Shown: in pieces, positions 1 to 64,000 of the stretch | Layout: each line of letters begins with the position of its first letter | Numbering within the stretch: the first letter of the stretch is position 1 | Virus record (IMG/VR): IMGVR_UViG_3300017991_000090 | Span: 20,745-84,744 of that record | DNA length: 64,000 nt | Reading direction: 5' to 3' (one strand) | From: a virus | Program-made: the position numbers and the translations under genes | The notes under the pieces: model-generated | The model's input: only the letters and a program-made list of their open reading frames with translations | The model's database searches: none | Told to the model about the DNA's origin: nothing

Positions 1-282
1 TCCATCGGTTACCCTCCGTGATTTAATAATTCGATTAATTGATTGTTGAGACAGGCCAATGCGTTTAGATATATCATGCACTGTCATGCCCTGGTCATAC
101 AGTTTAATCGCAGAATTATTACGTTCAGGTATCCTCTCAAGCCTTGATGGTACTCCTAACTTTTTTCTTTGTTGCTGTACACTTTGTCGGGTTACACCGA
201 GGTGCCTTGCTATTGCGGCGTCTGACCCATAATTATCCATCATATATTCCATTTGCTGTCTTGTAAATCTTTTGTTTGCCAA
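1..282 (-). CDS. Tandem helix-turn-helix DNA-binding protein (3' end runs off window)
   Basis: Not in ORF track; read manually. TTG start at 282 after GGAGG. MANKRFTRQQMEYMMDNYGSDAAIARHLGVTRQSV... and ...GMTVHDISKRIGLSQQSINRII are two HTH-like motifs. Confidence 0.7.
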   Translation of the reverse strand, partial: MANKRFTRQQMEYMMDNYGSDAAIARHLGVTRQSVQQQRKKLGVPSRLERIPERNNSAIKLYDQGMTVHDISKRIGLSQQSINRIIKSRRVTDG

Positions 283-340
283 GGAACCTCCTTTAAAAAG
301 GTGGAAGGAGGGGCTTGCGCCCCATCCCCCCTTAATATTA

Positions 341-973
341 CTACGTCCTCTTATGCAAATAATGATGCTTCAAGCCATCATGAATTACCTTCAGACGTTT
401 ATACTGCATTCCACCGCTTGCCTGTGCTCGTAAATATTTCGCAACATTACGCCGCTCGGGGGAGTCAGCATGTTGCTCAATAATATTTACACAGGTATTT
501 GCAGCGATATTTTCATGCCGCTGCTGGGCAATCCGCGGATACAACCATCGAACTGCTCGATTGGGTGTCATGTGCTTTTCAAGGACATATCCCAGCCCGG
601 ATGCTCCATATACCGCTTCACCAGGCTTACCCTCCTTGGATGCAAAGTTCTTATTTAGCCAGGTCTTTGTATTTGTAATCACAGACGGGCTAAACTCATA
701 CTCGCCTGACCTGTCTCTGATAAGCTTCTTTAAAAGGCGATCTGCCTCTTTAGCGTTTGGAGCCATATACACCGTCAACATGTCATCAAGAGTCATGGTT
801 AGGCGTACAGGTTTTTTCCATAAGAATATAATATTCCTTGCGTCTTTGCGCACAATACCATCGTGTAGCAATCGAGAACTGATTTCCGGGTTTGCCTCAA
901 TTCTACGGTGGATTTCAAACCTCAATTCCTTTGGGAATTTAGGCCTTACAGGTGAAACTTTAGGTTTTGCCAT
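341..973 (-). CDS. Hypothetical protein
   Basis: 210 aa ORF with GGAG RBS, co-oriented with neighbours. Confidence 0.7.
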   Translation of the reverse strand: MAKPKVSPVRPKFPKELRFEIHRRIEANPEISSRLLHDGIVRKDARNIIFLWKKPVRLTMTLDDMLTVYMAPNAKEADRLLKKLIRDRSGEYEFSPSVITNTKTWLNKNFASKEGKPGEAVYGASGLGYVLEKHMTPNRAVRWLYPRIAQQRHENIAANTCVNIIEQHADSPERRNVAKYLRAQASGGMQYKRLKVIHDGLKHHYLHKRT

Positions 974-988
974 TAGATTTTAAATCTC

Positions 989-1555
989 CTATCCGACAGC
1001 TTCGGCACTCATTACCATGTCGAGCTGACTGGCTATTGAATCAAGCGTGTTCAATTGATTAATACAGGCTTTGAATAGCTCCATTGTTTCACCGTACTGC
1101 TTATTCAGCCTGTTGTTTATTTCCTGCAACATCATATCTGATGCGCTGTTACTGTGACTTTCGGCACCGGATTTTTCGGCAACCATGTCAGCAATTTTCT
1201 GAAGGTGCTTGTCAGTTAATATTTCAGTGAAATTTTCTTTCGTTGTTGGGCTCTTTTTCGGGCTTTGCTTGGCCGCTTTTCTTTGCTTCCTGATTTTCGC
1301 ATGCGTTTCATTAAGAATAGTCTCGGCAAGCTTTAAATTTAATGCAAGGCCGTTCCAATGATACGGCTTCCCGTGACCCTTTCTTGAAACCGCGCCGTGC
1401 TTACGCAGAATCGGTCCCATAGTTACGTTGCGCAGAGTCTTCTCGCACATTTTAGAGAAATCCCTTATATTGCCCTTGTCAACTTTTGCCTTTACTCTTT
1501 TCAGGCGTTGCAGGACGATTTTAGGGGTTAATGTTTTTGTTGAGTGGTTGGCCAT
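989..1555 (-). CDS. Hypothetical basic protein
   Basis: 188 aa ORF with AGGAGG RBS. Confidence 0.7.
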   Translation of the reverse strand: MANHSTKTLTPKIVLQRLKRVKAKVDKGNIRDFSKMCEKTLRNVTMGPILRKHGAVSRKGHGKPYHWNGLALNLKLAETILNETHAKIRKQRKAAKQSPKKSPTTKENFTEILTDKHLQKIADMVAEKSGAESHSNSASDMMLQEINNRLNKQYGETMELFKACINQLNTLDSIASQLDMVMSAEAVG

Positions 1556-1630
1556 AATCGGCCTCCTTTCTTAAAAGAAAAAAGGGCCGCATTGCTGCAG
1601 CCCTCCGTGAATAGTAATTTGATAGAAAAT

Positions 1631-3409
1631 TTATATTTTAAAACTATCTGGTTTCTTCAATATCCTTGACCATTGAGATAGCGTCAGTGATAAATCGACC
1701 TTCTTATCAATTGCTTTGAGTATAATCTCGTCAATAGTTTTTCTGACAGCCAACTCAATAGTGGTAACACTACTGGTTTGGCCCTTTCTGTGTTGTCTTC
1801 CCTCGGCCTGGTCTTTATCTACATAGGAGTACGAGTTGTTAAAGAATACAGCGTAATTGCTAAATTGTATATTGTGACCATGCCCCATTTTCCCAGGGTT
1901 ACCAATCATCCAGTTATACTGGTCTTCTTTAAATCTTTGAATTTGTTCGAAGGCGTTATCTTTCTCATAACACGTTAAAACCCGTTCATGGCCGAACGCC
2001 TCGCCAACTTTCTTTTTTATGAGTGATATTGCCGGAACATAAGTGCTCCAAACAATAACTTTTCTGTCGATGGGTATATTGTTTAATGTTTGTATTAACA
2101 ATCTCAGCTTTGGATTTTCATTCAGATAGATGACATTTCTGTGTGTCTTGGTCTTTCCGTCATCGTCAACAAACTTACGAGTGTTGATATAAAACCCTGA
2201 AGCTATTTGTCTTAATTTCTCAGTGAGAACCAGTGCGTTATTTGCTGTAATAGTGCCTGAACAGCTCATATTACATTTACCCTTCATGTCACAATGGTCG
2301 CACATATTATCAATCATTGTGACAAGGTCTGATTTCATTTCGGTGTACATCTTTTTCTGACCTGGTTCCATATCACATGTATGCGTTTCACGTATTAATG
2401 GAGGAAGGTCAAGGCACTCTTCTTTTCTGAATCGCACTGATATGCTGCCTATTATTTTGCTTACCTTCTCTACAGAGCCGTGGTTCGGCTTCCATATATG
2501 ACCATCTGGGTCAACGGTATGCATAAATTCTTTCCGGAATGACCAGTACTTCGCAAACGGCACAGTGTCAGGGCCAAGGAATCGATACGGCATATAAAAT
2601 GACATCAGATTATTAGCCGTCAGAGTTCCTGTAAGTACGTGCTTGTATTTACAGAACTCAAACTTTTTAACAATCTCTTTCGTCTGCCTTGAGCTGGGGC
2701 TTCCTATCCTATGCGCCTCATCAAGAACAACCATATCAAAATAGTCGTCAGGAGTCACAGACAGGACGCTGAACATCTGCTCGTAGTTTCCTATGTATAT
2801 ATCGTAATCAATGTTTTTCTTTTGAATGGTGTACTTTTTATTGATTACCTTATCAGCCTGTGCTTTTCCTTTTAGAATCACCCCGGTTAAATGAGGAACC
2901 TGCAACTTCATCTCTGCAAGCACGTTTGGTTTTAAATCTGACATTGTAATAATCAACGCTTTTTTTACTTGTCCGCGCTTTATTCTATTGTCAATAGCCC
3001 ACAGGTATGGGCCTGTCTTACATGTGCCACAGTCAGCTATAACAGCGCTGACATCTGGGTATGCTATACAGTTGTACATTATCTTTTGATGCTCAAGTGG
3101 GTCATAGACGCCTTTGCAATCATATTCAAATTTAATCACTTGACCGTATTGGCTTTTAATCTTTCTTATAATTTCGCGCCGTTTAATCGTGTTGGCTACT
3201 ACTTGGTCAATGAGCTGTTTAACGCCTTTGCCCCATTCGATACCATAGTTTTGAAATCTGTATATCTTGGTACCGGATCTGAGCGGAATAGATATTTTGT
3301 TGACACGAAATATCTTTTTTCCGCTCATATGTTCTTTCATTGTTTCGAGAAGCGCCCTGTCATCACATCCGATGACAAGGTTATTCTTGTCAAGAACTTC
3401 GACAACCAC
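1631..3409 (-). CDS. SNF2-family (SF2) helicase/ATPase
   Basis: DCGTCKT (motif I variant), LDEAH (II), LTGT (III), ENPKL, GHGHNIQ and QAEGRQHRKGQ (VI). Confidence 0.9.
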   Translation of the reverse strand: MVVEVLDKNNLVIGCDDRALLETMKEHMSGKKIFRVNKISIPLRSGTKIYRFQNYGIEWGKGVKQLIDQVVANTIKRREIIRKIKSQYGQVIKFEYDCKGVYDPLEHQKIMYNCIAYPDVSAVIADCGTCKTGPYLWAIDNRIKRGQVKKALIITMSDLKPNVLAEMKLQVPHLTGVILKGKAQADKVINKKYTIQKKNIDYDIYIGNYEQMFSVLSVTPDDYFDMVVLDEAHRIGSPSSRQTKEIVKKFEFCKYKHVLTGTLTANNLMSFYMPYRFLGPDTVPFAKYWSFRKEFMHTVDPDGHIWKPNHGSVEKVSKIIGSISVRFRKEECLDLPPLIRETHTCDMEPGQKKMYTEMKSDLVTMIDNMCDHCDMKGKCNMSCSGTITANNALVLTEKLRQIASGFYINTRKFVDDDGKTKTHRNVIYLNENPKLRLLIQTLNNIPIDRKVIVWSTYVPAISLIKKKVGEAFGHERVLTCYEKDNAFEQIQRFKEDQYNWMIGNPGKMGHGHNIQFSNYAVFFNNSYSYVDKDQAEGRQHRKGQTSSVTTIELAVRKTIDEIILKAIDKKVDLSLTLSQWSRILKKPDSFKI

Positions 3410-3417
3410 AGTCCCTC

Positions 3418-3897
3418 CTATACCCAGTTAAAGAATCCGGTCTTTATGACATTGTTCTGTACAATGCCGACAAATTGAAGGGTTTTGTCACCACTCCAAC
3501 TTTTAATATCCACAGTGAACCTGAACTCTGTGCCGCCATTTGCAGCAGGCTCTTCTTTATATTCGTTCTTTTTACGAGCATTCGCAAGCAGAGTAATGAT
3601 AAATGATTTTAGATTTGAAGAAAAAAGTAATGAGTCATATCGAGACTCAGGTTTACATATATCATTATATATAACAGAGTTTTTCAAAGCAAGCTTTTCA
3701 AAACGTTCTGATATCTGCTTGAAGGCGTGTGCCGAGACTTCAACACCATACCCGCCGTCGCCATCAGGGCTGCCAAGCTCAGTCTTAAGCTCTTCCAACA
3801 ATCTTATCTTATTGTGAAGCTCCCTTTCCAATGACCCGAGACCACTAAGGGTTTCGGCGTATCGTATATATATTTCAGTTAGGTCATTCTCAGCCAT
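3418..3897 (-). CDS. Hypothetical protein
   Basis: 159 aa ORF with AAGGAGG RBS, tightly packed. Confidence 0.7.
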   Translation of the reverse strand: MAENDLTEIYIRYAETLSGLGSLERELHNKIRLLEELKTELGSPDGDGGYGVEVSAHAFKQISERFEKLALKNSVIYNDICKPESRYDSLLFSSNLKSFIITLLANARKKNEYKEEPAANGGTEFRFTVDIKSWSGDKTLQFVGIVQNNVIKTGFFNWV

Positions 3898-4603
3898 CTG
3901 TTACCTCCTTAAAGACTATCATTCCGTATTTACAACTATCTAATGGCAGAGTACATGCGTAGGTGTAATTATTGATATTCTTCTTATAAATTGCAAGATG
4001 TTTAATAAACTGTTCTACAGACTTCGTTCTCATATAATGGCGGCGTTTTTCAAGAAAGTAAAGCCTTTTTCTGCGACCAACAAAACTCTGGTCAACGATT
4101 GAAGCAAATAAATATCCGCTCGATAATATCGTCGGCGTGCTTCTTAAAAAAGATATTTTTAGATTTATAATTTTATGATTAACGTATTTATTCAGATAGT
4201 GGTGTGGCAGCACCAGATTGTTACCCTCTGTAAAATATGGGGTAAATTCATTTTCTAATTTTGTACTGCGTTTGCCAAGGCTGAACTTTACGGGTTTTAT
4301 TCTGAACAGCTCATCCGGTTCAGGGTTTAATCGCTCAGTATAGTACCACGCCTTCTTTCCGGCGTGCGGTGTCAATTGTTTTGGTGTCCTTATCAATACC
4401 TTACCGGCGTCGAACTGGACTTTCTTATAATATTTTCCTAACGTTAATTCGTCTCCTCCGGGTGGTTTGGCTATTAGGTTTGTACCACCCGTATCATCAA
4501 CAAGAAAGAAATGTACATACTCAATATTTCCTTCTACGATACGTTGATAAATCTCATCATCATCGATGACAATATTTTTCTTTTGGATAGTAAAAACATT
4601 CAT
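3890..4603 (-). CDS. Hypothetical protein
   Basis: 237 aa ORF overlapping the next start by 8 nt. Confidence 0.65.
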   Translation of the reverse strand: MNVFTIQKKNIVIDDDEIYQRIVEGNIEYVHFFLVDDTGGTNLIAKPPGGDELTLGKYYKKVQFDAGKVLIRTPKQLTPHAGKKAWYYTERLNPEPDELFRIKPVKFSLGKRSTKLENEFTPYFTEGNNLVLPHHYLNKYVNHKIINLKISFLRSTPTILSSGYLFASIVDQSFVGRRKRLYFLEKRRHYMRTKSVEQFIKHLAIYKKNINNYTYACTLPLDSCKYGMIVFKEVTDG

Positions 4604-4636
4604 AGCACCCCTTTAAAAAAGAGAATGGTGAAAACA

Positions 4637-4774
4637 TTATTTACGACGCTTCCACCATTCGGCTATTTGGTGTATCCTTTTGTTAGTTTCATCAATTATT
4701 ATAGTTTTAATGCTTCGTATAATTGATGCTGTTGCTGATCCAGTAATGATAACGATAACAATGGCCTTACGCAT
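4637..4774 (-). CDS. Small 45 aa protein with hydrophobic N-terminus
   Basis: Below ORF-track cutoff. GGGAGGT RBS then MRKAIVIVIITGSATASIIRSIKTIIIDETNKRIHQIAEWWKRRK*. Confidence 0.5.
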   Translation of the reverse strand: MRKAIVIVIITGSATASIIRSIKTIIIDETNKRIHQIAEWWKRRK

Positions 4775-4823
4775 ATACCTCCCTTTTTAAGTGAAACACC
4801 TCGGGGAGTGTTCACTTAAAAGG

Positions 4824-6902
4824 TTATGCGTTCAGGTAATTACCATTCTTCGCTTCTTTCTCAGTAAAAGCATCAAACTGTGATTTTGTCTTTTTCTTCG
4901 ATATAGAGTCAAGCTCATCTTCATTAAACTCAAGCTTCTTTTTCTCAATCAGAGCTTTCATGGATGCGTCTGTTAAGCTGAAGAAGTTAATAAAATCCTC
5001 AACTTTGAGACCCTTCTTTAAAAGGAATTGCATTGATTTAAGAGGGAAATACTCTCTGTGCTCCTTGATATAATAATCAAGCTTTGCATGCACATCAATG
5101 TGAACCGGGTCGGCACACCCGTTAATGAAAACCTTGCATTGGTTTGTGAGCCTTTTATTTTCAGCCTTATTAGCCTCAACACGTTTCCATGCCATCTGAC
5201 AATCCTCTATATCAGTAACCACGAACCGTTCAGGGTCATCGATATTGTTAATAAATCTCTTGTCAAACAACGGGCATCTACCCTCATCACCGAGAAAACA
5301 GGTGTGGCAGAATTCGTTACGTTCAGGCTCAAAAGCATTACCACCGGTTTTAAGCATTTCTGATTCAATCAACCTAATTGAGTCGTGGATCCACTGAAGC
5401 GCCTCATCGACAATCGATTTTATATCAGTGACCTCATACTCAACTGTTTTACCGAACCTCAGAAACTCTATCCTGACAATAATACGATTATAGCTTTCTC
5501 TCGGCATGAAGTAAAATATCAACAGGATATATATCTTCATCTGTATATCTTCTCTCAACTGCTGAACTGTCATCAGCTTTCTGGATGTTTTGTAATCAGT
5601 GATAACAATACAATCCTTCATGTACCCAATAACATCAAGCACGCCTCTAAAGAAGGCTTTATTGGAAAAGAAATCTGCCAGCAACTTCCAGTCTTTATCA
5701 AAGGCAAGGCGCTTTTCGGTAAGTATTATATCACCAGGAACCAGCGAAAAATCTTTGGTCTGATAAAATTTATCCATAATAAAGCGAACGTCTTTAATAA
5801 TCGCAGGGTCGCTACATCTTACGCTGGTTATTGCAGCATTGATAATTTCGTTGTACGATTCCATATCAGGAATTGACGGGTTTTCATAACTGTCGGCAGG
5901 CACAACCTTGTCAAGCTCATATATCAATGCAGCAAGACCTTCCAGCCCATTGAAATACTCTTTTATCCTGTTGGGGTGCCGGTAAAAGAACCTGCCAACA
6001 TGTTTAAAAGTTATTGACTCAAGCTCCACTTTTAAATCTTTAGAAGCCTCTCCCCTGAGTTCGGGAAACACCTCCAACTTTTTGATGCGACCATAGGCCG
6101 CCATTTTATTAGCAATCAGTTCCCGATAACACCACTGCCCTGACCACTCAGCCACCTTATGACATATCTTTCCAGTAGTCAGATAGTCAACATCGGGCTG
6201 CTTGGCTTTTTTGATATACTGCATATACCATTTGAACCTGCACTGGTGAAATAGGTTTATTCTTGAAAAGGAATATGCCTGGGTGGCAAATACCTGCTTG
6301 TCTCCATCTGTTGGTATAACTCCAATTTGATGGGCGGCTGTTTTAACTTTATCATCAGGCCTCTGTGCAAACAATGGTGCAGTAGCCTTACGCTCAGCCT
6401 CTTCTTCATCCATTTCTTTTAATTTGACAAAAAGCTCAATACACTTCATGACGTCGTATTCCGACCTGTGGGCCTGTTTATCGTCCCACTCTATCCCGAG
6501 CCTTTGGCAAGCTGTCTTGAGCTTATTCCCACCACGCCAGCGCTTCCTGCACATCAATAAAGTGTCTGCGGTGGCTTTGGTGTTAATGCGAAGAAATTTA
6601 ATATCAAAGCCATCAATATTGTGGCCGACAACAGTTCTTCTTCCGAAGAACGCTGCTATTTTTTCACGAATTCCATCTTTAAGAAAGTATGGGCAATTCT
6701 TGACCATGTCCCAGGTGATATTATTAATCTTTGTCACCTCCGGCGGTACCATGCCGAGCATTGGCTTGCAGAGCTGGGTGATTACTTCCCCAATCTCTCC
6801 TTTGAGATTAAACTCAATAGCCGTCACCTCAATGACTTCATCGTTCTGATGATTCAGTCCTGTGGTCTCTACATCAACGCAAACGTAATCGTATTTTGCC
6901 AT
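4824..6902 (-). CDS. DnaQ-like DEDDh 3'-5' exonuclease fused to PD-(D/E)XK (AddB/Cas4-like) nuclease
   Basis: N-terminal DVETTG, GHNIDGFD and AHRSEYD. C-terminal YSFSRI..QC, RGVLD, TDYKTS and CHTC...C (Fe-S-type Cys pattern). Confidence 0.85.
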   Translation of the reverse strand: MAKYDYVCVDVETTGLNHQNDEVIEVTAIEFNLKGEIGEVITQLCKPMLGMVPPEVTKINNITWDMVKNCPYFLKDGIREKIAAFFGRRTVVGHNIDGFDIKFLRINTKATADTLLMCRKRWRGGNKLKTACQRLGIEWDDKQAHRSEYDVMKCIELFVKLKEMDEEEAERKATAPLFAQRPDDKVKTAAHQIGVIPTDGDKQVFATQAYSFSRINLFHQCRFKWYMQYIKKAKQPDVDYLTTGKICHKVAEWSGQWCYRELIANKMAAYGRIKKLEVFPELRGEASKDLKVELESITFKHVGRFFYRHPNRIKEYFNGLEGLAALIYELDKVVPADSYENPSIPDMESYNEIINAAITSVRCSDPAIIKDVRFIMDKFYQTKDFSLVPGDIILTEKRLAFDKDWKLLADFFSNKAFFRGVLDVIGYMKDCIVITDYKTSRKLMTVQQLREDIQMKIYILLIFYFMPRESYNRIIVRIEFLRFGKTVEYEVTDIKSIVDEALQWIHDSIRLIESEMLKTGGNAFEPERNEFCHTCFLGDEGRCPLFDKRFINNIDDPERFVVTDIEDCQMAWKRVEANKAENKRLTNQCKVFINGCADPVHIDVHAKLDYYIKEHREYFPLKSMQFLLKKGLKVEDFINFFSLTDASMKALIEKKKLEFNEDELDSISKKKTKSQFDAFTEKEAKNGNYLNA

Positions 6903-7370
6903 TTACTTTTTTGGTTCTCCTTCTACTTTGTCTTCAGGCATTTTGTCAATAGTGCTCTGTACTCTTTCAATTAGGTTTGTATAAAACTTGGCATCATCAA
7001 CACTTTTGACACCTTTTAATAATTTATAAATTCCGGAGAGTAAAACCACCATCTCCACTTTGTTAAATTCTACTTTTACTTCAGTGACTTCCTTTCGTAT
7101 TGCGATGCCGAAACTTTTTTCGACAGCGTCTTCCACATCGATTGCACGCTTACGATACATCGCCCTTTCTTCGCTCACCCTCTCGAGCATGATAAATAAT
7201 TGTGCTATAGCGCATGTTTTCTGGCCAATCTTTTCATTCAATTTATAATTTGCCTGGTTCAGCGTTTCTATATCACGATTTGCCTCTTTAAGCTTTTCGC
7301 GGGGCACATATAATGCTATTGCTGTTGCCACCCATCCTGTTATTGCTGCAATTATTAAAAAAGTGACCAT
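6903..7370 (-). CDS. Membrane-anchored coiled-coil protein
   Basis: Start moved to ATG 7370 (GGAGGT RBS); N-terminal hydrophobic segment followed by heptads. Confidence 0.65.
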   Translation of the reverse strand: MVTFLIIAAITGWVATAIALYVPREKLKEANRDIETLNQANYKLNEKIGQKTCAIAQLFIMLERVSEERAMYRKRAIDVEDAVEKSFGIAIRKEVTEVKVEFNKVEMVVLLSGIYKLLKGVKSVDDAKFYTNLIERVQSTIDKMPEDKVEGEPKK

Positions 7371-7371
7371 T

Positions 7372-7587
7372 CTACCTCCATCCGTGTACCTGGTCAAAGA
7401 GTTTAAATATGTCGGTAATTCGGTCAGGACTCAACCCATTGATATAATATTTAATATGCTGCCTTATCTTCACCCATTCAGGGTCCACAAATATTTTATC
7501 GGGCATTCCAATACCTTTAAGCGTCTCTATTAATTTATCGTAACGTGCCACCCATGGGTCTTCTATTTTCGGAATCTCTTTTACCAA
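7372..7587 (-). CDS. Hypothetical protein
   Basis: 71 aa, TTG start with AAGGAGG RBS. Confidence 0.6.
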   Translation of the reverse strand: MVKEIPKIEDPWVARYDKLIETLKGIGMPDKIFVDPEWVKIRQHIKYYINGLSPDRITDIFKLFDQVHGWR

Positions 7588-7601
7588 AATCCCTCCTTTG
7601 A

Positions 7602-7809
7602 TGGTATATAACTAATTTGACAATGACAATTTAAACCGTTGTTGCATAGGCCCGCTGGCACCTATCCGCTCGGATAGCGGATGGCACATCCCGCTAATAG
7701 AGCGGAATGGTGCGAGGAGGGCCGAGCAACTGAGGTTTGAAATTGAGAATCAAGTTAATTAATAAATTACAATGGCGAAACACCATCCTAATAAAAGTCT
7801 TATATACCA
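7602..7809 (-). ncRNA. Retron-like msr-msd RNA, unit 1
   Basis: 10-bp terminal IR tggtatataa (7602-7611) / ttatatacca (7800-7809). Unpaired G at 7799 on minus strand. Stem AUGGUG-UUU-CGCCAU at 7772-7786. Branched long hairpin at 7627-7745. Confidence 0.7.
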
Positions 7810-7860
7810 AAATAAATCTCCCATATCAGTGATTACAGTTTTTTATCTTAAATAACTTGA

Positions 7861-8070
7861 TTATATCGGCTCTTTGGAGCCGTTTTTAACTATTTGCGCA
7901 TCTTTAAAATGCATAGCCATAACGCAACCGTCTGCGTTGGTTGGCTCGCCAAGCCACTCAGTATCGTTTTCAAGCATTTGCTTGAGGTCAACGTTTTTAT
8001 TGACTTTTACAATCATACTGAAGGTGGCTTCTAATGTGACTCTCCGCGTTCCGTCTTTGCTCGTTCCCAT
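7861..8070 (-). CDS. Hypothetical protein
   Basis: 69 aa with AAGGAG RBS. Confidence 0.6.
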   Translation of the reverse strand: MGTSKDGTRRVTLEATFSMIVKVNKNVDLKQMLENDTEWLGEPTNADGCVMAMHFKDAQIVKNGSKEPI

Positions 8071-8564
8071 CGCAACTCCTTATCATGGTGTGGGCCGGGA
8101 GACCCGATTAATGCAATCTTACGAACCATATGGACCGGTTTTATAGCAATGTCCAGTTTAAGGTTTTTGCGCATCGTGAGCATAACGTTGACACCCATCG
8201 CCTCCGGTATCTTATGGTAGATTAAATCCTTATTTCCAATAAAACTTTTACACTTAACGTCAAGTTGGCTCCTGACACCATTCTGCCAGTATAACACGCA
8301 CCTGCATTGACGCTCTGACCACTCTGGGTGCTTCTTTTTCATTTTGTCGGCGAATTCGCCAATATTAAATTCAACAATAGCAAACCAGTGTGGCTTGGTT
8401 AAATCATAATATTCACCCACTTTTGGAAAGCAGCATTTATTAGGATAATTAGGGCACCCCTTCGGGTGTCCTGGGTATGGAAGCTCACACCAGGCTTTCA
8501 GTCCACCGACTCGTGTTGCTGCGCGATAATTGATTATAAGTTTATTTGTTACTTCTACTATCAT
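8031..8564 (-). CDS. Cys-rich predicted metal-binding protein (DUF2284-like)
   Basis: WCELPY..GCPNY..CC and PEAMGVNV..TM resemble DUF2284 motifs. Confidence 0.6.
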   Translation of the reverse strand: MIVEVTNKLIINYRAATRVGGLKAWCELPYPGHPKGCPNYPNKCCFPKVGEYYDLTKPHWFAIVEFNIGEFADKMKKKHPEWSERQCRCVLYWQNGVRSQLDVKCKSFIGNKDLIYHKIPEAMGVNVMLTMRKNLKLDIAIKPVHMVRKIALIGSPGPHHDKELRWERAKTERGESH

Positions 8565-8579
8565 TTAATCTCCGTATTT

Positions 8580-8610
8580 AAAAAAAAGAGGCGTTTTACC
8601 GCCCCCTTTT
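8580..8610 (-). terminator. Intrinsic terminator closing the four-unit ncRNA array
   Basis: Minus strand GGGGCG-gtaaaa-CGCCTC followed by a U run. Confidence 0.65.
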
Positions 8611-8847
8611 TGTGCGACTAAATCGATAAGTTCGCAAGCACGTTGACGGCGTGTAGGGGTGGAATGGTCCTGCAGCATTCTTTCCTCGTCTTTTCCGAAA
8701 CTCTTCTGAAAAAGCCCTTTTTCTGAAGAGTAGAGGAAGAGTAAAGAATGCGTAACGGACCTGGAACCCCGGGCGCCGTAACACGTCTTGCGCTTAACAC
8801 CAAATTAATGGCTGTGACGAAACATCACAATTAAGCGACTCGCACAA
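8610..8847 (-). ncRNA. Retron-like msr-msd RNA, unit 2
   Basis: IR ttgtgcga (8610-8617) / tcgcacaa (8840-8847). G at 8839. Stem UGUGAUG-UUU-CGUCACA at 8813-8829 inside cgcttaa/ttaagcg. About 160-nt imperfect hairpin at 8633-8792. Confidence 0.75.
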
Positions 8848-9079
8848 CATAACTTAAGATAGATTAACCGGTGGTGGCCACGAGCCATGGGCCCTGGATA
8901 ACACCTCCGATTGTTCCGGAAAAACGCAGTGACTCCGGAACCCTCGGAGGAGTTCTCCCGGGCCCATGGCGTGGGCCACCACCCGACGGGCAGCAAGATT
9001 CTTGCTGCCCGGAAGGGGCCGGGCATAGCGTTTTTTCCGTCTAACACCCTACCGAAACAGTAGGTTTAGAACTTATGTT
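8846..9079 (-). ncRNA. Retron-like msr-msd RNA, unit 3
   Basis: IR aacataa (8846-8852) / ttatgtt (9073-9079). G at 9072. Stem CCUACUG-UUU-CGGUAGG at 9048-9064. Hairpins at 8870-8983 and 8987-9011. Confidence 0.75.
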
Positions 9080-9080
9080 A

Positions 9081-9440
9081 ATACAACTAAAGATTGAAAT
9101 ATCCTTCTATTACTGAAACATCGACGTGATCTCAGGTTACCGGTCTGGCTATGGCCAACGCCATTGCCAGTCCGGTCACCTGTGTGATCTCGTCGCTGTT
9201 TCATAATCGAAGGAACAAGCGAAGGCCCGGAAACTCTCCTGATGAGCTCTGGGTTCGAGATGAGCCAAGTCATCAGGACCCAGCTTCCAGGTGCAGCGGG
9301 TCAACCGGCGAACCTGGACGCTTGGGTCCTGATGATATGGAATCATCTCGAACCCAGAGCTCATCACTCCCAGTTTCCGGTGCCGCAGCGCCTTACCTTT
9401 GCTTAGTATTGCCGGTGAAACACCAGCCTTTCTCTTGTAT
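9081..9440 (-). ncRNA. Retron-like msr-msd RNA, unit 4
   Basis: IR atacaa (9081-9086) / ttgtat (9435-9440). G at 9434. Stem GCUGGUG-UUU-CACCGGC at 9411-9427. Hairpins at 9102-9214 and 9227-9380, the latter with a perfect 24-bp stem (9240-9263 / 9343-9366). Confidence 0.75.
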
Positions 9441-9454
9441 AAAATGTATAAATT

Positions 9455-9851
9455 AAGTACATGCTAAAGATTGAAATAACGCATCCATTTACTCCTGGCT
9501 GAGTGACTGATTGTCTGGTCGTAACATCTGCAGCTTAGCGGGCGCAGCCGGCGGTGCTGCCGATGTTAGCGACAAAGACATAAAGTCAACGAAGCGTGGT
9601 GTAAATGGCATCCGTTTATTAGCCAATATCAGCAAACCGTACATCTGGCGCATCGCCTCCAAGGGGGTGGTGGGCGCCAAGAGAAGCGCAAACATCAATC
9701 CGGCTCCAGCCGGAATTGATGGAAGGGCTTCTATATTGGCGCCGTCCAACCCTCCTGGAGGCGTAGCTCCGGATGTGTGGTTTGCGCCAATATTTGCGAT
9801 CTGCTTTTATTTGGTAACACTGAAGAAGCTTCAGCTTATCCCCGTGTACTT
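9455..9851 (-). ncRNA. Retron-like msr-msd RNA, unit 5
   Basis: IR aagtacatg (9455-9463) / cgtgtactt (9843-9851), one mismatch. G at 9842. Stem CUGAAG-CUU-CUUCAG at 9820-9834. Hairpins at 9475-9620 and 9625-9794. Confidence 0.7.
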
Positions 9852-10888
9852 TAATTTCCTTCTTTATCTAATAATGTTTCTGAGCCCTTCTTCTGGGCTG
9901 ATTCAGTTACTTCTTGCTGTGGCTTGTCAGCATCGGTAGCAAAATTTTCTGCAATTGATTTCTCATCCTGCTGGTCAAGCGGTACAGCTTCCTCGTCTGG
10001 ATTTACTTCCAGCAACTTTTGCTCAAGGTCGCCTATATCAAGCATTGACCCAGTACCGCCACCGCCTTCTATTCTGGCTTGGTCGACCTGGAATTTTAAT
10101 CCACGCTTAATAGGCTCCATTACGAGCTGTATGAAATCCGGTGTAGGTATCAGGTCTGTTATGAAAACATCCCTTCCTCCGGATTTAATCTTTTTATGAA
10201 TTAAGTATAACTTGGCTCCAAAAAAGCCATCAAATTTTAACGATTTGTTCGCCTCTCGTTCTTTTATGGAATGTGCAACGCGCAACAGGTTCCATAATTG
10301 AGAGATAGAAGATTCAATACCCAAAATGGTATTAATCGATCGTGTCTCAAACCTGTATGGATTTGGTGTCATGTCAATAACCGGAAAGCACTTCATAAAT
10401 CCAATCTCTTTACACTTCTTAGATTGAAAATCAGGACAATCCTTATAAAGACATTTTCTTTCTGTCCATTCACGGTCTCCATCAGGAGTGAATTTCAAAA
10501 ACTTAGCCGTATCATTCAAGCCTTGGCTCTGACACAAAAGGCCTTCAGAAGATGAATACATAGCCAGCTTACTTTCCCACATCTCTTGAGGTGTTTGGTA
10601 CAAGCTGACAATTTCAACCCGCCGCGGCGTTTTGCTGTCAAGAGTTGTTTCAAGCGCTTTTTGAACTGTTTCATTTAGAACCCAGTCTTTTATAACGACC
10701 TGCTCTTGTGAACTTCCAACCCTTTTTGTCTGGGTAACTTCCTTCAACATACGGAAGAAACCAGCAGCTTTGGGCGCATTCTTTTTATTAGGGCCTTCGT
10801 TTGGTGCATACCCTGTTGAAATCTTTCCTCTATATTTTATTATCATATGAGGAACGCCAGCATCGTCGTGAGTTAATCCTTTTATCAT
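9851..10888 (-). CDS. Putative recombination-associated protein (Gp3/recombination-directionality-factor-like)
   Basis: MIKGL...GKISTG...GFFR N-terminus, a Cys cluster and an acidic tail recall this family; lies in the replication module. Confidence 0.45.
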   Translation of the reverse strand: MIKGLTHDDAGVPHMIIKYRGKISTGYAPNEGPNKKNAPKAAGFFRMLKEVTQTKRVGSSQEQVVIKDWVLNETVQKALETTLDSKTPRRVEIVSLYQTPQEMWESKLAMYSSSEGLLCQSQGLNDTAKFLKFTPDGDREWTERKCLYKDCPDFQSKKCKEIGFMKCFPVIDMTPNPYRFETRSINTILGIESSISQLWNLLRVAHSIKEREANKSLKFDGFFGAKLYLIHKKIKSGGRDVFITDLIPTPDFIQLVMEPIKRGLKFQVDQARIEGGGGTGSMLDIGDLEQKLLEVNPDEEAVPLDQQDEKSIAENFATDADKPQQEVTESAQKKGSETLLDKEGN

Positions 10889-10909
10889 TATTCCTCCTTC
10901 ACAAAAGAG

Positions 10910-11668
10910 TTAAAAATCTTCTGTTTTAGAGTCGAGTCCAGGAGTCTCCTGCGATGCCTTTTCTCCTTCAGCGACAGCTTTATTAGCCATCTCTTCAGCA
11001 TCAATGTTGCCAGTTTCATTAACGGCTGTGCTGTAATCGAGGTCAGACGGGTCTGACTCTTTTGCTTCAGGTTCTTTCTTTGGTTCATTTGACACTGACT
11101 TGTCATTTGCCGCTGCTGGCACAATTGTATCAACCCGCAATTTCGGCTGATTGTTGTACCAGTCATCTACAACCTTAACCATGACCTCCTTCTTCATGTT
11201 GTGGTCTCTTACAAGCGTCATGCTTTCGCCCTCACGCTTGAATTCGGGAGTCAGGTTTTCTACGAGCCATTGCGGCTCCATACGGATTTCTTCATGGCCA
11301 AGCATAGCAACCAGTTTCGGCTTCGCCATCCTGGCCATGGTCTGTATAGTTTCTTTCTTCGCACCGGGAGCTGGTGCCATATTAATGTTGAAGAACATCA
11401 ACGAGCCTTTCGGCACAAGCGGCGTTCCGTCAACGACCCGTAAGGGTACAACAAGTTGCAGTACACCCTTCTGAGAGCTTTTGTCAAAACAAGGAAACTG
11501 TTTTGCCTCATTGTCCTTGACATAGCCAAAGGTGTCTACTTTCATCCGGTATGTTCCGGAAACTCCTACATATAGCCTCTCATGGGAACTTGCGTTATCC
11601 ATAGAGCTTTGAGCCTCTTGGCTCGTCTGTTCGTTTAGAAAATCCTTTACCAGATTCTCACCACTCAT
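10910..11668 (-). CDS. Putative single-stranded DNA-binding protein
   Basis: Beta-rich core, long acidic disordered tail ending EDF, near the primase-helicase. Confidence 0.5.
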   Translation of the reverse strand: MSGENLVKDFLNEQTSQEAQSSMDNASSHERLYVGVSGTYRMKVDTFGYVKDNEAKQFPCFDKSSQKGVLQLVVPLRVVDGTPLVPKGSLMFFNINMAPAPGAKKETIQTMARMAKPKLVAMLGHEEIRMEPQWLVENLTPEFKREGESMTLVRDHNMKKEVMVKVVDDWYNNQPKLRVDTIVPAAANDKSVSNEPKKEPEAKESDPSDLDYSTAVNETGNIDAEEMANKAVAEGEKASQETPGLDSKTEDF

Positions 11669-11732
11669 CAGTTACCTCCTGAAAGTTAATATGTACATAA
11701 TAGTTATTACATAAAACATATTCAAAATCACA

Positions 11733-12428
11733 TTAGAAAGGGAGGTCATCTGCCCAATTAGGGTCGTCGTCATGCTCCACAACACTGTCGATGTTGTCAT
11801 ATTCGGCAAGAGCTGCTCTGACATCACCGGGCGTTACAACGTCGAACTCCCAGTCTAAATAAGTAATGTGTACAGGTTCAACTATTCGATTATTGTAGTC
11901 ACGATTCCACATCCCGTATTCAATTGTAATCGGGTGCATTTCAAATGATACCTGCACAGGATTAAAGCACTTGAATTTATCAAGTATATCCTGCGGTATC
12001 GGTTCAGGGTGAATTAATTTATCGACAGCCTTCTCAGACAACTGCAGCTTATTCATCATATAACGCTCCAACCAATCCTTTTTAGGATTGACGCGGAATA
12101 TTGAATGCAGGTACATAAACTGCAATAATTCAGGGTCGTTGTCTAAAAACATGTCCAATATTTTTTCTCTATCGTCGTTGACACGGTTAAACACCTTAAG
12201 GAGGTGCTTATACTGTACTGACGAATTTTTTATACGTTTGCACCATTTCATTTCGATAAAGTATTCCAAACATTCCTGGGTGTACTTTGCATCAAGACTG
12301 TCCCAATCAACCCGCTTCTTGTGCATCAGAATGTTCGTCACTCGACAAATGGTCTTCGAGTTTCTTAATGACATCAGCATCCGATTCATGCTGTGTAATT
12401 TCGAGTATATCCGAGAGTTCTCTTTCAT
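11733..12428 (-). CDS. Hypothetical protein with SSB-like C-terminal tip (WADDLPF)
   Basis: 231 aa ORF; start uncertain because it overlaps the upstream gene by 122 nt. Confidence 0.6.
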   Translation of the reverse strand: MKENSRIYSKLHSMNRMLMSLRNSKTICRVTNILMHKKRVDWDSLDAKYTQECLEYFIEMKWCKRIKNSSVQYKHLLKVFNRVNDDREKILDMFLDNDPELLQFMYLHSIFRVNPKKDWLERYMMNKLQLSEKAVDKLIHPEPIPQDILDKFKCFNPVQVSFEMHPITIEYGMWNRDYNNRIVEPVHITYLDWEFDVVTPGDVRAALAEYDNIDSVVEHDDDPNWADDLPF

Positions 12429-15400
12429 CTTTGTTTGCTACCATGTCAGACAACCACTCATTAAATGCTGGTGTTTTACGATAAGTCGACTTGGCCCTGA
12501 CAAGGCACCTCCTTATGATTAAAGTGTTAATAAGTTTTTGAGTTCCGATGTTTACAGGCATCCCTGTCGACTTAAAATCATCGTTTGACGCATCGACCAT
12601 TAATAGTTCGCGGTCATACACCCTTTGTAAATAATCACAGAACAGTTGCTGTAAAGATTTGTCCGTAAACTCTTCTTCCAGCAATAAAGACCTGGGGTTG
12701 ATATACTTGATGATATTTTCCATAAACCTCATATCGCCAAGAGATTCCAAATCCTTCTGCTGCTCCGAATATATGTCAAGCTGCATATTTGGATGGCAGT
12801 ACAGCTTAATTAATAAATTCATTACAAATTCAATGTGTTCCTTTTTTACTAATACCTTATTCCAGTCATCATCTGGTGTAGAGTACATCATTGCTGCTAC
12901 AGAAGTCCCCATCCTCGTCAGCTTGAGCCGTGTTTCATGGTTAATAAGCTGGGTGTTGGTGTGGAACTTATTCAGCAATTTTTTCTGGCAAGAGTTGATA
13001 TATTTTTCTATACCCTCTTCATAGACCACTTCTTTTGGAGAGCGTGAGTGCGTCCACATCAGAAGGTACCTTGATTGAAACTCCGTAAACTCGGTGAGCA
13101 GCGGAGTATATATCGGCGTGAACGAGTCGTCTTTTATATCGCTCTGCTTCACAATCCATGCTACATCGAACCGCGAAAGGATCTCATCCTTAAAGCAAAG
13201 GTGTTTTAGAAACCTGACCCCGTTACCGAACGACGCAGCTTTATCAGACGTCCATGCCCGGGGGTTTGATAGGAAAATCTTCCTTACCCGTGCAGGAGCC
13301 TTCTTGCAACCAGCCACAGTGGTTACATCAGCTATTCCAGAAGAACGAAGAGATGTTATCCCATTCAGCGCGTCCTGATTTATATTACTTAATTCATCGA
13401 TAACGACTACGCCGCCATCATTCATAACCATCTTCCCCCATGAAACAACCGGTTTATTCTTGGTATATTTTATACCACCCAATAGCCCTGCCCTGGTAAC
13501 AGCGCTCGAACCGGCAATCAGGTCTCCAACCTTATAGTGATTCATTAGGAATTGACTTATCATAGTTTTACAACATCGTGATTCCCCGCCTATTAATACT
13601 TCAACCCATCCTCTTTTAAGAGAAGGGAACAGGGTCTTGTTATCCAATTCGAGCTGTGAGAAGAATGCCAGGTCGTTAAGAAGAAACATCTCCCTCCTTC
13701 CATTGACACCGGCTGCCTGGGCAAATATATCATATCTGCGTTCAAGAGCCTGCTCAACAGTCTCACCTTCTTTTGGTCTGAACACTTTCAATATGTCATG
13801 TGTTTCCTGGTCCATTACAAAATTTTCGGTCGAGGTTGCTATTGGTTCAGCTTTATGGGCAAAAAGCACAGCCCTGGAATCGTTTGGCGCCCGTGTTTGA
13901 ACGCCTTTGAATTTATACGACCTGTTCGGGTAAACGTCCATATCTCCAACAATGTAAGCGTCCATTTCTATAGCAGAGCTTTCCATAGCCTTACTCAAGA
14001 TACCCTCTCCATACTCAGACACATCCCTTGTCAAGCGTACACGTAACAGCTTTTCAAATGTTTTGTTGGTAATGCTGACAAAGTTACAACTCGGATTTAT
14101 TCCGGCCAGCTTTTTAATGTACATATCACGCTTATCGTCAGACACTTCTATCATACTCAGAATGTCGTGGGTGTTTATTTTAATACACCCGAGATTGTTA
14201 TAATGCTCTTTTGGTATATTGCCATTTACCAACACAAACTCTATCTCAGGAGACTCTCTAAATTCTGGAAAGCTTGGCAGCACACACTTCTTACACGATG
14301 CGTACAATGTACTTGAAGGGCACCCAGTATGTTTACAGCTCATAGACAGCTCTTCCGGATAAAGATATGCTGCGTCAATAAAGTCACCAACAGACGCAAC
14401 CATTTCAAGAATTTTGCTGTCATCATGTGACGAATACCTCGGCAGCCTCGACTCCTGAAGAGTAACCTTGTATAGCTCTGTTTTGACACGTTCTACATTT
14501 TCAGTATAAACCGGAGTGTTCTTAACAAGAGAAAGAAACCTCTGAGTAGCGAGTTCGTCGAATCCATTCTTCTCCATAAAATCAGTGAAGTCCTTCTCCG
14601 CACGTTTCATCTTCTTGTTACCCTTGGCGTTGGTAACCTCCACCATCTTCTCCGGGTCAAGCCCGAACGGGTTGTCCTTAGATTTATCGAGGTTGACAAT
14701 CTTAATCTGTTTTGCGTAAGGATACAGTGACTTGGCAAGCTTCTTCGCCCCGGCAATACCGGTTTCATCGGAGTCCAGGCATATGATAATCTCTTTGTCG
14801 GTAAACAGCTGTCGCGCTTTTTTCTCACCGAACACCTTAACGACGTCGGTATTACGCTCGGCACCCATAGTCACAGCACCTTCGATGCCGTGGGCGATGC
14901 CGCAGTACATGTCCGGCTCACCGCCGAAGAACATAATCTGGCTCTTGGTGAAGTTGTTCATGGGCGATGGGAGTATCTCCCGGCCCTTGTGCAGGAACAG
15001 CCATTTAAAGGCTCTATTCGTATTGAAGGGATCATACACCTTCAGATTTATCAGGTCGCCGTCAGCGTGTATCATTGGGAAAATATACCTGCGCCGGCCA
15101 TCCAGGCCGATGCGGAAGTTCCTGACCATATCCTCATCGATACGCCTTTTATCATACAGGTAGGAGAGCCTGTCAGGGTCGTTCAAGAGATTGTTGACGT
15201 ATCCATCCAGTTCTTCCATCGGAAGTGATGAGACAGCCTTCGCTTCCTGTGCAAGCTGTTCTGAAAGAACAAACGGCTTACCCTTGGCTGTTTTATGCTT
15301 TTTCTGGCATTTTGAATACAGCTCATATAACTGCTGATTCCATTCATCCTCACCGTCATTAAATGTGGTTGAGAACCGTATACCGGTTTGTGACTCGTTA

Positions 15401-15732
15401 ATACTGAGAAAGTCAATAAGAAAATCGGAGTAGTGATCACCCCACTGGCTTGTTCCTTTAAGATATTCAGTCCAGTATTTCTGGAAGTTCCCCTTCTCTC
15501 CGCATGTATGGCAATAGTACTGCCCAGTGTCGTTGTTTACTGACATGGAGGCGTGTGAATCGACCCCCTGAGAATGCGCTCCAGCGTTGATACAGCGGAA
15601 GTTTTTGTTCGCGTCCTGATACCATCCGAGGCGTTTATATATCTCGTGATAATCGCCCGACATCAGCATTTCGGCAGTTGCAAATAAAATTTTCAAATCT
15701 GCCTTTTTTAACTTATATTTATTGTTGGACAA
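12307..15732 (-). CDS. Primase-helicase fusion: Zn finger + TOPRIM primase + MCM-like AAA+ helicase
   Basis: C..H/CHTC Zn finger; GGEPD, CLDSDETG and KDFTD TOPRIM motifs; GESRCCKT Walker A, TRAGLLGG, VVIDE Walker B, LSRFD arginine finger. Confidence 0.85.
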   Translation of the reverse strand: MSNNKYKLKKADLKILFATAEMLMSGDYHEIYKRLGWYQDANKNFRCINAGAHSQGVDSHASMSVNNDTGQYYCHTCGEKGNFQKYWTEYLKGTSQWGDHYSDFLIDFLSINESQTGIRFSTTFNDGEDEWNQQLYELYSKCQKKHKTAKGKPFVLSEQLAQEAKAVSSLPMEELDGYVNNLLNDPDRLSYLYDKRRIDEDMVRNFRIGLDGRRRYIFPMIHADGDLINLKVYDPFNTNRAFKWLFLHKGREILPSPMNNFTKSQIMFFGGEPDMYCGIAHGIEGAVTMGAERNTDVVKVFGEKKARQLFTDKEIIICLDSDETGIAGAKKLAKSLYPYAKQIKIVNLDKSKDNPFGLDPEKMVEVTNAKGNKKMKRAEKDFTDFMEKNGFDELATQRFLSLVKNTPVYTENVERVKTELYKVTLQESRLPRYSSHDDSKILEMVASVGDFIDAAYLYPEELSMSCKHTGCPSSTLYASCKKCVLPSFPEFRESPEIEFVLVNGNIPKEHYNNLGCIKINTHDILSMIEVSDDKRDMYIKKLAGINPSCNFVSITNKTFEKLLRVRLTRDVSEYGEGILSKAMESSAIEMDAYIVGDMDVYPNRSYKFKGVQTRAPNDSRAVLFAHKAEPIATSTENFVMDQETHDILKVFRPKEGETVEQALERRYDIFAQAAGVNGRREMFLLNDLAFFSQLELDNKTLFPSLKRGWVEVLIGGESRCCKTMISQFLMNHYKVGDLIAGSSAVTRAGLLGGIKYTKNKPVVSWGKMVMNDGGVVVIDELSNINQDALNGITSLRSSGIADVTTVAGCKKAPARVRKIFLSNPRAWTSDKAASFGNGVRFLKHLCFKDEILSRFDVAWIVKQSDIKDDSFTPIYTPLLTEFTEFQSRYLLMWTHSRSPKEVVYEEGIEKYINSCQKKLLNKFHTNTQLINHETRLKLTRMGTSVAAMMYSTPDDDWNKVLVKKEHIEFVMNLLIKLYCHPNMQLDIYSEQQKDLESLGDMRFMENIIKYINPRSLLLEEEFTDKSLQQLFCDYLQRVYDRELLMVDASNDDFKSTGMPVNIGTQKLINTLIIRRCLVRAKSTYRKTPAFNEWLSDMVANKDERELSDILEITQHESDADVIKKLEDHLSSDEHSDAQEAG

Positions 15733-15771
15733 TGTTCCTCCTTTTTTGAGACAAAAATGGACAGAAATGTA

Positions 15772-15803
15772 AAGGGCTCTTGCTGTTTCGGCAGGAGCCC
15801 TTT
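15772..15803. terminator. Hairpin, probable bidirectional terminator
   Basis: aagggctcttgc-tgtttcg-gcaggagccctt with short A/T flanks. Confidence 0.45.
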
Positions 15804-15812
15804 AATAGTTAT

Positions 15813-16118
15813 TTACGGCGTTTTGTTTTCTTCGCTGGCTATATCTGTTAAAGACGGTGAATCTTTTTTCTCTTCTTCTTCAACAATCTCTTCAGCCTTT
15901 CCATCTGACAACTTAATAGTTCGCATCATGGTAGGCTTGACCATTATGTTGTTGCTTCTCATCTTATCTACGATGAAACTTCCAATACATTTTTCGCCAA
16001 TAAATAGGCCTACTTCGGACCTGTCTCCGAAGCCTGGAATCTCGCGCATCATCAGGTCGATGCCATTTGCTAATTTGTGAGTATGAACGTGATTGCCCTG
16101 CATGAGCCACCCTTTCAT
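15813..16118 (-). CDS. Hypothetical protein
   Basis: 101 aa ORF with acidic tail. Confidence 0.55.
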   Translation of the reverse strand: MKGWLMQGNHVHTHKLANGIDLMMREIPGFGDRSEVGLFIGEKCIGSFIVDKMRSNNIMVKPTMMRTIKLSDGKAEEIVEEEEKKDSPSLTDIASEENKTP

Positions 16119-16213
16119 GGAAAAAATTAATAAACTTGGTAATTAACAATCTACAGCTTTGGAGCGAGAAAGTCAAATACAATATGTAAAAAGTAGACCA
16201 CAACATGTAGAGA

Positions 16214-16750
16214 TTATTCTACCTTTAGACCCTTTAGTCCCATATGTTGTATCATGTGTATGAGCACTTCCGCATTCCCTTGTGCATCGTGAACCGGGTT
16301 ATGATCGTGAGGTGTCTTCCGGAGCTTCTTAAATTCTCTATTTCGAAAATCGTTCTTTTGGCCCCGGAAAATGTCCTGAAGGTTGCGAGATGTATGCCCA
16401 AACGGGTCTTCACCGTAAAAGTGCATGCAATACCAATGCACGAACATATAGTCAAACCCGTTATTGTCTGAAAAGAACATGGGCCTTGTATTAGGTGTGT
16501 TGGTATTGTTCACCCAATCAATGAACATTCCAATGCCATCACAAGCAGAGTGCTCAAAGGCAAAAGTGTTCCGTCTTGAATAGCCTGTGACATTCAACGC
16601 CTCTTGCACAAAATGATGAGATATTGGTCTCATCTGAATTCGAAATGTCACATCCAGCTTAGCTGTTAATTTTACAGCACCTATCTCTATCATGCTGTAG
16701 TCTCCCGGTATTGGGCCATCTGCTTCGATATCAACTATGTAAGCGCTCAT
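16214..16750 (-). CDS. DEDDh 3'-5' exo(ribo)nuclease (Rv2179c-like)
   Basis: VDIEADG, NGFD and HNPVHDA motifs. Confidence 0.85.
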   Translation of the reverse strand: MSAYIVDIEADGPIPGDYSMIEIGAVKLTAKLDVTFRIQMRPISHHFVQEALNVTGYSRRNTFAFEHSACDGIGMFIDWVNNTNTPNTRPMFFSDNNGFDYMFVHWYCMHFYGEDPFGHTSRNLQDIFRGQKNDFRNREFKKLRKTPHDHNPVHDAQGNAEVLIHMIQHMGLKGLKVE

Positions 16751-16994
16751 TGATTCTCTTTTTCACCTCCATTTGATTAATAATATCATTAACGCAATCT
16801 ATTAAATTCCTACCATACACCATAGGATATTCCTCTGCCCTTTCAGAGTCAGTTGCGCTTAATCGGCATGTTACCCCTGCCTCAAGATATTGAACTCCTC
16901 CAGGAACCTTGTCCCTCCAGTTATCAAAACTGATTGTCATTTTATGAGCCTTGCACCACCGTATAGCCTGACTATTCCGTTTTATTTTAGCCAT
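16731..16994 (-). CDS. Hypothetical protein
   Basis: Start moved to ATG 16994 (GGAGGAG RBS). Confidence 0.55.
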   Translation of the reverse strand: MAKIKRNSQAIRWCKAHKMTISFDNWRDKVPGGVQYLEAGVTCRLSATDSERAEEYPMVYGRNLIDCVNDIINQMEVKKRINERLHS

Positions 16995-17275
16995 TATAAC
17001 TCCTCCAACGGAAACTGTGCGCCACACGTACCAACGATGCACTGAACAAAATCTCCAGTATCATCAATTGTAAATATATGTTCACATTTTTCACGCTTAA
17101 GCAAGCCATGCAGGTTGAAGTCATTAACACAGTCAGTAAGAAGCCCTATCCCTGTTTTCTCGGATACCAATGGTACGATATGGTTCGCCATTAAATCTCC
17201 GACTTGATCCATCGTTTCGTCACTAATATCATTCTCAGGAATGATGATAATAACTAAACTACTTTTTTTCATCAT
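16994..17275 (-). CDS. Small protein with C-terminal Zn-ribbon-like CxH...CxxxxC
   Basis: CEHIF...QCIVGTCG. Confidence 0.55.
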   Translation of the reverse strand: MMKKSSLVIIIIPENDISDETMDQVGDLMANHIVPLVSEKTGIGLLTDCVNDFNLHGLLKREKCEHIFTIDDTGDFVQCIVGTCGAQFPLEEL

Positions 17276-17606
17276 CCTCCTTCAATTTTGAAAAGAAATG
17301 GTTTTTAGTTTCATCGTTTAAGTCAGCTTTCGCAAATTTTTGCAGACAATGTACGCAAATCATACACGGTTTTTCAGCGCCATCAAACTCAACGAGTTCA
17401 TGCTCTTTCCTGGTGCATTTATGCGGGTTGTCCAGTAAGTCCTGTAAAGTCACAATAATTGGAAGCTTGACCTTTTCAGTCAGCTTTTTGGCAACTATGT
17501 TCACGGTATTATAAACAAGTTTCCACTCATCGATAGTCATTTGGAACGCAGTCGTTACAATTATCGACGGGTTGCTCATTTTTGGAATGTGTTTAAAATG
17601 TTCCAT
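17259..17606 (-). CDS. Hypothetical protein, possible Zn finger
   Basis: C...H...CVHC; AAGGAG RBS. Confidence 0.6.
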   Translation of the reverse strand: MEHFKHIPKMSNPSIIVTTAFQMTIDEWKLVYNTVNIVAKKLTEKVKLPIIVTLQDLLDNPHKCTRKEHELVEFDGAEKPCMICVHCLQKFAKADLNDETKNHFFSKLKEDDEKK

Positions 17607-17620
17607 AATTCTCCTTAGTT

Positions 17621-17647
17621 AAAAAAAAAGAGGGTCCGAAGACCCTC
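17621..17647 (-). terminator. Intrinsic terminator
   Basis: GAGGGTC-TTCG-GACCCTC followed by U9 on the minus strand. Confidence 0.8.
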
Positions 17648-17719
17648 CAATTCGTTGCTTACTTACCAGTAATACGTTTTATTAATATCCAGTAAGCGAA
17701 CATATTCACCACCTCCAAT

Positions 17720-18313
17720 TTATTGAACAACTACAGGAGCATTTTCTGATGGCGCCTCTTCTAAAGCTTTTTCTTTCTGGACATACTCTTTACGCCTCTG
17801 TCTCTTACTTGGGTAGTGCCTGTGTTCAAAGAAATGCTGTTGCTGAATTACAGCATTTACAATTCGTCCTTCAAAATTAAGGACCACAAGCTTACCGCCA
17901 CCTTCCATGGTTACGATAGCGGAGTTACCTGACCTGAGTGTGATTAGGCTATCAACCCAGCTTTTTTTGTATCCATAACCGGTACAAATTGCCTCTTGTT
18001 TGTGGCCGGTCTGGAACCATTTGCCTTTTACTTTGCTGACCTGTCGCTTAGTGTCAGCGATTGTTAAGATTCGCAATAATACCGTCGGACTTTTCCGATC
18101 GGCCTTGATTAATTTTGGCTTTTCTGACATTTGATCAATTGTGCAGAATGCGTCGTAAACTACTCCATCCTTGATGAGTGGTGGGTTGTCTTCGTCATAA
18201 AACAATTTAAACCCTTTGCATGATTCCCCGCTGGCCCCGAAAAATACGTGGCTTCCGTCGGTTAATTGCAGTCCTTTCTTCAGCTCTTGGTGAATGAGGC
18301 TATAACACTCCAT
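17720..18313 (-). CDS. Hypothetical protein (first gene of the leftward arm)
   Basis: 197 aa with AAGGAG RBS. Confidence 0.7.
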   Translation of the reverse strand: MECYSLIHQELKKGLQLTDGSHVFFGASGESCKGFKLFYDEDNPPLIKDGVVYDAFCTIDQMSEKPKLIKADRKSPTVLLRILTIADTKRQVSKVKGKWFQTGHKQEAICTGYGYKKSWVDSLITLRSGNSAIVTMEGGGKLVVLNFEGRIVNAVIQQQHFFEHRHYPSKRQRRKEYVQKEKALEEAPSENAPVVVQ

Positions 18314-18490
18314 CTTAAGTAACTCCTTTTTTTTAATGTTGAGGTGGGGAAATAAAAATTTTGGTTAAAAACTCTTCTATTATTGGTATACCAACTTTTT
18401 TAAAATAATCACATTTAGTGATTTGCTATAATAGTACATTAATGCTATATTTATTATGACACCCTTTTTTCAATTTATCAGAGAAGCGCC
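18314..18490. promoter_or_regulatory. Divergent AT-rich promoter region
   Basis: Strand switch point; contains TGCTATAAT (extended -10-like) at 18425-18433 and CTATATTT at 18445. Confidence 0.55.
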
Positions 18491-21400
18491 ATGCCAGATT
18501 CTAAACAGAAGGTTTTGCAGAAGCTGTCAAAGATGGATGCTGACGCTCGCAGCAACGTGTTGATGAATACGACAGTTTCTGGCACTGTACAAAGAATACT
18601 TGAGTCCGTTGAAGATGATGAAGTTAAGCTGAAGGTCAACAAAATCTGGGTAGATAGAAAGCACAACAATAAAGACATCTCTGCTCAACAGTCGGTCAGG
18701 AATAAAGGCCAGATATGGGGAAACGATTTACGGGCAGACCTTGAGTTTGTTGACAAAACTACCGGAAAGGTTGTTGACCGGGTTCCAAATATTAAAGTTA
18801 CTAACATTCCAAAAATTACAGACCGCGGCACATTTCTCGTTAAGGGTAATGAGTACCAGTTTACAAAACAATCCAGGTTGAAGCCCGGCGTATACACAAA
18901 GCGACAGACCAATGGTGAGATAAGCTCTTTCTTCAATGTTGATAAGACCGTCGATTTTGAGCGAGGATTTAACAATAATTTCAAAATCAATTTCAACCCT
19001 GAGAAGAAAACATTCACCATGGGGTATGGCTCCAAGAACATACCTCTTATCAATGCTTTAAGAATGGTGGGTGTGAGTGAAAAGGAACTGACAGACCGAT
19101 GGGGAAAGTCGGTCTACGAAGCCAATTCAAAAGCTTATGATAAACATGCTACCAGGGACCAGAACAAATTATACGAAGCAATATTTGGCCGCCCTCCGGC
19201 AACTGGAACACCAACGGCAAAAATAAATGAAGAGATAAAAGAACGACTTTTTGTCACAGGCTTAGACCCTGAAACTACTCAAGTTACGTTGGGTAAGCCA
19301 TATAAAAATGTCAACAAAAATGTTCTGCTTGATGCATCCAATAAAATTATTGGAATACATAAAGGTGATGTTGAAGGTGACGACCGGGAAGCTCTGATAT
19401 TCAAATCCTTTTATGACATCGAAGACCATGTCAGGGAGAAGCTGGTCAAGAACAGTGGAAAAATTATCAACAATATTAAGTACAAGCTTAAAAAGAATAA
19501 ACAGATTAATAAATCAATCAGCTCCCAGGTATTTGACCCGTTCGTTATAGGTGTCGTAACCAGCAGCCAGCTGTCAAACCCACCAAACCAGACCAACACC
19601 ATGTCAATAATCGGAGAGGGTAGTAAGTTCACCGTAATGGGTGAGGGTGGTATAGGAACCACCAATGCTATCACCAATGAGACCAGGCAGATATCAAATA
19701 GTGAAGCAGGATTTATCGACCCGCTTCATACACCTGAAGGCCCGGGTATTGGAGTTGCGGTGCACAGCACTGTTGATACGATAAAAGTTGGCAATGATTT
19801 ATACAGTCGCTTTCTGTCCCCAAAGGGTGAAACGGTTATGATGCGCCCAATGGACACATGGGGTAAGAATATTGCTTTCCCGGATGAGTATGACACCTCC
19901 AGAAAAGTTCCAAAACCGAAGAAGAGGAAAGTCAGGGTTATCAATAAAGGTGATATCAAAGAGGTTGCTGCATCAAAGGTTGACAGTATCATTGCCAGCC
20001 CGTCAGGTATGTTCGACACATCTGCAAACTCAATACCATTCCTGAATTCAATCCAGGGTAACCGTGGGCTGACAGCTTCGAAAATGCAAGAGCAAGCCCT
20101 GCCGTTAAAATACCGTGAGCAGCCTGTGGTTAATATTGTTGATGAAAACGGTATGTCTATTGGCGGAATGATGGCAGAGACAATGGCACTCCCAAAGTCC
20201 CCAGCAGCTGGAACCGTAACCAAGGTAACGCCGGGTAAAATAACTATCACTGATAAAAAAGGTGCCGCACATGATGTGCAGCTTTACAATAATTTCTCAT
20301 TAAACTCAGAGAGTTTCATTCACAACGAGCCTCTTGTCAAAGAGGGCGATAAGGTTAAATCGGGACAAACTCTTGCCGACAACAATTTTACCAAAGATGG
20401 TAAAGTTGCTATCGGCACAAATCTCCGGGTGGCGTACCTTCCATACAAGGGCTACAACTATGAGGATTCCGCGGTAATGTCAGAAAGTGGCGCGAAGAAA
20501 TTAACCTCATTGCATATGCGTGATTTTAAAGTAAAGAGGTCAGCTAAAGGCACGTTCTCGAGAGATAAGTTCAAAGCGTACTACCCTGAAGAAGCAAATG
20601 CCGAACAGCTGTCGAAGCTGGACAAAGACGGTGTTATTAAAAAGGGCCAGAAAGTAGCTCGTGATGATATTCTTATTGCGCATATGGAGCGGCGCGTCCC
20701 GACAGCTGATGATAAGGCGCTTGGGCGTCTTGACAAACAGCTTATGAAAGACATGACCAATAATGCCATCAAGTGGGACAATGACCATGTTGGAAAAGTT
20801 ACCAATGTTGAGAAGCATGGTAACAGCGTCCTTGTCAGCATCAAGACCGAAGAACCCCTTCGTGAGGCTGATAAAATATCCGGGCTGCATGGCAATAAGC
20901 ACATTATATCAAAGATACTTCCCGACCATGAAATGCCTTATGACCCGAAAACCGGAAAACACATTGAGTTGACTATGAACCCGATTGGTGTATCCAATCG
21001 TATTAATACATCTCAGATTCTGGAAAATGCAGCGGGCAAAATCGCTGACAAATCAGGGAAGCAGTATAAAGTTTTAAATTTCTCTGGTGAAGATAATTCA
21101 CAAAAAGTAATGGATGATTTGAAAAAATGGGGCCTGGACGATAAAGATATTTTAATCGACCCTGAGACGGGAAAGCCTTTTTTAAACCCGGTGGCTAATG
21201 GGAAGTCAAACATCCTGAAGCTGGAACACATTGTAGAGCATAAATTCTCTTCACGATATAAAGACGGGTACGATGCAAATGAGCAGCCAGTAGCCGGTGG
21301 AAAGACCGGTGGTAAGAATCTTGCCAGAATGGAAATGGCTGCAATGCTTGCTCGCGGCGCCAATGAAAACCTGAAGGAGATGTTTCAAATTAAAGGCCAG

Positions 21401-24400
21401 AAAAATGATGAATTCTGGGAAGCCATGGAAACTGGCCAAAGCCTGCCACCGCCCAAGAAGGCATTTGTGTGGGACAAGATGCTTTCCATGATGGCTGGTT
21501 CCGGCATTAATGTGGAGCAGAAAGGGAAAACCTTTACTTTAAAGCCCATGACAGATGATGAGATATTAGCAAGGTCAAGGGGCGAGTTAAAACGCCCACA
21601 GGAAACATACCGTAAAAAAGACATGTCCCCAATGCGGGAAGGGCTGTATGACCCGGTTAAAGCTGGTGGAATGTTCGGAGATCACTACACTCATTTTGCT
21701 CTTCCGGAAAAAACCCTTAATCCAATTACCGCCGCTGCCACAGCGTCTCTTCTTAACATGCCTTTAAAGACTCTCAACAGCGTGATGGATGGTAAGCAGT
21801 TTATTGATAAAACAACCGGTGAGATAGTCAAGCCAGGTTCACGGAATGCTATATCTGGGGGGCCTGCTATTGAAATGATGCTGGAGCGTGTTAATGTTAA
21901 TAAAGAGCTGAAAAATACTCAGGAGCTGGCCCAGACTATTACCAATCCGTCAGAACTAAATAAGGCGCACCGCAAGATTAAGTATCTAAAATCGTTAAAA
22001 GACAATAAAATGAAACCAACTGATTACATGGTTTCAAACGTTCTGGTAACACCATCCAAATACCGTCCGATGGTAGCTATGGGGCCAGACAATGTAATCA
22101 TAATGTCTGATATCAACAATCTGTATCAGACGGCTGGCCACACTGCAAAAGCGCTCAAAGGCCTGAAGTCTCAATTGAAGAAAAGTGTCGGAAATGATGA
22201 TATTGAGAATCTTCAATTGGCAGAGACTCGTGGCGCAATGTACCAGGATTTGAAAGCGATATCCGGGCTGACCGAACCGACAGCATACCTTCATCGCGTT
22301 CAGGATAAGAAGGGTTTTATTACACAGATTGATGGCGGTAAAAAGAAGCAGACCAAAGAGGGTTTCTTCCAAGACCGGGTGCTTGAGCGCAGGCAGGACT
22401 TGGTCGGACGCTCTACCATTATCCTCAATCCCGACCTCGGTGGTGACGAGATTGGTCTCCCGAAAGACATGGCAACAAAAATGTTCCAGCCATTTATTAT
22501 GCGTAAATTGATTGGTTGGGGGTATAAGCCTGGTGAGGCCCAAAAGCACATTAAAGAAAAGTCTCCAATATTCGAGCGGGCACGACAGGTCGTTTCAGAT
22601 GAGAGGCTCATTATAGCAAACCGGGCACCGACGCTTCATCGGTGGAATATGACAGCCTTCAAACCAAAGCTGACAGATGGCAAATCCATTGAGGTTCCGT
22701 CTGTTGTGATTAAAGAGAATTTCGGCGGAGACTTTGACGGAGATACGTTCCAACTACACACTCCGATAAGTGCAAAAGCTCTCCGGGAGGCGGAGGCAAT
22801 GAAACCGTCAGCCAGTATGCTTAAGACCGGGTATGATTCAGTGCTGAATGCTCCTGAAGCAGATATGGTTGCTGGCAGCTGGTTAATGTCGAAGGGCAAG
22901 GGTGGGCAGAATACAAAACTAAAATTCAAAGATATTGAGGAAGCAAGGTTCGCTTTTAATAATAATAGGTTTACATACGGTGACACTATAGAGATCAATG
23001 GTCGTAAGGCTCCGTTCGGTATGCATGAAATTAATTCTGTTGTTCCAGAAGATACTCAGAAATGGGATGTTGAGCTTGATTCTAAAAATGTGCAGGATTG
23101 GGTTAAAAACGTAACCAAGAAGCACAATGGAAAGGTTGCGCTTGGTCTCGCTGATAAAATTAAAGATATTGGTAACAATTATGTTACCCAGTATGGATTT
23201 ACACTCGGGGTCTCTGATACTCTGGCTGACAAAGACCTCAGAAAAACATTGCTGGATGAAGCTTATCAGAAATCGCTTGGGCGTTCAGATAGAACTGTGG
23301 TCAAGGCGTATTCCGATGCGACAATCAAGGGCAAGAAAAAACTCGAAAAGAAATACGGTGATTCGACCATGCTCGGTGTCGGGATACAATCAGGGGCTGG
23401 TAAAGGTATTGATAATACCTCTGCTATAACGCTTATGCCCGGTATTGTCATGGATGCGAATGACCAGCCAATACCGGTTCCGATTACCAAATCATACTCA
23501 GAAGGCCTAAATACTTCAGGGTATTGGGCCGCTGCTCATGGAGCCCGCGGCGGAAGTATTAAGAAATCAGTTCAGTCTTATATGCCGGGCTGGCTGACAA
23601 AAGACCTGATGAACTCAATCTACGAAACGCGCATCCATAATGATGAGCCAGTAGATGTTGAGGGTGTCGAATACAAGATTGATGATAAGAAGGCTATAAT
23701 GAACCGATACCTTGCCCGTGATGTTAAAGACACCGGTGGTAAGATTATCGCCAAGCGCAATGAGCTTATTGACAGCGACACGATGAACAAGATGGTTCAG
23801 AATAAAGTCAAAAGTATATTTATCCAATCGCCCCTTACCGACCCAACACCAGGAGACGGGTTCTCAAGCTGGTCATATGGCACGGATTATGAGGGTAAGC
23901 GTCACAATATCGGTGACAATATCGGTGTAATCTCTGCCCATACAATTACCGAGCCGTCACTTAACCTTGCCATGAAATCGTTTCATACCGGCGGCGCTTT
24001 TAAAGGTGATGATACACACCAGAAAGGTACCCGCTTCGACCAGCTGGACAGAACATTGCGGTTTACCAGAAACCTTCCGGACAAGGCTACCCTTTCAGAT
24101 ATGAGCGGAGAGGTAAAGAGTATTTCCAAGTCTCCTATTGGAGGTTGGGACGTTGTCTTATCTGATGGAAAGAAAGAAACCAACCGGTATATTGACCCGA
24201 ACAATCGCGTCTCGGTAAAGAGGGGTGACAGGATTAAGATGGGAGACAAGCTGTCAACTGGAACTCCCAGTGCTCACGATATGTTGAAATACAAAGGTAT
24301 GAAAGATACTCAAAAGTTCCTGGTCGAACAGATTGATGACATTAATGAGGGTAAGCTCGACCGTAGAGATATTGAAACAATTGTCCGTGGGATTACCAAT

Positions 24401-24835
24401 ACAACAAGAGTGCTTGACCCTGGCTCCAGCGCATATACCCCTCACGACATCGCCCCTCTTACTGCCGTAGAGCATTATAACAATAATAACGAGAAGGAAG
24501 AAGATATTGAGCAGTCTGAGGGAGACCATCTCGCTCAGAATTATGGCACGCACAAAAAGCATCAGAAAATTGATAAGAGAACAATCGACGACCTCGGCAA
24601 AAAGGGTGTTAAGCGGGTCAAGGTCTTTAAGGATAGAATTAAACACGAGCCGTTCTTAACGCCGGCGGGTATCAGTGCGAAGGCTGCGTCTTCAGAAGAC
24701 TGGATTGCACGCCTTGCTCATAACAGAATTAGAAAAGTTCTGGAAGAAGGTACCACTCAGGGTTGGAAAACTACAATCGACCCGAAGAAAGGGCACCCGA
24801 TCCCTCAGTACGTGACAGGAGAATACACATGGTAA
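18491..24835 (+). CDS. Single-chain multisubunit-type RNA polymerase (beta-beta' fusion)
   Basis: Beta motifs HTPEG, GYNYEDS, DKISGLHGNK, MNPIGVSNRIN and KLEHIVEHK; then beta' motifs RRQDLVGRS, NRAPTLHR, GGDFDGD (catalytic), AHGARGG and EPSLNLAMKSFHTGG. Confidence 0.92.
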   Translation: MPDSKQKVLQKLSKMDADARSNVLMNTTVSGTVQRILESVEDDEVKLKVNKIWVDRKHNNKDISAQQSVRNKGQIWGNDLRADLEFVDKTTGKVVDRVPNIKVTNIPKITDRGTFLVKGNEYQFTKQSRLKPGVYTKRQTNGEISSFFNVDKTVDFERGFNNNFKINFNPEKKTFTMGYGSKNIPLINALRMVGVSEKELTDRWGKSVYEANSKAYDKHATRDQNKLYEAIFGRPPATGTPTAKINEEIKERLFVTGLDPETTQVTLGKPYKNVNKNVLLDASNKIIGIHKGDVEGDDREALIFKSFYDIEDHVREKLVKNSGKIINNIKYKLKKNKQINKSISSQVFDPFVIGVVTSSQLSNPPNQTNTMSIIGEGSKFTVMGEGGIGTTNAITNETRQISNSEAGFIDPLHTPEGPGIGVAVHSTVDTIKVGNDLYSRFLSPKGETVMMRPMDTWGKNIAFPDEYDTSRKVPKPKKRKVRVINKGDIKEVAASKVDSIIASPSGMFDTSANSIPFLNSIQGNRGLTASKMQEQALPLKYREQPVVNIVDENGMSIGGMMAETMALPKSPAAGTVTKVTPGKITITDKKGAAHDVQLYNNFSLNSESFIHNEPLVKEGDKVKSGQTLADNNFTKDGKVAIGTNLRVAYLPYKGYNYEDSAVMSESGAKKLTSLHMRDFKVKRSAKGTFSRDKFKAYYPEEANAEQLSKLDKDGVIKKGQKVARDDILIAHMERRVPTADDKALGRLDKQLMKDMTNNAIKWDNDHVGKVTNVEKHGNSVLVSIKTEEPLREADKISGLHGNKHIISKILPDHEMPYDPKTGKHIELTMNPIGVSNRINTSQILENAAGKIADKSGKQYKVLNFSGEDNSQKVMDDLKKWGLDDKDILIDPETGKPFLNPVANGKSNILKLEHIVEHKFSSRYKDGYDANEQPVAGGKTGGKNLARMEMAAMLARGANENLKEMFQIKGQKNDEFWEAMETGQSLPPPKKAFVWDKMLSMMAGSGINVEQKGKTFTLKPMTDDEILARSRGELKRPQETYRKKDMSPMREGLYDPVKAGGMFGDHYTHFALPEKTLNPITAAATASLLNMPLKTLNSVMDGKQFIDKTTGEIVKPGSRNAISGGPAIEMMLERVNVNKELKNTQELAQTITNPSELNKAHRKIKYLKSLKDNKMKPTDYMVSNVLVTPSKYRPMVAMGPDNVIIMSDINNLYQTAGHTAKALKGLKSQLKKSVGNDDIENLQLAETRGAMYQDLKAISGLTEPTAYLHRVQDKKGFITQIDGGKKKQTKEGFFQDRVLERRQDLVGRSTIILNPDLGGDEIGLPKDMATKMFQPFIMRKLIGWGYKPGEAQKHIKEKSPIFERARQVVSDERLIIANRAPTLHRWNMTAFKPKLTDGKSIEVPSVVIKENFGGDFDGDTFQLHTPISAKALREAEAMKPSASMLKTGYDSVLNAPEADMVAGSWLMSKGKGGQNTKLKFKDIEEARFAFNNNRFTYGDTIEINGRKAPFGMHEINSVVPEDTQKWDVELDSKNVQDWVKNVTKKHNGKVALGLADKIKDIGNNYVTQYGFTLGVSDTLADKDLRKTLLDEAYQKSLGRSDRTVVKAYSDATIKGKKKLEKKYGDSTMLGVGIQSGAGKGIDNTSAITLMPGIVMDANDQPIPVPITKSYSEGLNTSGYWAAAHGARGGSIKKSVQSYMPGWLTKDLMNSIYETRIHNDEPVDVEGVEYKIDDKKAIMNRYLARDVKDTGGKIIAKRNELIDSDTMNKMVQNKVKSIFIQSPLTDPTPGDGFSSWSYGTDYEGKRHNIGDNIGVISAHTITEPSLNLAMKSFHTGGAFKGDDTHQKGTRFDQLDRTLRFTRNLPDKATLSDMSGEVKSISKSPIGGWDVVLSDGKKETNRYIDPNNRVSVKRGDRIKMGDKLSTGTPSAHDMLKYKGMKDTQKFLVEQIDDINEGKLDRRDIETIVRGITNTTRVLDPGSSAYTPHDIAPLTAVEHYNNNNEKEEDIEQSEGDHLAQNYGTHKKHQKIDKRTIDDLGKKGVKRVKVFKDRIKHEPFLTPAGISAKAASSEDWIARLAHNRIRKVLEEGTTQGWKTTIDPKKGHPIPQYVTGEYTW

Positions 24836-25632
24836 TTTATGATGATATTTACAACGCCGCCTTTATTGACGAGCTTGAGAAATTGTCTGGCTGCAAAAGC
24901 CATAAAGGTGTTAAGCCTAAAAAAACAAAGCCTATTGAAAAAGTTGCCGGTAGATATGAAACAATATTAGAGCGTGCCGGCACACCATTGGTGGCGGGTT
25001 TAATGGGACTTGGTCTTGGTGGTTCTGTATTTGGCACAATAGCTCAAAAGAAAATTGAAGATATCACCCCTGAATTTGCTAAAAAGATGGAGCAGTCTTC
25101 TGCCAGTGTGAGAGACTTAAGAAAAAAAGTAAAAGAATTGCATCCTGAAGTTTCAGTAATTACCAAGAAAAAAGAGCTTAAGAAAATGAAGGACGTCAAT
25201 GTGCTGAGAAAAATACTGCTCGGTATGTTTACTCCTATTGAAGAGAACGCATTGTATTCATCCAGTAAGAAAAGCCCTATTGTAATACTTCCAGACACTG
25301 GTAAAATTAATAAGTACGTTCTCGGGCATGAGCTGGGCCACCATCGATCATATAAAGAGTTGCAGGACAAAGGGCTCTTGACTAAAATAAAAAGACATTT
25401 CGAGCCCGATTTAAAAGAAGAGCATAGGGCGTGGGAACTCTCTCCATTTGCCGGGCAGAAGCGTGAAGAGAAAATAAAAGAACTTGCCCTGCAAACTTAT
25501 ACTGAAGCTGATAAGGCCGGTAAACGGGCAAGAGCCACTGCTCTTGCGGTTGCTGCTCCAACTGCTGTTGTGGTTAATAAAGATTTGATTGTTGACGCAG
25601 TAAAGAAACTCAAAAAAATAGTAAAAAAGTAG
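24829..25632 (+). CDS. Probable virion protein with zincin HExxH motif
   Basis: Start moved to ATG 24829 (AGGAGA RBS). AFIDELEKLS N-terminal motif; GHELGHH...EEHRAW. Confidence 0.65.
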   Translation: MVIYDDIYNAAFIDELEKLSGCKSHKGVKPKKTKPIEKVAGRYETILERAGTPLVAGLMGLGLGGSVFGTIAQKKIEDITPEFAKKMEQSSASVRDLRKKVKELHPEVSVITKKKELKKMKDVNVLRKILLGMFTPIEENALYSSSKKSPIVILPDTGKINKYVLGHELGHHRSYKELQDKGLLTKIKRHFEPDLKEEHRAWELSPFAGQKREEKIKELALQTYTEADKAGKRARATALAVAAPTAVVVNKDLIVDAVKKLKKIVKK

Positions 25633-25637
25633 GTATT

Positions 25638-25943
25638 ATGAATCAAAATGTAATGACAGCCTTTTCTGGCGCAATGATAAAACTTGCCAAGAAAAGCTCA
25701 TTCGAAATTCTGAAGAAGTATAAAGTTCCTCTCACCCCAGAGGAGCGATCAACTGTAATGAAAAGGGGGGCTGTATGGCACCATGGCCCAAATGGTGAAG
25801 AGACCCCAGCTGTATGGAAATCTCATAACCCTAAAACTAAAAAGACAACTTATATTACAAACACTCACCGGGCGTACAATGCTCGACCGACGCTCCGTGG
25901 AGCAATCAGTCGTTATCATAAATTTATCAAAGGTACTGCATAA
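25638..25943 (+). CDS. Hypothetical virion-associated protein
   Basis: AFSGAMIKLA N-terminal motif shared with other right-arm proteins. Confidence 0.6.
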   Translation: MNQNVMTAFSGAMIKLAKKSSFEILKKYKVPLTPEERSTVMKRGAVWHHGPNGEETPAVWKSHNPKTKKTTYITNTHRAYNARPTLRGAISRYHKFIKGTA

Positions 25944-25946
25944 TTT

Positions 25947-27317
25947 ATGAATCATCCAACCGACACCATTAGCCAGACCCCTGTTCAGTGTATGTGCAGT
26001 GGTATTATAACCAATAAGCTCGAAGATGAGGAGTCATACGAGGTCAGCTTGTATGATTCTCCCATGCTTGGTTTTGCAGGGCCAGTCAATGCTACTCTTA
26101 TGTACAGCCCAGGAACAGATGGTAATTTTAAAAAGGGTGACTATGTAAAATTAATGGTCAGTTTTGCATTTGGTGGTGCGAAGAATGATTATGAAGGTGT
26201 TATGGCCGGAGGTAATCATTACATTTTAGGAATGTTCAATGAGCGCACCATGGCCACCAAAAGGGTGGAGAACCCATTGTCAGAAAACAGTCCTGACCAT
26301 ATGAGGTATCTGAACGCAAAAAGCGATGCTGGACTCGTTGCTACTGATAGTGGTGATGTGGTCATGGCGTCAGGTGGCGCAATACAGTTTGTTTTAAAAC
26401 CGTTCGGCTACGGCTTATCACGCAATATGAGTTACCTTGTTGCTCAGAACCATTTCCGTATCGTTTCTCATAACCCACCTAATTATTTCGCCAGAGAGCA
26501 TTTCGGCATGTATGACGGTGATAATGTTGAGGATGAAAGCGGTAGGATTTCTGAGGAAGACTTCCCGGTAATTTACCGGAGGTTTGTTACTCAGACCAGG
26601 TCGCCATATAATTGGGTTTCTACCTGCGAAGGGGCTTATGCGCCGTGGGTGGGGGCAAATATGGATGAGCCATCCGTGACCAAAAACAAAGACGTTTTGT
26701 TTACCAAAATTGTAAACTTTAGAGACACCCGGGCCACAATAGAAATCGGAAAGCCAGGCGATGAGTTTGTAAATATCCGCGTCGATGATGTCAAAGACAA
26801 TGAGAAGACGGTGCCGGTGTCTCCAGGCGCAACACCAGCCCTTGTCGGAAACCGGTTTAAGCTGACAATCAGCGATAAAGGTGAGCTTGATCTGAGGGCT
26901 GCGAGCCAGGCCAAGCCCGCTGAGAACCTGAATGCATTTCATTTAAAGATTGATGAAGACGGCCTGACTATACATTCCAAGGGTCGCATCTCTCTGTCTC
27001 ATGGTGATAATGATGAGAGTAACAACTCAATTGTTCTTGACCCGTCAAATGGTATTGATATTACCGCCTTGAACGGGGTGAGGATAAATAAGCAGGAAAT
27101 TCTTTTAAATTCATTTCTTGAATTTTTAAGCACGTATAGAAAACTGTGGTGTCAGGTAACATCCCCTGGCGGCCCGGCATTTATACACCCTGCTATTGAA
27201 CCCATCTTCGATGCTGGGATTAAAAAGTTTGCTAAAAATGGAGGATTTACATCAATCGGTAAAGATAAAGCGGCGTCAGGTTTGATTAGAGACCGTGATA
27301 GATTTCCTACGGTTTAA
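25947..27317 (+). CDS. Putative baseplate spike/Gp5-VgrG-like protein
   Basis: N-terminal OB-like segment and C-terminal short beta repeats (LTISDKGELDL, LKIDEDGLTI, IVLDPSNGIDI). Confidence 0.4.
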   Translation: MNHPTDTISQTPVQCMCSGIITNKLEDEESYEVSLYDSPMLGFAGPVNATLMYSPGTDGNFKKGDYVKLMVSFAFGGAKNDYEGVMAGGNHYILGMFNERTMATKRVENPLSENSPDHMRYLNAKSDAGLVATDSGDVVMASGGAIQFVLKPFGYGLSRNMSYLVAQNHFRIVSHNPPNYFAREHFGMYDGDNVEDESGRISEEDFPVIYRRFVTQTRSPYNWVSTCEGAYAPWVGANMDEPSVTKNKDVLFTKIVNFRDTRATIEIGKPGDEFVNIRVDDVKDNEKTVPVSPGATPALVGNRFKLTISDKGELDLRAASQAKPAENLNAFHLKIDEDGLTIHSKGRISLSHGDNDESNNSIVLDPSNGIDITALNGVRINKQEILLNSFLEFLSTYRKLWCQVTSPGGPAFIHPAIEPIFDAGIKKFAKNGGFTSIGKDKAASGLIRDRDRFPTV

Positions 27318-27377
27318 ATTTAATCGGCTGTGAATTTGAATTAAGTTAAATTATATTATATAATATGAGAGGTTAAG

Positions 27378-27695
27378 GTGCCTTTAATAAGAAAAACCGA
27401 ATCAATTGTCGGCAAGCAGGTTGTTGGCGATGTAACGAAATTCGTGCGTGATAACGCAGAGGCGCTTGAACGAGAGGCGTTCAGCAAAAAAGAAAAGTTC
27501 GAAATGACACTTGAGGAAAGTGCTAAACACCTGTCTCATGCAATAGCTTACGGTATATCAAAAGTATTATCGCATCAATTGGTTTCAACAGCTTTTGCCC
27601 AGGGAATATGCCCTGTTGGTGGTGATGTGCCGCCATATCAGGTTGGAAATAAAATATTTGATGCACTGAACGGCGTTACCAAGGAAAAGTCATGA
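27378..27695 (+). CDS. Hypothetical protein, paralog of next gene
   Basis: AIAYGISKVLS...AQGICP. Confidence 0.6.
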   Translation: MPLIRKTESIVGKQVVGDVTKFVRDNAEALEREAFSKKEKFEMTLEESAKHLSHAIAYGISKVLSHQLVSTAFAQGICPVGGDVPPYQVGNKIFDALNGVTKEKS

Positions 27696-28000
27696 CCCAG
27701 GAGCGGTTTACAAAATCAATAATGGGTCAATACCTTGAGCCTAAGATTTATAAATTTATCATGGATAATATAAATCACTTAAGGAACCGCCGTGATGTGG
27801 ATATAGAGATAGGATCTGAATTGATAGCAAACGCAATAGTGTATGGAACATCTTTAGCACTTTCAAGCAACATAATGAAAGCTGCACTTGCTGTCGGAAT
27901 AACACCATTACCAGTTGCCCCAGCCACAGTTACTCCAGGTGGGCCAATTGGACTATGGATGTATCAAACCCTGAAACCAAGTGTTATAAAAGAAACATAA
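27692..28000 (+). CDS. Hypothetical protein, paralog of previous gene
   Basis: AIVYGTSLALS...AVGITP; ATGA overlap. Confidence 0.6.
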   Translation: MTQERFTKSIMGQYLEPKIYKFIMDNINHLRNRRDVDIEIGSELIANAIVYGTSLALSSNIMKAALAVGITPLPVAPATVTPGGPIGLWMYQTLKPSVIKET

Positions 28001-28015
28001 ACAAGGACATAAAAT

Positions 28016-30202
28016 ATGGTTACTGTACATGATGCCGTCAATCCGCCAACATTAACGAAGGTAGCTAATTACGAGCTGCCTAACAATGTGGCAGAATGGA
28101 ACGAGGAAATCCTCGACCAATTTATTGAGCAGGTCAATTACCTGCCAAAAGAATTTGGCGTTGATATTTCAGTAAAGTCAGTTGACGAAAATGAAGGATA
28201 CGCCAAAGGGAGTATAATCGTATCGTACCAGGGAAGGCAAATCAACTTTCCAATTATTGTCAAGGATTACCAGCTGAGCCCGTTCGACGTCTTCGTATAC
28301 AAAGAAAAGGGTGAGAACAAATTCGTCTCAGCAAACCTTGATAATATCAAAAAGGTTCTCTCTTCAACGAAGATTGGCAAGGTTGAAAATAAAATTAAGG
28401 GTGGTCAGTATCCGGGAATAAAGCGCCCCGGTGGAATCCTCCCTAAAGAGACCATTGACATCAATGACCTTATGAATTCATATGACTATCCTGAATTCTC
28501 CAAGATGTCAGGATGGCCTTTATACGCTGACACAGAGGCGATGGAAAAGCTCGCTATCCAGATGGAGTCAGATGCAGATGTTGGCGAATCTTTCGTTGAT
28601 AACACCGGCGACCTGATAGGGAACATCATAGAGCTTAATAAAAATAAAAAGCGTATCATTAGCGACGACCATAAAGAAGGTATCCTTGACCTTAAAAACG
28701 TCGTCAAAGCAAAACGCGCCGTGGTTGTTCTGGATTCTCAGCTGTTTGATGTGAACAGCCTCAAACCTGTTGAAGCTCCATCAGTGTGTGAGGTCAGGCT
28801 GTATCAATATCCAACCATGGAAGACTATATCGAAAGCGGTAGCACAATGGCTGGAAGGTTCCTTGCCACCATGAACGGTAAAGCCGTCCCTGGTATCGTT
28901 ATTGATTATAAAGACAGTTATGACCTGAGAAATGAACCAATAGGATGCGTACCATCCACATGCGATGACGATGCGACCAAGGATAAAAAGAAGGTTCGCA
29001 ACCGCCGCGATCAGGTCTTCATTTCGCTTGATGGCAGGTACTACTGTCGATACAATGACTATGAGAAAACCGGTATTGGTTTTTATGGCTCAAGCGTCCT
29101 CGGCCAGGATGGTGCGATGGAAAAAGCCATCGGCATCCTCCGTGATAAAACCAGCGATTGTTTTACCAACATAAATCGTGAAAATAAAAATGACGGCTCA
29201 GACAAGCTGTTTAAGCCGAATGAGGAGCGTGAAGACGGTAAGAAAGAATACCATGGCGGCGTATGCTGTGGTGGTCTGTATGGAAATCTTTTCGTGATTT
29301 ACGGCTCCAAAGATGCGTATGAATGCACATCGTTCGGCGGCAGGTTCCGCAAATACCGCGTCAACGATATCAATGTTTTTGTATCAGCAGAAGACGCAGT
29401 TGTTCCTGCTAATGTTGCCGGAATACAGCGTGTCAGCGATGTAAAAGATCCTGTCTACAAAATGGTTCTCGGAAAGGTGAGAAATATATACCTTGTCCCT
29501 GAAGGGTCTCTTATTATCAATTCAGGATTTATGCAGTCGCTGAACAATGGTGACATTATGAAGCCCGACAAACCGATATGTCAGATGTATGAAGATGCTG
29601 CGATTAATAAAGTGGCCCTGCTTATCCAGGACAACGCTTATACTATCACCGGCGAACCGTTCGAACCGTTAAAGAAAGTGGCTAAAATTAACGGCACCGG
29701 CCTTGACACAAAGCAGACAATCACAGCGCTTAATACAATGGGTGTCGAAACTGAAATAGCCAAGACAGCAATGAAGGTGGCCTTGAACCGGGCAACTGAT
29801 GACGATGTCGCTGATAAGGCTGTCACCATATGGGGAGTGTGTGACGATTACATCAATACCGGTGTGGTGAAGGAGCTTGAAAAGCAGGCCAGAGTCAAGA
29901 AAATCCTTAAACAGATGTGTGACGAAATGAGGGTAGACCTGGTTAAAGAGGCAAGCGCCCTTGATGACCCTGAAGCTGTCGACGTTGTGCTGTCGTTGAA
30001 TTTTATCAATGAGGACAGTCTGAGGGGTTATATTGACAACCTGCGTACAATGAAGGATGTCTCCAACAACCTTGCCGAGCTGCTGATAGCATCACGGATG
30101 GGCCTGAAAGATATTGATGAAAGCGCTGTGAAAAAGGCTATGGACGGCCTCAACAAGGTGATTCTTAATCTCGAAAGTGTAAAGCTGGCCGTTGAAGGTT
30201 AG
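28016..30202 (+). CDS. Large probable virion protein
   Basis: 728 aa with several K-x-A motifs (TKVA, EKLA, NKVA, EKQA, VKEA). Confidence 0.7.
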   Translation: MVTVHDAVNPPTLTKVANYELPNNVAEWNEEILDQFIEQVNYLPKEFGVDISVKSVDENEGYAKGSIIVSYQGRQINFPIIVKDYQLSPFDVFVYKEKGENKFVSANLDNIKKVLSSTKIGKVENKIKGGQYPGIKRPGGILPKETIDINDLMNSYDYPEFSKMSGWPLYADTEAMEKLAIQMESDADVGESFVDNTGDLIGNIIELNKNKKRIISDDHKEGILDLKNVVKAKRAVVVLDSQLFDVNSLKPVEAPSVCEVRLYQYPTMEDYIESGSTMAGRFLATMNGKAVPGIVIDYKDSYDLRNEPIGCVPSTCDDDATKDKKKVRNRRDQVFISLDGRYYCRYNDYEKTGIGFYGSSVLGQDGAMEKAIGILRDKTSDCFTNINRENKNDGSDKLFKPNEEREDGKKEYHGGVCCGGLYGNLFVIYGSKDAYECTSFGGRFRKYRVNDINVFVSAEDAVVPANVAGIQRVSDVKDPVYKMVLGKVRNIYLVPEGSLIINSGFMQSLNNGDIMKPDKPICQMYEDAAINKVALLIQDNAYTITGEPFEPLKKVAKINGTGLDTKQTITALNTMGVETEIAKTAMKVALNRATDDDVADKAVTIWGVCDDYINTGVVKELEKQARVKKILKQMCDEMRVDLVKEASALDDPEAVDVVLSLNFINEDSLRGYIDNLRTMKDVSNNLAELLIASRMGLKDIDESAVKKAMDGLNKVILNLESVKLAVEG

Positions 30203-30238
30203 CACGTTGCTTTATCCTTTTTAAATAATTGAGCAATT

Positions 30239-30261
30239 GGCCCGGTCTAACCGGGCCTTTT
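30239..30261 (+). terminator. Intrinsic terminator
   Basis: GGCCCGG-tctaa-CCGGGCC-TTTT. Confidence 0.75.
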
Positions 30262-30273
30262 GTATTAATAGCT

Positions 30274-30302
30274 AAAAAAAAAGCCTTCGGTCGGGAAGGC
30301 TT
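30274..30302 (-). terminator. Intrinsic terminator ending the RT operon, right after ncRNA unit 6
   Basis: Minus strand GCCTTC-ccgacc-GAAGGC followed by U9. Confidence 0.75.
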
Positions 30303-30311
30303 AAAAACTAT

Positions 30312-30562
30312 GTTGATGAAGCTGAATCTGGCTGGGGTCGGGGGCCAGACAGGGGCAACCCTGACTGGCCGCACGGTTCCCGCATGTTAGTGCGGGAGCC
30401 GTGACCAGGCATTGATCGACACAAATCCACATTTGTAAAACAGCTTCTGTTTTAGAAATTGGATTTGTTATACGCCCCGTGCGTTTTTGTGAGCCACAGG
30501 TGCCTTATATGCCCTCCGAAGCGAAACGCTTCAGTCGAGAGCTCAGCTCTCCCTCCATCAAC
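30312..30562 (-). ncRNA. Retron-like msr-msd RNA, unit 6 (RT-adjacent)
   Basis: 10-bp IR GUUGAUGGAG/CUUCAUCAAC (one G-U). G at 30552. Short stems GAGAGC-UGA-GCUCUC and GAAGCG-UUU-CGCUUC (30518-30532). Further hairpins at 30327-30349, 30350-30363, 30372-30403 and 30421-30468. Confidence 0.75.
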
Positions 30563-30567
30563 TGAGT

Positions 30568-30753
30568 TTAATCTGCCTCATTCTTGGTCTCTGTAAGATC
30601 AGGTTCCTTTTTCTTTCGTTTCGGCAGAATTTTTTTCATACTACCAACTAAATTGGCAACCGGTTCAGCTATTGCTTTTACAAAATTCGCTGTCGCATCG
30701 ACACCTTTGTTAAATTTCTCGAGCTTCTGCTCGCCTGTTGCTGTTTGGTCCAT
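30568..30753 (-). CDS. Small 61 aa protein in the RT operon
   Basis: Start moved to ATG 30753 (AGGAGAG RBS): MDQTATGEQKLEKFNKG...; amphipathic helix plus basic patch. Confidence 0.6.
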   Translation of the reverse strand: MDQTATGEQKLEKFNKGVDATANFVKAIAEPVANLVGSMKKILPKRKKKEPDLTETKNEAD

Positions 30754-30784
30754 AAACTCTCCTGTATGGAAAATGGTTATAGAA

Positions 30785-31273
30785 TTATTTACCCTTCGCC
30801 TTAAGCATCTGCTCCTTGACAATAGCATCAACAGCATTGTTATACTGATTTGATGCATGCCCTTTCACCCACTTAAAGGTAAAGGATTTAAATTCGGGGG
30901 TAATACTATCCAACCTTTTCCACAAATTCAAGTTTAATACTTTCTTACCGTTTGATTTTCTCCAGCCGTTCCTCTTCCATTCAGGAAGGTATGCAGTATA
31001 GTTCTCACTTACATACTGCGAATCTGGCCTTACTATACAATGGTGGTTTGAGGCGCCGTCATAAGAATCGTCCAGCTCTTTCTTTAATGCCTTTAACCCT
31101 TGAATAACAGCGAGCAATTCCATCTGATTATTGGTGACGTTTATTCTGTAGCCACCTCCTTTTCTTATTATTGTGTTGGCAGGGTCTAATATAATCCACC
31201 CGTACCCTCCAGGACATCCAGCATCTCTCTTGTTTCCAGAGCAACCACCGTCAGTGTAAACTGTAAATGTCAC
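30785..31273 (-). CDS. rnhA: Ribonuclease HI
   Basis: YTDGGCSGN, TNNQMEL, DSQYV, WKRNGW, N..LW, WVKGH...YNNAVD. Confidence 0.95.
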   Translation of the reverse strand: MTFTVYTDGGCSGNKRDAGCPGGYGWIILDPANTIIRKGGGYRINVTNNQMELLAVIQGLKALKKELDDSYDGASNHHCIVRPDSQYVSENYTAYLPEWKRNGWRKSNGKKVLNLNLWKRLDSITPEFKSFTFKWVKGHASNQYNNAVDAIVKEQMLKAKGK

Positions 31274-31287
31274 TAATTTCTCCGTTT

Positions 31288-32340
31288 CTAATTAAATTTT
31301 TCTCCTTCAAATTTTAGCAACTGATCCATGTATTTCTTTCCTTTACCATGGTCAATTGACATAACAAATGAGGCGTACCCTTTTAATTGTTTCAGAAGTG
31401 ATTTGGTAGTTTTATCAGCGTGTTTAACAGTGGCGTGGTGTACCTGTGCCCGGAATAGATGCATCCTTTTCCGCTGTATTGATGTTTTTACGTTAACAAC
31501 AACACCGCACACCTTAAGCCTTCCTGCTTTTGATTTCCACAATGTTTTCTTTTTATTCGGAGTAAATCCATAAGCCCACAGCTGTCTGTATGCCTGCTGT
31601 TTTATGGCTTTCTTTAACTCTTTTTTAGTCAAGGTTTTACTGCTGAACGCAAGGTCGTCAGCATACCTGGTATATTCAATGTCTCGCTCTTTGCAATATC
31701 TGAGCATGGTCTGGTCGAAACCCCTCATAACGATATTCGCTATCATTGGAGAGGTGGGAAACCCCTGTGCAGTATATCCATCAACAGTGCAAAGGTCAAT
31801 TATCCGGTTAAACATGGACTGGTAGCCAGTAGCCTCGCAATATTCTTTAATGACTACGGCTTTTATCTCTTCGCACTTAAACTCATAATTCTGGTTTTTA
31901 TTATGATAAAGCGATGGGCTGCACCTTCCATCCAGCATCCGTTCATAAAATTTGCAATATCTGCAAATATGCTTATTGCCGAACAGGCAGTTTTTCAAAT
32001 GTTCCGTTGATATGGAATCAAAGAAACTCTTAATGTCAATCTTACCAAGAGAGTTTGCTCCGACATGGAGCTTTGCATTTGTTGCAATACCTTTCTTTGC
32101 CACAAAGCCATGAGCAGCCTCACTCGGCCTGAACCGGCGAAGAAAGCGCCAGTAAATTGACTTCTGTATATATTTTAATCGTTTGTCGGGTGCAACGATT
32201 TGTCTTTTGGATCCGTCCTTTTTAGGGACTGTTATCCTATCAAGATGATTGTGTTTATTTAGAATTATGTCATCAATTTCTTCAATTTCGGCCCCAAGAA
32301 TCTTGGGCATGTCAAAATTACTGAGTGGAGCCTTTATCAT
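31288..32340 (-). CDS. Retron-type reverse transcriptase
   Basis: PKKDGSKRQI, AHGF, NAKLH (retron NAxxH region X), DIKSFFDSI, QGFPTSP, YTRYADD, VCG (variant of retron VTG region Y). Confidence 0.92.
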   Translation of the reverse strand: MIKAPLSNFDMPKILGAEIEEIDDIILNKHNHLDRITVPKKDGSKRQIVAPDKRLKYIQKSIYWRFLRRFRPSEAAHGFVAKKGIATNAKLHVGANSLGKIDIKSFFDSISTEHLKNCLFGNKHICRYCKFYERMLDGRCSPSLYHNKNQNYEFKCEEIKAVVIKEYCEATGYQSMFNRIIDLCTVDGYTAQGFPTSPMIANIVMRGFDQTMLRYCKERDIEYTRYADDLAFSSKTLTKKELKKAIKQQAYRQLWAYGFTPNKKKTLWKSKAGRLKVCGVVVNVKTSIQRKRMHLFRAQVHHATVKHADKTTKSLLKQLKGYASFVMSIDHGKGKKYMDQLLKFEGEKFN

Positions 32341-33466
32341 TAGTTTTGTCTTCCTCCTGTTCTTCTACGGCCTTTTTGCGGGCCTCGTTCATATCCTTGG
32401 CTTCTCCTGTTTTGACCATATCAGTAGCTTCGGTCTCAACCGGATCCACCTCAATATCCACTCCTACCTTTTCCATCTCAGCGTCTGCCATTTCGCCCTC
32501 CGGATTAAGTATTGTTAAAATGTCATCAATATGTTGTTCCAATTTATCTTTGGTAATAACTGAGCCACCAACATCATGGTGGCCACCGCCACTTATGGTG
32601 TAATTAAACCCTCCCAGCATTTGACCAATATGAACACCATTGGTAAAATTGCCCCATTGATTAAAACCAACATCGGTCTGTACCCTGTCGCCACCGAGGT
32701 GTACAACTCTGAATGCATATTTTACATCAGGCCTGACATAATATTCAGAATACCTGGGGTAAGCATACAGTCTGTTCATCTCAGTGATCGCAACCGGTCC
32801 ATTTATAACCATCGCCTTTTCAATGGACAAGGCTGCCTTCCGTAACTTTGCAACAGCCGACTGGTCAATACCGAGAGTTAGCAACGCCTCATTAATGTCA
32901 AAGTCTGCTGCACAAATCACTTCGACTATTCTGCAATACAGCGAATCAATCGTAATAGTCATCTGCTCAAGGTGCGCTTTTAATATCATCAAAGGCGTAA
33001 GACAGCTGAATATATATTCAACAGATTCATAGCCGGCGCTGTCAATCATATCAACCATATTAATCATATGCGGGTCAATCGGCAAATACCTTCCAAGCGG
33101 GTTGTATGTAAGGTGTTCATAAATAATTTTCGCCGCAGATTTTGCCTTTGGGTCATAACACTTGTTCGGATCAATGACCGGCTTGTCACCAAGGGTTTTA
33201 TTGTAATGGTGGTCAATCCATAAGTTGGCCATTTCATGGTGCTGGTAGTCAACAATTATACAAATGTCGTTACCATCCAAATCCGCATCTTCTATGATTT
33301 TATTAAACTTATCACCCCTCTGTGAAGACCTCACAGGTCTTAGGGTGTACATTCTACCATCGACCACGTACTTTAAAACCAAAGCCGCGCTTATAATACC
33401 ATCCACATCATCGTGGAAAAAGATGTGAAACATACCGTTGTTCATTCTTGGTATATGCCCTTTCAT
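32318..33466 (-). CDS. DHH/DHHA1 phosphoesterase (NrnA/RecJ superfamily)
   Basis: HDDVDG, IVD, WIDHH, SAA and GGGH motifs; overlaps the RT start. Confidence 0.85.
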   Translation of the reverse strand: MKGHIPRMNNGMFHIFFHDDVDGIISAALVLKYVVDGRMYTLRPVRSSQRGDKFNKIIEDADLDGNDICIIVDYQHHEMANLWIDHHYNKTLGDKPVIDPNKCYDPKAKSAAKIIYEHLTYNPLGRYLPIDPHMINMVDMIDSAGYESVEYIFSCLTPLMILKAHLEQMTITIDSLYCRIVEVICAADFDINEALLTLGIDQSAVAKLRKAALSIEKAMVINGPVAITEMNRLYAYPRYSEYYVRPDVKYAFRVVHLGGDRVQTDVGFNQWGNFTNGVHIGQMLGGFNYTISGGGHHDVGGSVITKDKLEQHIDDILTILNPEGEMADAEMEKVGVDIEVDPVETEATDMVKTGEAKDMNEARKKAVEEQEEDKTNDKGSTQ

Positions 33467-33565
33467 TAGTTAAAGAAGGGAGCCGAGAATCCCGACCCCC
33501 TAAACTCAATATTAAAAAGAAGAAGGAATAATAAGTCCTTCAACATTGTTATTACATGATAATTT

Positions 33566-33853
33566 TTAAAATAACGAGTACTTGGTATACTTGGTGTCAC
33601 TCCGCTCTCTGACATGGGCATGCAATTTCTTTTTATCTACCAGATGGCTCATGCTGACATTGGCTCTTGTCTGTCTTTTGGCGAATGGCCGGTCTTGCGG
33701 TTTAGATAGTGTGGGCCTGTTCTTGCTTAACGGCTGGAGATCATGCTTTGCACGAGCGTTATACAGTGTCTCATCATACACTGCAAGTTTGACAAAGGCA
33801 GCTGCCGTGTTCTGCAGCTGCCCGTCAAAATACTCTGAGGATATAGATAACAT
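33566..33853 (-). CDS. Hypothetical virion-associated protein
   Basis: AAFVKLA motif; coupled to the upstream gene. Confidence 0.55.
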   Translation of the reverse strand: MLSISSEYFDGQLQNTAAAFVKLAVYDETLYNARAKHDLQPLSKNRPTLSKPQDRPFAKRQTRANVSMSHLVDKKKLHAHVRERSDTKYTKYSLF

Positions 33854-34470
33854 TATAATAGTTTGCCGGTACCGTAACCAGCGGCAAGACCTCCTGCAGC
33901 AAGAGTTCCAGGGGCCTTTTTACCGAGCAGCCTGGCTGATGCCATTGCTTTTTCGCCGAAGGTTTTATATTTTTTCTTAGTAAGACCAACACCCTGGCCT
34001 TTGAAAATTTTCCCAATGTCTTTAAAAACTTTCTTGCCGCCGAACAAAGCTTTTAAGACACCAGCCTTGGCCTCTTTATCCATGCCAATAAAACTTTCTG
34101 CAACCGAAGAGTCTGAGGCGAGTTTCTGCATCTCATCTTCAAACGATGCAGTGTAAACTTCGTCGAGTTGACCAGCTGTTTTTGCTTGACCCATCTGGAA
34201 CCCCTTTCTTAAATAATGCTGTGCTATTTGTTTGTTCTCAACTTTATTTCGTGCTTGCCATGCGGTATGTAACCGCTTATTTTCCCGGATATTAGCTTCA
34301 ACAAAAGCTTTTCCAAGCTCATCAGCCATTGTTTCTGCACCGACCCGGAGTCCCTTCTTCTTACCGAGCAAGAACCCGCCAGTACCACCAGCAGTAAGGC
34401 TGGCCGCAGCAGCAGTTATAGGGCTCTTTATCACTTTGGATAAAGCGCCTTTGAAGGCAGTTTTCTCCAT
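33853..34470 (-). CDS. Probable virion (internal head/ejection) protein
   Basis: MEKTA, SFEDEMQKLA and MDKEA motifs; Gly/Ala-rich hydrophobic segments. Confidence 0.65.
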   Translation of the reverse strand: MEKTAFKGALSKVIKSPITAAAASLTAGGTGGFLLGKKKGLRVGAETMADELGKAFVEANIRENKRLHTAWQARNKVENKQIAQHYLRKGFQMGQAKTAGQLDEVYTASFEDEMQKLASDSSVAESFIGMDKEAKAGVLKALFGGKKVFKDIGKIFKGQGVGLTKKKYKTFGEKAMASARLLGKKAPGTLAAGGLAAGYGTGKLL

Positions 34471-34612
34471 ATCTATATCCTTTGAAAAAAAGTCAAAACT
34501 AATATATAATGTTATTATAGAATATAATTAACGATTCTTGCAAGTACAAAAAAATTAAACGATAAATTAGCGATATTATAAAAAATATTATATATTCCAT
34601 AATATAGACTAA

Positions 34613-35677
34613 TTGAGAGGTTTAATGGGTACAATTCCTTTTAAGAAATTTATCATAACTCTTTTATTTTGTAATAAAGAGATACCTGATATCATAAGCA
34701 AACTCAACTCTTTCAGCTATGAAGTGACGGAAGAAGAAGTAAGCGAAATCTTCTCCGAGATGAGAGACATCCTACCTGAAAATATAAGTAAGCATGTTGA
34801 AAATAGAATGCTGCTTAGCACCAGTGATGCAACCCATGTTGAGTGGTTGAGGTATTTTGATGTATTCGAAATATACGATTACATTGTAAGGTGTAATGAT
34901 AACATTGATAATAAGCCAAATTATTTTAAATGGTGTGAAGACTGTGTGTGGGCGCATACTCATAAAGATGTAATGTCCCTGATTAATATTTTCCTTTTCA
35001 ATGAAGAAGATATCGATTCCATTTCAGAAATCATAATGGTAAAGTACAGAAGGAAGATTGGTGTTGATGCGCTTCAGTTGTATCAAAAAATATTCTGGGA
35101 CACCAACAACCTGTCAGCCAAAGATGCGCATAGATATTGCAGGCCATTCAGGAACAATTCGTTAATCATCCGACAGTTCAGGTCAGGAAACTCTGAAATA
35201 GAAATGCGTGATATCCCAGCCGATTCACATGACGGCTGCGATGTTCCATTCAATTTCCATGACAGTGATTACATTAAGTGGAAGATAGGATACACTGTAA
35301 CAGCCCCTACCCCCAAAGACTTTCTGCAAAAGGTTCAGACAGACAGCGTGTTCAAATATTATGAAGCTATGAACATGGCGCAGAGTGTTGAGGTTGAGGA
35401 AAGTTCAGGTTCTAATGATATAGTCGGTGCATTTGAAAACACTAAATCAAAACGACGCAACGTAGAGGAAATGCGGGTCAGACTGGCGAAGGAGTGGATG
35501 AAGTTATACATCCGTGCCAGGGACAATATGCCTGACGGCGATAATAAGTCAGATGATTTCTTTAAGAAGATGCGTGAGCTTGAGCTTGGTTTTGACCAGT
35601 GTAATGAGCAGATTGCCAAAATCGATGATATGCCAGATGTGCAGGATGATATCAAGGGTGATATTCCAAATCTATGA
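34613..35677 (+). CDS. Hypothetical protein, possible terminase small subunit
   Basis: Directly upstream of and overlapping the terminase large subunit; function inferred from position only. Confidence 0.5.
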   Translation: MRGLMGTIPFKKFIITLLFCNKEIPDIISKLNSFSYEVTEEEVSEIFSEMRDILPENISKHVENRMLLSTSDATHVEWLRYFDVFEIYDYIVRCNDNIDNKPNYFKWCEDCVWAHTHKDVMSLINIFLFNEEDIDSISEIIMVKYRRKIGVDALQLYQKIFWDTNNLSAKDAHRYCRPFRNNSLIIRQFRSGNSEIEMRDIPADSHDGCDVPFNFHDSDYIKWKIGYTVTAPTPKDFLQKVQTDSVFKYYEAMNMAQSVEVEESSGSNDIVGAFENTKSKRRNVEEMRVRLAKEWMKLYIRARDNMPDGDNKSDDFFKKMRELELGFDQCNEQIAKIDDMPDVQDDIKGDIPNL

Positions 35678-37338
35678 TTACTCCACAACAGTTTGCAGTC
35701 AACGTATTCTATCTGAATATGGCTCCGCTGCAGATGCCCGAAGCGTCAATGCGGCATCTGTATCCGCTTTATAATTTAAAATCCAACGCAATGATGTTTA
35801 AGTTTGGGCGGCAAACGCACAAATCTACTACGCTTGGATTTAAAGTGGCCCTCCCGGCAGTAAAGTATAGTCCATACCATGCACTGTATGTGGCACCTAC
35901 CGGACATCAGGTGTCAGTGTTCTCAACAGATAAGCTCAATAGCGCCCTGCGTGAATCTCATTTTATCCGTGACCATTACTTCGATACCAAGACTAAAGAC
36001 CAGGTTTCGTATAAAGAGCTTCGGAATGGAAGTAAGATTTATCTCCGGTCAGCGTTCCACACTGCTGACTCAATTCGTGGTATCTCGGCAGACCTGACAG
36101 CGATTGATGAGGTTCAGGACATAATCAGCGACCACATCCCGGTTATTGAACAGTCCATGAGTCATAGTCTTGCTAAATGGGATCATTTGGTAAAAGAACA
36201 GCCCAACCTCCCAATGCACCTTTTCAACAGTAAGATATACGCCGGAACACCTAAAACTGTTGAAAACACAATGGAGATATACTGGGAGCAGTCCACTCAG
36301 AATGAATGGATTATCAAGTGTGAAAACCAGGGTTGCAGAAAATACAATTTCATCAACGAATACAATATCGGTGACACTTGCCTGATATGTAATAAGTGTG
36401 GAAAGCCAATACATTACCGTGACGGGCAGTGGGTAGCTATGAATCCGGAAGGGTTTATTGACGGCTTCCGGTTGCCACAGATTGTTTTGAACTGGGTAAA
36501 TAACCCTAACAATTCAGAGGCCTGGCAGATTAATGTAATCCGGACAAGGAAGATTTACTCCACTGAGAAATATTTCAACGAAGTGCTGGCCCTTCCATAC
36601 GCTGCCGCCAAGCACCCTTTGAGTGTTGCTGAAATTAAAGCCTGTTGTCAACCATACGATATGGTCGAAGATACATGGGCCCCAAATGATAAAGTGGTCA
36701 AGGCCGGTTCAAATTTTGCAGGAATAGACTGGGGCAAGGGCGACACTGCGTCGGGAACTTCATATTCTATGCTTACTATCAGCACTTGGCATCAGGGTGT
36801 GTTTAAAGTATTATTTAAAAAGCGATACACCGGCAGGTTATCAGAACCAATTTCTCAGGTAAAGGATATGCTGAGAATAATCAACCTGTTTAAGTGCCTA
36901 CTGACTATAGCAGACACTGGTGACGGACGCACTTCAAACGCTATGATGGTTCAGTCACTCGGAGTAAACAGGTTCGCTGAAATTTATGAGCACGGATCTT
37001 TAAAGAAGAAAATTCGTTGGGATAAGGATAAAGGATATTATATTATAAATCGTACCCAGGTGATGACAGATTTTATCATGGAAATCAAAAGAGCCCAGGT
37101 ACAATTTTTTAAATATGAAGAATTCAAAGAGTTTCAGTCTGACTTTACCGGCATCTACGCTGAGTATAGTGAGAGGCTCAGAATGACCAAATATGACCAC
37201 AACGTTCCCGACGATGCCTTTCATTCATACATGTTCAGCAGGATAGCCTGTAAAATAGCCAGGGGTGAATACTCCAAGTATCTTACTGGCGGCGCTGATA
37301 CTGACTATTCAGAGCAGACGGTTATTACATTACCATAG
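35674..37338 (+). CDS. Terminase large subunit (GpA-like)
   Basis: GRQTHKST Walker A, IRGIS..AIDEVQD Walker B, GTP, CxxxxC/CxxC, GIDWG nuclease, PDDAFHS. Confidence 0.85.
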   Translation: MITPQQFAVNVFYLNMAPLQMPEASMRHLYPLYNLKSNAMMFKFGRQTHKSTTLGFKVALPAVKYSPYHALYVAPTGHQVSVFSTDKLNSALRESHFIRDHYFDTKTKDQVSYKELRNGSKIYLRSAFHTADSIRGISADLTAIDEVQDIISDHIPVIEQSMSHSLAKWDHLVKEQPNLPMHLFNSKIYAGTPKTVENTMEIYWEQSTQNEWIIKCENQGCRKYNFINEYNIGDTCLICNKCGKPIHYRDGQWVAMNPEGFIDGFRLPQIVLNWVNNPNNSEAWQINVIRTRKIYSTEKYFNEVLALPYAAAKHPLSVAEIKACCQPYDMVEDTWAPNDKVVKAGSNFAGIDWGKGDTASGTSYSMLTISTWHQGVFKVLFKKRYTGRLSEPISQVKDMLRIINLFKCLLTIADTGDGRTSNAMMVQSLGVNRFAEIYEHGSLKKKIRWDKDKGYYIINRTQVMTDFIMEIKRAQVQFFKYEEFKEFQSDFTGIYAEYSERLRMTKYDHNVPDDAFHSYMFSRIACKIARGEYSKYLTGGADTDYSEQTVITLP

Positions 37339-37340
37339 AG

Positions 37341-37697
37341 GTGAATATGCCATTTAAATCAAAAGCGCAAATGAGGGCATTTTTTGCAATGGAAGACCGG
37401 GGCGAGCTTCCAAAGGGAACTGCAAAAAAGTGGGCTAAGGAGACAAAGAATATCTCGTCGCTTCCCGAACACGTTAAAAAGGCATGTCTTATCAACTTTA
37501 TCAAGATTGCCAAAGAGCTGTTCGACCCTAATAAAACAAAGCCAATTCCGACTCGCATTATTCAGCAGGAAATGATAGCAACTGCCAAACAGGAGAAAAT
37601 GAAAGGCATGACCCCTGTTGAATACAGAAACGATTTAACCGCAAGACGGACTGGCGTTGTGCGCAGAAACAGACAGTCAGCGAAAGCAGCTGCTTAA
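37341..37697 (+). CDS. Small phage protein (MPFKSKAQ-type)
   Basis: MPFKSKAQMR...KWAKET...LPE N-terminal module; NFIKIA motif. Confidence 0.65.
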   Translation: MNMPFKSKAQMRAFFAMEDRGELPKGTAKKWAKETKNISSLPEHVKKACLINFIKIAKELFDPNKTKPIPTRIIQQEMIATAKQEKMKGMTPVEYRNDLTARRTGVVRRNRQSAKAAA

Positions 37698-38104
37698 TTA
37701 TTTTTCTTTAAGTGCTCCGGAACAAATAATCCGCCTTCCTGGATATATTTTTCCTTGTTGATGCTTAAAGTGCTTTCGATACTTGCTAAATCCTCACCTT
37801 GATGATGAAGCGCCGCTTCCTGCAATATCTCCTGAACAGTCTGTTCAAACAAATCATCATACTGCTCTTCTGACATTTGATACTCGCCGAGGTCAGTGTT
37901 TCTGAATTCTGTTATCAAATTCTTCTTAACCTCAACAACATAATCAGACTCAAGCCGGTCAGCGCCATGCTTAACCTGAATATGCTCAAAAAGCTTTGCC
38001 ACCCAATATTTGAATGTCATCTTAAGCAATTCTTTCCTATCCATTTCTGAATTAAGAATTGCTTCTTTCAAATCGCGCTGGAAATTAAAATCACTTTTTG
38101 ACAT
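37694..38104 (-). CDS. Hypothetical protein
   Basis: Start moved to ATG 38104 (MSKSDF), because the upstream AT-rich part looks like promoter. Confidence 0.6.
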   Translation of the reverse strand: MSKSDFNFQRDLKEAILNSEMDRKELLKMTFKYWVAKLFEHIQVKHGADRLESDYVVEVKKNLITEFRNTDLGEYQMSEEQYDDLFEQTVQEILQEAALHHQGEDLASIESTLSINKEKYIQEGGLFVPEHLKKNN

Positions 38105-38213
38105 AAGCCACCCATTATTTTGAAGTATATTAATTATATAATATAATTTAATAGAATTCGATAATAGTTGCAAGTGGTTAGCATATATGTTATATTTTTC
38201 TTAGAGGTGTTGC

Positions 38214-38465
38214 ATGTCAAAAATGTTACAAAATACAGAAGTATTACGAGCATTTACCAGTGAAATGGAAAAAAACGCCACTGTTTTCACTAAGATATTA
38301 TCAAAAATTAATCCCTTTTTGAAAGCAGGAAAAGAAGTGGTAAAAAAGAAACCTAACAGGTTTTTAAGCACAGGTAAAGAGCTTATGACCATCCCGCTTG
38401 TTGGAGGTGCGGTTCTGGGCGCTGGCAGTTTATACGGAGCTGTAACATTGCCACCAGAAATATAA
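38214..38465 (+). CDS. Probable virion protein
   Basis: AFTSEMEKNA motif; C-terminal hydrophobic segment. Confidence 0.6.
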   Translation: MSKMLQNTEVLRAFTSEMEKNATVFTKILSKINPFLKAGKEVVKKKPNRFLSTGKELMTIPLVGGAVLGAGSLYGAVTLPPEI

Positions 38466-38467
38466 TT

Positions 38468-39298
38468 ATGATCGAGTCAATTAAAGAAATTGCACATAAA
38501 ATAGCAGAAGAGTATCTTCTGACCGGTGACGACATGAATGAAGCACTGCTTGATTCATATCAATCCGGTGAAATTGAAAATCTGGAAGTATTAAAGCGGA
38601 TATGCGAAACAGCCAACCAGAATGTTTACCTCGCTTTATACCAGAACGACGATACAGATAAAACTAATATTACATTTGTCCTTGCTGATTATGATAAACT
38701 AAAAGGCGAAATCCAAAAAGGTGAAAAAGATATGGATAAATACCTAACTCCCCCAAATGATTTTCGTGGATTGTTAACTATGGTTGCTGGCGAGGCGCCG
38801 AAAGAAATTCCAGAATCTTCTGACGGCGGTGAAAAGGTTGCCGAGATTCATAAATTAGGCCAATACAAGAATGTCTTTGAGGCCTTTTTTAGTGACATTC
38901 AGTCTTTACGAACACATGAAGAGATGAATGCTGACCGGGCTTTTGAAAAGATGTCGCTTGACGCAAAGACCATGATAGCAAATGGAGAGTCGCTTGGTGA
39001 CATCTCTAAGGTGGCGTGTCGCTTTGTGCGTGATGAGGGCTACGACTTTAAAAAGGTCGCTCTCGCATACGATATGATTCACAGAGAGTTGTTAGAGAAG
39101 AATTTTAAAGTCAATACAAGCTTTACCAAAACGTCTTCCATCAGAAGGATTAATCGTAACGCAGATATGTTGCAGCCGGTAAACGAGTACATATCATCTG
39201 TTGAGAAAATTGCCGCACTGAATGATATGTTAAAAAATCTCGGCCACACTGTATCAAAAATGCGTGAACTGTTTACTGAAAAAATAAAGCAGTCTTAA
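38468..39298 (+). CDS. Probable head-associated protein
   Basis: 276 aa, helical, with EKVA and EKIA motifs. Confidence 0.65.
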   Translation: MIESIKEIAHKIAEEYLLTGDDMNEALLDSYQSGEIENLEVLKRICETANQNVYLALYQNDDTDKTNITFVLADYDKLKGEIQKGEKDMDKYLTPPNDFRGLLTMVAGEAPKEIPESSDGGEKVAEIHKLGQYKNVFEAFFSDIQSLRTHEEMNADRAFEKMSLDAKTMIANGESLGDISKVACRFVRDEGYDFKKVALAYDMIHRELLEKNFKVNTSFTKTSSIRRINRNADMLQPVNEYISSVEKIAALNDMLKNLGHTVSKMRELFTEKIKQS

Positions 39299-39299
39299 T

Positions 39300-39992
39300 A
39301 TGCAAATGCCAGATTGGGAAGAAAAAACTGACCGGTTTGAACGTCGGATTGCCGAAAAGGTTATAAAGCCAGACGATGAACCGTTTGGCGAAACACGCAA
39401 AGATAAATTGTTGGCTGCTGGCCTCGGGGCTATATCAGGCCTGGCTTTCAGCATGGCTCCACTTCTCGTCAAAAGGAAGCCACGACTGCGTGATATGATT
39501 GAAGATACATTGAAGGGTTCTATCGTCGGAATCACAGCACCAACCTTAGCAAATGTCATATTGAAAGAAAAGCGCGGTGAGCTTCCGTCAAGCGCAGTTG
39601 ATGAAGAATATGCGAAGCGCCGCGAAATGAAGCAGGATGTTGATACCATTGTTGCCGCATATCCTATGAAAAAAGAGTCAGGGCTTTTAACCACACCTCT
39701 ACGGTTCGCCGCCGGTGCCGGTAAAAATGTCGGCGGAGCGCTTTGGAGAGGCGCACTGGCAAATCCTTTCAGTAAAAAGATTGGGGTTGGTGAAAGAATA
39801 TGGGGAGCAGCCGTAAAAGGCGGAGCGCTTTATGGTGGGATTAAAGGGGTGAAAGCAGTTCGGGCATCCAGGCAAAGGTCAGGAACTAATTATGCAACGC
39901 TCCTCCGAAATAACATCCTTGCTGGAAACATTAAACCTCACCAATTGTCTCAGGCTGACTTGATAGCAGTCAGACAGTTAGGGATGAAATAA
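39300..39992 (+). CDS. Probable virion protein with hydrophobic Gly-rich segments
   Basis: 230 aa in a tightly packed operon. Confidence 0.6.
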   Translation: MQMPDWEEKTDRFERRIAEKVIKPDDEPFGETRKDKLLAAGLGAISGLAFSMAPLLVKRKPRLRDMIEDTLKGSIVGITAPTLANVILKEKRGELPSSAVDEEYAKRREMKQDVDTIVAAYPMKKESGLLTTPLRFAAGAGKNVGGALWRGALANPFSKKIGVGERIWGAAVKGGALYGGIKGVKAVRASRQRSGTNYATLLRNNILAGNIKPHQLSQADLIAVRQLGMK

Positions 39993-39993
39993 T

Positions 39994-40245
39994 ATGGATG
40001 CAAAGTGGAAAGCTTTTTTCAATACCGCAATGGAAAAAACAGCTCTTGTAGGTTCTGCTATTTATGGTGGCCTTTCTTTATGGTCTCTTAAAGACAGAAA
40101 TCAACAGCTTCAAAATATTGCAAAAATAGACCCAGTGCAAAGGGACCGCGACGCAAGATTACAATTAAAACCGTCCAGTGCATATCAATTTGAGGGTGGG
40201 AAAAGGTCGGGCACGCCGGGATTAGTGAACCCTCATCGTATGTAA
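39994..40245 (+). CDS. Probable virion protein
   Basis: AFFNTAMEKTA motif. Confidence 0.6.
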   Translation: MDAKWKAFFNTAMEKTALVGSAIYGGLSLWSLKDRNQQLQNIAKIDPVQRDRDARLQLKPSSAYQFEGGKRSGTPGLVNPHRM

Positions 40246-40255
40246 AGGAGCCAAT

Positions 40256-40849
40256 ATGACAGAAAACATAAAAACTGCTGCTGAAAACCTTAAAGCAAAA
40301 GGTGTAATCAGCGATGAAGAGTACGACATACTGTGTAAATTTGCTGCATTTACTATTGGTAAAAAAGCGCCTACCGGCCTGAAAGGTTTATGGGCAAAAT
40401 TTACCGGTTCGGGCAGCAAGTCCGGAATCAAAATTATGGGCAAGGGCAAAGGTAAGAAAAAGGCTTTTGATATAGCCAAAGGCGACCTTATGCCTTATGC
40501 TGTTATTGGTGCTGGCGCTCTTGCAGGTAAAGAAGTTGTCGTTGACCCGATTATACAGGCAACAAAAATAAAACGCTCATATGACGCAATGACTAAAAAG
40601 GTGCCACAGCTGGCAGAAAAAGACCAGGAGCAGCTCAAAGACTATTTCAATGTCGTAAAGACCTTCTCCCCAAGAACTGCCAGCAACCCACTGGTCGCAG
40701 GTCACCTTGTCAATAAAATGATAGAGTTCGGCGGTGTTGACCATAAGCTCGTTCAGGATATTGCATCTATTGAGGCTGGGCTCACGCCGACGAAAATTGT
40801 TCCCGGCGCTCTTGAAGCTGGGGCGAAAGCTGTAGCCGGCGCCCCATAA
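40256..40849 (+). CDS. Probable virion protein
   Basis: IKTAA and LCKFAA motifs; AAGGAG RBS. Confidence 0.65.
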   Translation: MTENIKTAAENLKAKGVISDEEYDILCKFAAFTIGKKAPTGLKGLWAKFTGSGSKSGIKIMGKGKGKKKAFDIAKGDLMPYAVIGAGALAGKEVVVDPIIQATKIKRSYDAMTKKVPQLAEKDQEQLKDYFNVVKTFSPRTASNPLVAGHLVNKMIEFGGVDHKLVQDIASIEAGLTPTKIVPGALEAGAKAVAGAP

Positions 40850-40861
40850 GAAAGGACTGAT

Positions 40862-41203
40862 ATGATACCGCTGGACGGGATGGATACTTATATTGAGAAA
40901 AGGGCCGCGCCAATCGGAGACAGTATAGCAAAACTTGTCGGGAAAGGTGCGAAGGGTCTTTTTAATGTTGTGCGTCGCTATCCAAAAACAACCATTGGCG
41001 TTGTCGGAGCTGGTGCTTTAGCTACCGGCGTTTCAGACCGGGTACATGACCTATATAATATTCTCAGTGAAATGCGGAAGCGCAGAACAATGAAGAAAGA
41101 GGTTATACCGACCCTCAAACAGATAGCACAAAATACGGCACCTCCTCCAACAGAGGCGACTCCACCTGAACAACAGAAATTAATGGTACTACCATTAACA
41201 TAA
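40862..41203 (+). CDS. Probable virion protein
   Basis: YIEKRAA motif; hydrophobic Gly-rich segment. Confidence 0.6.
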   Translation: MIPLDGMDTYIEKRAAPIGDSIAKLVGKGAKGLFNVVRRYPKTTIGVVGAGALATGVSDRVHDLYNILSEMRKRRTMKKEVIPTLKQIAQNTAPPPTEATPPEQQKLMVLPLT

Positions 41204-41210
41204 AAATATT

Positions 41211-43019
41211 ATGATAAAATACATTACATGCGACTCCATTGATGAGAATGGCCAACACATTGTTCCGGTAAATTCACTTTACCAGATGAATAAGACCGCG
41301 GCAAGTAATTATGCTCCGGAAATTATGAAGGTTATTCTTCATATGAAGCGTAAACCTGACCGATATTATGTTGTGGTTAACGCTCTTGGCTCATACGAGA
41401 TATGGGGTTCGAATCGTAATGGTGATGCCTTTCCAGAGGTTGGCCTTGCCCACAAGTCATTAAGAACAGATATGGGCACGCCAAACGATTACGGGTACAA
41501 AACCTTCGAATACTATGCCAAATTTTATAAGCACCATGTCAATAAAGACCCGAAGCGCTCCTTCGGTGAAATTATCTTCTCACACTGGAACCCGGTACTG
41601 CATCGTGTAGAGCTTATTGTAGCCATAAATACAAAATCTGGTGCCGATGTTATTGAGGCTCTTGAAAAAGGAGATCATGTTGCCGTCTCGATGGGGTGTA
41701 AGGTAAAGTTTGACAGATGTAACATATGCGGAAATAAAGCCAAGACCAGAAAGTCCTACTGCAAGCACGCTAAAAACCATCTCGGTAAAATCATTACAGA
41801 AGACCTTGCAAAATTGTGGTCAAGAGAATTAGGCAAGGTGATTCTTCCTGGAACACAGGTGTTCGTTTATAATGACTTTCCAAGATTTTTTGATTTATCC
41901 AGAGTTTTTGTCGGCGCAGACAGAATTTCGTATGTTCTTGGAAAAGCCGCATCGGCCGGCCCGATTATACTGTCAACAGATTTAGCTGACGCATACGGTG
42001 TTACTGATGATATGGTTGATAAGTTTGCGCAGGTGAGTAAAAAGAGTGAAATCAGCAAAAACATCGGTGGAACGCTCGGCCCTGATGATATTGACGGTAG
42101 AATGCAGCCAGCAAGCAAAGTCACTTTATTAAGAAAAGCCCTTGATGAAAAAGTGAATAACTCTATTGCCGCCGAACCAAAACTCCCTCGACAGCTTATT
42201 GATTCAATGGCGTCCACGCTGTCATTGAGCACTATCTTCTCAACACTTCTTGGCCTTGGTATACACCCAAAGCCTGAAGAATTCCAGCGTATTGTTTTAA
42301 TACGGATACGACAAAAACCCCTTGCAGACGAGTTGGATAATAAAGGTATTATATTCAACTATAGGGACGAAGCTGAACCACAACATCTTGATATATCCAA
42401 CAGCAACTTCAGCAACACCTTGGGTCGTCTGCTTGTTCCACATTTACAATCGAGAAGTTGTTTCCCCAGCTTTCTTGAGCCTCGCATCAAATCAATAATG
42501 ATGATAAAGACCGGGCAGTTTGAAGAGTCGCCTGCTGAATATAAACCAAGCCCACTACACGCATTGGCCGGGCTTGTTGCTTTATACACAGGGTTGAAGT
42601 TAAAAGCGAAAGGGTATGGCCCGAAGCAGCTTGCCGATGTGTTTTCAAAACCATGGCTCCAAGCAGTTATAGGTGGTGGCGCTGTTGCGACAATATATAA
42701 TAAAATTAATAAGAAAAAAGATGATGAAATGTTCAGGCCTGCAATTGACTATGAAAACATACTACAGGATACTAACTTTTCAGGCCACATTAAACAGTCT
42801 GGCGCTCGTGAGGCGGCATACGGCTATGGTTTACTTGCCAGTGCTCTGGCATTACCAAGTGCATATGTAGCCAACGTATACAATCAAAAGTCATTACGAA
42901 CCAAAGGTCGCAAGCTATTTCCTGGTGCTGGAACAGACCCTCGAGTTGCTGCTGGAGGTGCTGGTATATCAGCTGCTGGAATTACATCGCTGATTAAAAA
43001 ATTACCTAAAAAAGGTTAG
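41211..43019 (+). CDS. Putative prohead (maturation) protease
   Basis: His motif (YKHHVN), VSMGC putative catalytic Ser, CNICG..C.H and FFDLSRV; precedes scaffold and capsid genes. Confidence 0.6.
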   Translation: MIKYITCDSIDENGQHIVPVNSLYQMNKTAASNYAPEIMKVILHMKRKPDRYYVVVNALGSYEIWGSNRNGDAFPEVGLAHKSLRTDMGTPNDYGYKTFEYYAKFYKHHVNKDPKRSFGEIIFSHWNPVLHRVELIVAINTKSGADVIEALEKGDHVAVSMGCKVKFDRCNICGNKAKTRKSYCKHAKNHLGKIITEDLAKLWSRELGKVILPGTQVFVYNDFPRFFDLSRVFVGADRISYVLGKAASAGPIILSTDLADAYGVTDDMVDKFAQVSKKSEISKNIGGTLGPDDIDGRMQPASKVTLLRKALDEKVNNSIAAEPKLPRQLIDSMASTLSLSTIFSTLLGLGIHPKPEEFQRIVLIRIRQKPLADELDNKGIIFNYRDEAEPQHLDISNSNFSNTLGRLLVPHLQSRSCFPSFLEPRIKSIMMIKTGQFEESPAEYKPSPLHALAGLVALYTGLKLKAKGYGPKQLADVFSKPWLQAVIGGGAVATIYNKINKKKDDEMFRPAIDYENILQDTNFSGHIKQSGAREAAYGYGLLASALALPSAYVANVYNQKSLRTKGRKLFPGAGTDPRVAAGGAGISAAGITSLIKKLPKKG

Positions 43020-43144
43020 GATATATATAATTTAATTATATTTAATTATTGAAAATTTATTGCATTCAATATATCATGAACTTATATTGTTAATAAATGC
43101 AAAGTTGAAATAACTTTTTTTTAATCCATCGATGGAGGTTATAA

Positions 43145-44143
43145 ATGAGTAAGACCAAGAAAACAACTTTTGAGGATCATCTCAATATTGTTGAGGCTGG
43201 TCAGAAAACAGCATCTGCCAACGCTGTTGATGGTGACAACCAGGGCAGTTTGCTTGACAAATTAGCTTCAGAACTTGATGATGGTTCTGAAAAGACTGCT
43301 GCTGAGAGTGTTACCGATGAGGCAGCTCCCTCAAATGAAGGTGAAGTTCAACCTGCAGATTCCAGTGTCGCTGGTGCCGCCGAGCCGGTAGTAGCCGCCA
43401 CTGAAGGTGTTGCAACCCCTCAGACCGAAATTGCCGGTGGAAATAACGCCGAAGCTATGGCCGGTGAGCAGCCTGCTGCTACAAAGCAAAACGAAGGTAC
43501 CGCAATTTCAGCCGGTGATGGCAAAGTCACTGATGCAAACATGCTTCATAAGACTCCCGCCGCTGTTGCCGAAGCGGTTGAGCCGACAAACAAGACAGCC
43601 AGTGATGACCAGATAAAAGAGGCCGAAGCTATTGGTACCAAAATAGCAGAAGCTTTCTATGGACACATTGAAAAGCTGGCAAAAGATGAAGAGTACACTG
43701 AAGCTCTGAATCTTCTTGATGAGACCGGTCTGCTTGAAGGTTACAATATCAAAGACTCCGGCATGAACAAAACTGCTGAAGAAGACAACACTGACTATCT
43801 CGCAAAAATTGCTGCCAAGAATGAAACTCTGACCAGAGATGACATTATTGGTGGTGCGCGTCAGTATCTCGGCCTGGTTAAAGAAGCCCAGGACGCAGAA
43901 GAGCAGGGCAGACAGGACGCCCGTGACTTGGTTGCATTCCTTGAGGAATATGAGCAGACCAAGACCGCTTCAGCCGAAACCGAGAAAACAGCAGAGGCAA
44001 AGCCGGCCGAAGAAACACCCGCGGCGGAAGCGAAGGAAACAAAAACTGAGAAGCCCGCTGAAGAGACAAAGGTTGCAACTCTGCTGAAAGACAAAGATGT
44101 TGTCTCAGCTGTTAAACTGTTGAAAGAAAAAGGCGTCATTTAA
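43145..44143 (+). CDS. Putative capsid scaffolding/core protein
   Basis: Acidic, Ala-rich, low complexity, about ten K-x-A motifs; lies between protease and capsid. Confidence 0.55.
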   Translation: MSKTKKTTFEDHLNIVEAGQKTASANAVDGDNQGSLLDKLASELDDGSEKTAAESVTDEAAPSNEGEVQPADSSVAGAAEPVVAATEGVATPQTEIAGGNNAEAMAGEQPAATKQNEGTAISAGDGKVTDANMLHKTPAAVAEAVEPTNKTASDDQIKEAEAIGTKIAEAFYGHIEKLAKDEEYTEALNLLDETGLLEGYNIKDSGMNKTAEEDNTDYLAKIAAKNETLTRDDIIGGARQYLGLVKEAQDAEEQGRQDARDLVAFLEEYEQTKTASAETEKTAEAKPAEETPAAEAKETKTEKPAEETKVATLLKDKDVVSAVKLLKEKGVI

Positions 44144-44175
44144 TAAGTCTTCTTTATTCCTGAAGGAGGCTGTTA

Positions 44176-44682
44176 ATGGTCTTTAACCAAAACATTGGTC
44201 AGCTCATCTTAAGCTATTTGGCAAAAGATGGTCAGACCGAAAAGACAGCTTCAGAAGATTTTTCTTCTGAAGAGGCTAAGAAGATTTCTGCAGGCCTGAT
44301 AAAGGTCGCATCGTTCCCATGTAATGAGGACGTATACGACTCGGTCCAAGAAATCATGAAAATAGCCGCTGAATGTATAAACAGTGTATCGGAATCTCTT
44401 AAATCCGTACAAGAGCGTAACGATGGCCTTGAAAAAGCCGCTGAAGTAAGATGCCTGCTGGATGATATGATTCGTTTCGGGATTGTTGATGAATCAGGTG
44501 TCGAGGAAAAAGTTGCTGAATTAATGAATAAAGAGAAGCGCGAATTGGACGTTATTAAAGAAGCGACAAAGATTGCTCAGAACGGAAAAGGAGAAAGTTT
44601 AATTTTTGACAAGGTAGCAAACGAACAGCCAGGCGGGAAGTCAGAAAAACGCGGTATGTTTGATTCAGTCCTTGATAGTTAA
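44176..44682 (+). CDS. Putative scaffold-like head protein
   Basis: Helical, with EKTA, IKVA, MKIA, EKAA, IKEA and DKVA motifs. Confidence 0.55.
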   Translation: MVFNQNIGQLILSYLAKDGQTEKTASEDFSSEEAKKISAGLIKVASFPCNEDVYDSVQEIMKIAAECINSVSESLKSVQERNDGLEKAAEVRCLLDDMIRFGIVDESGVEEKVAELMNKEKRELDVIKEATKIAQNGKGESLIFDKVANEQPGGKSEKRGMFDSVLDS

Positions 44683-44712
44683 CTTTTTTTTAACCATTAA
44701 CTGGGAGCAATC

Positions 44713-45174
44713 GTGCTTGAGATTTTAACTCATTTCAACAAAATTGACAGAGTTTCTCGCGTAATTGATCCTGATAACTTTCTTGCTGTTCCCGGAATCT
44801 GGGCAGAAGTAGCTGATGACGGCTCGCTCGTCAACATTACTACTGCCACCCCAGCAGCTATCAATAAGCTCGTTGTTGGTAACAGGTCGGACAACATTTA
44901 TGAGTCTCACGACTCATCGGTTGGCCGTATTACCACCATGGAGACTATTGGTATCCGGGTCAAAGTGGACAGTGAAGGTTATGACGGAACAATCAACAAG
45001 GGAGACCTGCTTGTTCCTTCTGCCGCAGACGGCACCGAAGGTAAGCTTGTTTCGACAGTAGAAACTACCGAGACTGGTGATTTCGAAGTTGTCGCCCGCT
45101 GCGAAGAGGTAGGCACGGACTACATTGTGTACAAAACAATTTCTCCGGAAATTGTCACTCTGGCAGGTCCGTAA
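44713..45174 (+). CDS. Putative capsid decoration/cement protein
   Basis: Beta-rich 153 aa (KGDLLV..GKL) directly upstream of the major capsid gene. Confidence 0.5.
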   Translation: MLEILTHFNKIDRVSRVIDPDNFLAVPGIWAEVADDGSLVNITTATPAAINKLVVGNRSDNIYESHDSSVGRITTMETIGIRVKVDSEGYDGTINKGDLLVPSAADGTEGKLVSTVETTETGDFEVVARCEEVGTDYIVYKTISPEIVTLAGP

Positions 45175-45269
45175 ACCGGTAAGTAAATAAATGCCCGGGC
45201 CGAGCTATAATCGGCCCATTTTAAAAAACTAAAACTATTTAAACTATTTAAAGTAATCAAGGAGCAGCT

Positions 45270-46295
45270 ATGAACGAAACAATCACTGCAATACAAAGCA
45301 ATGATGCGTTTCTTGAGAAGCTTGGCACAGTCGAGGGTCAGGCACAGCTGTCCGAGGCCGGTCGTCAGTATGTTAAGACCGAACTGCAGGAAGCTGCGTT
45401 TACTCGCGCCATAATTCCCCAGGAACCGATCACAGTCGCTGACTGTCAGAGAAATGTCAATGACAACTCTCTGTATTTAATCCGTGATATCGAACCAGAC
45501 GCTTCCGCGGTTGCCGTTGACAACCTTGGTGAGCCCAATGGTAAGTACGTAAAGGGCGAACGGTATATCATACCTGTCGTCAATTTCGTAACCAAACGTT
45601 TCCAGATAACCGTCGAAGACCTTCGTGCCTATCAGTACAAAATCACGAAGAGAATCGAAGACAAATCAGTTCCGGTTCTGGAAAAGCTTGAAGACAAATA
45701 CTTCATGCGTCTTTGCGGCGCAGCTCTTGCAGTTGCTCCCGACACCACGAGAAAGGTTCTGAAGTACACCGGCACCAACGATCTTGAGCTTGCACAGGGC
45801 GACCTGGTCAAGATTAAGAACACTCTGTCTGCCGGTATCAATGGCTCAGACCCGAAACGGAAAGAAGTTGCCTGCATTCTGATGTGCCAGGAAGCTTTCG
45901 AAACCGCAGTATTCCTTCCCGGCGCCGGCGACGACTTCGGTAAGGATCGTATCCAGCATGGTATCACCTCAGACACTCTGCACGGGACCAAGATTATCAA
46001 GACTATCAAGAGTGATCTGCTTCCTGTTGGACACCTTTTTGCTTTCACCACTCCCGACTTCCTGGGTCACAACTTTGCTCTCGGTGATCCCAGTTTCGAA
46101 ATCAAGTCGAATTTCGGCCTGATTGAGTGGCAGACCAAAGAATCAATTGCTACCGGTATTGGTAATGCACTGTCCGTAGCGCTTCTTACCCTTAAGGGTT
46201 CGGTTAATCCTGGTGGGTCAACAGACCTCGAAGTTGCAACCGACGGAACGCTGCCTTCAAACATTTCCGATTACTACGCCGGATTAGTAATATAA
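45270..46295 (+). CDS. Major capsid protein (HK97 fold inferred)
   Basis: 341 aa, strong RBS, C-ending codon bias, follows protease/scaffold/decoration, strong terminator after; LEKLEDKYF spine-helix-like segment. Confidence 0.75.
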   Translation: MNETITAIQSNDAFLEKLGTVEGQAQLSEAGRQYVKTELQEAAFTRAIIPQEPITVADCQRNVNDNSLYLIRDIEPDASAVAVDNLGEPNGKYVKGERYIIPVVNFVTKRFQITVEDLRAYQYKITKRIEDKSVPVLEKLEDKYFMRLCGAALAVAPDTTRKVLKYTGTNDLELAQGDLVKIKNTLSAGINGSDPKRKEVACILMCQEAFETAVFLPGAGDDFGKDRIQHGITSDTLHGTKIIKTIKSDLLPVGHLFAFTTPDFLGHNFALGDPSFEIKSNFGLIEWQTKESIATGIGNALSVALLTLKGSVNPGGSTDLEVATDGTLPSNISDYYAGLVI

Positions 46296-46326
46296 CGAAA
46301 CCGAGGTGTGAAAAGTAATAGATAGA

Positions 46327-46358
46327 GGCCCTGCCCAGGTGTTGGGCTGGGCCTTTTT
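46327..46358 (+). terminator. Intrinsic terminator after capsid gene
   Basis: GGCCCtGCCCA-ggtgt-TGGGCtGGGCC-TTTTT. Confidence 0.75.
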
Positions 46359-46382
46359 TAATTATTAATCTTTTAAAGAGGG

Positions 46383-46862
46383 ATGGGTGGAATGGATTAT
46401 CAAAACATAGCAAAAACACCAAAATTTGCAGTAGTGAGGGGGACAAGGCGTATTGTTGCGCCAGGTGAAAAAATCAGCTTAAGCCATCGTGACGTCGATA
46501 AAACAAGAGGTGGGATGCGATTCTTTGAATTAATCCCGCCAAAACCATCAACTGCTGATGCTGAAACCAGAAAGGCTCGTGAGCCGGTAATAAAACTTAA
46601 ATCAGAGAAGGTGGAACCAAAAAAGGCCAAGGTAGAAAAAAAGCCGGAGAAAAAGATACCGGTTACTGAGCCGTCTATTGGAGAGCCTCCTACAAAGGAG
46701 CCCGAGAAGCAGGAGCCCGAGAAGCAGGAGCCCGAGAAGCAGGAACCTGAGAAAAAGGAACCTGAGAAGGGGCCCGAGGAAAAGAAGGAGCCTGAAAAGG
46801 AGCCTGAAAAGAAAGAAGAAAACAAATCTTCAGAAAAAGATAGCCAAAAATCTGAGGAATAA
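46383..46862 (+). CDS. Lys/Glu/Pro-rich protein
   Basis: N-terminal IVAPGEKISL module followed by EPEKQ repeats. Confidence 0.65.
   Translation: MGGMDYQNIAKTPKFAVVRGTRRIVAPGEKISLSHRDVDKTRGGMRFFELIPPKPSTADAETRKAREPVIKLKSEKVEPKKAKVEKKPEKKIPVTEPSIGEPPTKEPEKQEPEKQEPEKQEPEKKEPEKGPEEKKEPEKEPEKKEENKSSEKDSQKSEE
46698..46812 (+). repeat. 15-bp coding tandem repeat (EPEKQ/EPEKK)
   Basis: gagcccgagaagcag x3, then degenerate copies. Confidence 0.85.
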
Positions 46863-46887
46863 AATATAATTAATCAAGGAGACAGTT

Positions 46888-47409
46888 ATGTTATACATCA
46901 ATAAAGCAAAGGTCCGTAAGCTGATCGGCGTAAGGCGCGTGAAGAAATGGATTCAGCCCGGTGAGACTGTTGATTTGGATAGCTTTGACGTCAGAAACCT
47001 CGGTATGAATTCTGTTTATTTTGAAGCATACGTCCCTGAACCGGAAGAAAAACCAGCACCTCCCGCCGAAGAGCCAAAAACAGAAGAGCCCAAAGTAGAT
47101 GAACCGGCTGATAGCGGCGATGATGAAAAGAAAGAGCCGGAGAAAAAGGAGCCGGAGAAAAAGGACCCTCCCAAAAAGTCCAAAAAGGAGTTAGAGGCTG
47201 AGAAAAAGGCCGCTAAGAAAAAGGAAGCCGACGCCCGCAAGGCTCTCAAAGAGTCTCTTACCGGAATGACTAAAGTTCGTCTTATTGAGGTCGGCGAAGA
47301 AGTGATTGGTGTTGATGTCAAATCGAGAGACACCAAAGACGCCATAATCAAGCAGCTTATGAAAGCAGCCAAGGATAAAGGTTACGAATACGTTCTGAAA
47401 AACTCTTAA
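46888..47409 (+). CDS. Lys/Glu-rich protein, possible C-terminal Rho-N/HeH-like motif
   Basis: WIQPGETVDL module; MTKVRLIE...TKDAIIKQL. Confidence 0.6.
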   Translation: MLYINKAKVRKLIGVRRVKKWIQPGETVDLDSFDVRNLGMNSVYFEAYVPEPEEKPAPPAEEPKTEEPKVDEPADSGDDEKKEPEKKEPEKKDPPKKSKKELEAEKKAAKKKEADARKALKESLTGMTKVRLIEVGEEVIGVDVKSRDTKDAIIKQLMKAAKDKGYEYVLKNS

Positions 47410-47413
47410 TGAG

Positions 47414-47908
47414 GTGAGTATGAAAACAAATAAGGAAATCTACAACGAAGCTTTTAATGACGAGCTTGAGAAAATCGCCAAGATCAGAGTTGGTGATATC
47501 GAGGACGTGGTTGGTGGATACCTTTCTGACAGCTTGGAAGATGAGGCAAGAGATCTGATTGCTAAAGAAACAGCGAAGAGGTTTGCTGTCAGACACCCCG
47601 TTTTAGCATCTCTTCCAACATTAGGGCTTCCTATATGGCCATCAATATCAAAGGGAAAGGCTATTGATAAAATTACAAAATCATTAGCCAGAAAGCACCC
47701 TGAAATCAGGAAGATGAAGGCGAAGTCTGAAAAGGATGCATATCGTGCTATGATTGAACAGCAAAAGCTTGACATTGAATCCGATAAGGCCAACCAGCTT
47801 TCAAACGCTGCAACCGCAGCCGGAATTGCTGCGCTCCCATTGATTACAACCATAATGGATAATAAGCGCAAGGAAAAAGAAAAAGAAGAAACGCCAAGCG
47901 TGTATTAA
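47414..47908 (+). CDS. Probable virion protein
   Basis: IYNEAFNDELEKIA motif. Confidence 0.65.
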   Translation: MSMKTNKEIYNEAFNDELEKIAKIRVGDIEDVVGGYLSDSLEDEARDLIAKETAKRFAVRHPVLASLPTLGLPIWPSISKGKAIDKITKSLARKHPEIRKMKAKSEKDAYRAMIEQQKLDIESDKANQLSNAATAAGIAALPLITTIMDNKRKEKEKEETPSVY

Positions 47909-47928
47909 ATTTAACCTAAGAGGTTGAA

Positions 47929-48264
47929 ATGTTATTCATATCAAATACCGGTAAAGCAAAAACGGTGAAGTCAAGCATAGGAAGATTGGTGACAATCCCT
48001 CCTGGCAATTCTTCACAGATTGATGACCCGGCGTTGCAGTCGGTAGCAAAAACCAACCGTGACCTGAAACTTCTCACTAAGGATGAATTTTATAAATCAA
48101 CCAAACAGGTTCCAATGAAGAAAAAGGTTGATGATGTTGTGAAGCAGAAGAAAGAGGAGTCTGAGAAAAAGGCCGCGGCTGTTGAAAAGAAAAAGAAGAC
48201 TGCCGCCAAAAAATCAGAGATTGAGAAGAAAAAGAAAACTGAGAAAGCCGAATCTGAAAAATAG
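47929..48264 (+). CDS. Basic low-complexity protein
   Basis: VTIPPGNS module plus Lys-rich tail. Confidence 0.6.
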   Translation: MLFISNTGKAKTVKSSIGRLVTIPPGNSSQIDDPALQSVAKTNRDLKLLTKDEFYKSTKQVPMKKKVDDVVKQKKEESEKKAAAVEKKKKTAAKKSEIEKKKKTEKAESEK

Positions 48265-48272
48265 GGGGATAT

Positions 48273-48755
48273 GTGCCAACTCCTGAAGAATACAGAGATC
48301 ACCTGCGTAATTATATAAAAGACCATGAAAATCTGAACAGGTTGTTACGGTTCGTAGAGGAAAATACCGATGACGAGCTTGATATGTATTTATATATGGC
48401 GCTGGGCTTTCTCAACTCTATACCGCCGCCCATTGGTAATTATACAATGGATACGTTTCCACACCCGGCGCTGCTGATTCATCAGGCTACGATAGAATGT
48501 CTGATATCAAACAGTATCGTTATGGCCAGAAATGATTTGACATATAATAATGGTGGTGTGACTGTCAAAATCTCTGATGGAGACCGGTATTTGAAGATGC
48601 TTCAAACTCTTTATCGTATGACCGATTTGGAAATTCAAATCTTTAAAAATAACAAAATAGCAATTAATATAAACGGTGCGTGGGGTAGCGTGTCTTCTCC
48701 TTATGGTTATTTGCATGCCGGAGCACGCACGTTAAGGCCAAATACAATCTTGTAG
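48273..48755 (+). CDS. Putative head-tail adaptor/neck protein
   Basis: Helical 160 aa with YNNGGVTVKI hairpin; lies downstream of capsid. Confidence 0.5.
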   Translation: MPTPEEYRDHLRNYIKDHENLNRLLRFVEENTDDELDMYLYMALGFLNSIPPPIGNYTMDTFPHPALLIHQATIECLISNSIVMARNDLTYNNGGVTVKISDGDRYLKMLQTLYRMTDLEIQIFKNNKIAININGAWGSVSSPYGYLHAGARTLRPNTIL

Positions 48756-48768
48756 CAAAGGAGTATAC

Positions 48769-49494
48769 ATGGAAACTCTGGCAATTGAAGATGTCATAAA
48801 ACTTGCTGCAGTAAGTTCAAAATTCAGACAATTGATTGATGAGGCTGTCAAGACGGCGGCCGACGAACCTACTGACTTTGATGAAAAGGTTCCTGCTGAA
48901 GAAGAGGAAACCAAGAAGGAAAAGAAACCACCGGAGAAGAAAGAAGAAGAGGTTGCAGCTGAACCCGTTGCTCCTCCACCACCAGCACCGCCAGAAGGAG
49001 GCGGCGGCCTTGTTACTCCCGAAGTTGCAGGAGCTAATGCGGCAAGGGCTTTTGTTGGTGAAGAAACCATGGCAGCAGCCGCAACTGGCGACCCGAACGC
49101 CCAGGATATGGTTGCACGGGTAGCCGGCCAGGTAGCAGCTGGAGTATCTGAAGCTGCGGCAAGAAGCACCGGAGCGGCAGCGCCACCTCCACCAGTCGAA
49201 GCAATGCCGCCAGAAGCTGTTCCGCCAGTACCACCGGCAGAAGGTGCGGCAGCAGGGGCAACAGCAGTTCCGGCAGCACCAGCGCAGACACCCGAAGAGA
49301 CAGTGGCAAATGATATAGTGCCTCCTCCGTCAGCAGCTCCAGCCCCAGGTGTTCAGATACCTGATAAGGGGCAGCAGACAGCAGTGGCCCCACAGGCAAA
49401 TGCCTTGCCAGTTCCAGCTGGGGGTAACGGCCAAACGGTTGACCCCGCCACGGTAGCAAAACTTATACAGTTAGCAAAAGCTGGTCAAATATAA
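48769..49494 (+). CDS. Pro/Ala-rich probable virion protein
   Basis: IKLAA and VKTAA motifs; low complexity. Confidence 0.6.
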   Translation: METLAIEDVIKLAAVSSKFRQLIDEAVKTAADEPTDFDEKVPAEEEETKKEKKPPEKKEEEVAAEPVAPPPPAPPEGGGGLVTPEVAGANAARAFVGEETMAAAATGDPNAQDMVARVAGQVAAGVSEAAARSTGAAAPPPPVEAMPPEAVPPVPPAEGAAAGATAVPAAPAQTPEETVANDIVPPPSAAPAPGVQIPDKGQQTAVAPQANALPVPAGGNGQTVDPATVAKLIQLAKAGQI

Positions 49495-49524
49495 TTGATT
49501 AACCGGTTTTGACTGAATAATACG

Positions 49525-49556
49525 AAAGGGGTGGAAAATCTTTTCTACCCCTTTTC
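49525..49556 (+). terminator. Probable terminator
   Basis: GAAAGGGGTGGAAAA-tc-TTTTCTACCCCTTTTC. Confidence 0.6.
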
Positions 49557-49617
49557 TATAATTGGTAAGTGACAACTCGTAAACTATATTATAATATATT
49601 AGTATAGGGAGATAACG

Positions 49618-50187
49618 ATGTCTCAGAAAATTACTAAAAACTTTTCATTTTATGAGTTCAAGCCGAAGGGTAAGCCGCGAGTATGGCTGCCATCCAGCTC
49701 TTACCAGCGTAAATTAATAGTCAATCTTGCCGAAAATCTCCAGATTGTCAGGTCTGCAATGCCGAAGGGTTACATACAAATCACTTCAGGAGTCAGGTCT
49801 GCTGAAGATTACACAAGGTTGGTCAAGGCTGGATATCGGCCGTCAAAGACCAGTGACCATAATTGCGGTAACGCTGTGCCACTTACCATTAATTCGAGAA
49901 AGTATAAAAAGTATGGACCAACTTATAATTTCTCTGTTGGAGCTGCTGATTGTGTATCTCGTGGCTTTCCTGTTTATGAATTATTTCGATTAGCGCAGGA
50001 GCTGGTAAACAAGGGTAAATGTAAATTTGGACAGGTTATATACGAAGAGAATCCGAGAAGTGGAGCACAATGGGTGCACTTTGGAGGAGATCCGGGTTTC
50101 GTCTTTTCAGAACGAATTGTTGCTTTTATCAACAGGACTCAGTTTCTCCAAAGCCTCGATGGTGGAAGAAGTTATCAGGTAGCCTAA
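49618..50187 (+). CDS. Peptidase M15-like (putative endolysin)
   Basis: ITKNFSFYEF, ITSGVRS, SDH...GAAD and WVH Zn ligands. Confidence 0.75.
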   Translation: MSQKITKNFSFYEFKPKGKPRVWLPSSSYQRKLIVNLAENLQIVRSAMPKGYIQITSGVRSAEDYTRLVKAGYRPSKTSDHNCGNAVPLTINSRKYKKYGPTYNFSVGAADCVSRGFPVYELFRLAQELVNKGKCKFGQVIYEENPRSGAQWVHFGGDPGFVFSERIVAFINRTQFLQSLDGGRSYQVA

Positions 50188-50199
50188 TAGGCGGTTATA

Positions 50200-51582
50200 A
50201 TGCAATTTTCACTTGTTGAAGTTGTAAAAACTAAAAATAATACATTCTACATAGAATGGGACATGGCTCCCGGGACTGGTGAGTCTGTCGATGACTGGAA
50301 GTTCCAGATTCACTGGAGCTTTGACCCGGCCGAAGGGTTTCTGCCAGTCACTGATGAGAATGAAGATCCGATTGAGATAGATGGCGCTGTCGGTCCGCTG
50401 GTATATGACCATCAGCACTGGCAGTACAATTTCAATAAAGACCGGTATTATAAAGTCCTTGCTATCTTCAAAGCCGATGAAAATATCAATTTCTTTTCAG
50501 AAAAAGTATATATCGGCATGTACAGCGACGGTCATCACGAAACGATGCGTCACGCTGAAGAGACTCTGTATACCATGTACCATGGTGAGCCTTGTCTCAT
50601 TATTAAGCGTAAAAGTTTCGGTGCGCGGTGCCCGACCTGCTGGTCGCCAGAGCGCCAACAGCGTGTAAGGTCTCATTGTGACACCTGCCAGGGAACCGGT
50701 TATGTGGTCGGGTATTATCAGCCCATTTCAATTCAGGTGTCATTCGATTCAGACCCGAAAAAGTCAGACTCTCAGAAAGAATGGGAGAATGTTTACGATA
50801 CAAAGCGGGCAAGGCTCAGTAACTATCCATTGGTAAGGCCGAAAGACCTTATCGTCAACCAGGATGATAATAAACGGTACGTTATATCCCATGTGGAGAC
50901 GACAAAGCTTCCTCGGGTAAGTCAACTCGAACCGGAACTTACTCTTTCGAAGCAGAATTATATCCTCAGTCAGCTACTAACCCTCGAAGAGCTTAATCCT
51001 GATGACAACGAGTATTTCATAGATGTGGATAATATCCCCGACATCCCCATCTCAGACGAAGGGCAAACGGGGAGCACTCTTCCATTCTTTAATGACCACA
51101 TGCCGGTGACAGTCGACCCTCCGCTGGAAATAACTGATGGTCAGCAGCATATCGTCTTAAATTACAGCTCTGATGATTTTGAGGTAGTTGCAGGCGCTTT
51201 GGCTCTTAAAAACAGCACAGGCTCACTTGGAACAGAAGTGTATGAAGCCGCGGAGGTGATACCCACAGCTTTAAAAGTTGTGGCTGTAAATAATGATGGG
51301 AAGATAATACTTGCGGATCATACTGATATAACTCATCTTAATAGAGTAGTCGGAATTGCTTTGAGCGCTGCTGGTATTGGAAATGAGATACTCGTTCAGA
51401 AATTAGGCAAGCTCGAATATTCCGGTTGGAATTGGACGATAGGAAGAAGTATTTTCTTTAATAGCGACAGTGATTTGGTACAGGCTCCGCAGGAAACAGC
51501 TTTTTGGATGATTGTGGCCAAACCTGTCAAGACAAATAGAATAGAAATTCATTTACGTGTTCCAGTAATAAGGGCTGTGTAA
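50200..51582 (+). CDS. Putative neck/head-closure protein with appended C-terminal domain
   Basis: CPTC...CDTCQGTGYV.GY motif, then a capsid-cement-like C-terminal domain. Confidence 0.5.
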   Translation: MQFSLVEVVKTKNNTFYIEWDMAPGTGESVDDWKFQIHWSFDPAEGFLPVTDENEDPIEIDGAVGPLVYDHQHWQYNFNKDRYYKVLAIFKADENINFFSEKVYIGMYSDGHHETMRHAEETLYTMYHGEPCLIIKRKSFGARCPTCWSPERQQRVRSHCDTCQGTGYVVGYYQPISIQVSFDSDPKKSDSQKEWENVYDTKRARLSNYPLVRPKDLIVNQDDNKRYVISHVETTKLPRVSQLEPELTLSKQNYILSQLLTLEELNPDDNEYFIDVDNIPDIPISDEGQTGSTLPFFNDHMPVTVDPPLEITDGQQHIVLNYSSDDFEVVAGALALKNSTGSLGTEVYEAAEVIPTALKVVAVNNDGKIILADHTDITHLNRVVGIALSAAGIGNEILVQKLGKLEYSGWNWTIGRSIFFNSDSDLVQAPQETAFWMIVAKPVKTNRIEIHLRVPVIRAV

Positions 51583-51583
51583 A

Positions 51584-54379
51584 GTGGCAAAGACAGACTT
51601 ACCAGATACAAAAGGTGAAATAACCGATATCGGTGATAATACCTATGAAATAAGGTATGATGAGGACGCAAAGGTTGAAATAGGTGATAAAACCCAAACA
51701 ACCAAATTTGTTCCGTCAGTCAAGCTTTATAAATGGGATGATGCCTTTTTTGAACTTACTGTTCCAACCACTGAGGTAAAGGTTCCAGACCTTACTGATA
51801 ACATTCTTACATGGGTAACGCCTGATTATACATTAAGGTTTTATCCTGAAGAAAAAACAGCTTATATGGAAGAGGGCGGCCTTGAGTTTGAAATAATCCT
51901 TAATAAGGCGATGGTTGGAAATCAAATAGAACTTGATTTTAAAAGCCAAAACCTTGAGTTTCTTAAACAGCTTGCTTATGACCAGCAGATTCCAGCTCCT
52001 GAAGATGCTGATATAGGGGTTGTTACCAAAACTGAAACACAAGGATTGCGAGCTGACAAAAGCGTTGCTGTCAGTATGCCGGAAAACGCTATAAACTCAT
52101 ACGCTGTTTATCACCAATCGAAAATGCATGGAAGATACAAAACCGGAAAGGCATTTCATATTTGGAGATTAAAAGCGATAGACAGTAAATTAAATGAAGC
52201 GTGGTGTGATGTAGATATTGAGGAGAATCCTACAAAATCTATTGAAAAAACCGGTAAGTTTACAATTACGATACCAAAATCTTTTCTTGATACTGCATCG
52301 TACCCGGTTACCATCGACCCTACATTTGGATATACTACTCTTGGTACTACGACTGTAACTCAGGAGGACTTGGTTATTGGGAGGTCTGTGGCTCCAAGCT
52401 CTGGTGGAAGAATTATAGAATTATATGTCGGGCTTGAAGGCGGCACTGCTGTTCCAGCTAATGACTGGGATTCTGGTGATGAAGTTCAAATGGCACTATA
52501 TTCTGTATCAGGCACTACTGGAACATTAATGCGCCCCACTTCTGAGGTGTTAGAAGATGGCCATGCTGCTGCTGGGTTTGTTAAATTTAAACCCAGAGGC
52601 GGGATAGTAATAGAAAATGCGCAAGAATATCTGATAGCATCGGCACGTTATACCACAGGTATAAGAAGAGATACCGGTTTTACTTCAGGTGATTCAAAAT
52701 ATTTTGCTCATATCAACTTTGTAAAGCCAGGTTATCATTGGTTAGAATCAGCAACATTGACAAATTCTTCAAGCCGCTATTCAACCTATGCGCGATACGC
52801 AGATACTGGTTCAAATGGTGAAGATTTCGGCATTTCTGCGACTGTTGGAACATCTCAAGCAGTTGTGAATGCGCGATATATGGGCGGTACTACTCCTGAT
52901 TGCGACCATATGTATGTTGATACATTAAATTATTATGCTTTGGCAGCAGGGACTATAACTATCGCACTTTACACTGGGGGAGCGTTGGATGACCCTACCG
53001 GAGCAACAAGGAGGACATACGCCGCCAATGTTTCTGTTGTCGCTGGGTGGAACGCAATAAGTGTTACGAAATATAAATTACCAAAAAATACTATTTTCTG
53101 GATAGGGTGGGCCGCAGATGCGTCGGCTGACCCATATGCGTCTTCAAGCTCTGCTGATGCTGGAGATTTCCAGACGGCAAGAGGAAGATGGAGTCAAACT
53201 ACTCCTGCCGATTATGATGAAACAACGGCGATGCCAACCAGCCCTGGTGCAGGATCGTTTAGTGATTTCTGGTACCTTGTTAATGCTACAATTGAGGTCG
53301 AAGAAGAAGACTATGATGATTGGGCATATAATAGGAAGTTATGGATTGATACTACATCTGATGGTGCTGATGTAAGCGGAAATGTTGACGACTTCCCTAT
53401 ATTGGTCAGGCTTGATACTTATAAAGTTCCATTTGCTCAATGTAATTCAGACGGTTCTGATATACGATTTGAAGACTCTTCCGGAAACAAGTTATGGTTC
53501 GAAAAAGAGCGATGGGACAATACTAATAAGCTTGGTGAATTCTGGGTCTTTATGCCGACAGTTTCCGGTAATACCAAGCAGTATATTACTGTTTACTGGG
53601 GCAAATCTGATGCAGAAGACATATCATATTCTTTCAATGTTTTCAGGAGAAATGCTGGATTTGCGGCAGTGTATCATCTGAATGAAAGTTTTGTCGATGC
53701 GACTGATAATGAATACAATGGAACCAACAATGGTTCTGACGATGTAGAGGGTGTCTCTGCTCGTGGTCGAGAATTCGTTGAAGCAAATAGTGATTATATA
53801 TCAGCCACGTTGACACATGTATTTAATAGCATTTCGACCCAAAACCATCGAGTGTCATTCTGGATGGATGCTGATGATATAGCTACACAGTCACCATGGA
53901 CTCGAATATTTGAAGCACGATATGACGATGACAATTTTGTACAATTTGTAATTCAGGATGTTGCTGGAGACCTGGCTTTCAATGTCGAAGACGCGACTAC
54001 TCAAAGAAGCCAGATGGTTGATTCGGCTATTAGCGCTGGTACAGAATATCATGTTGTTGGTATTTGGGAAGCTGCTGTTGATACGCTTACACTGTCCGTA
54101 AATGGAGTAACACAATCAACCGCTGGTGCAACAAACGCAGGCCCTGGTACGGCACAGGCTGTTAATATCGGCCGAAGAACAGACGGGTCAGCATTAACTC
54201 ATTACGACGGGATGATCGACGAAGTTCGTATTGACAGAATATTACGTTCTCAGGATTGGAGAACTTTAAGATATGAAACTGAAAGAAAAGACCAAACCAG
54301 TGTCTTCTTTGATGCTGACATGGATATGCGCACTGTAGGCAGAGGCACCCGTAGAGGTGTTGGAAACGGTGTCGGATAA
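51584..54379 (+). CDS. Virion surface protein with DUF2341-like and LamG/concanavalin-like domains
   Basis: FPILVRL..DGSDIRF...FWV...VYWG (DUF2341-like); VYHLNE, YHVVGIW and YDGMIDEVRI (LamG-like). Confidence 0.7.
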   Translation: MAKTDLPDTKGEITDIGDNTYEIRYDEDAKVEIGDKTQTTKFVPSVKLYKWDDAFFELTVPTTEVKVPDLTDNILTWVTPDYTLRFYPEEKTAYMEEGGLEFEIILNKAMVGNQIELDFKSQNLEFLKQLAYDQQIPAPEDADIGVVTKTETQGLRADKSVAVSMPENAINSYAVYHQSKMHGRYKTGKAFHIWRLKAIDSKLNEAWCDVDIEENPTKSIEKTGKFTITIPKSFLDTASYPVTIDPTFGYTTLGTTTVTQEDLVIGRSVAPSSGGRIIELYVGLEGGTAVPANDWDSGDEVQMALYSVSGTTGTLMRPTSEVLEDGHAAAGFVKFKPRGGIVIENAQEYLIASARYTTGIRRDTGFTSGDSKYFAHINFVKPGYHWLESATLTNSSSRYSTYARYADTGSNGEDFGISATVGTSQAVVNARYMGGTTPDCDHMYVDTLNYYALAAGTITIALYTGGALDDPTGATRRTYAANVSVVAGWNAISVTKYKLPKNTIFWIGWAADASADPYASSSSADAGDFQTARGRWSQTTPADYDETTAMPTSPGAGSFSDFWYLVNATIEVEEEDYDDWAYNRKLWIDTTSDGADVSGNVDDFPILVRLDTYKVPFAQCNSDGSDIRFEDSSGNKLWFEKERWDNTNKLGEFWVFMPTVSGNTKQYITVYWGKSDAEDISYSFNVFRRNAGFAAVYHLNESFVDATDNEYNGTNNGSDDVEGVSARGREFVEANSDYISATLTHVFNSISTQNHRVSFWMDADDIATQSPWTRIFEARYDDDNFVQFVIQDVAGDLAFNVEDATTQRSQMVDSAISAGTEYHVVGIWEAAVDTLTLSVNGVTQSTAGATNAGPGTAQAVNIGRRTDGSALTHYDGMIDEVRIDRILRSQDWRTLRYETERKDQTSVFFDADMDMRTVGRGTRRGVGNGVG

Positions 54380-54395
54380 TAGAAGGAGTTAATAT

Positions 54396-57300
54396 ATGGA
54401 ACTTACGAGAGAACAAAATGTAGCGTCATACTTTGTAATACCGCTGATCGATGCGTCGAATCGGCCTGATTACAAAGCCGGACCAACGCTGACGGCCGGT
54501 GACGTTAAGGTTATTCGTCATACTGGCGGGAGCTGGAATGTATCCAATATTGGAACTCTTCCGTCTGCGATAACCGGCGCTACTACACAGCTTTTAGTCA
54601 CTTTGACAGCGACAGAGCTTAATCCTGATGATAATAAATATCCTGTGATTATTCAGTTTGTAGACCAGACTGATCCGAAAGAGTGGGACGATCAGACGGT
54701 TATTATCTGGACACGGCCTGTTGTATCGAACGTGACAGAGCTTGACGGTGGCGCACAATCGCTCACTGACCTTAAGGATTTTGCTGATGCCGGATATGAC
54801 CCTGCAACGAATAAGGTTGAGGGTGTTAAGCTGGTTGATACCACTACGACGAATACCGATCTGTCAGCTCATGACAGTAAACTTGACACTGTTGACACTG
54901 TTGTTGATGCAATAAAAGCTGTTACAGACAATCTGCCTAATAGCGGCGCATTAACAGATATAGATACTGGGGTTAATAATATTGAAGCGAAGCTGCCTAC
55001 TAATTATATCATGGGCTCTGGAGTACAGACTGACAAAGATGATGAGATTGATGCTATTAAAGCTGTTACAGATAATCTTCCAAACAGTGGTGCTCTTACC
55101 GATATTGACACCGGTATAAATAACATCGAAGGAAAACTTCCTACCAACTATATCATGGGCTCGTCAGTTCAGACTGATAAGGACGATGAAATCGATGCAA
55201 TTAAAGCTAAGACTGATAATTTGCCAGCTGACCCTGCATCAGAAACCAATGTAGACGCTAATGAGGCCAAGATTGACATTATAGATACAAATGTTGATGC
55301 TATTAAAGCCAAAACAGACAACCTGCCAGCAGACCCTGCATCAGAAACAAACGTCGATGCAAATGAGACTAAGATTGATGCTATTGATACTGTTGTCGAT
55401 GCAATTAAGGCAGTTACCGATAATCTTCCAAATAGTGGAGCTCTTACAGATATCGATACTGGTGTTAATAATATTGAGGCCAAACTGCCGACCAATTATA
55501 TCATGGGCTCTTCTGTCCAGACTGATAAGGATGATGAGATTGATGCTATTAAAGCAAAAACTGATGACCTTGCTTTTACTGCCGGAAATGTCCATGCTGA
55601 TATTCAGGAATACAATACCCATCCTGATGTCGATCTTGCAGACGATGCGATTACTGCTGCGAAATTCGATGAAACTACAGCATACCCACTTAAGTCTGAT
55701 GACAGTGGTAGTACTCAGGTTGCCCGTACCGGAGCAGATGCCGATACCCTTGAAACGCTATCTGACCAGATTGATGGTGTCCAGACAAGTGTTGACGGTA
55801 TTCAGAATAATACCAATTTTGTAGCGACTGTTCCTCAACATATGTTAATACCTGATTCAGGTGATACCATGTATAAAATCACTGTTCACTTTTACGATAG
55901 TGACGGAAACATGGAAGACCCAGACAGTAATGAAATTGACATTCTGTATGAGGGTGTCGATGGTACTGATAAGGATGCGTTCTTCGATGATGCTGGCGGA
56001 ATAACAGGAGCAACAGCTGGAGTTATTGATGCAAATATGTGGAAGATGGTTCGGATAGGTGTTGGCCATTATGAGACATATTACAAGCTTCCAAGCACTG
56101 AAAGCCCAGAACAATGGACCGCTTCATTCAAGCTTAATGAGGCGTCAACACTATTACAGTACGCTCGCTCAACAAATGTTGTAGATGAGACTCCTGGATC
56201 GACCACTTTGGCTGATAATACAACCAATGCTGACATTATTGCAGAAGCTCTGAAAGAAAGAGATGTGTCAGGAGTATCTGCTGTTTCAGGATCTGTCTAT
56301 AAAGACATTATGGATAATATCGATACGAATGAAACCAAAATCGATACTGTCGATACGGTTGTTGACGCAATTAAGGCGAAAACGGACAACCTTCCTGCCG
56401 ATCCAGCATCTGAAACTAACGTTGATGCTAATGAGACTAAAATTGATGCTATCGATACAGTTGTTGATGCTATTAAGGCTGTAACTGACAACCTTCCAAA
56501 CTCTGGTGCACTTACTGATATCGATACCGGAATAAATAATATTGAGGCGAAACTGCCTACTAATTATATCATGGGCAGCTCGGTACAGACAGATAAGGAT
56601 GATGAGATCGATGCTATTAAGGCAAAGACTGACAACCTTCCTGCCGACCCGGCATCCGAAACCAATGTCGATGCCAATGAAGCGAAAATAGACATTATCG
56701 ACACTGTCGTTGATGCTATTAAGGTCAAGACAGATAATCTTCCAGTTGACCCTGCAAGTGAAACCAATGTCGATGCTAATGAAGCGAAAATAGACATTAT
56801 AGACACAGTGGTCGATGCAATTAAATTAGTGACTGATAACCTTCCTAACTCAGGTTCGCTTACCGATATTGATACCGGAATAAATAATATTGAGGCCAAG
56901 TTACCTACTAATTACATCATGGGTAGCTCTGTGCAGTCTGATAAGGATGACGAAATAGATTCTATCAAATCTACTGTTGAAGGTCTTAATGACATATCGG
57001 CGGCTGAAGTAAATGCTGAAGTCGATCAAGCACTGATAGATATAAATCTTGACCACTTGCTGGCAGTTGCTGATGCTGACGATGTAGTTGATAACTCTGT
57101 GATCGCAAAGCTTGCTGCAAAGGGCGCAACTGCTGATTGGAGTACATTTGATAATACTACAAATTCACTTGAAGCAATTACTGATGACCTTGCAGTGGTA
57201 GATGCAACCGCAGATGCTATTAAAGCCAAAACAGATAATCTACCTGCAGACCCAGCATCTGAGACCAATGTTGATGCTACTGAAGTTAAGGTTGATGCCA

Positions 57301-60300
57301 TTAAATCAAAAACAGATCAGCTTGCTTTTACTACTGGAAATGTGCACGCCGATATTCAGGAATATAATACACATCCTGATATTGATCTTAATGCCGATCA
57401 GAGCGGAGTAACTATAGGTACAGTTAACGCTCTTGGTGCACAGGCCAAACTTGATGTGAATGCCGAGGTCGACACGGCTCTTTCTGATTATGATGGCCCA
57501 ACCAAAGCAGAGATGGATGCCGCTTTTGCAGCATTAAACGATCTATCAGCAGCTGAAGTAAATACTGAAGTTGATACTGCTCTTGCAGATATAGGGCTTG
57601 ACCATCTGATATCAGCCTCAGTTGCTGGAGCAGATGTGGCAGACGATTCTATTATAGCCCAAATGGTATCAAAATCCGGAACTGCTGATTGGGACACTTT
57701 TGATAACACAACAGATTCGCTTGAAGCTATTAGAGATAATCAGATAGCTGGAGGGTTAACTCAGCAGCAGGTAAGAGATGCTATGAAACTTGATGCTACT
57801 GGTGGGGCTCCTGCGGCAGGATCAGTTGACCAGCATCTTGACGACATTCTTTCAAATATCGGAACTCCCGTTGCTCTTGACGGTGGTTCTGCTGATCTTG
57901 CTGGAATGTTGACAAAGATTGCAGATGATAATGGTGGTGCCGATTTCGATGCCACTACCGACTCTCTCCATTCATTACAAGGGGCAATTATTGAAGGTGT
58001 CCCATACAATGAGGTTGCAACAGCTCAGAATGTTACTAATGGTACGGTTGATTCAGGAGATTACACAGATACTCATGCTGAAGATGGAACATACTTCCAG
58101 TTATCGCCAAACGGATCAGCGCTTGATGTTGATCTTACATTTGATATCGACACAGCATCACCTGTTGATGTCTCAATACATGGTAGATATGATGCTGCGC
58201 CGAACAGATATGTTGAAGTGTATGCATGGGATTATGACGCCTCAGCGTGGGAACAGATAAGTAGCGCTGCAACCAGAATGAATCATTCGGCTTCTGATCA
58301 GAATTATACTTATACTCTGTTAAATAAACATAAAGACCCTTCAACAGGTGAAATGAAGATTCGATTTCTGTCTGACGAAGGTTCTTCTGGATATGACCTG
58401 TATCTTGATTCAGTATTCATTTCTGCTGTAGTTGCAGGAGCTACTCCTTCTGAAATAGCAGATGCTGTATATCTGAAGATGAAATACACAGTTTACGCAG
58501 GTGCGATCCATGTTGATACAAATAATGGAACAGCCGGTACTGAAGTCGGAGTCAACGGTATACCAAGCAATCCTGTTGATACTCTTGCTGATGCATTAAC
58601 TCTCGCAGGTCTTGTTGGTGTCAGAAAACTTGTTTTTGTCCCTGGTTCGTCTGTGACACTTTCACAGGCGTTCACTGAATGGGAGCTGATTGGTTATGAT
58701 TCTTCAGTTGCGCTTAATAGCCAGAATATAAGCAGGTCAATATTCCGTGGAATGATTATTTCAGGAACAGCGACCGCTGCTACTGGTTCACCAGCATTTA
58801 TAGACTGTGAAATAAGCACAGCAACACTTCCTGCATGTGTAATGAAAGACTGCCAGCTTAGTAACGATGTTACACTCGGAACTGCTGCTGGCGACTACTT
58901 CTGGGACAAGTGTTTCAGTGGGGTTGCCGGAACTTCTACTCCAGCAGTTACGTTTGCTGCAAATGCTAATCTGAGCATGAGACATTATAGTGGTGGAATT
59001 GAAATTAAATCAATGGCAGCCGGTTCAAGTATGTCTCTTGAGGGAGATGGTCAGTATGTGATCAATGCGAGTTGTACCGGCGGAACCCTTGCTACGAGAG
59101 GTAACTTCCAGAGAACTGATAATGCAAGCGGCGCTGTTACAGAGTCTGACGTCGGTAGAATGGCGACAGACCAGCTTGACCAGGCCCTTGTTGACATAAA
59201 TCTTGATCATCTTCTTGCAGTTGCAGATGCCGACGATGTTGTTGATGATTCAGTAATAGCGAAATTGGCGGCAAATGGTGGAGACTGGAGCACATTTGAC
59301 GACACAACCGATTCGCTTGAAGCTGTATCGGATAAGGTTGATACAGTTGACACTGTTGTTGATGCTATTAAGGCAAAAACAGATAACCTTCCTGCTGACC
59401 CTGCGTCAGAAACAAATGTTGATGCTACTGAAGTTAAAGTCGATGCTATTAAGGCTAAGACAGATAATCTGAACTTCAATTCAGATGGTACACCTCTTGT
59501 TCTTGCCGATATCAGAGATGTTAATGATGTTGCAGTAACAAGCGTTGATGACTTTAAAGCTGATGCAAGTGATGTCTCAGGAGCAGATGTGAATGTGACC
59601 ACAATTGAGGGTGCAGATGCCACAAACCAGATTGTCGCTTCTGTAGATGCTTCAATTGAGTCTTACGGACTTGACCACCTGGTTGCTGTAGCAGTAACAG
59701 GAACTGATGTCGCAGATGACTCGATTATAGCTCAGATGGTATCAAAATCAGCAACACCTGATTATGACAGTTTCGATAACACCACAGATTCGCTTGAAGC
59801 TTTAAGAGATAATCAAATTACTCCAGCTCAGGTTAATGCTGAATGCGACACTGCATTGGCAGATTATGACGGTCCAACCAAGACAGAAATGGATAATTCA
59901 TTTGCTGCTCTTAATGATATATCTGCGGCAGAGGTAAATGCGGAGGTTGACACTGCCCTTGCTGATTATGACGGACCCACTAAAACTGAAATGGATGCTG
60001 CTTTCGCAGCACTCAATGATATATCTCCGGCAGAAGTAAACGCTGAAGTTGATGCAGCTCTTGCCGATTACGACGGGCCTACTAAAGCTGAAATGGATGC
60101 CGCCTTCGCAGCCCTAAATGATATATCTGCAGCAGAAGTAAATGCAGAATGTGACCAGGCTCTTGCGGATTACGACGGGCCTACCAATGCTGAAATGCTT
60201 GCAGCTTTTGCAGCATTAAATGATATATCTCCAGCCGAAGTAAATGCTGAGGTAGACACTGCACTCGCTGATTACGATGGGCCAACAAAGGCAGAAATGG

Positions 60301-63300
60301 ATGCTGGATTTGCCGCATTGAACGATTTATCAGCTGCTGAAGTAAATGCTGAGGTTGACCAGGCGCTTATTGATTACGATTCAAGTAACGGTGTTGCTAA
60401 AGAAGCTTCAGTTCTTGCAATTCAGAATAATACCAGATTTGTCGGTGTTGTTCCGAACAACATGCTCGTTCCTGATTCAGGTGATACCATGTACAGAATT
60501 ACCGCTCACTTCTACGATCTTGACGGTAATATGGAAGATCCTGATAATAACGAAATAGCAGCAATTTATAAGAATGTTGCAGGAACTTCGAAGACCGCAT
60601 TCTACGATGACGCTTCCGGAACAACTCCGGCGACATCTTCAACTACTTTTGGTGGTAAATATAAGATGATTCGTCTAAGCCAGGGTGTTTATCAAACTTA
60701 CTATAAACTCCCAAGCACCGAACCTGTTGACCAGTGGATTGCCGAGTTCAGTCTTGAGGAATCTACAACACAGCTCGACTTCAGCAGAAGTACGAACGTT
60801 GTTGAAGAGAATCCTGGAAGTACGACCCTTGCGGATAATACTACCAATAAGACTATCATGGCAGAAGCGCTGAAAGAAATAGACGTCAACGCAGTCAGTG
60901 CAGTCAGTGGATCGATTTATGATGATATAATGGATAACATCGATGATAATGAAGCAAAGATTGATATAATCGATGCCAACCTTGATTCGGTTAAATCTAC
61001 TGTTGACACGAATCTTGATACTACAGTATCCAGCAGGTCTGATTTCGATGAAACTACTGATCAGGTTATCGTAGCAACCAATAACGATAAGACCGGTTAC
61101 GAGCTGGCTGATAACGCAATTACCAATGCGAAGATAGCAACTGACGCAATAGGTAGTGACGAGCTTGCTCTCAGTGCTGTTCAGGAAATATCGAATGGAA
61201 TATATGCCGGCGGGTTTATCTATCTTGATACTTCGAATGGATCTTCAGGAACAACTGCTTACGTGAATGGGACCCCTACAAACCCTGTTGATTCACTCGC
61301 AGACGCAATGACGCTTGCTGCTGCCCTCGATATTTATCACATTAGAGTTGCAAATGGAAGCTCAATAGTGTTAAATGCATCATTAAACAATTATGTACTG
61401 TGCGGTGAAAGCTGGACATTGGACCTTAATGGCCAGAATATCGGTGGATCGATTATAATAGGGGCTGATTTCTCTGGCGCATATATAGGTACTGACCCTG
61501 AATTCAGGCTTGGTAAAATGGGAACAACTTCAGGGCCACCTGCACATTTCCATGGTACTATGTTCTCTTCTGATTTCACAATCACAGCTCCCGGAGACTA
61601 CTTCTTTGATAAGTGTTACTCAGGAATAGCAGGTACCGGCGCTCCAAGTATTGACTTTGGCGCTCTGGTTGGAGGTTCGAATGTGAACTTCAGAAGCTAC
61701 TCAGGTGGTGTTGAAGTTAAGAATATGGGACAGTCCGGAACAGACAATATGAGTCTGGAAGGATGGGGCCAGTTTATACTCAATGCCAACTGTGTCGGTG
61801 GAACGATAGCTGTACGTGGTCATTTTAAGAAGACCGACAATTCTGGTGGCGCTGTTACAGTGTCTGATGAAGCCAACTTCAAGTCCTCTGTTATTCATTC
61901 AGGAATAGCACAGGGCTCTGGAACCGGAAACAACCAGATACAGCTTTCAACTGCTGCCAGCTCAACTGATGGAGCATATGACCCGGCTGTAGTGATGATT
62001 GTATCAGGAACCGGCGCGGGGCAGTGCAGGATGATTTATCAGTATGCTGGAAGCACAAAGACAGCTACGGTTGATAGAAACTGGAAGGTTAATCCTGACA
62101 CAACCTCTGAATACCGTATACTTGCCGACCCGGGCAGGGAGCATGTGAATGAAGGCCTTGCGCAGGGTGGAGCCGCCTCATCAATTACTCTTAACACACT
62201 TGCTTCAGGTGATGATGATGCATATAACGGTCAGATTGTATTCGTTAAGAGCGGAACCGGTGAAGACCAGGCAAGAATCGTGATTGATTATAACGGAACT
62301 ACCAAAGTTGCCACGGTTGACGCTCCATGGGATACAGTTCCAGACTCAACCAGTGCGTATGTAATGCTTCCTGCTGGGTTGTCTGATATCAGGTCTGTTA
62401 ATGGTTCGGTTGTAACATCAGAAGATGATTTTAAAGCTGATGTTTCCGGATTATCGACATTCGACCACACAGTAGATAATGTGATTGTCGGAACAAATAA
62501 TGATAAGGCTGGTTACTCAATATCTGGTACAAAGCAGACTCTGGACGCTCTGAATGATGTATCTACAGCTGAAGTAAATGCAGAGGTTGACCAGGCTCTG
62601 GTGGATATTAACCTTGACCATCTGCTCGCTGTAGCAGATGCTGATGACGTTGTTAACGATTCGGTAATTGCGAAACTTGCCGCAAACGGTGGTGATTGGA
62701 GCACATTCGACGATACTACCGACTCTCTTGAGGCGATCTCTGATAGTCTGAGTGGAAGCGGTCTGACTCAGCAGCAGGTAAGAGATGCTATGACACTTGC
62801 GCCTACCCCAGGTGTACCGGCGGCTGGCTCTGTAGATGAACATCTGGATGATATTTTAACGGATGTTGCATCTGTTCAGGCTGATGTTACCACGATAGAC
62901 GGTAAGGTTGACACCTTGCAGACCGACGTAACCACAATCGATGGTAAAGTTGATAGCATCCAGACCGATGTTACGACAATCGACGGTAAGGTTGACGGCA
63001 TCCAGACTGATGTGACAGCTATTGACGGTAAAATAGATGTGATTGACGGAAACGTCGATGATATTGAAGCTGCTATCGGAAGCCCGATATCACTCGATAG
63101 CGGAACGGCAACCGTCGCCGGTATGCTTATTAAGATGGCTGATGATGCTGGCGGAGCAAATTTCGATTCAACCAACCATAGCCTTGAAGCAATCGGTGGA
63201 GCATCAGTAACGGGTGACTGGTCAGCAAATGAGAAGACTGAGATTAAGACCGTTCTCGGTATTACAAATACTGGAACACCTGATTCGACACCTTCTGACG

Positions 63301-64000
63301 GTGTTCTGAAATCAATTCAGGATACTGTGGTTGCGGTTGCTGGAGATGTCAATACCATCGAAACGAACGTCGGCAATGCAATATCGCTCGACGGTGGAAC
63401 AGCGTCGCTTGCCGGAATGCTTACGAAGATGGCGGATAATAATAATGGAGCAGATTACGACGCTTCAATCGACAGTATGCATGAGCAGACTACCGGAAAT
63501 GTCGACTGGACCAGCACTGAAAGAGAGCAGATTCGGGATGCGCTCGGTGTTGATGGCGTTAAGACCATAGCAACCGGCGGACAGTTGCAGGATGTTGCCG
63601 ATAAGGTTGGAGACATCGACACCCACGTTGATGACGTCTTGCTTGCAATCGGGACCCCGATATCTCTGGATGGCGGAGGTGCCGATATCGCTGGCATGCT
63701 TACGAAGATGGCTGATGACAATAACGGCCTCTCTTTCGACGCAAGCAACGACAGTCTTAATCAGCTATCTCTCACGGCGGGTGGTAATGACTGGAACGCT
63801 TCCGAAAAAGAGCAGATTCGTGACGCTCTTGGCGTTGACGGTACGAAGCTTTCTGCTACCGGTGGACAGGTGCAGGGTATCGCATCTGATGTATCATCAA
63901 TCAAGGGCGACGTCGAAGATGGAACATACGGTCTTGAGCAGATAAAGATTGCTGTAGACCTTATTAAAGCTGTTACAGACCTTATTCCTGACGGTGGTGC
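54396..64000 (+). CDS. Giant (>3200 aa) acidic repeat-rich virion/fibre protein, truncated by window end
   Basis: AGAAGGAG RBS, ATG 54396 (MELTREQNVASYFVIPLIDAS...). The same frame still reads LIKAVTDLIPDGG at 64000. Absent from the ORF track, consistent with no internal stop. Confidence 0.85.
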   Translation, partial: MELTREQNVASYFVIPLIDASNRPDYKAGPTLTAGDVKVIRHTGGSWNVSNIGTLPSAITGATTQLLVTLTATELNPDDNKYPVIIQFVDQTDPKEWDDQTVIIWTRPVVSNVTELDGGAQSLTDLKDFADAGYDPATNKVEGVKLVDTTTTNTDLSAHDSKLDTVDTVVDAIKAVTDNLPNSGALTDIDTGVNNIEAKLPTNYIMGSGVQTDKDDEIDAIKAVTDNLPNSGALTDIDTGINNIEGKLPTNYIMGSSVQTDKDDEIDAIKAKTDNLPADPASETNVDANEAKIDIIDTNVDAIKAKTDNLPADPASETNVDANETKIDAIDTVVDAIKAVTDNLPNSGALTDIDTGVNNIEAKLPTNYIMGSSVQTDKDDEIDAIKAKTDDLAFTAGNVHADIQEYNTHPDVDLADDAITAAKFDETTAYPLKSDDSGSTQVARTGADADTLETLSDQIDGVQTSVDGIQNNTNFVATVPQHMLIPDSGDTMYKITVHFYDSDGNMEDPDSNEIDILYEGVDGTDKDAFFDDAGGITGATAGVIDANMWKMVRIGVGHYETYYKLPSTESPEQWTASFKLNEASTLLQYARSTNVVDETPGSTTLADNTTNADIIAEALKERDVSGVSAVSGSVYKDIMDNIDTNETKIDTVDTVVDAIKAKTDNLPADPASETNVDANETKIDAIDTVVDAIKAVTDNLPNSGALTDIDTGINNIEAKLPTNYIMGSSVQTDKDDEIDAIKAKTDNLPADPASETNVDANEAKIDIIDTVVDAIKVKTDNLPVDPASETNVDANEAKIDIIDTVVDAIKLVTDNLPNSGSLTDIDTGINNIEAKLPTNYIMGSSVQSDKDDEIDSIKSTVEGLNDISAAEVNAEVDQALIDINLDHLLAVADADDVVDNSVIAKLAAKGATADWSTFDNTTNSLEAITDDLAVVDATADAIKAKTDNLPADPASETNVDATEVKVDAIKSKTDQLAFTTGNVHADIQEYNTHPDIDLNADQSGVTIGTVNALGAQAKLDVNAEVDTALSDYDGPTKAEMDAAFAALNDLSAAEVNTEVDTALADIGLDHLISASVAGADVADDSIIAQMVSKSGTADWDTFDNTTDSLEAIRDNQIAGGLTQQQVRDAMKLDATGGAPAAGSVDQHLDDILSNIGTPVALDGGSADLAGMLTKIADDNGGADFDATTDSLHSLQGAIIEGVPYNEVATAQNVTNGTVDSGDYTDTHAEDGTYFQLSPNGSALDVDLTFDIDTASPVDVSIHGRYDAAPNRYVEVYAWDYDASAWEQISSAATRMNHSASDQNYTYTLLNKHKDPSTGEMKIRFLSDEGSSGYDLYLDSVFISAVVAGATPSEIADAVYLKMKYTVYAGAIHVDTNNGTAGTEVGVNGIPSNPVDTLADALTLAGLVGVRKLVFVPGSSVTLSQAFTEWELIGYDSSVALNSQNISRSIFRGMIISGTATAATGSPAFIDCEISTATLPACVMKDCQLSNDVTLGTAAGDYFWDKCFSGVAGTSTPAVTFAANANLSMRHYSGGIEIKSMAAGSSMSLEGDGQYVINASCTGGTLATRGNFQRTDNASGAVTESDVGRMATDQLDQALVDINLDHLLAVADADDVVDDSVIAKLAANGGDWSTFDDTTDSLEAVSDKVDTVDTVVDAIKAKTDNLPADPASETNVDATEVKVDAIKAKTDNLNFNSDGTPLVLADIRDVNDVAVTSVDDFKADASDVSGADVNVTTIEGADATNQIVASVDASIESYGLDHLVAVAVTGTDVADDSIIAQMVSKSATPDYDSFDNTTDSLEALRDNQITPAQVNAECDTALADYDGPTKTEMDNSFAALNDISAAEVNAEVDTALADYDGPTKTEMDAAFAALNDISPAEVNAEVDAALADYDGPTKAEMDAAFAALNDISAAEVNAECDQALADYDGPTNAEMLAAFAALNDISPAEVNAEVDTALADYDGPTKAEMDAGFAALNDLSAAEVNAEVDQALIDYDSSNGVAKEASVLAIQNNTRFVGVVPNNMLVPDSGDTMYRITAHFYDLDGNMEDPDNNEIAAIYKNVAGTSKTAFYDDASGTTPATSSTTFGGKYKMIRLSQGVYQTYYKLPSTEPVDQWIAEFSLEESTTQLDFSRSTNVVEENPGSTTLADNTTNKTIMAEALKEIDVNAVSAVSGSIYDDIMDNIDDNEAKIDIIDANLDSVKSTVDTNLDTTVSSRSDFDETTDQVIVATNNDKTGYELADNAITNAKIATDAIGSDELALSAVQEISNGIYAGGFIYLDTSNGSSGTTAYVNGTPTNPVDSLADAMTLAAALDIYHIRVANGSSIVLNASLNNYVLCGESWTLDLNGQNIGGSIIIGADFSGAYIGTDPEFRLGKMGTTSGPPAHFHGTMFSSDFTITAPGDYFFDKCYSGIAGTGAPSIDFGALVGGSNVNFRSYSGGVEVKNMGQSGTDNMSLEGWGQFILNANCVGGTIAVRGHFKKTDNSGGAVTVSDEANFKSSVIHSGIAQGSGTGNNQIQLSTAASSTDGAYDPAVVMIVSGTGAGQCRMIYQYAGSTKTATVDRNWKVNPDTTSEYRILADPGREHVNEGLAQGGAASSITLNTLASGDDDAYNGQIVFVKSGTGEDQARIVIDYNGTTKVATVDAPWDTVPDSTSAYVMLPAGLSDIRSVNGSVVTSEDDFKADVSGLSTFDHTVDNVIVGTNNDKAGYSISGTKQTLDALNDVSTAEVNAEVDQALVDINLDHLLAVADADDVVNDSVIAKLAANGGDWSTFDDTTDSLEAISDSLSGSGLTQQQVRDAMTLAPTPGVPAAGSVDEHLDDILTDVASVQADVTTIDGKVDTLQTDVTTIDGKVDSIQTDVTTIDGKVDGIQTDVTAIDGKIDVIDGNVDDIEAAIGSPISLDSGTATVAGMLIKMADDAGGANFDSTNHSLEAIGGASVTGDWSANEKTEIKTVLGITNTGTPDSTPSDGVLKSIQDTVVAVAGDVNTIETNVGNAISLDGGTASLAGMLTKMADNNNGADYDASIDSMHEQTTGNVDWTSTEREQIRDALGVDGVKTIATGGQLQDVADKVGDIDTHVDDVLLAIGTPISLDGGGADIAGMLTKMADDNNGLSFDASNDSLNQLSLTAGGNDWNASEKEQIRDALGVDGTKLSATGGQVQGIASDVSSIKGDVEDGTYGLEQIKIAVDLIKAVTDLIPDGG
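54880..57320 (+). repeat. Interleaved coding repeats DAIKAKTDNLPADPASETNV and DAIKAVTDNLPNSGALTDIDTG..NIEAKLPTNYIMGSSVQTDKDDE
   Basis: Multiple near-identical peptide copies with synonymous divergence. Confidence 0.8.
59820..60380 (+). repeat. About 102-bp coding tandem repeat (ALADYDGPTKAEMDAAFAALNDISAAEVNAEVDT), about 5 copies
   Basis: gattacgacgggcc.ac motif recurs at about 102-nt spacing. Confidence 0.8.
62875..63060 (+). repeat. 42-bp coding repeat (IQTDVTTIDGKVDx), coiled-coil-like
   Basis: About 4 tandem copies. Confidence 0.75.

Follow-up and report, generated by a model that had tools for sequence, protein, structure and literature searches.

Predicted priming junction and cDNA leader of six retron-type template units in an uncultured phage

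The window analysed here, a 64,000-nt stretch of an IMG/VR phage record (IMGVR_UViG_3300017991_000090, positions 20,745 to 84,744), carries six minus-strand units that fold like retron templates and share the same junction beside their closing stems, with an unpaired guanosine predicted on each strand. Our comparisons support the view that the six units behave as retron msr-msd RNAs. We propose that the CT found on the plus strand right after the closing arm, together with the leader that follows it, is where the cDNA of a retron template is initiated and processed, and that one phage reverse transcriptase (RT) acts on all these templates in trans, a reading to which we assign a probability of roughly 0.6. 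Junction and leader are a variant of a known retron feature within an unusual system, and the leader is the part that adds something new beyond ordinary retron geometry.

Template units and their genomic setting

The source record is 84.7 kb long and about 47% complete. The window holds replication genes (primase-helicase, exonucleases) and a virion gene (terminase). Five of the units lie at 7602-9851, between replication genes (primase-helicase, exonucleases and a Gp3-like protein) and about 22 kb from the RT gene, and the sixth is located downstream of the RT and RNase H genes; the canonical cassette order, with msr-msd directly upstream of the RT, is not found here. Units 5-4-3-2 are arranged head to tail, with units 4 and 5 only 11 nt apart, and unit 1 follows two small ORFs. 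The features are as follows, with a1 and a2 denoting the terminal inverted repeats and the arm and junction sequences read on the plus strand.

7602..7809, minus strand: unit 1 (a2 7602-7611, a1 7800-7809)
7612 and 7799, minus strand: template-side G and candidate branching G of unit 1; arm TGGTATATAA followed by CTAATTTGA, C at 7612
from 7613, minus strand: unit 1 leader, TAATTTGA.., TTGA at 7617-7620
7771-7787, minus strand: unit 1 msr hairpin, G-UUU-C loop
8580..8609, minus strand: terminator-like hairpin with U-run, just after unit 2
8610..8847, minus strand: unit 2 (a2 8610-8617, a1 8840-8847)
8618 and 8839, minus strand: template-side G and candidate branching G of unit 2, msr hairpin at 8812-8830; arm TTGTGCGA followed by CTAAATCGAT, C at 8618
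from 8619, minus strand: unit 2 leader, TAAATCGAT, TCGA variant at 8623-8626
8846..9079, minus strand: unit 3 (a2 8846-8852, a1 9073-9079)
8853 and 9072, minus strand: template-side G and candidate branching G of unit 3, msr hairpin at 9048-9064; arm AACATAA followed by CTTAAGATAG, C at 8853
from 8854, minus strand: unit 3 leader, TTAAGATAGATTAA, TAGA at 8860-8863
9078..9443, minus strand: unit 4 (a2 9078-9086, a1 9435-9443)
9087..9101, minus strand: unit 4 junction and leader; arm TTAATACAA followed by CTAAAG.., with C9087 the complement of the unpaired template-side G
9088-9101, minus strand: predicted single-stranded cDNA leader of unit 4, TAAAGATTGAAATA, TTGA at 9094-9097
9240-9263 and 9343-9366, minus strand: perfect 24-bp arms within the unit 4 msd, which has two long hairpins
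9411-9427 and 9434, minus strand: unit 4 msr hairpin and candidate branching G
9455..9851, minus strand: unit 5 (a2 9455-9463, a1 9843-9851, one C.A mismatch)
9464..9478, minus strand: unit 5 junction and leader; arm AAGTACATG followed by CTAAAG.., with C9464 opposite candidate branching G9842, TTGA at 9471-9474
9819-9835, minus strand: unit 5 msr hairpin, G-CUU-C loop
30281-30302: terminator-like hairpin after unit 6
30312..30562, minus strand: unit 6 (a2 30312-30321, a1 30553-30562)
30322 and 30552, minus strand: template-side G and candidate branching G of unit 6, msr hairpin at 30516-30534; arm GTTGATGAAG followed by CTGAATC, C at 30322; leader TGAATCTGGCTGGGGTCGGGGG
30785..31273, minus strand: RNase HI gene, directly after the RT gene
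31288..32340, minus strand: retron-type RT, 350 aa, motifs NAKLH, YADD and VCG
32318..33466, minus strand: DHH-family phosphoesterase, overlapping the start of the RT gene

All six units fold into a closing stem, an msr hairpin and long msd hairpins. Terminal inverted repeats close every one of them, with arm sequences that differ from unit to unit while complementarity is kept, and a long imperfect msd hairpin lies between the msr and a2. The msr hairpin, 6-19 nt past the candidate branching G, has in every unit a stem of 7-8 bp (closing G-C counted), an NUU triloop and compensatory changes. By sequence and fold it is of the type recognised by retron RTs (7-10 bp stem, loop of about 3 nt); the RTs of Ec86 and Ec73 bind an 8-9 bp stem with a three-base loop. 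The hairpin at 8580..8609 would presumably terminate the transcript bearing units 5-4-3-2. Arms of neighbouring units overlap by 2 nt between units 2 and 3 (8846-8847) and between units 3 and 4 (9078-9079); since a1 of one unit thereby shares bases with the next a2, neighbouring closing stems would compete on one transcript.

Two small ORFs are found beside the array. One, of 69 aa at 7861-8070 on the minus strand, lies between units 1 and 2; its product has homologues (37-43% identity) within or next to the arrays of three more distant relatives (L025, L027 and L028) and may be a small protein associated with such arrays. A 177-aa ORF (8031-8564) returned no homologues in the fetched loci and no family matches. 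Searches of the whole window gave no Rfam match at gathering thresholds and no tRNA with ARAGORN.

The RT matches the PADLOC retron RT models with E-values down to 1e-63. Its best NCBIfam match is retron_St85_RT at 208 bits, below the family cut-off of 235, and the closest solved chains in a PDB sequence search are the RTs of Ec86, Ec83 and Ec78. It carries TNAKLH, YADD and VCG where retron-clade RTs have NAxxH, YADD and a VTG-type motif. An insertion of about 60 aa (residues ~115-175) interrupts the matches to the retron RT models, leaving two segments. It contains four cysteines (C126, C129, C140 and C156) that are invariant in 23 homologues, and it may form a zinc-binding module that Ec86-type RTs lack. 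The DHH protein is NrnA-like (short-oligonucleotide phosphodiesterases), as its closest solved relatives are PggH and pAp-phosphatase, and it is a candidate for trimming of msDNA or clearance of RNase H products. No effector or toxin was found, the RT neighbours (RNase HI and DHH) having no PADLOC match.

The guanosine pair at the closing stem

The initial annotation held that CT follows the arm on the plus strand in every unit, placing a G opposite the branching G, and proposed this as a conserved initiation context. Both observations hold in 6/6 units, with the caveats that the unit 4 arm is perfect over only 6 bp and that in unit 5 the C.A mismatch adjoins the closing G-C pair. In the minus-strand RNA a G follows each arm partner, at the six candidate branching positions listed above (7799, 8839, 9072, 9434, 9842 and 30552). 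Since each arm runs into CT on the plus strand, the RNA reads ...A-G before a2 and G... after a1 throughout.

A blind search indicates that the pattern exceeds chance. The best arm pair was sought around each msr-type hairpin, with the inner bases ignored, for 33 hairpins from 7 phages; an earlier arm finder that accepted G-U pairs and arms of 6 nt had proved too permissive. A G on each strand lay inside the best-scoring arms in 19/33 cases, and an A preceded the template-side G in 19/19 of them, versus 29/600 (4.8%) decoy anchors with the two guanosines and 12/600 with the two guanosines plus A. The 14 misses are mostly cases of a chance helix outscoring a short true arm, and in units 2-5 the pair with the two guanosines ranked second or third. 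When the genome was block-shuffled, each copy yielded 0-3 weak units, compared with six in the unshuffled record, scoring 12.5-20 and every one on the RT strand.

The opposition of two guanosines is the canonical retron priming geometry and was already known. Retron precursors carry two unpaired conserved guanosines, one per strand, the second of which is essential for initiation (Millman 2020), and the Ec86 locus, read directly from an E. coli genome, shows a1-G-CGAG... and ...CTGAC-G-a2. It is on these two sources, the published statement and the Ec86 locus, that we call the feature textbook and treat it as general. A contig scan with the Ec86 RT for further canonical retrons returned a single 534-bp fragment. 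With the two guanosines in place, what would be a structural resemblance becomes a solid argument for retron membership, and the result supports the existence of a multi-template, toxin-less retron in a family of large uncultured phages.

The comparison also bears on where the cDNA would begin. Reverse transcription of Ec86 begins at a cytosine, according to a review, which fits the C immediately 5′ of its unpaired G. Since Ec86 copies first the base 5′ of the unpaired G, the predicted cDNAs here most likely start at the T of CT, and the C would merely complement a G that is not copied. The first copied base is thus C in Ec86 and would be A here, giving dT. As a rule for the whole family, CT is too strict: it stands for the array class, while the orthologues of unit 6 keep only the template-side G, the next template base being mostly U.

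The leader and its T(T/A)GA motif

For the leader, conservation was assessed in 23 curated units (7 phages) by reading the predicted cDNA after the C. Its first base is T in 23/23 units and it starts with TAA in 17/23. The motif T[TA]GA occurs within the first 14 nt in 18/23 units; 2000 composition-matched shuffles, which allow for the higher motif background of AT-rich leaders, averaged 4.9 such units and never exceeded 11. It is found at approximately +5 to +10 (+5 to +9 in 17/18, and +1 in 1/18, the L027 unit at 2802). The five units without it (5/23) have TCGA in two cases and ATGA in one, and neither in unit 6 and one L027 unit. Folding with DNA parameters leaves 13-14 nt of leader unpaired in units 1, 3, 4 and 5, with the msd stem following directly; the first paired nucleotide of the unit 4 cDNA is at +15. 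The leader had been described as A-rich and single-stranded: the second term agrees with the DNA fold, while the first understates an arrangement of TAA(A) followed by T(T/A)GA. Nor is the leader unconserved in homologues, as it might have proved to be, for it is kept across the family. When unit 5 is aligned with orthologues from four other phages, the arms, the branching G, the msr hairpin and the leader prove conserved; the msd is poorly alignable. Pairing of the leader RNA with the bases after the branching G was considered as a general explanation and rejected, being found in unit 4 only (AAAG/CUUU).

The arrangement resembles a known single-stranded DNA cutting signal. Two papers report that 5′-TTGA (Eco4, Eco7) or 5′-TAGA (Sen2, Vch1, Vpa1) is important for msDNA recognition and cleavage, and that the msDNA is cut between the fourth and fifth deoxynucleotides, which frees the DNA from the RNA; for Ec83 the cleavage is credited to Kim et al. 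1997, as cited in two later papers. We therefore envisage the following sequence of events. The a1/a2 stem of each unit would end in two unpaired guanosines, of which the 5′ G would offer its 2′-OH as primer and the facing 3′ G would stay uncopied. The base beside the uncopied G, A in all array units, would template a dT as the first deoxynucleotide. Over its first ~14 nt the cDNA would remain single-stranded, with TAA(A) and then T(T/A)GA a few bases ahead of the msd stem. TAA(A) may reflect the preferred start of the RT, and T(T/A)GA would be recognised for cleavage, as its counterpart is in the Ec83/Ec78 and St85-type retrons. A single shared nuclease cutting at this site would yield RNA-free hairpin DNAs from every template. 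A start context joined to a processing site in this way would be the best lead to the function of the leader.

It is conceivable, at perhaps one chance in a few, that the leader is kept only for the RT start or for clearance of the priming site, with no cleavage, so that the msDNAs would remain branched to RNA. Conservation is indeed strongest at the start site itself, at +1 to +4 (T, A, A, A), and retron subfamilies are known to keep first bases of their own, for example TCAG in Eco1 and Vmi1. In Ec83 (Retron-Eco4), Ec78 (Retron-Eco7) and the TAGA retrons the motif likewise stands in the single-stranded leader before the msd stem; however, in those known retrons it occupies +1 to +4 and cleavage is demonstrated, whereas here it sits at about +5 to +10, behind TAA(A), and cleavage is putative. 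The analogy may fail because of this displacement, and the host-factor dependence of msDNA cleavage in E. coli was also weighed against it. On the other hand, a requirement for starting alone would not readily account for an excess of T[TA]GA over composition (18/23 against a shuffle maximum of 11), nor for the two variants being the two reported for cleavage, and the variable position of the motif, from +1 to +9, is more typical of a recognition site than of a fixed start register.

A second question concerns the identity between units 4 and 5. As described in the initial annotation, the 15-mer CTAAAGATTGAAATA is present exactly at 9087-9101 and at 9464-9478; its explanation by duplication followed by cargo replacement is unsupported, because only the leader is common to both units. 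Their local alignment scores 31 over the leader segment only, against a shuffle maximum of 22. Whole-unit duplication was rejected, nothing beyond the leader rising above shuffle background. More generally, the identity might stem from recent local copying, by duplication, gene conversion or template switching, and the 15-mer might have no function. The two units are adjacent and exactly identical over 15 nt, and this is the sole similarity between units above shuffle background, which would be in keeping with copying. Nevertheless, we regard this as unlikely, since the identity begins exactly at the arm and stops at about the base of the msd stem. With an unpaired leader of 13-14 nt and the msd stem right after it, the 15-mer fills one structural module, from arm to approximately the msd base. 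The msr parts, which ought to have survived a duplication, show no relationship. Moreover, the unit 5 orthologue L021 u1, from a phage whose RT is only 74% identical, matches the 15-mer over its first 14 nt, and a similar leader is carried by units with other, unrelated arms (L023 u1, L025 at 4510). Constraint on the leader, or exchange of leader modules, appears to fit these sequences better than duplication with cargo replacement.

We also considered that the motif might work as a protein-binding site at the DNA level or as an RNase site at the RNA level, unrelated to reverse transcription. The location of the array among replication genes and the AT-richness of the motif would be in keeping with such a role, which we nonetheless judge highly improbable: the motif sits at one fixed place in a covarying RNA fold, beside the two guanosines, and on the RT strand only, even at unit loci far from the replication module, and an RNase cut there would destroy the template. 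Initiation and processing of a retron cDNA continues to be our preferred reading of the junction and leader, which are also the most directly testable parts of the system, as they predict the 5′ ends of six cDNAs and a likely cut site.

Known retrons, possible roles and relatives

Among described systems, Ec86 (Retron-Eco1) and the St85/Sen2 family (type II-A) are most alike. Their a1/a2 stem likewise finishes with A-U pairs and leaves one G unpaired on either strand, the msr stem-loop has the G-UUU-C loop, and a single-stranded 5′ DNA leader precedes a long msd hairpin; theirs are also the RTs most similar to the one found here (NCBIfam, PDB sequence search). Ec86, in contrast, has one ncRNA immediately upstream of the RT and a toxin effector where this phage has six ncRNAs, and its type of RT is without the four-cysteine insertion of about 60 aa. 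Engineered multitrons and recombitrons also combine one RT with several tandem templates that have different closing stems; those are synthetic editing tools, whereas the array described here is natural, phage-borne and conserved in phages of 160-210 kb. A survey reported retron-like RTs in viral metagenomes, with templates not noted, and we found no description of natural phage arrays of retron templates in the literature.

Use of the T(T/A)GA site would mean that these phages make RNA-free hairpin DNAs, which would narrow the possible roles of the products, and would offer natural, mutually orthogonal templates with one RT for multiplex production of single-stranded DNA. Going further, the leader might be the address tag of a phage “single-stranded DNA factory”, in which the RT, assisted by RNase HI and the DHH nuclease, would copy six to ten different templates and a cut at T(T/A)GA would free the hairpin DNAs. 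We put this forward tentatively and consider it more doubtful than otherwise. Were it true, the hairpin DNAs could be decoys for host defence sensors during infection or could serve as replication or recombination substrates, and retrons would here be an offensive tool of the phage, not a bacterial defence.

A single-protein IMG/VR search with the RT retrieved no relatives; they were reached through an alignment of RT homologues, which gave 541 homologues at E<=1e-10 and 16 close IMG/VR loci. Among GenBank phages, RT identity to this one does not exceed 28%. Close relatives keep both the DHH-RT-RNase H operon and the unit 6 orthologue. Six further phages have a Gp3-like gene about 22 kb away and then arrays of three to six such hairpins, which brings arrays with the same junction to 7 phages. 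In L026 and L028 no G-NUU-C hairpin was found on the expected strand beside the Gp3-like gene.

In a complete 186-kb relative (G002), nine or ten candidate units are spread over four or five loci (~17.5, 51.2, 51.7 and 92.4 kb, plus an array at 113.9-114.9 kb), all on the RT strand, which holds 14 G-NUU-C hairpins versus 1 on the other. As the source record is only about half complete, it may miss some units.

The RT-proximal unit 6 represents a class distinct from the array units. Its orthologues (L002, L003, L015, L016 and L017) occupy the same place in the relatives. The 3′ part of the template is strongly conserved in this class, reading ..CCCCGACCCCAG.CAGGUUCUG directly before a2 and giving a G-rich cDNA start, and the msr has two hairpins.

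Among public data, the locus is carried by one DNA metagenome (Logan contigs), and a search of sequencing runs listed no RNA dataset. Three public contigs stop at 9240-9366, where unit 4 has its perfect inverted repeat with 24-bp arms; this looks like an assembly effect of the palindrome. The public contigs show a single T/A difference, at 8999, in the central loop of the palindrome at 8987-9011.
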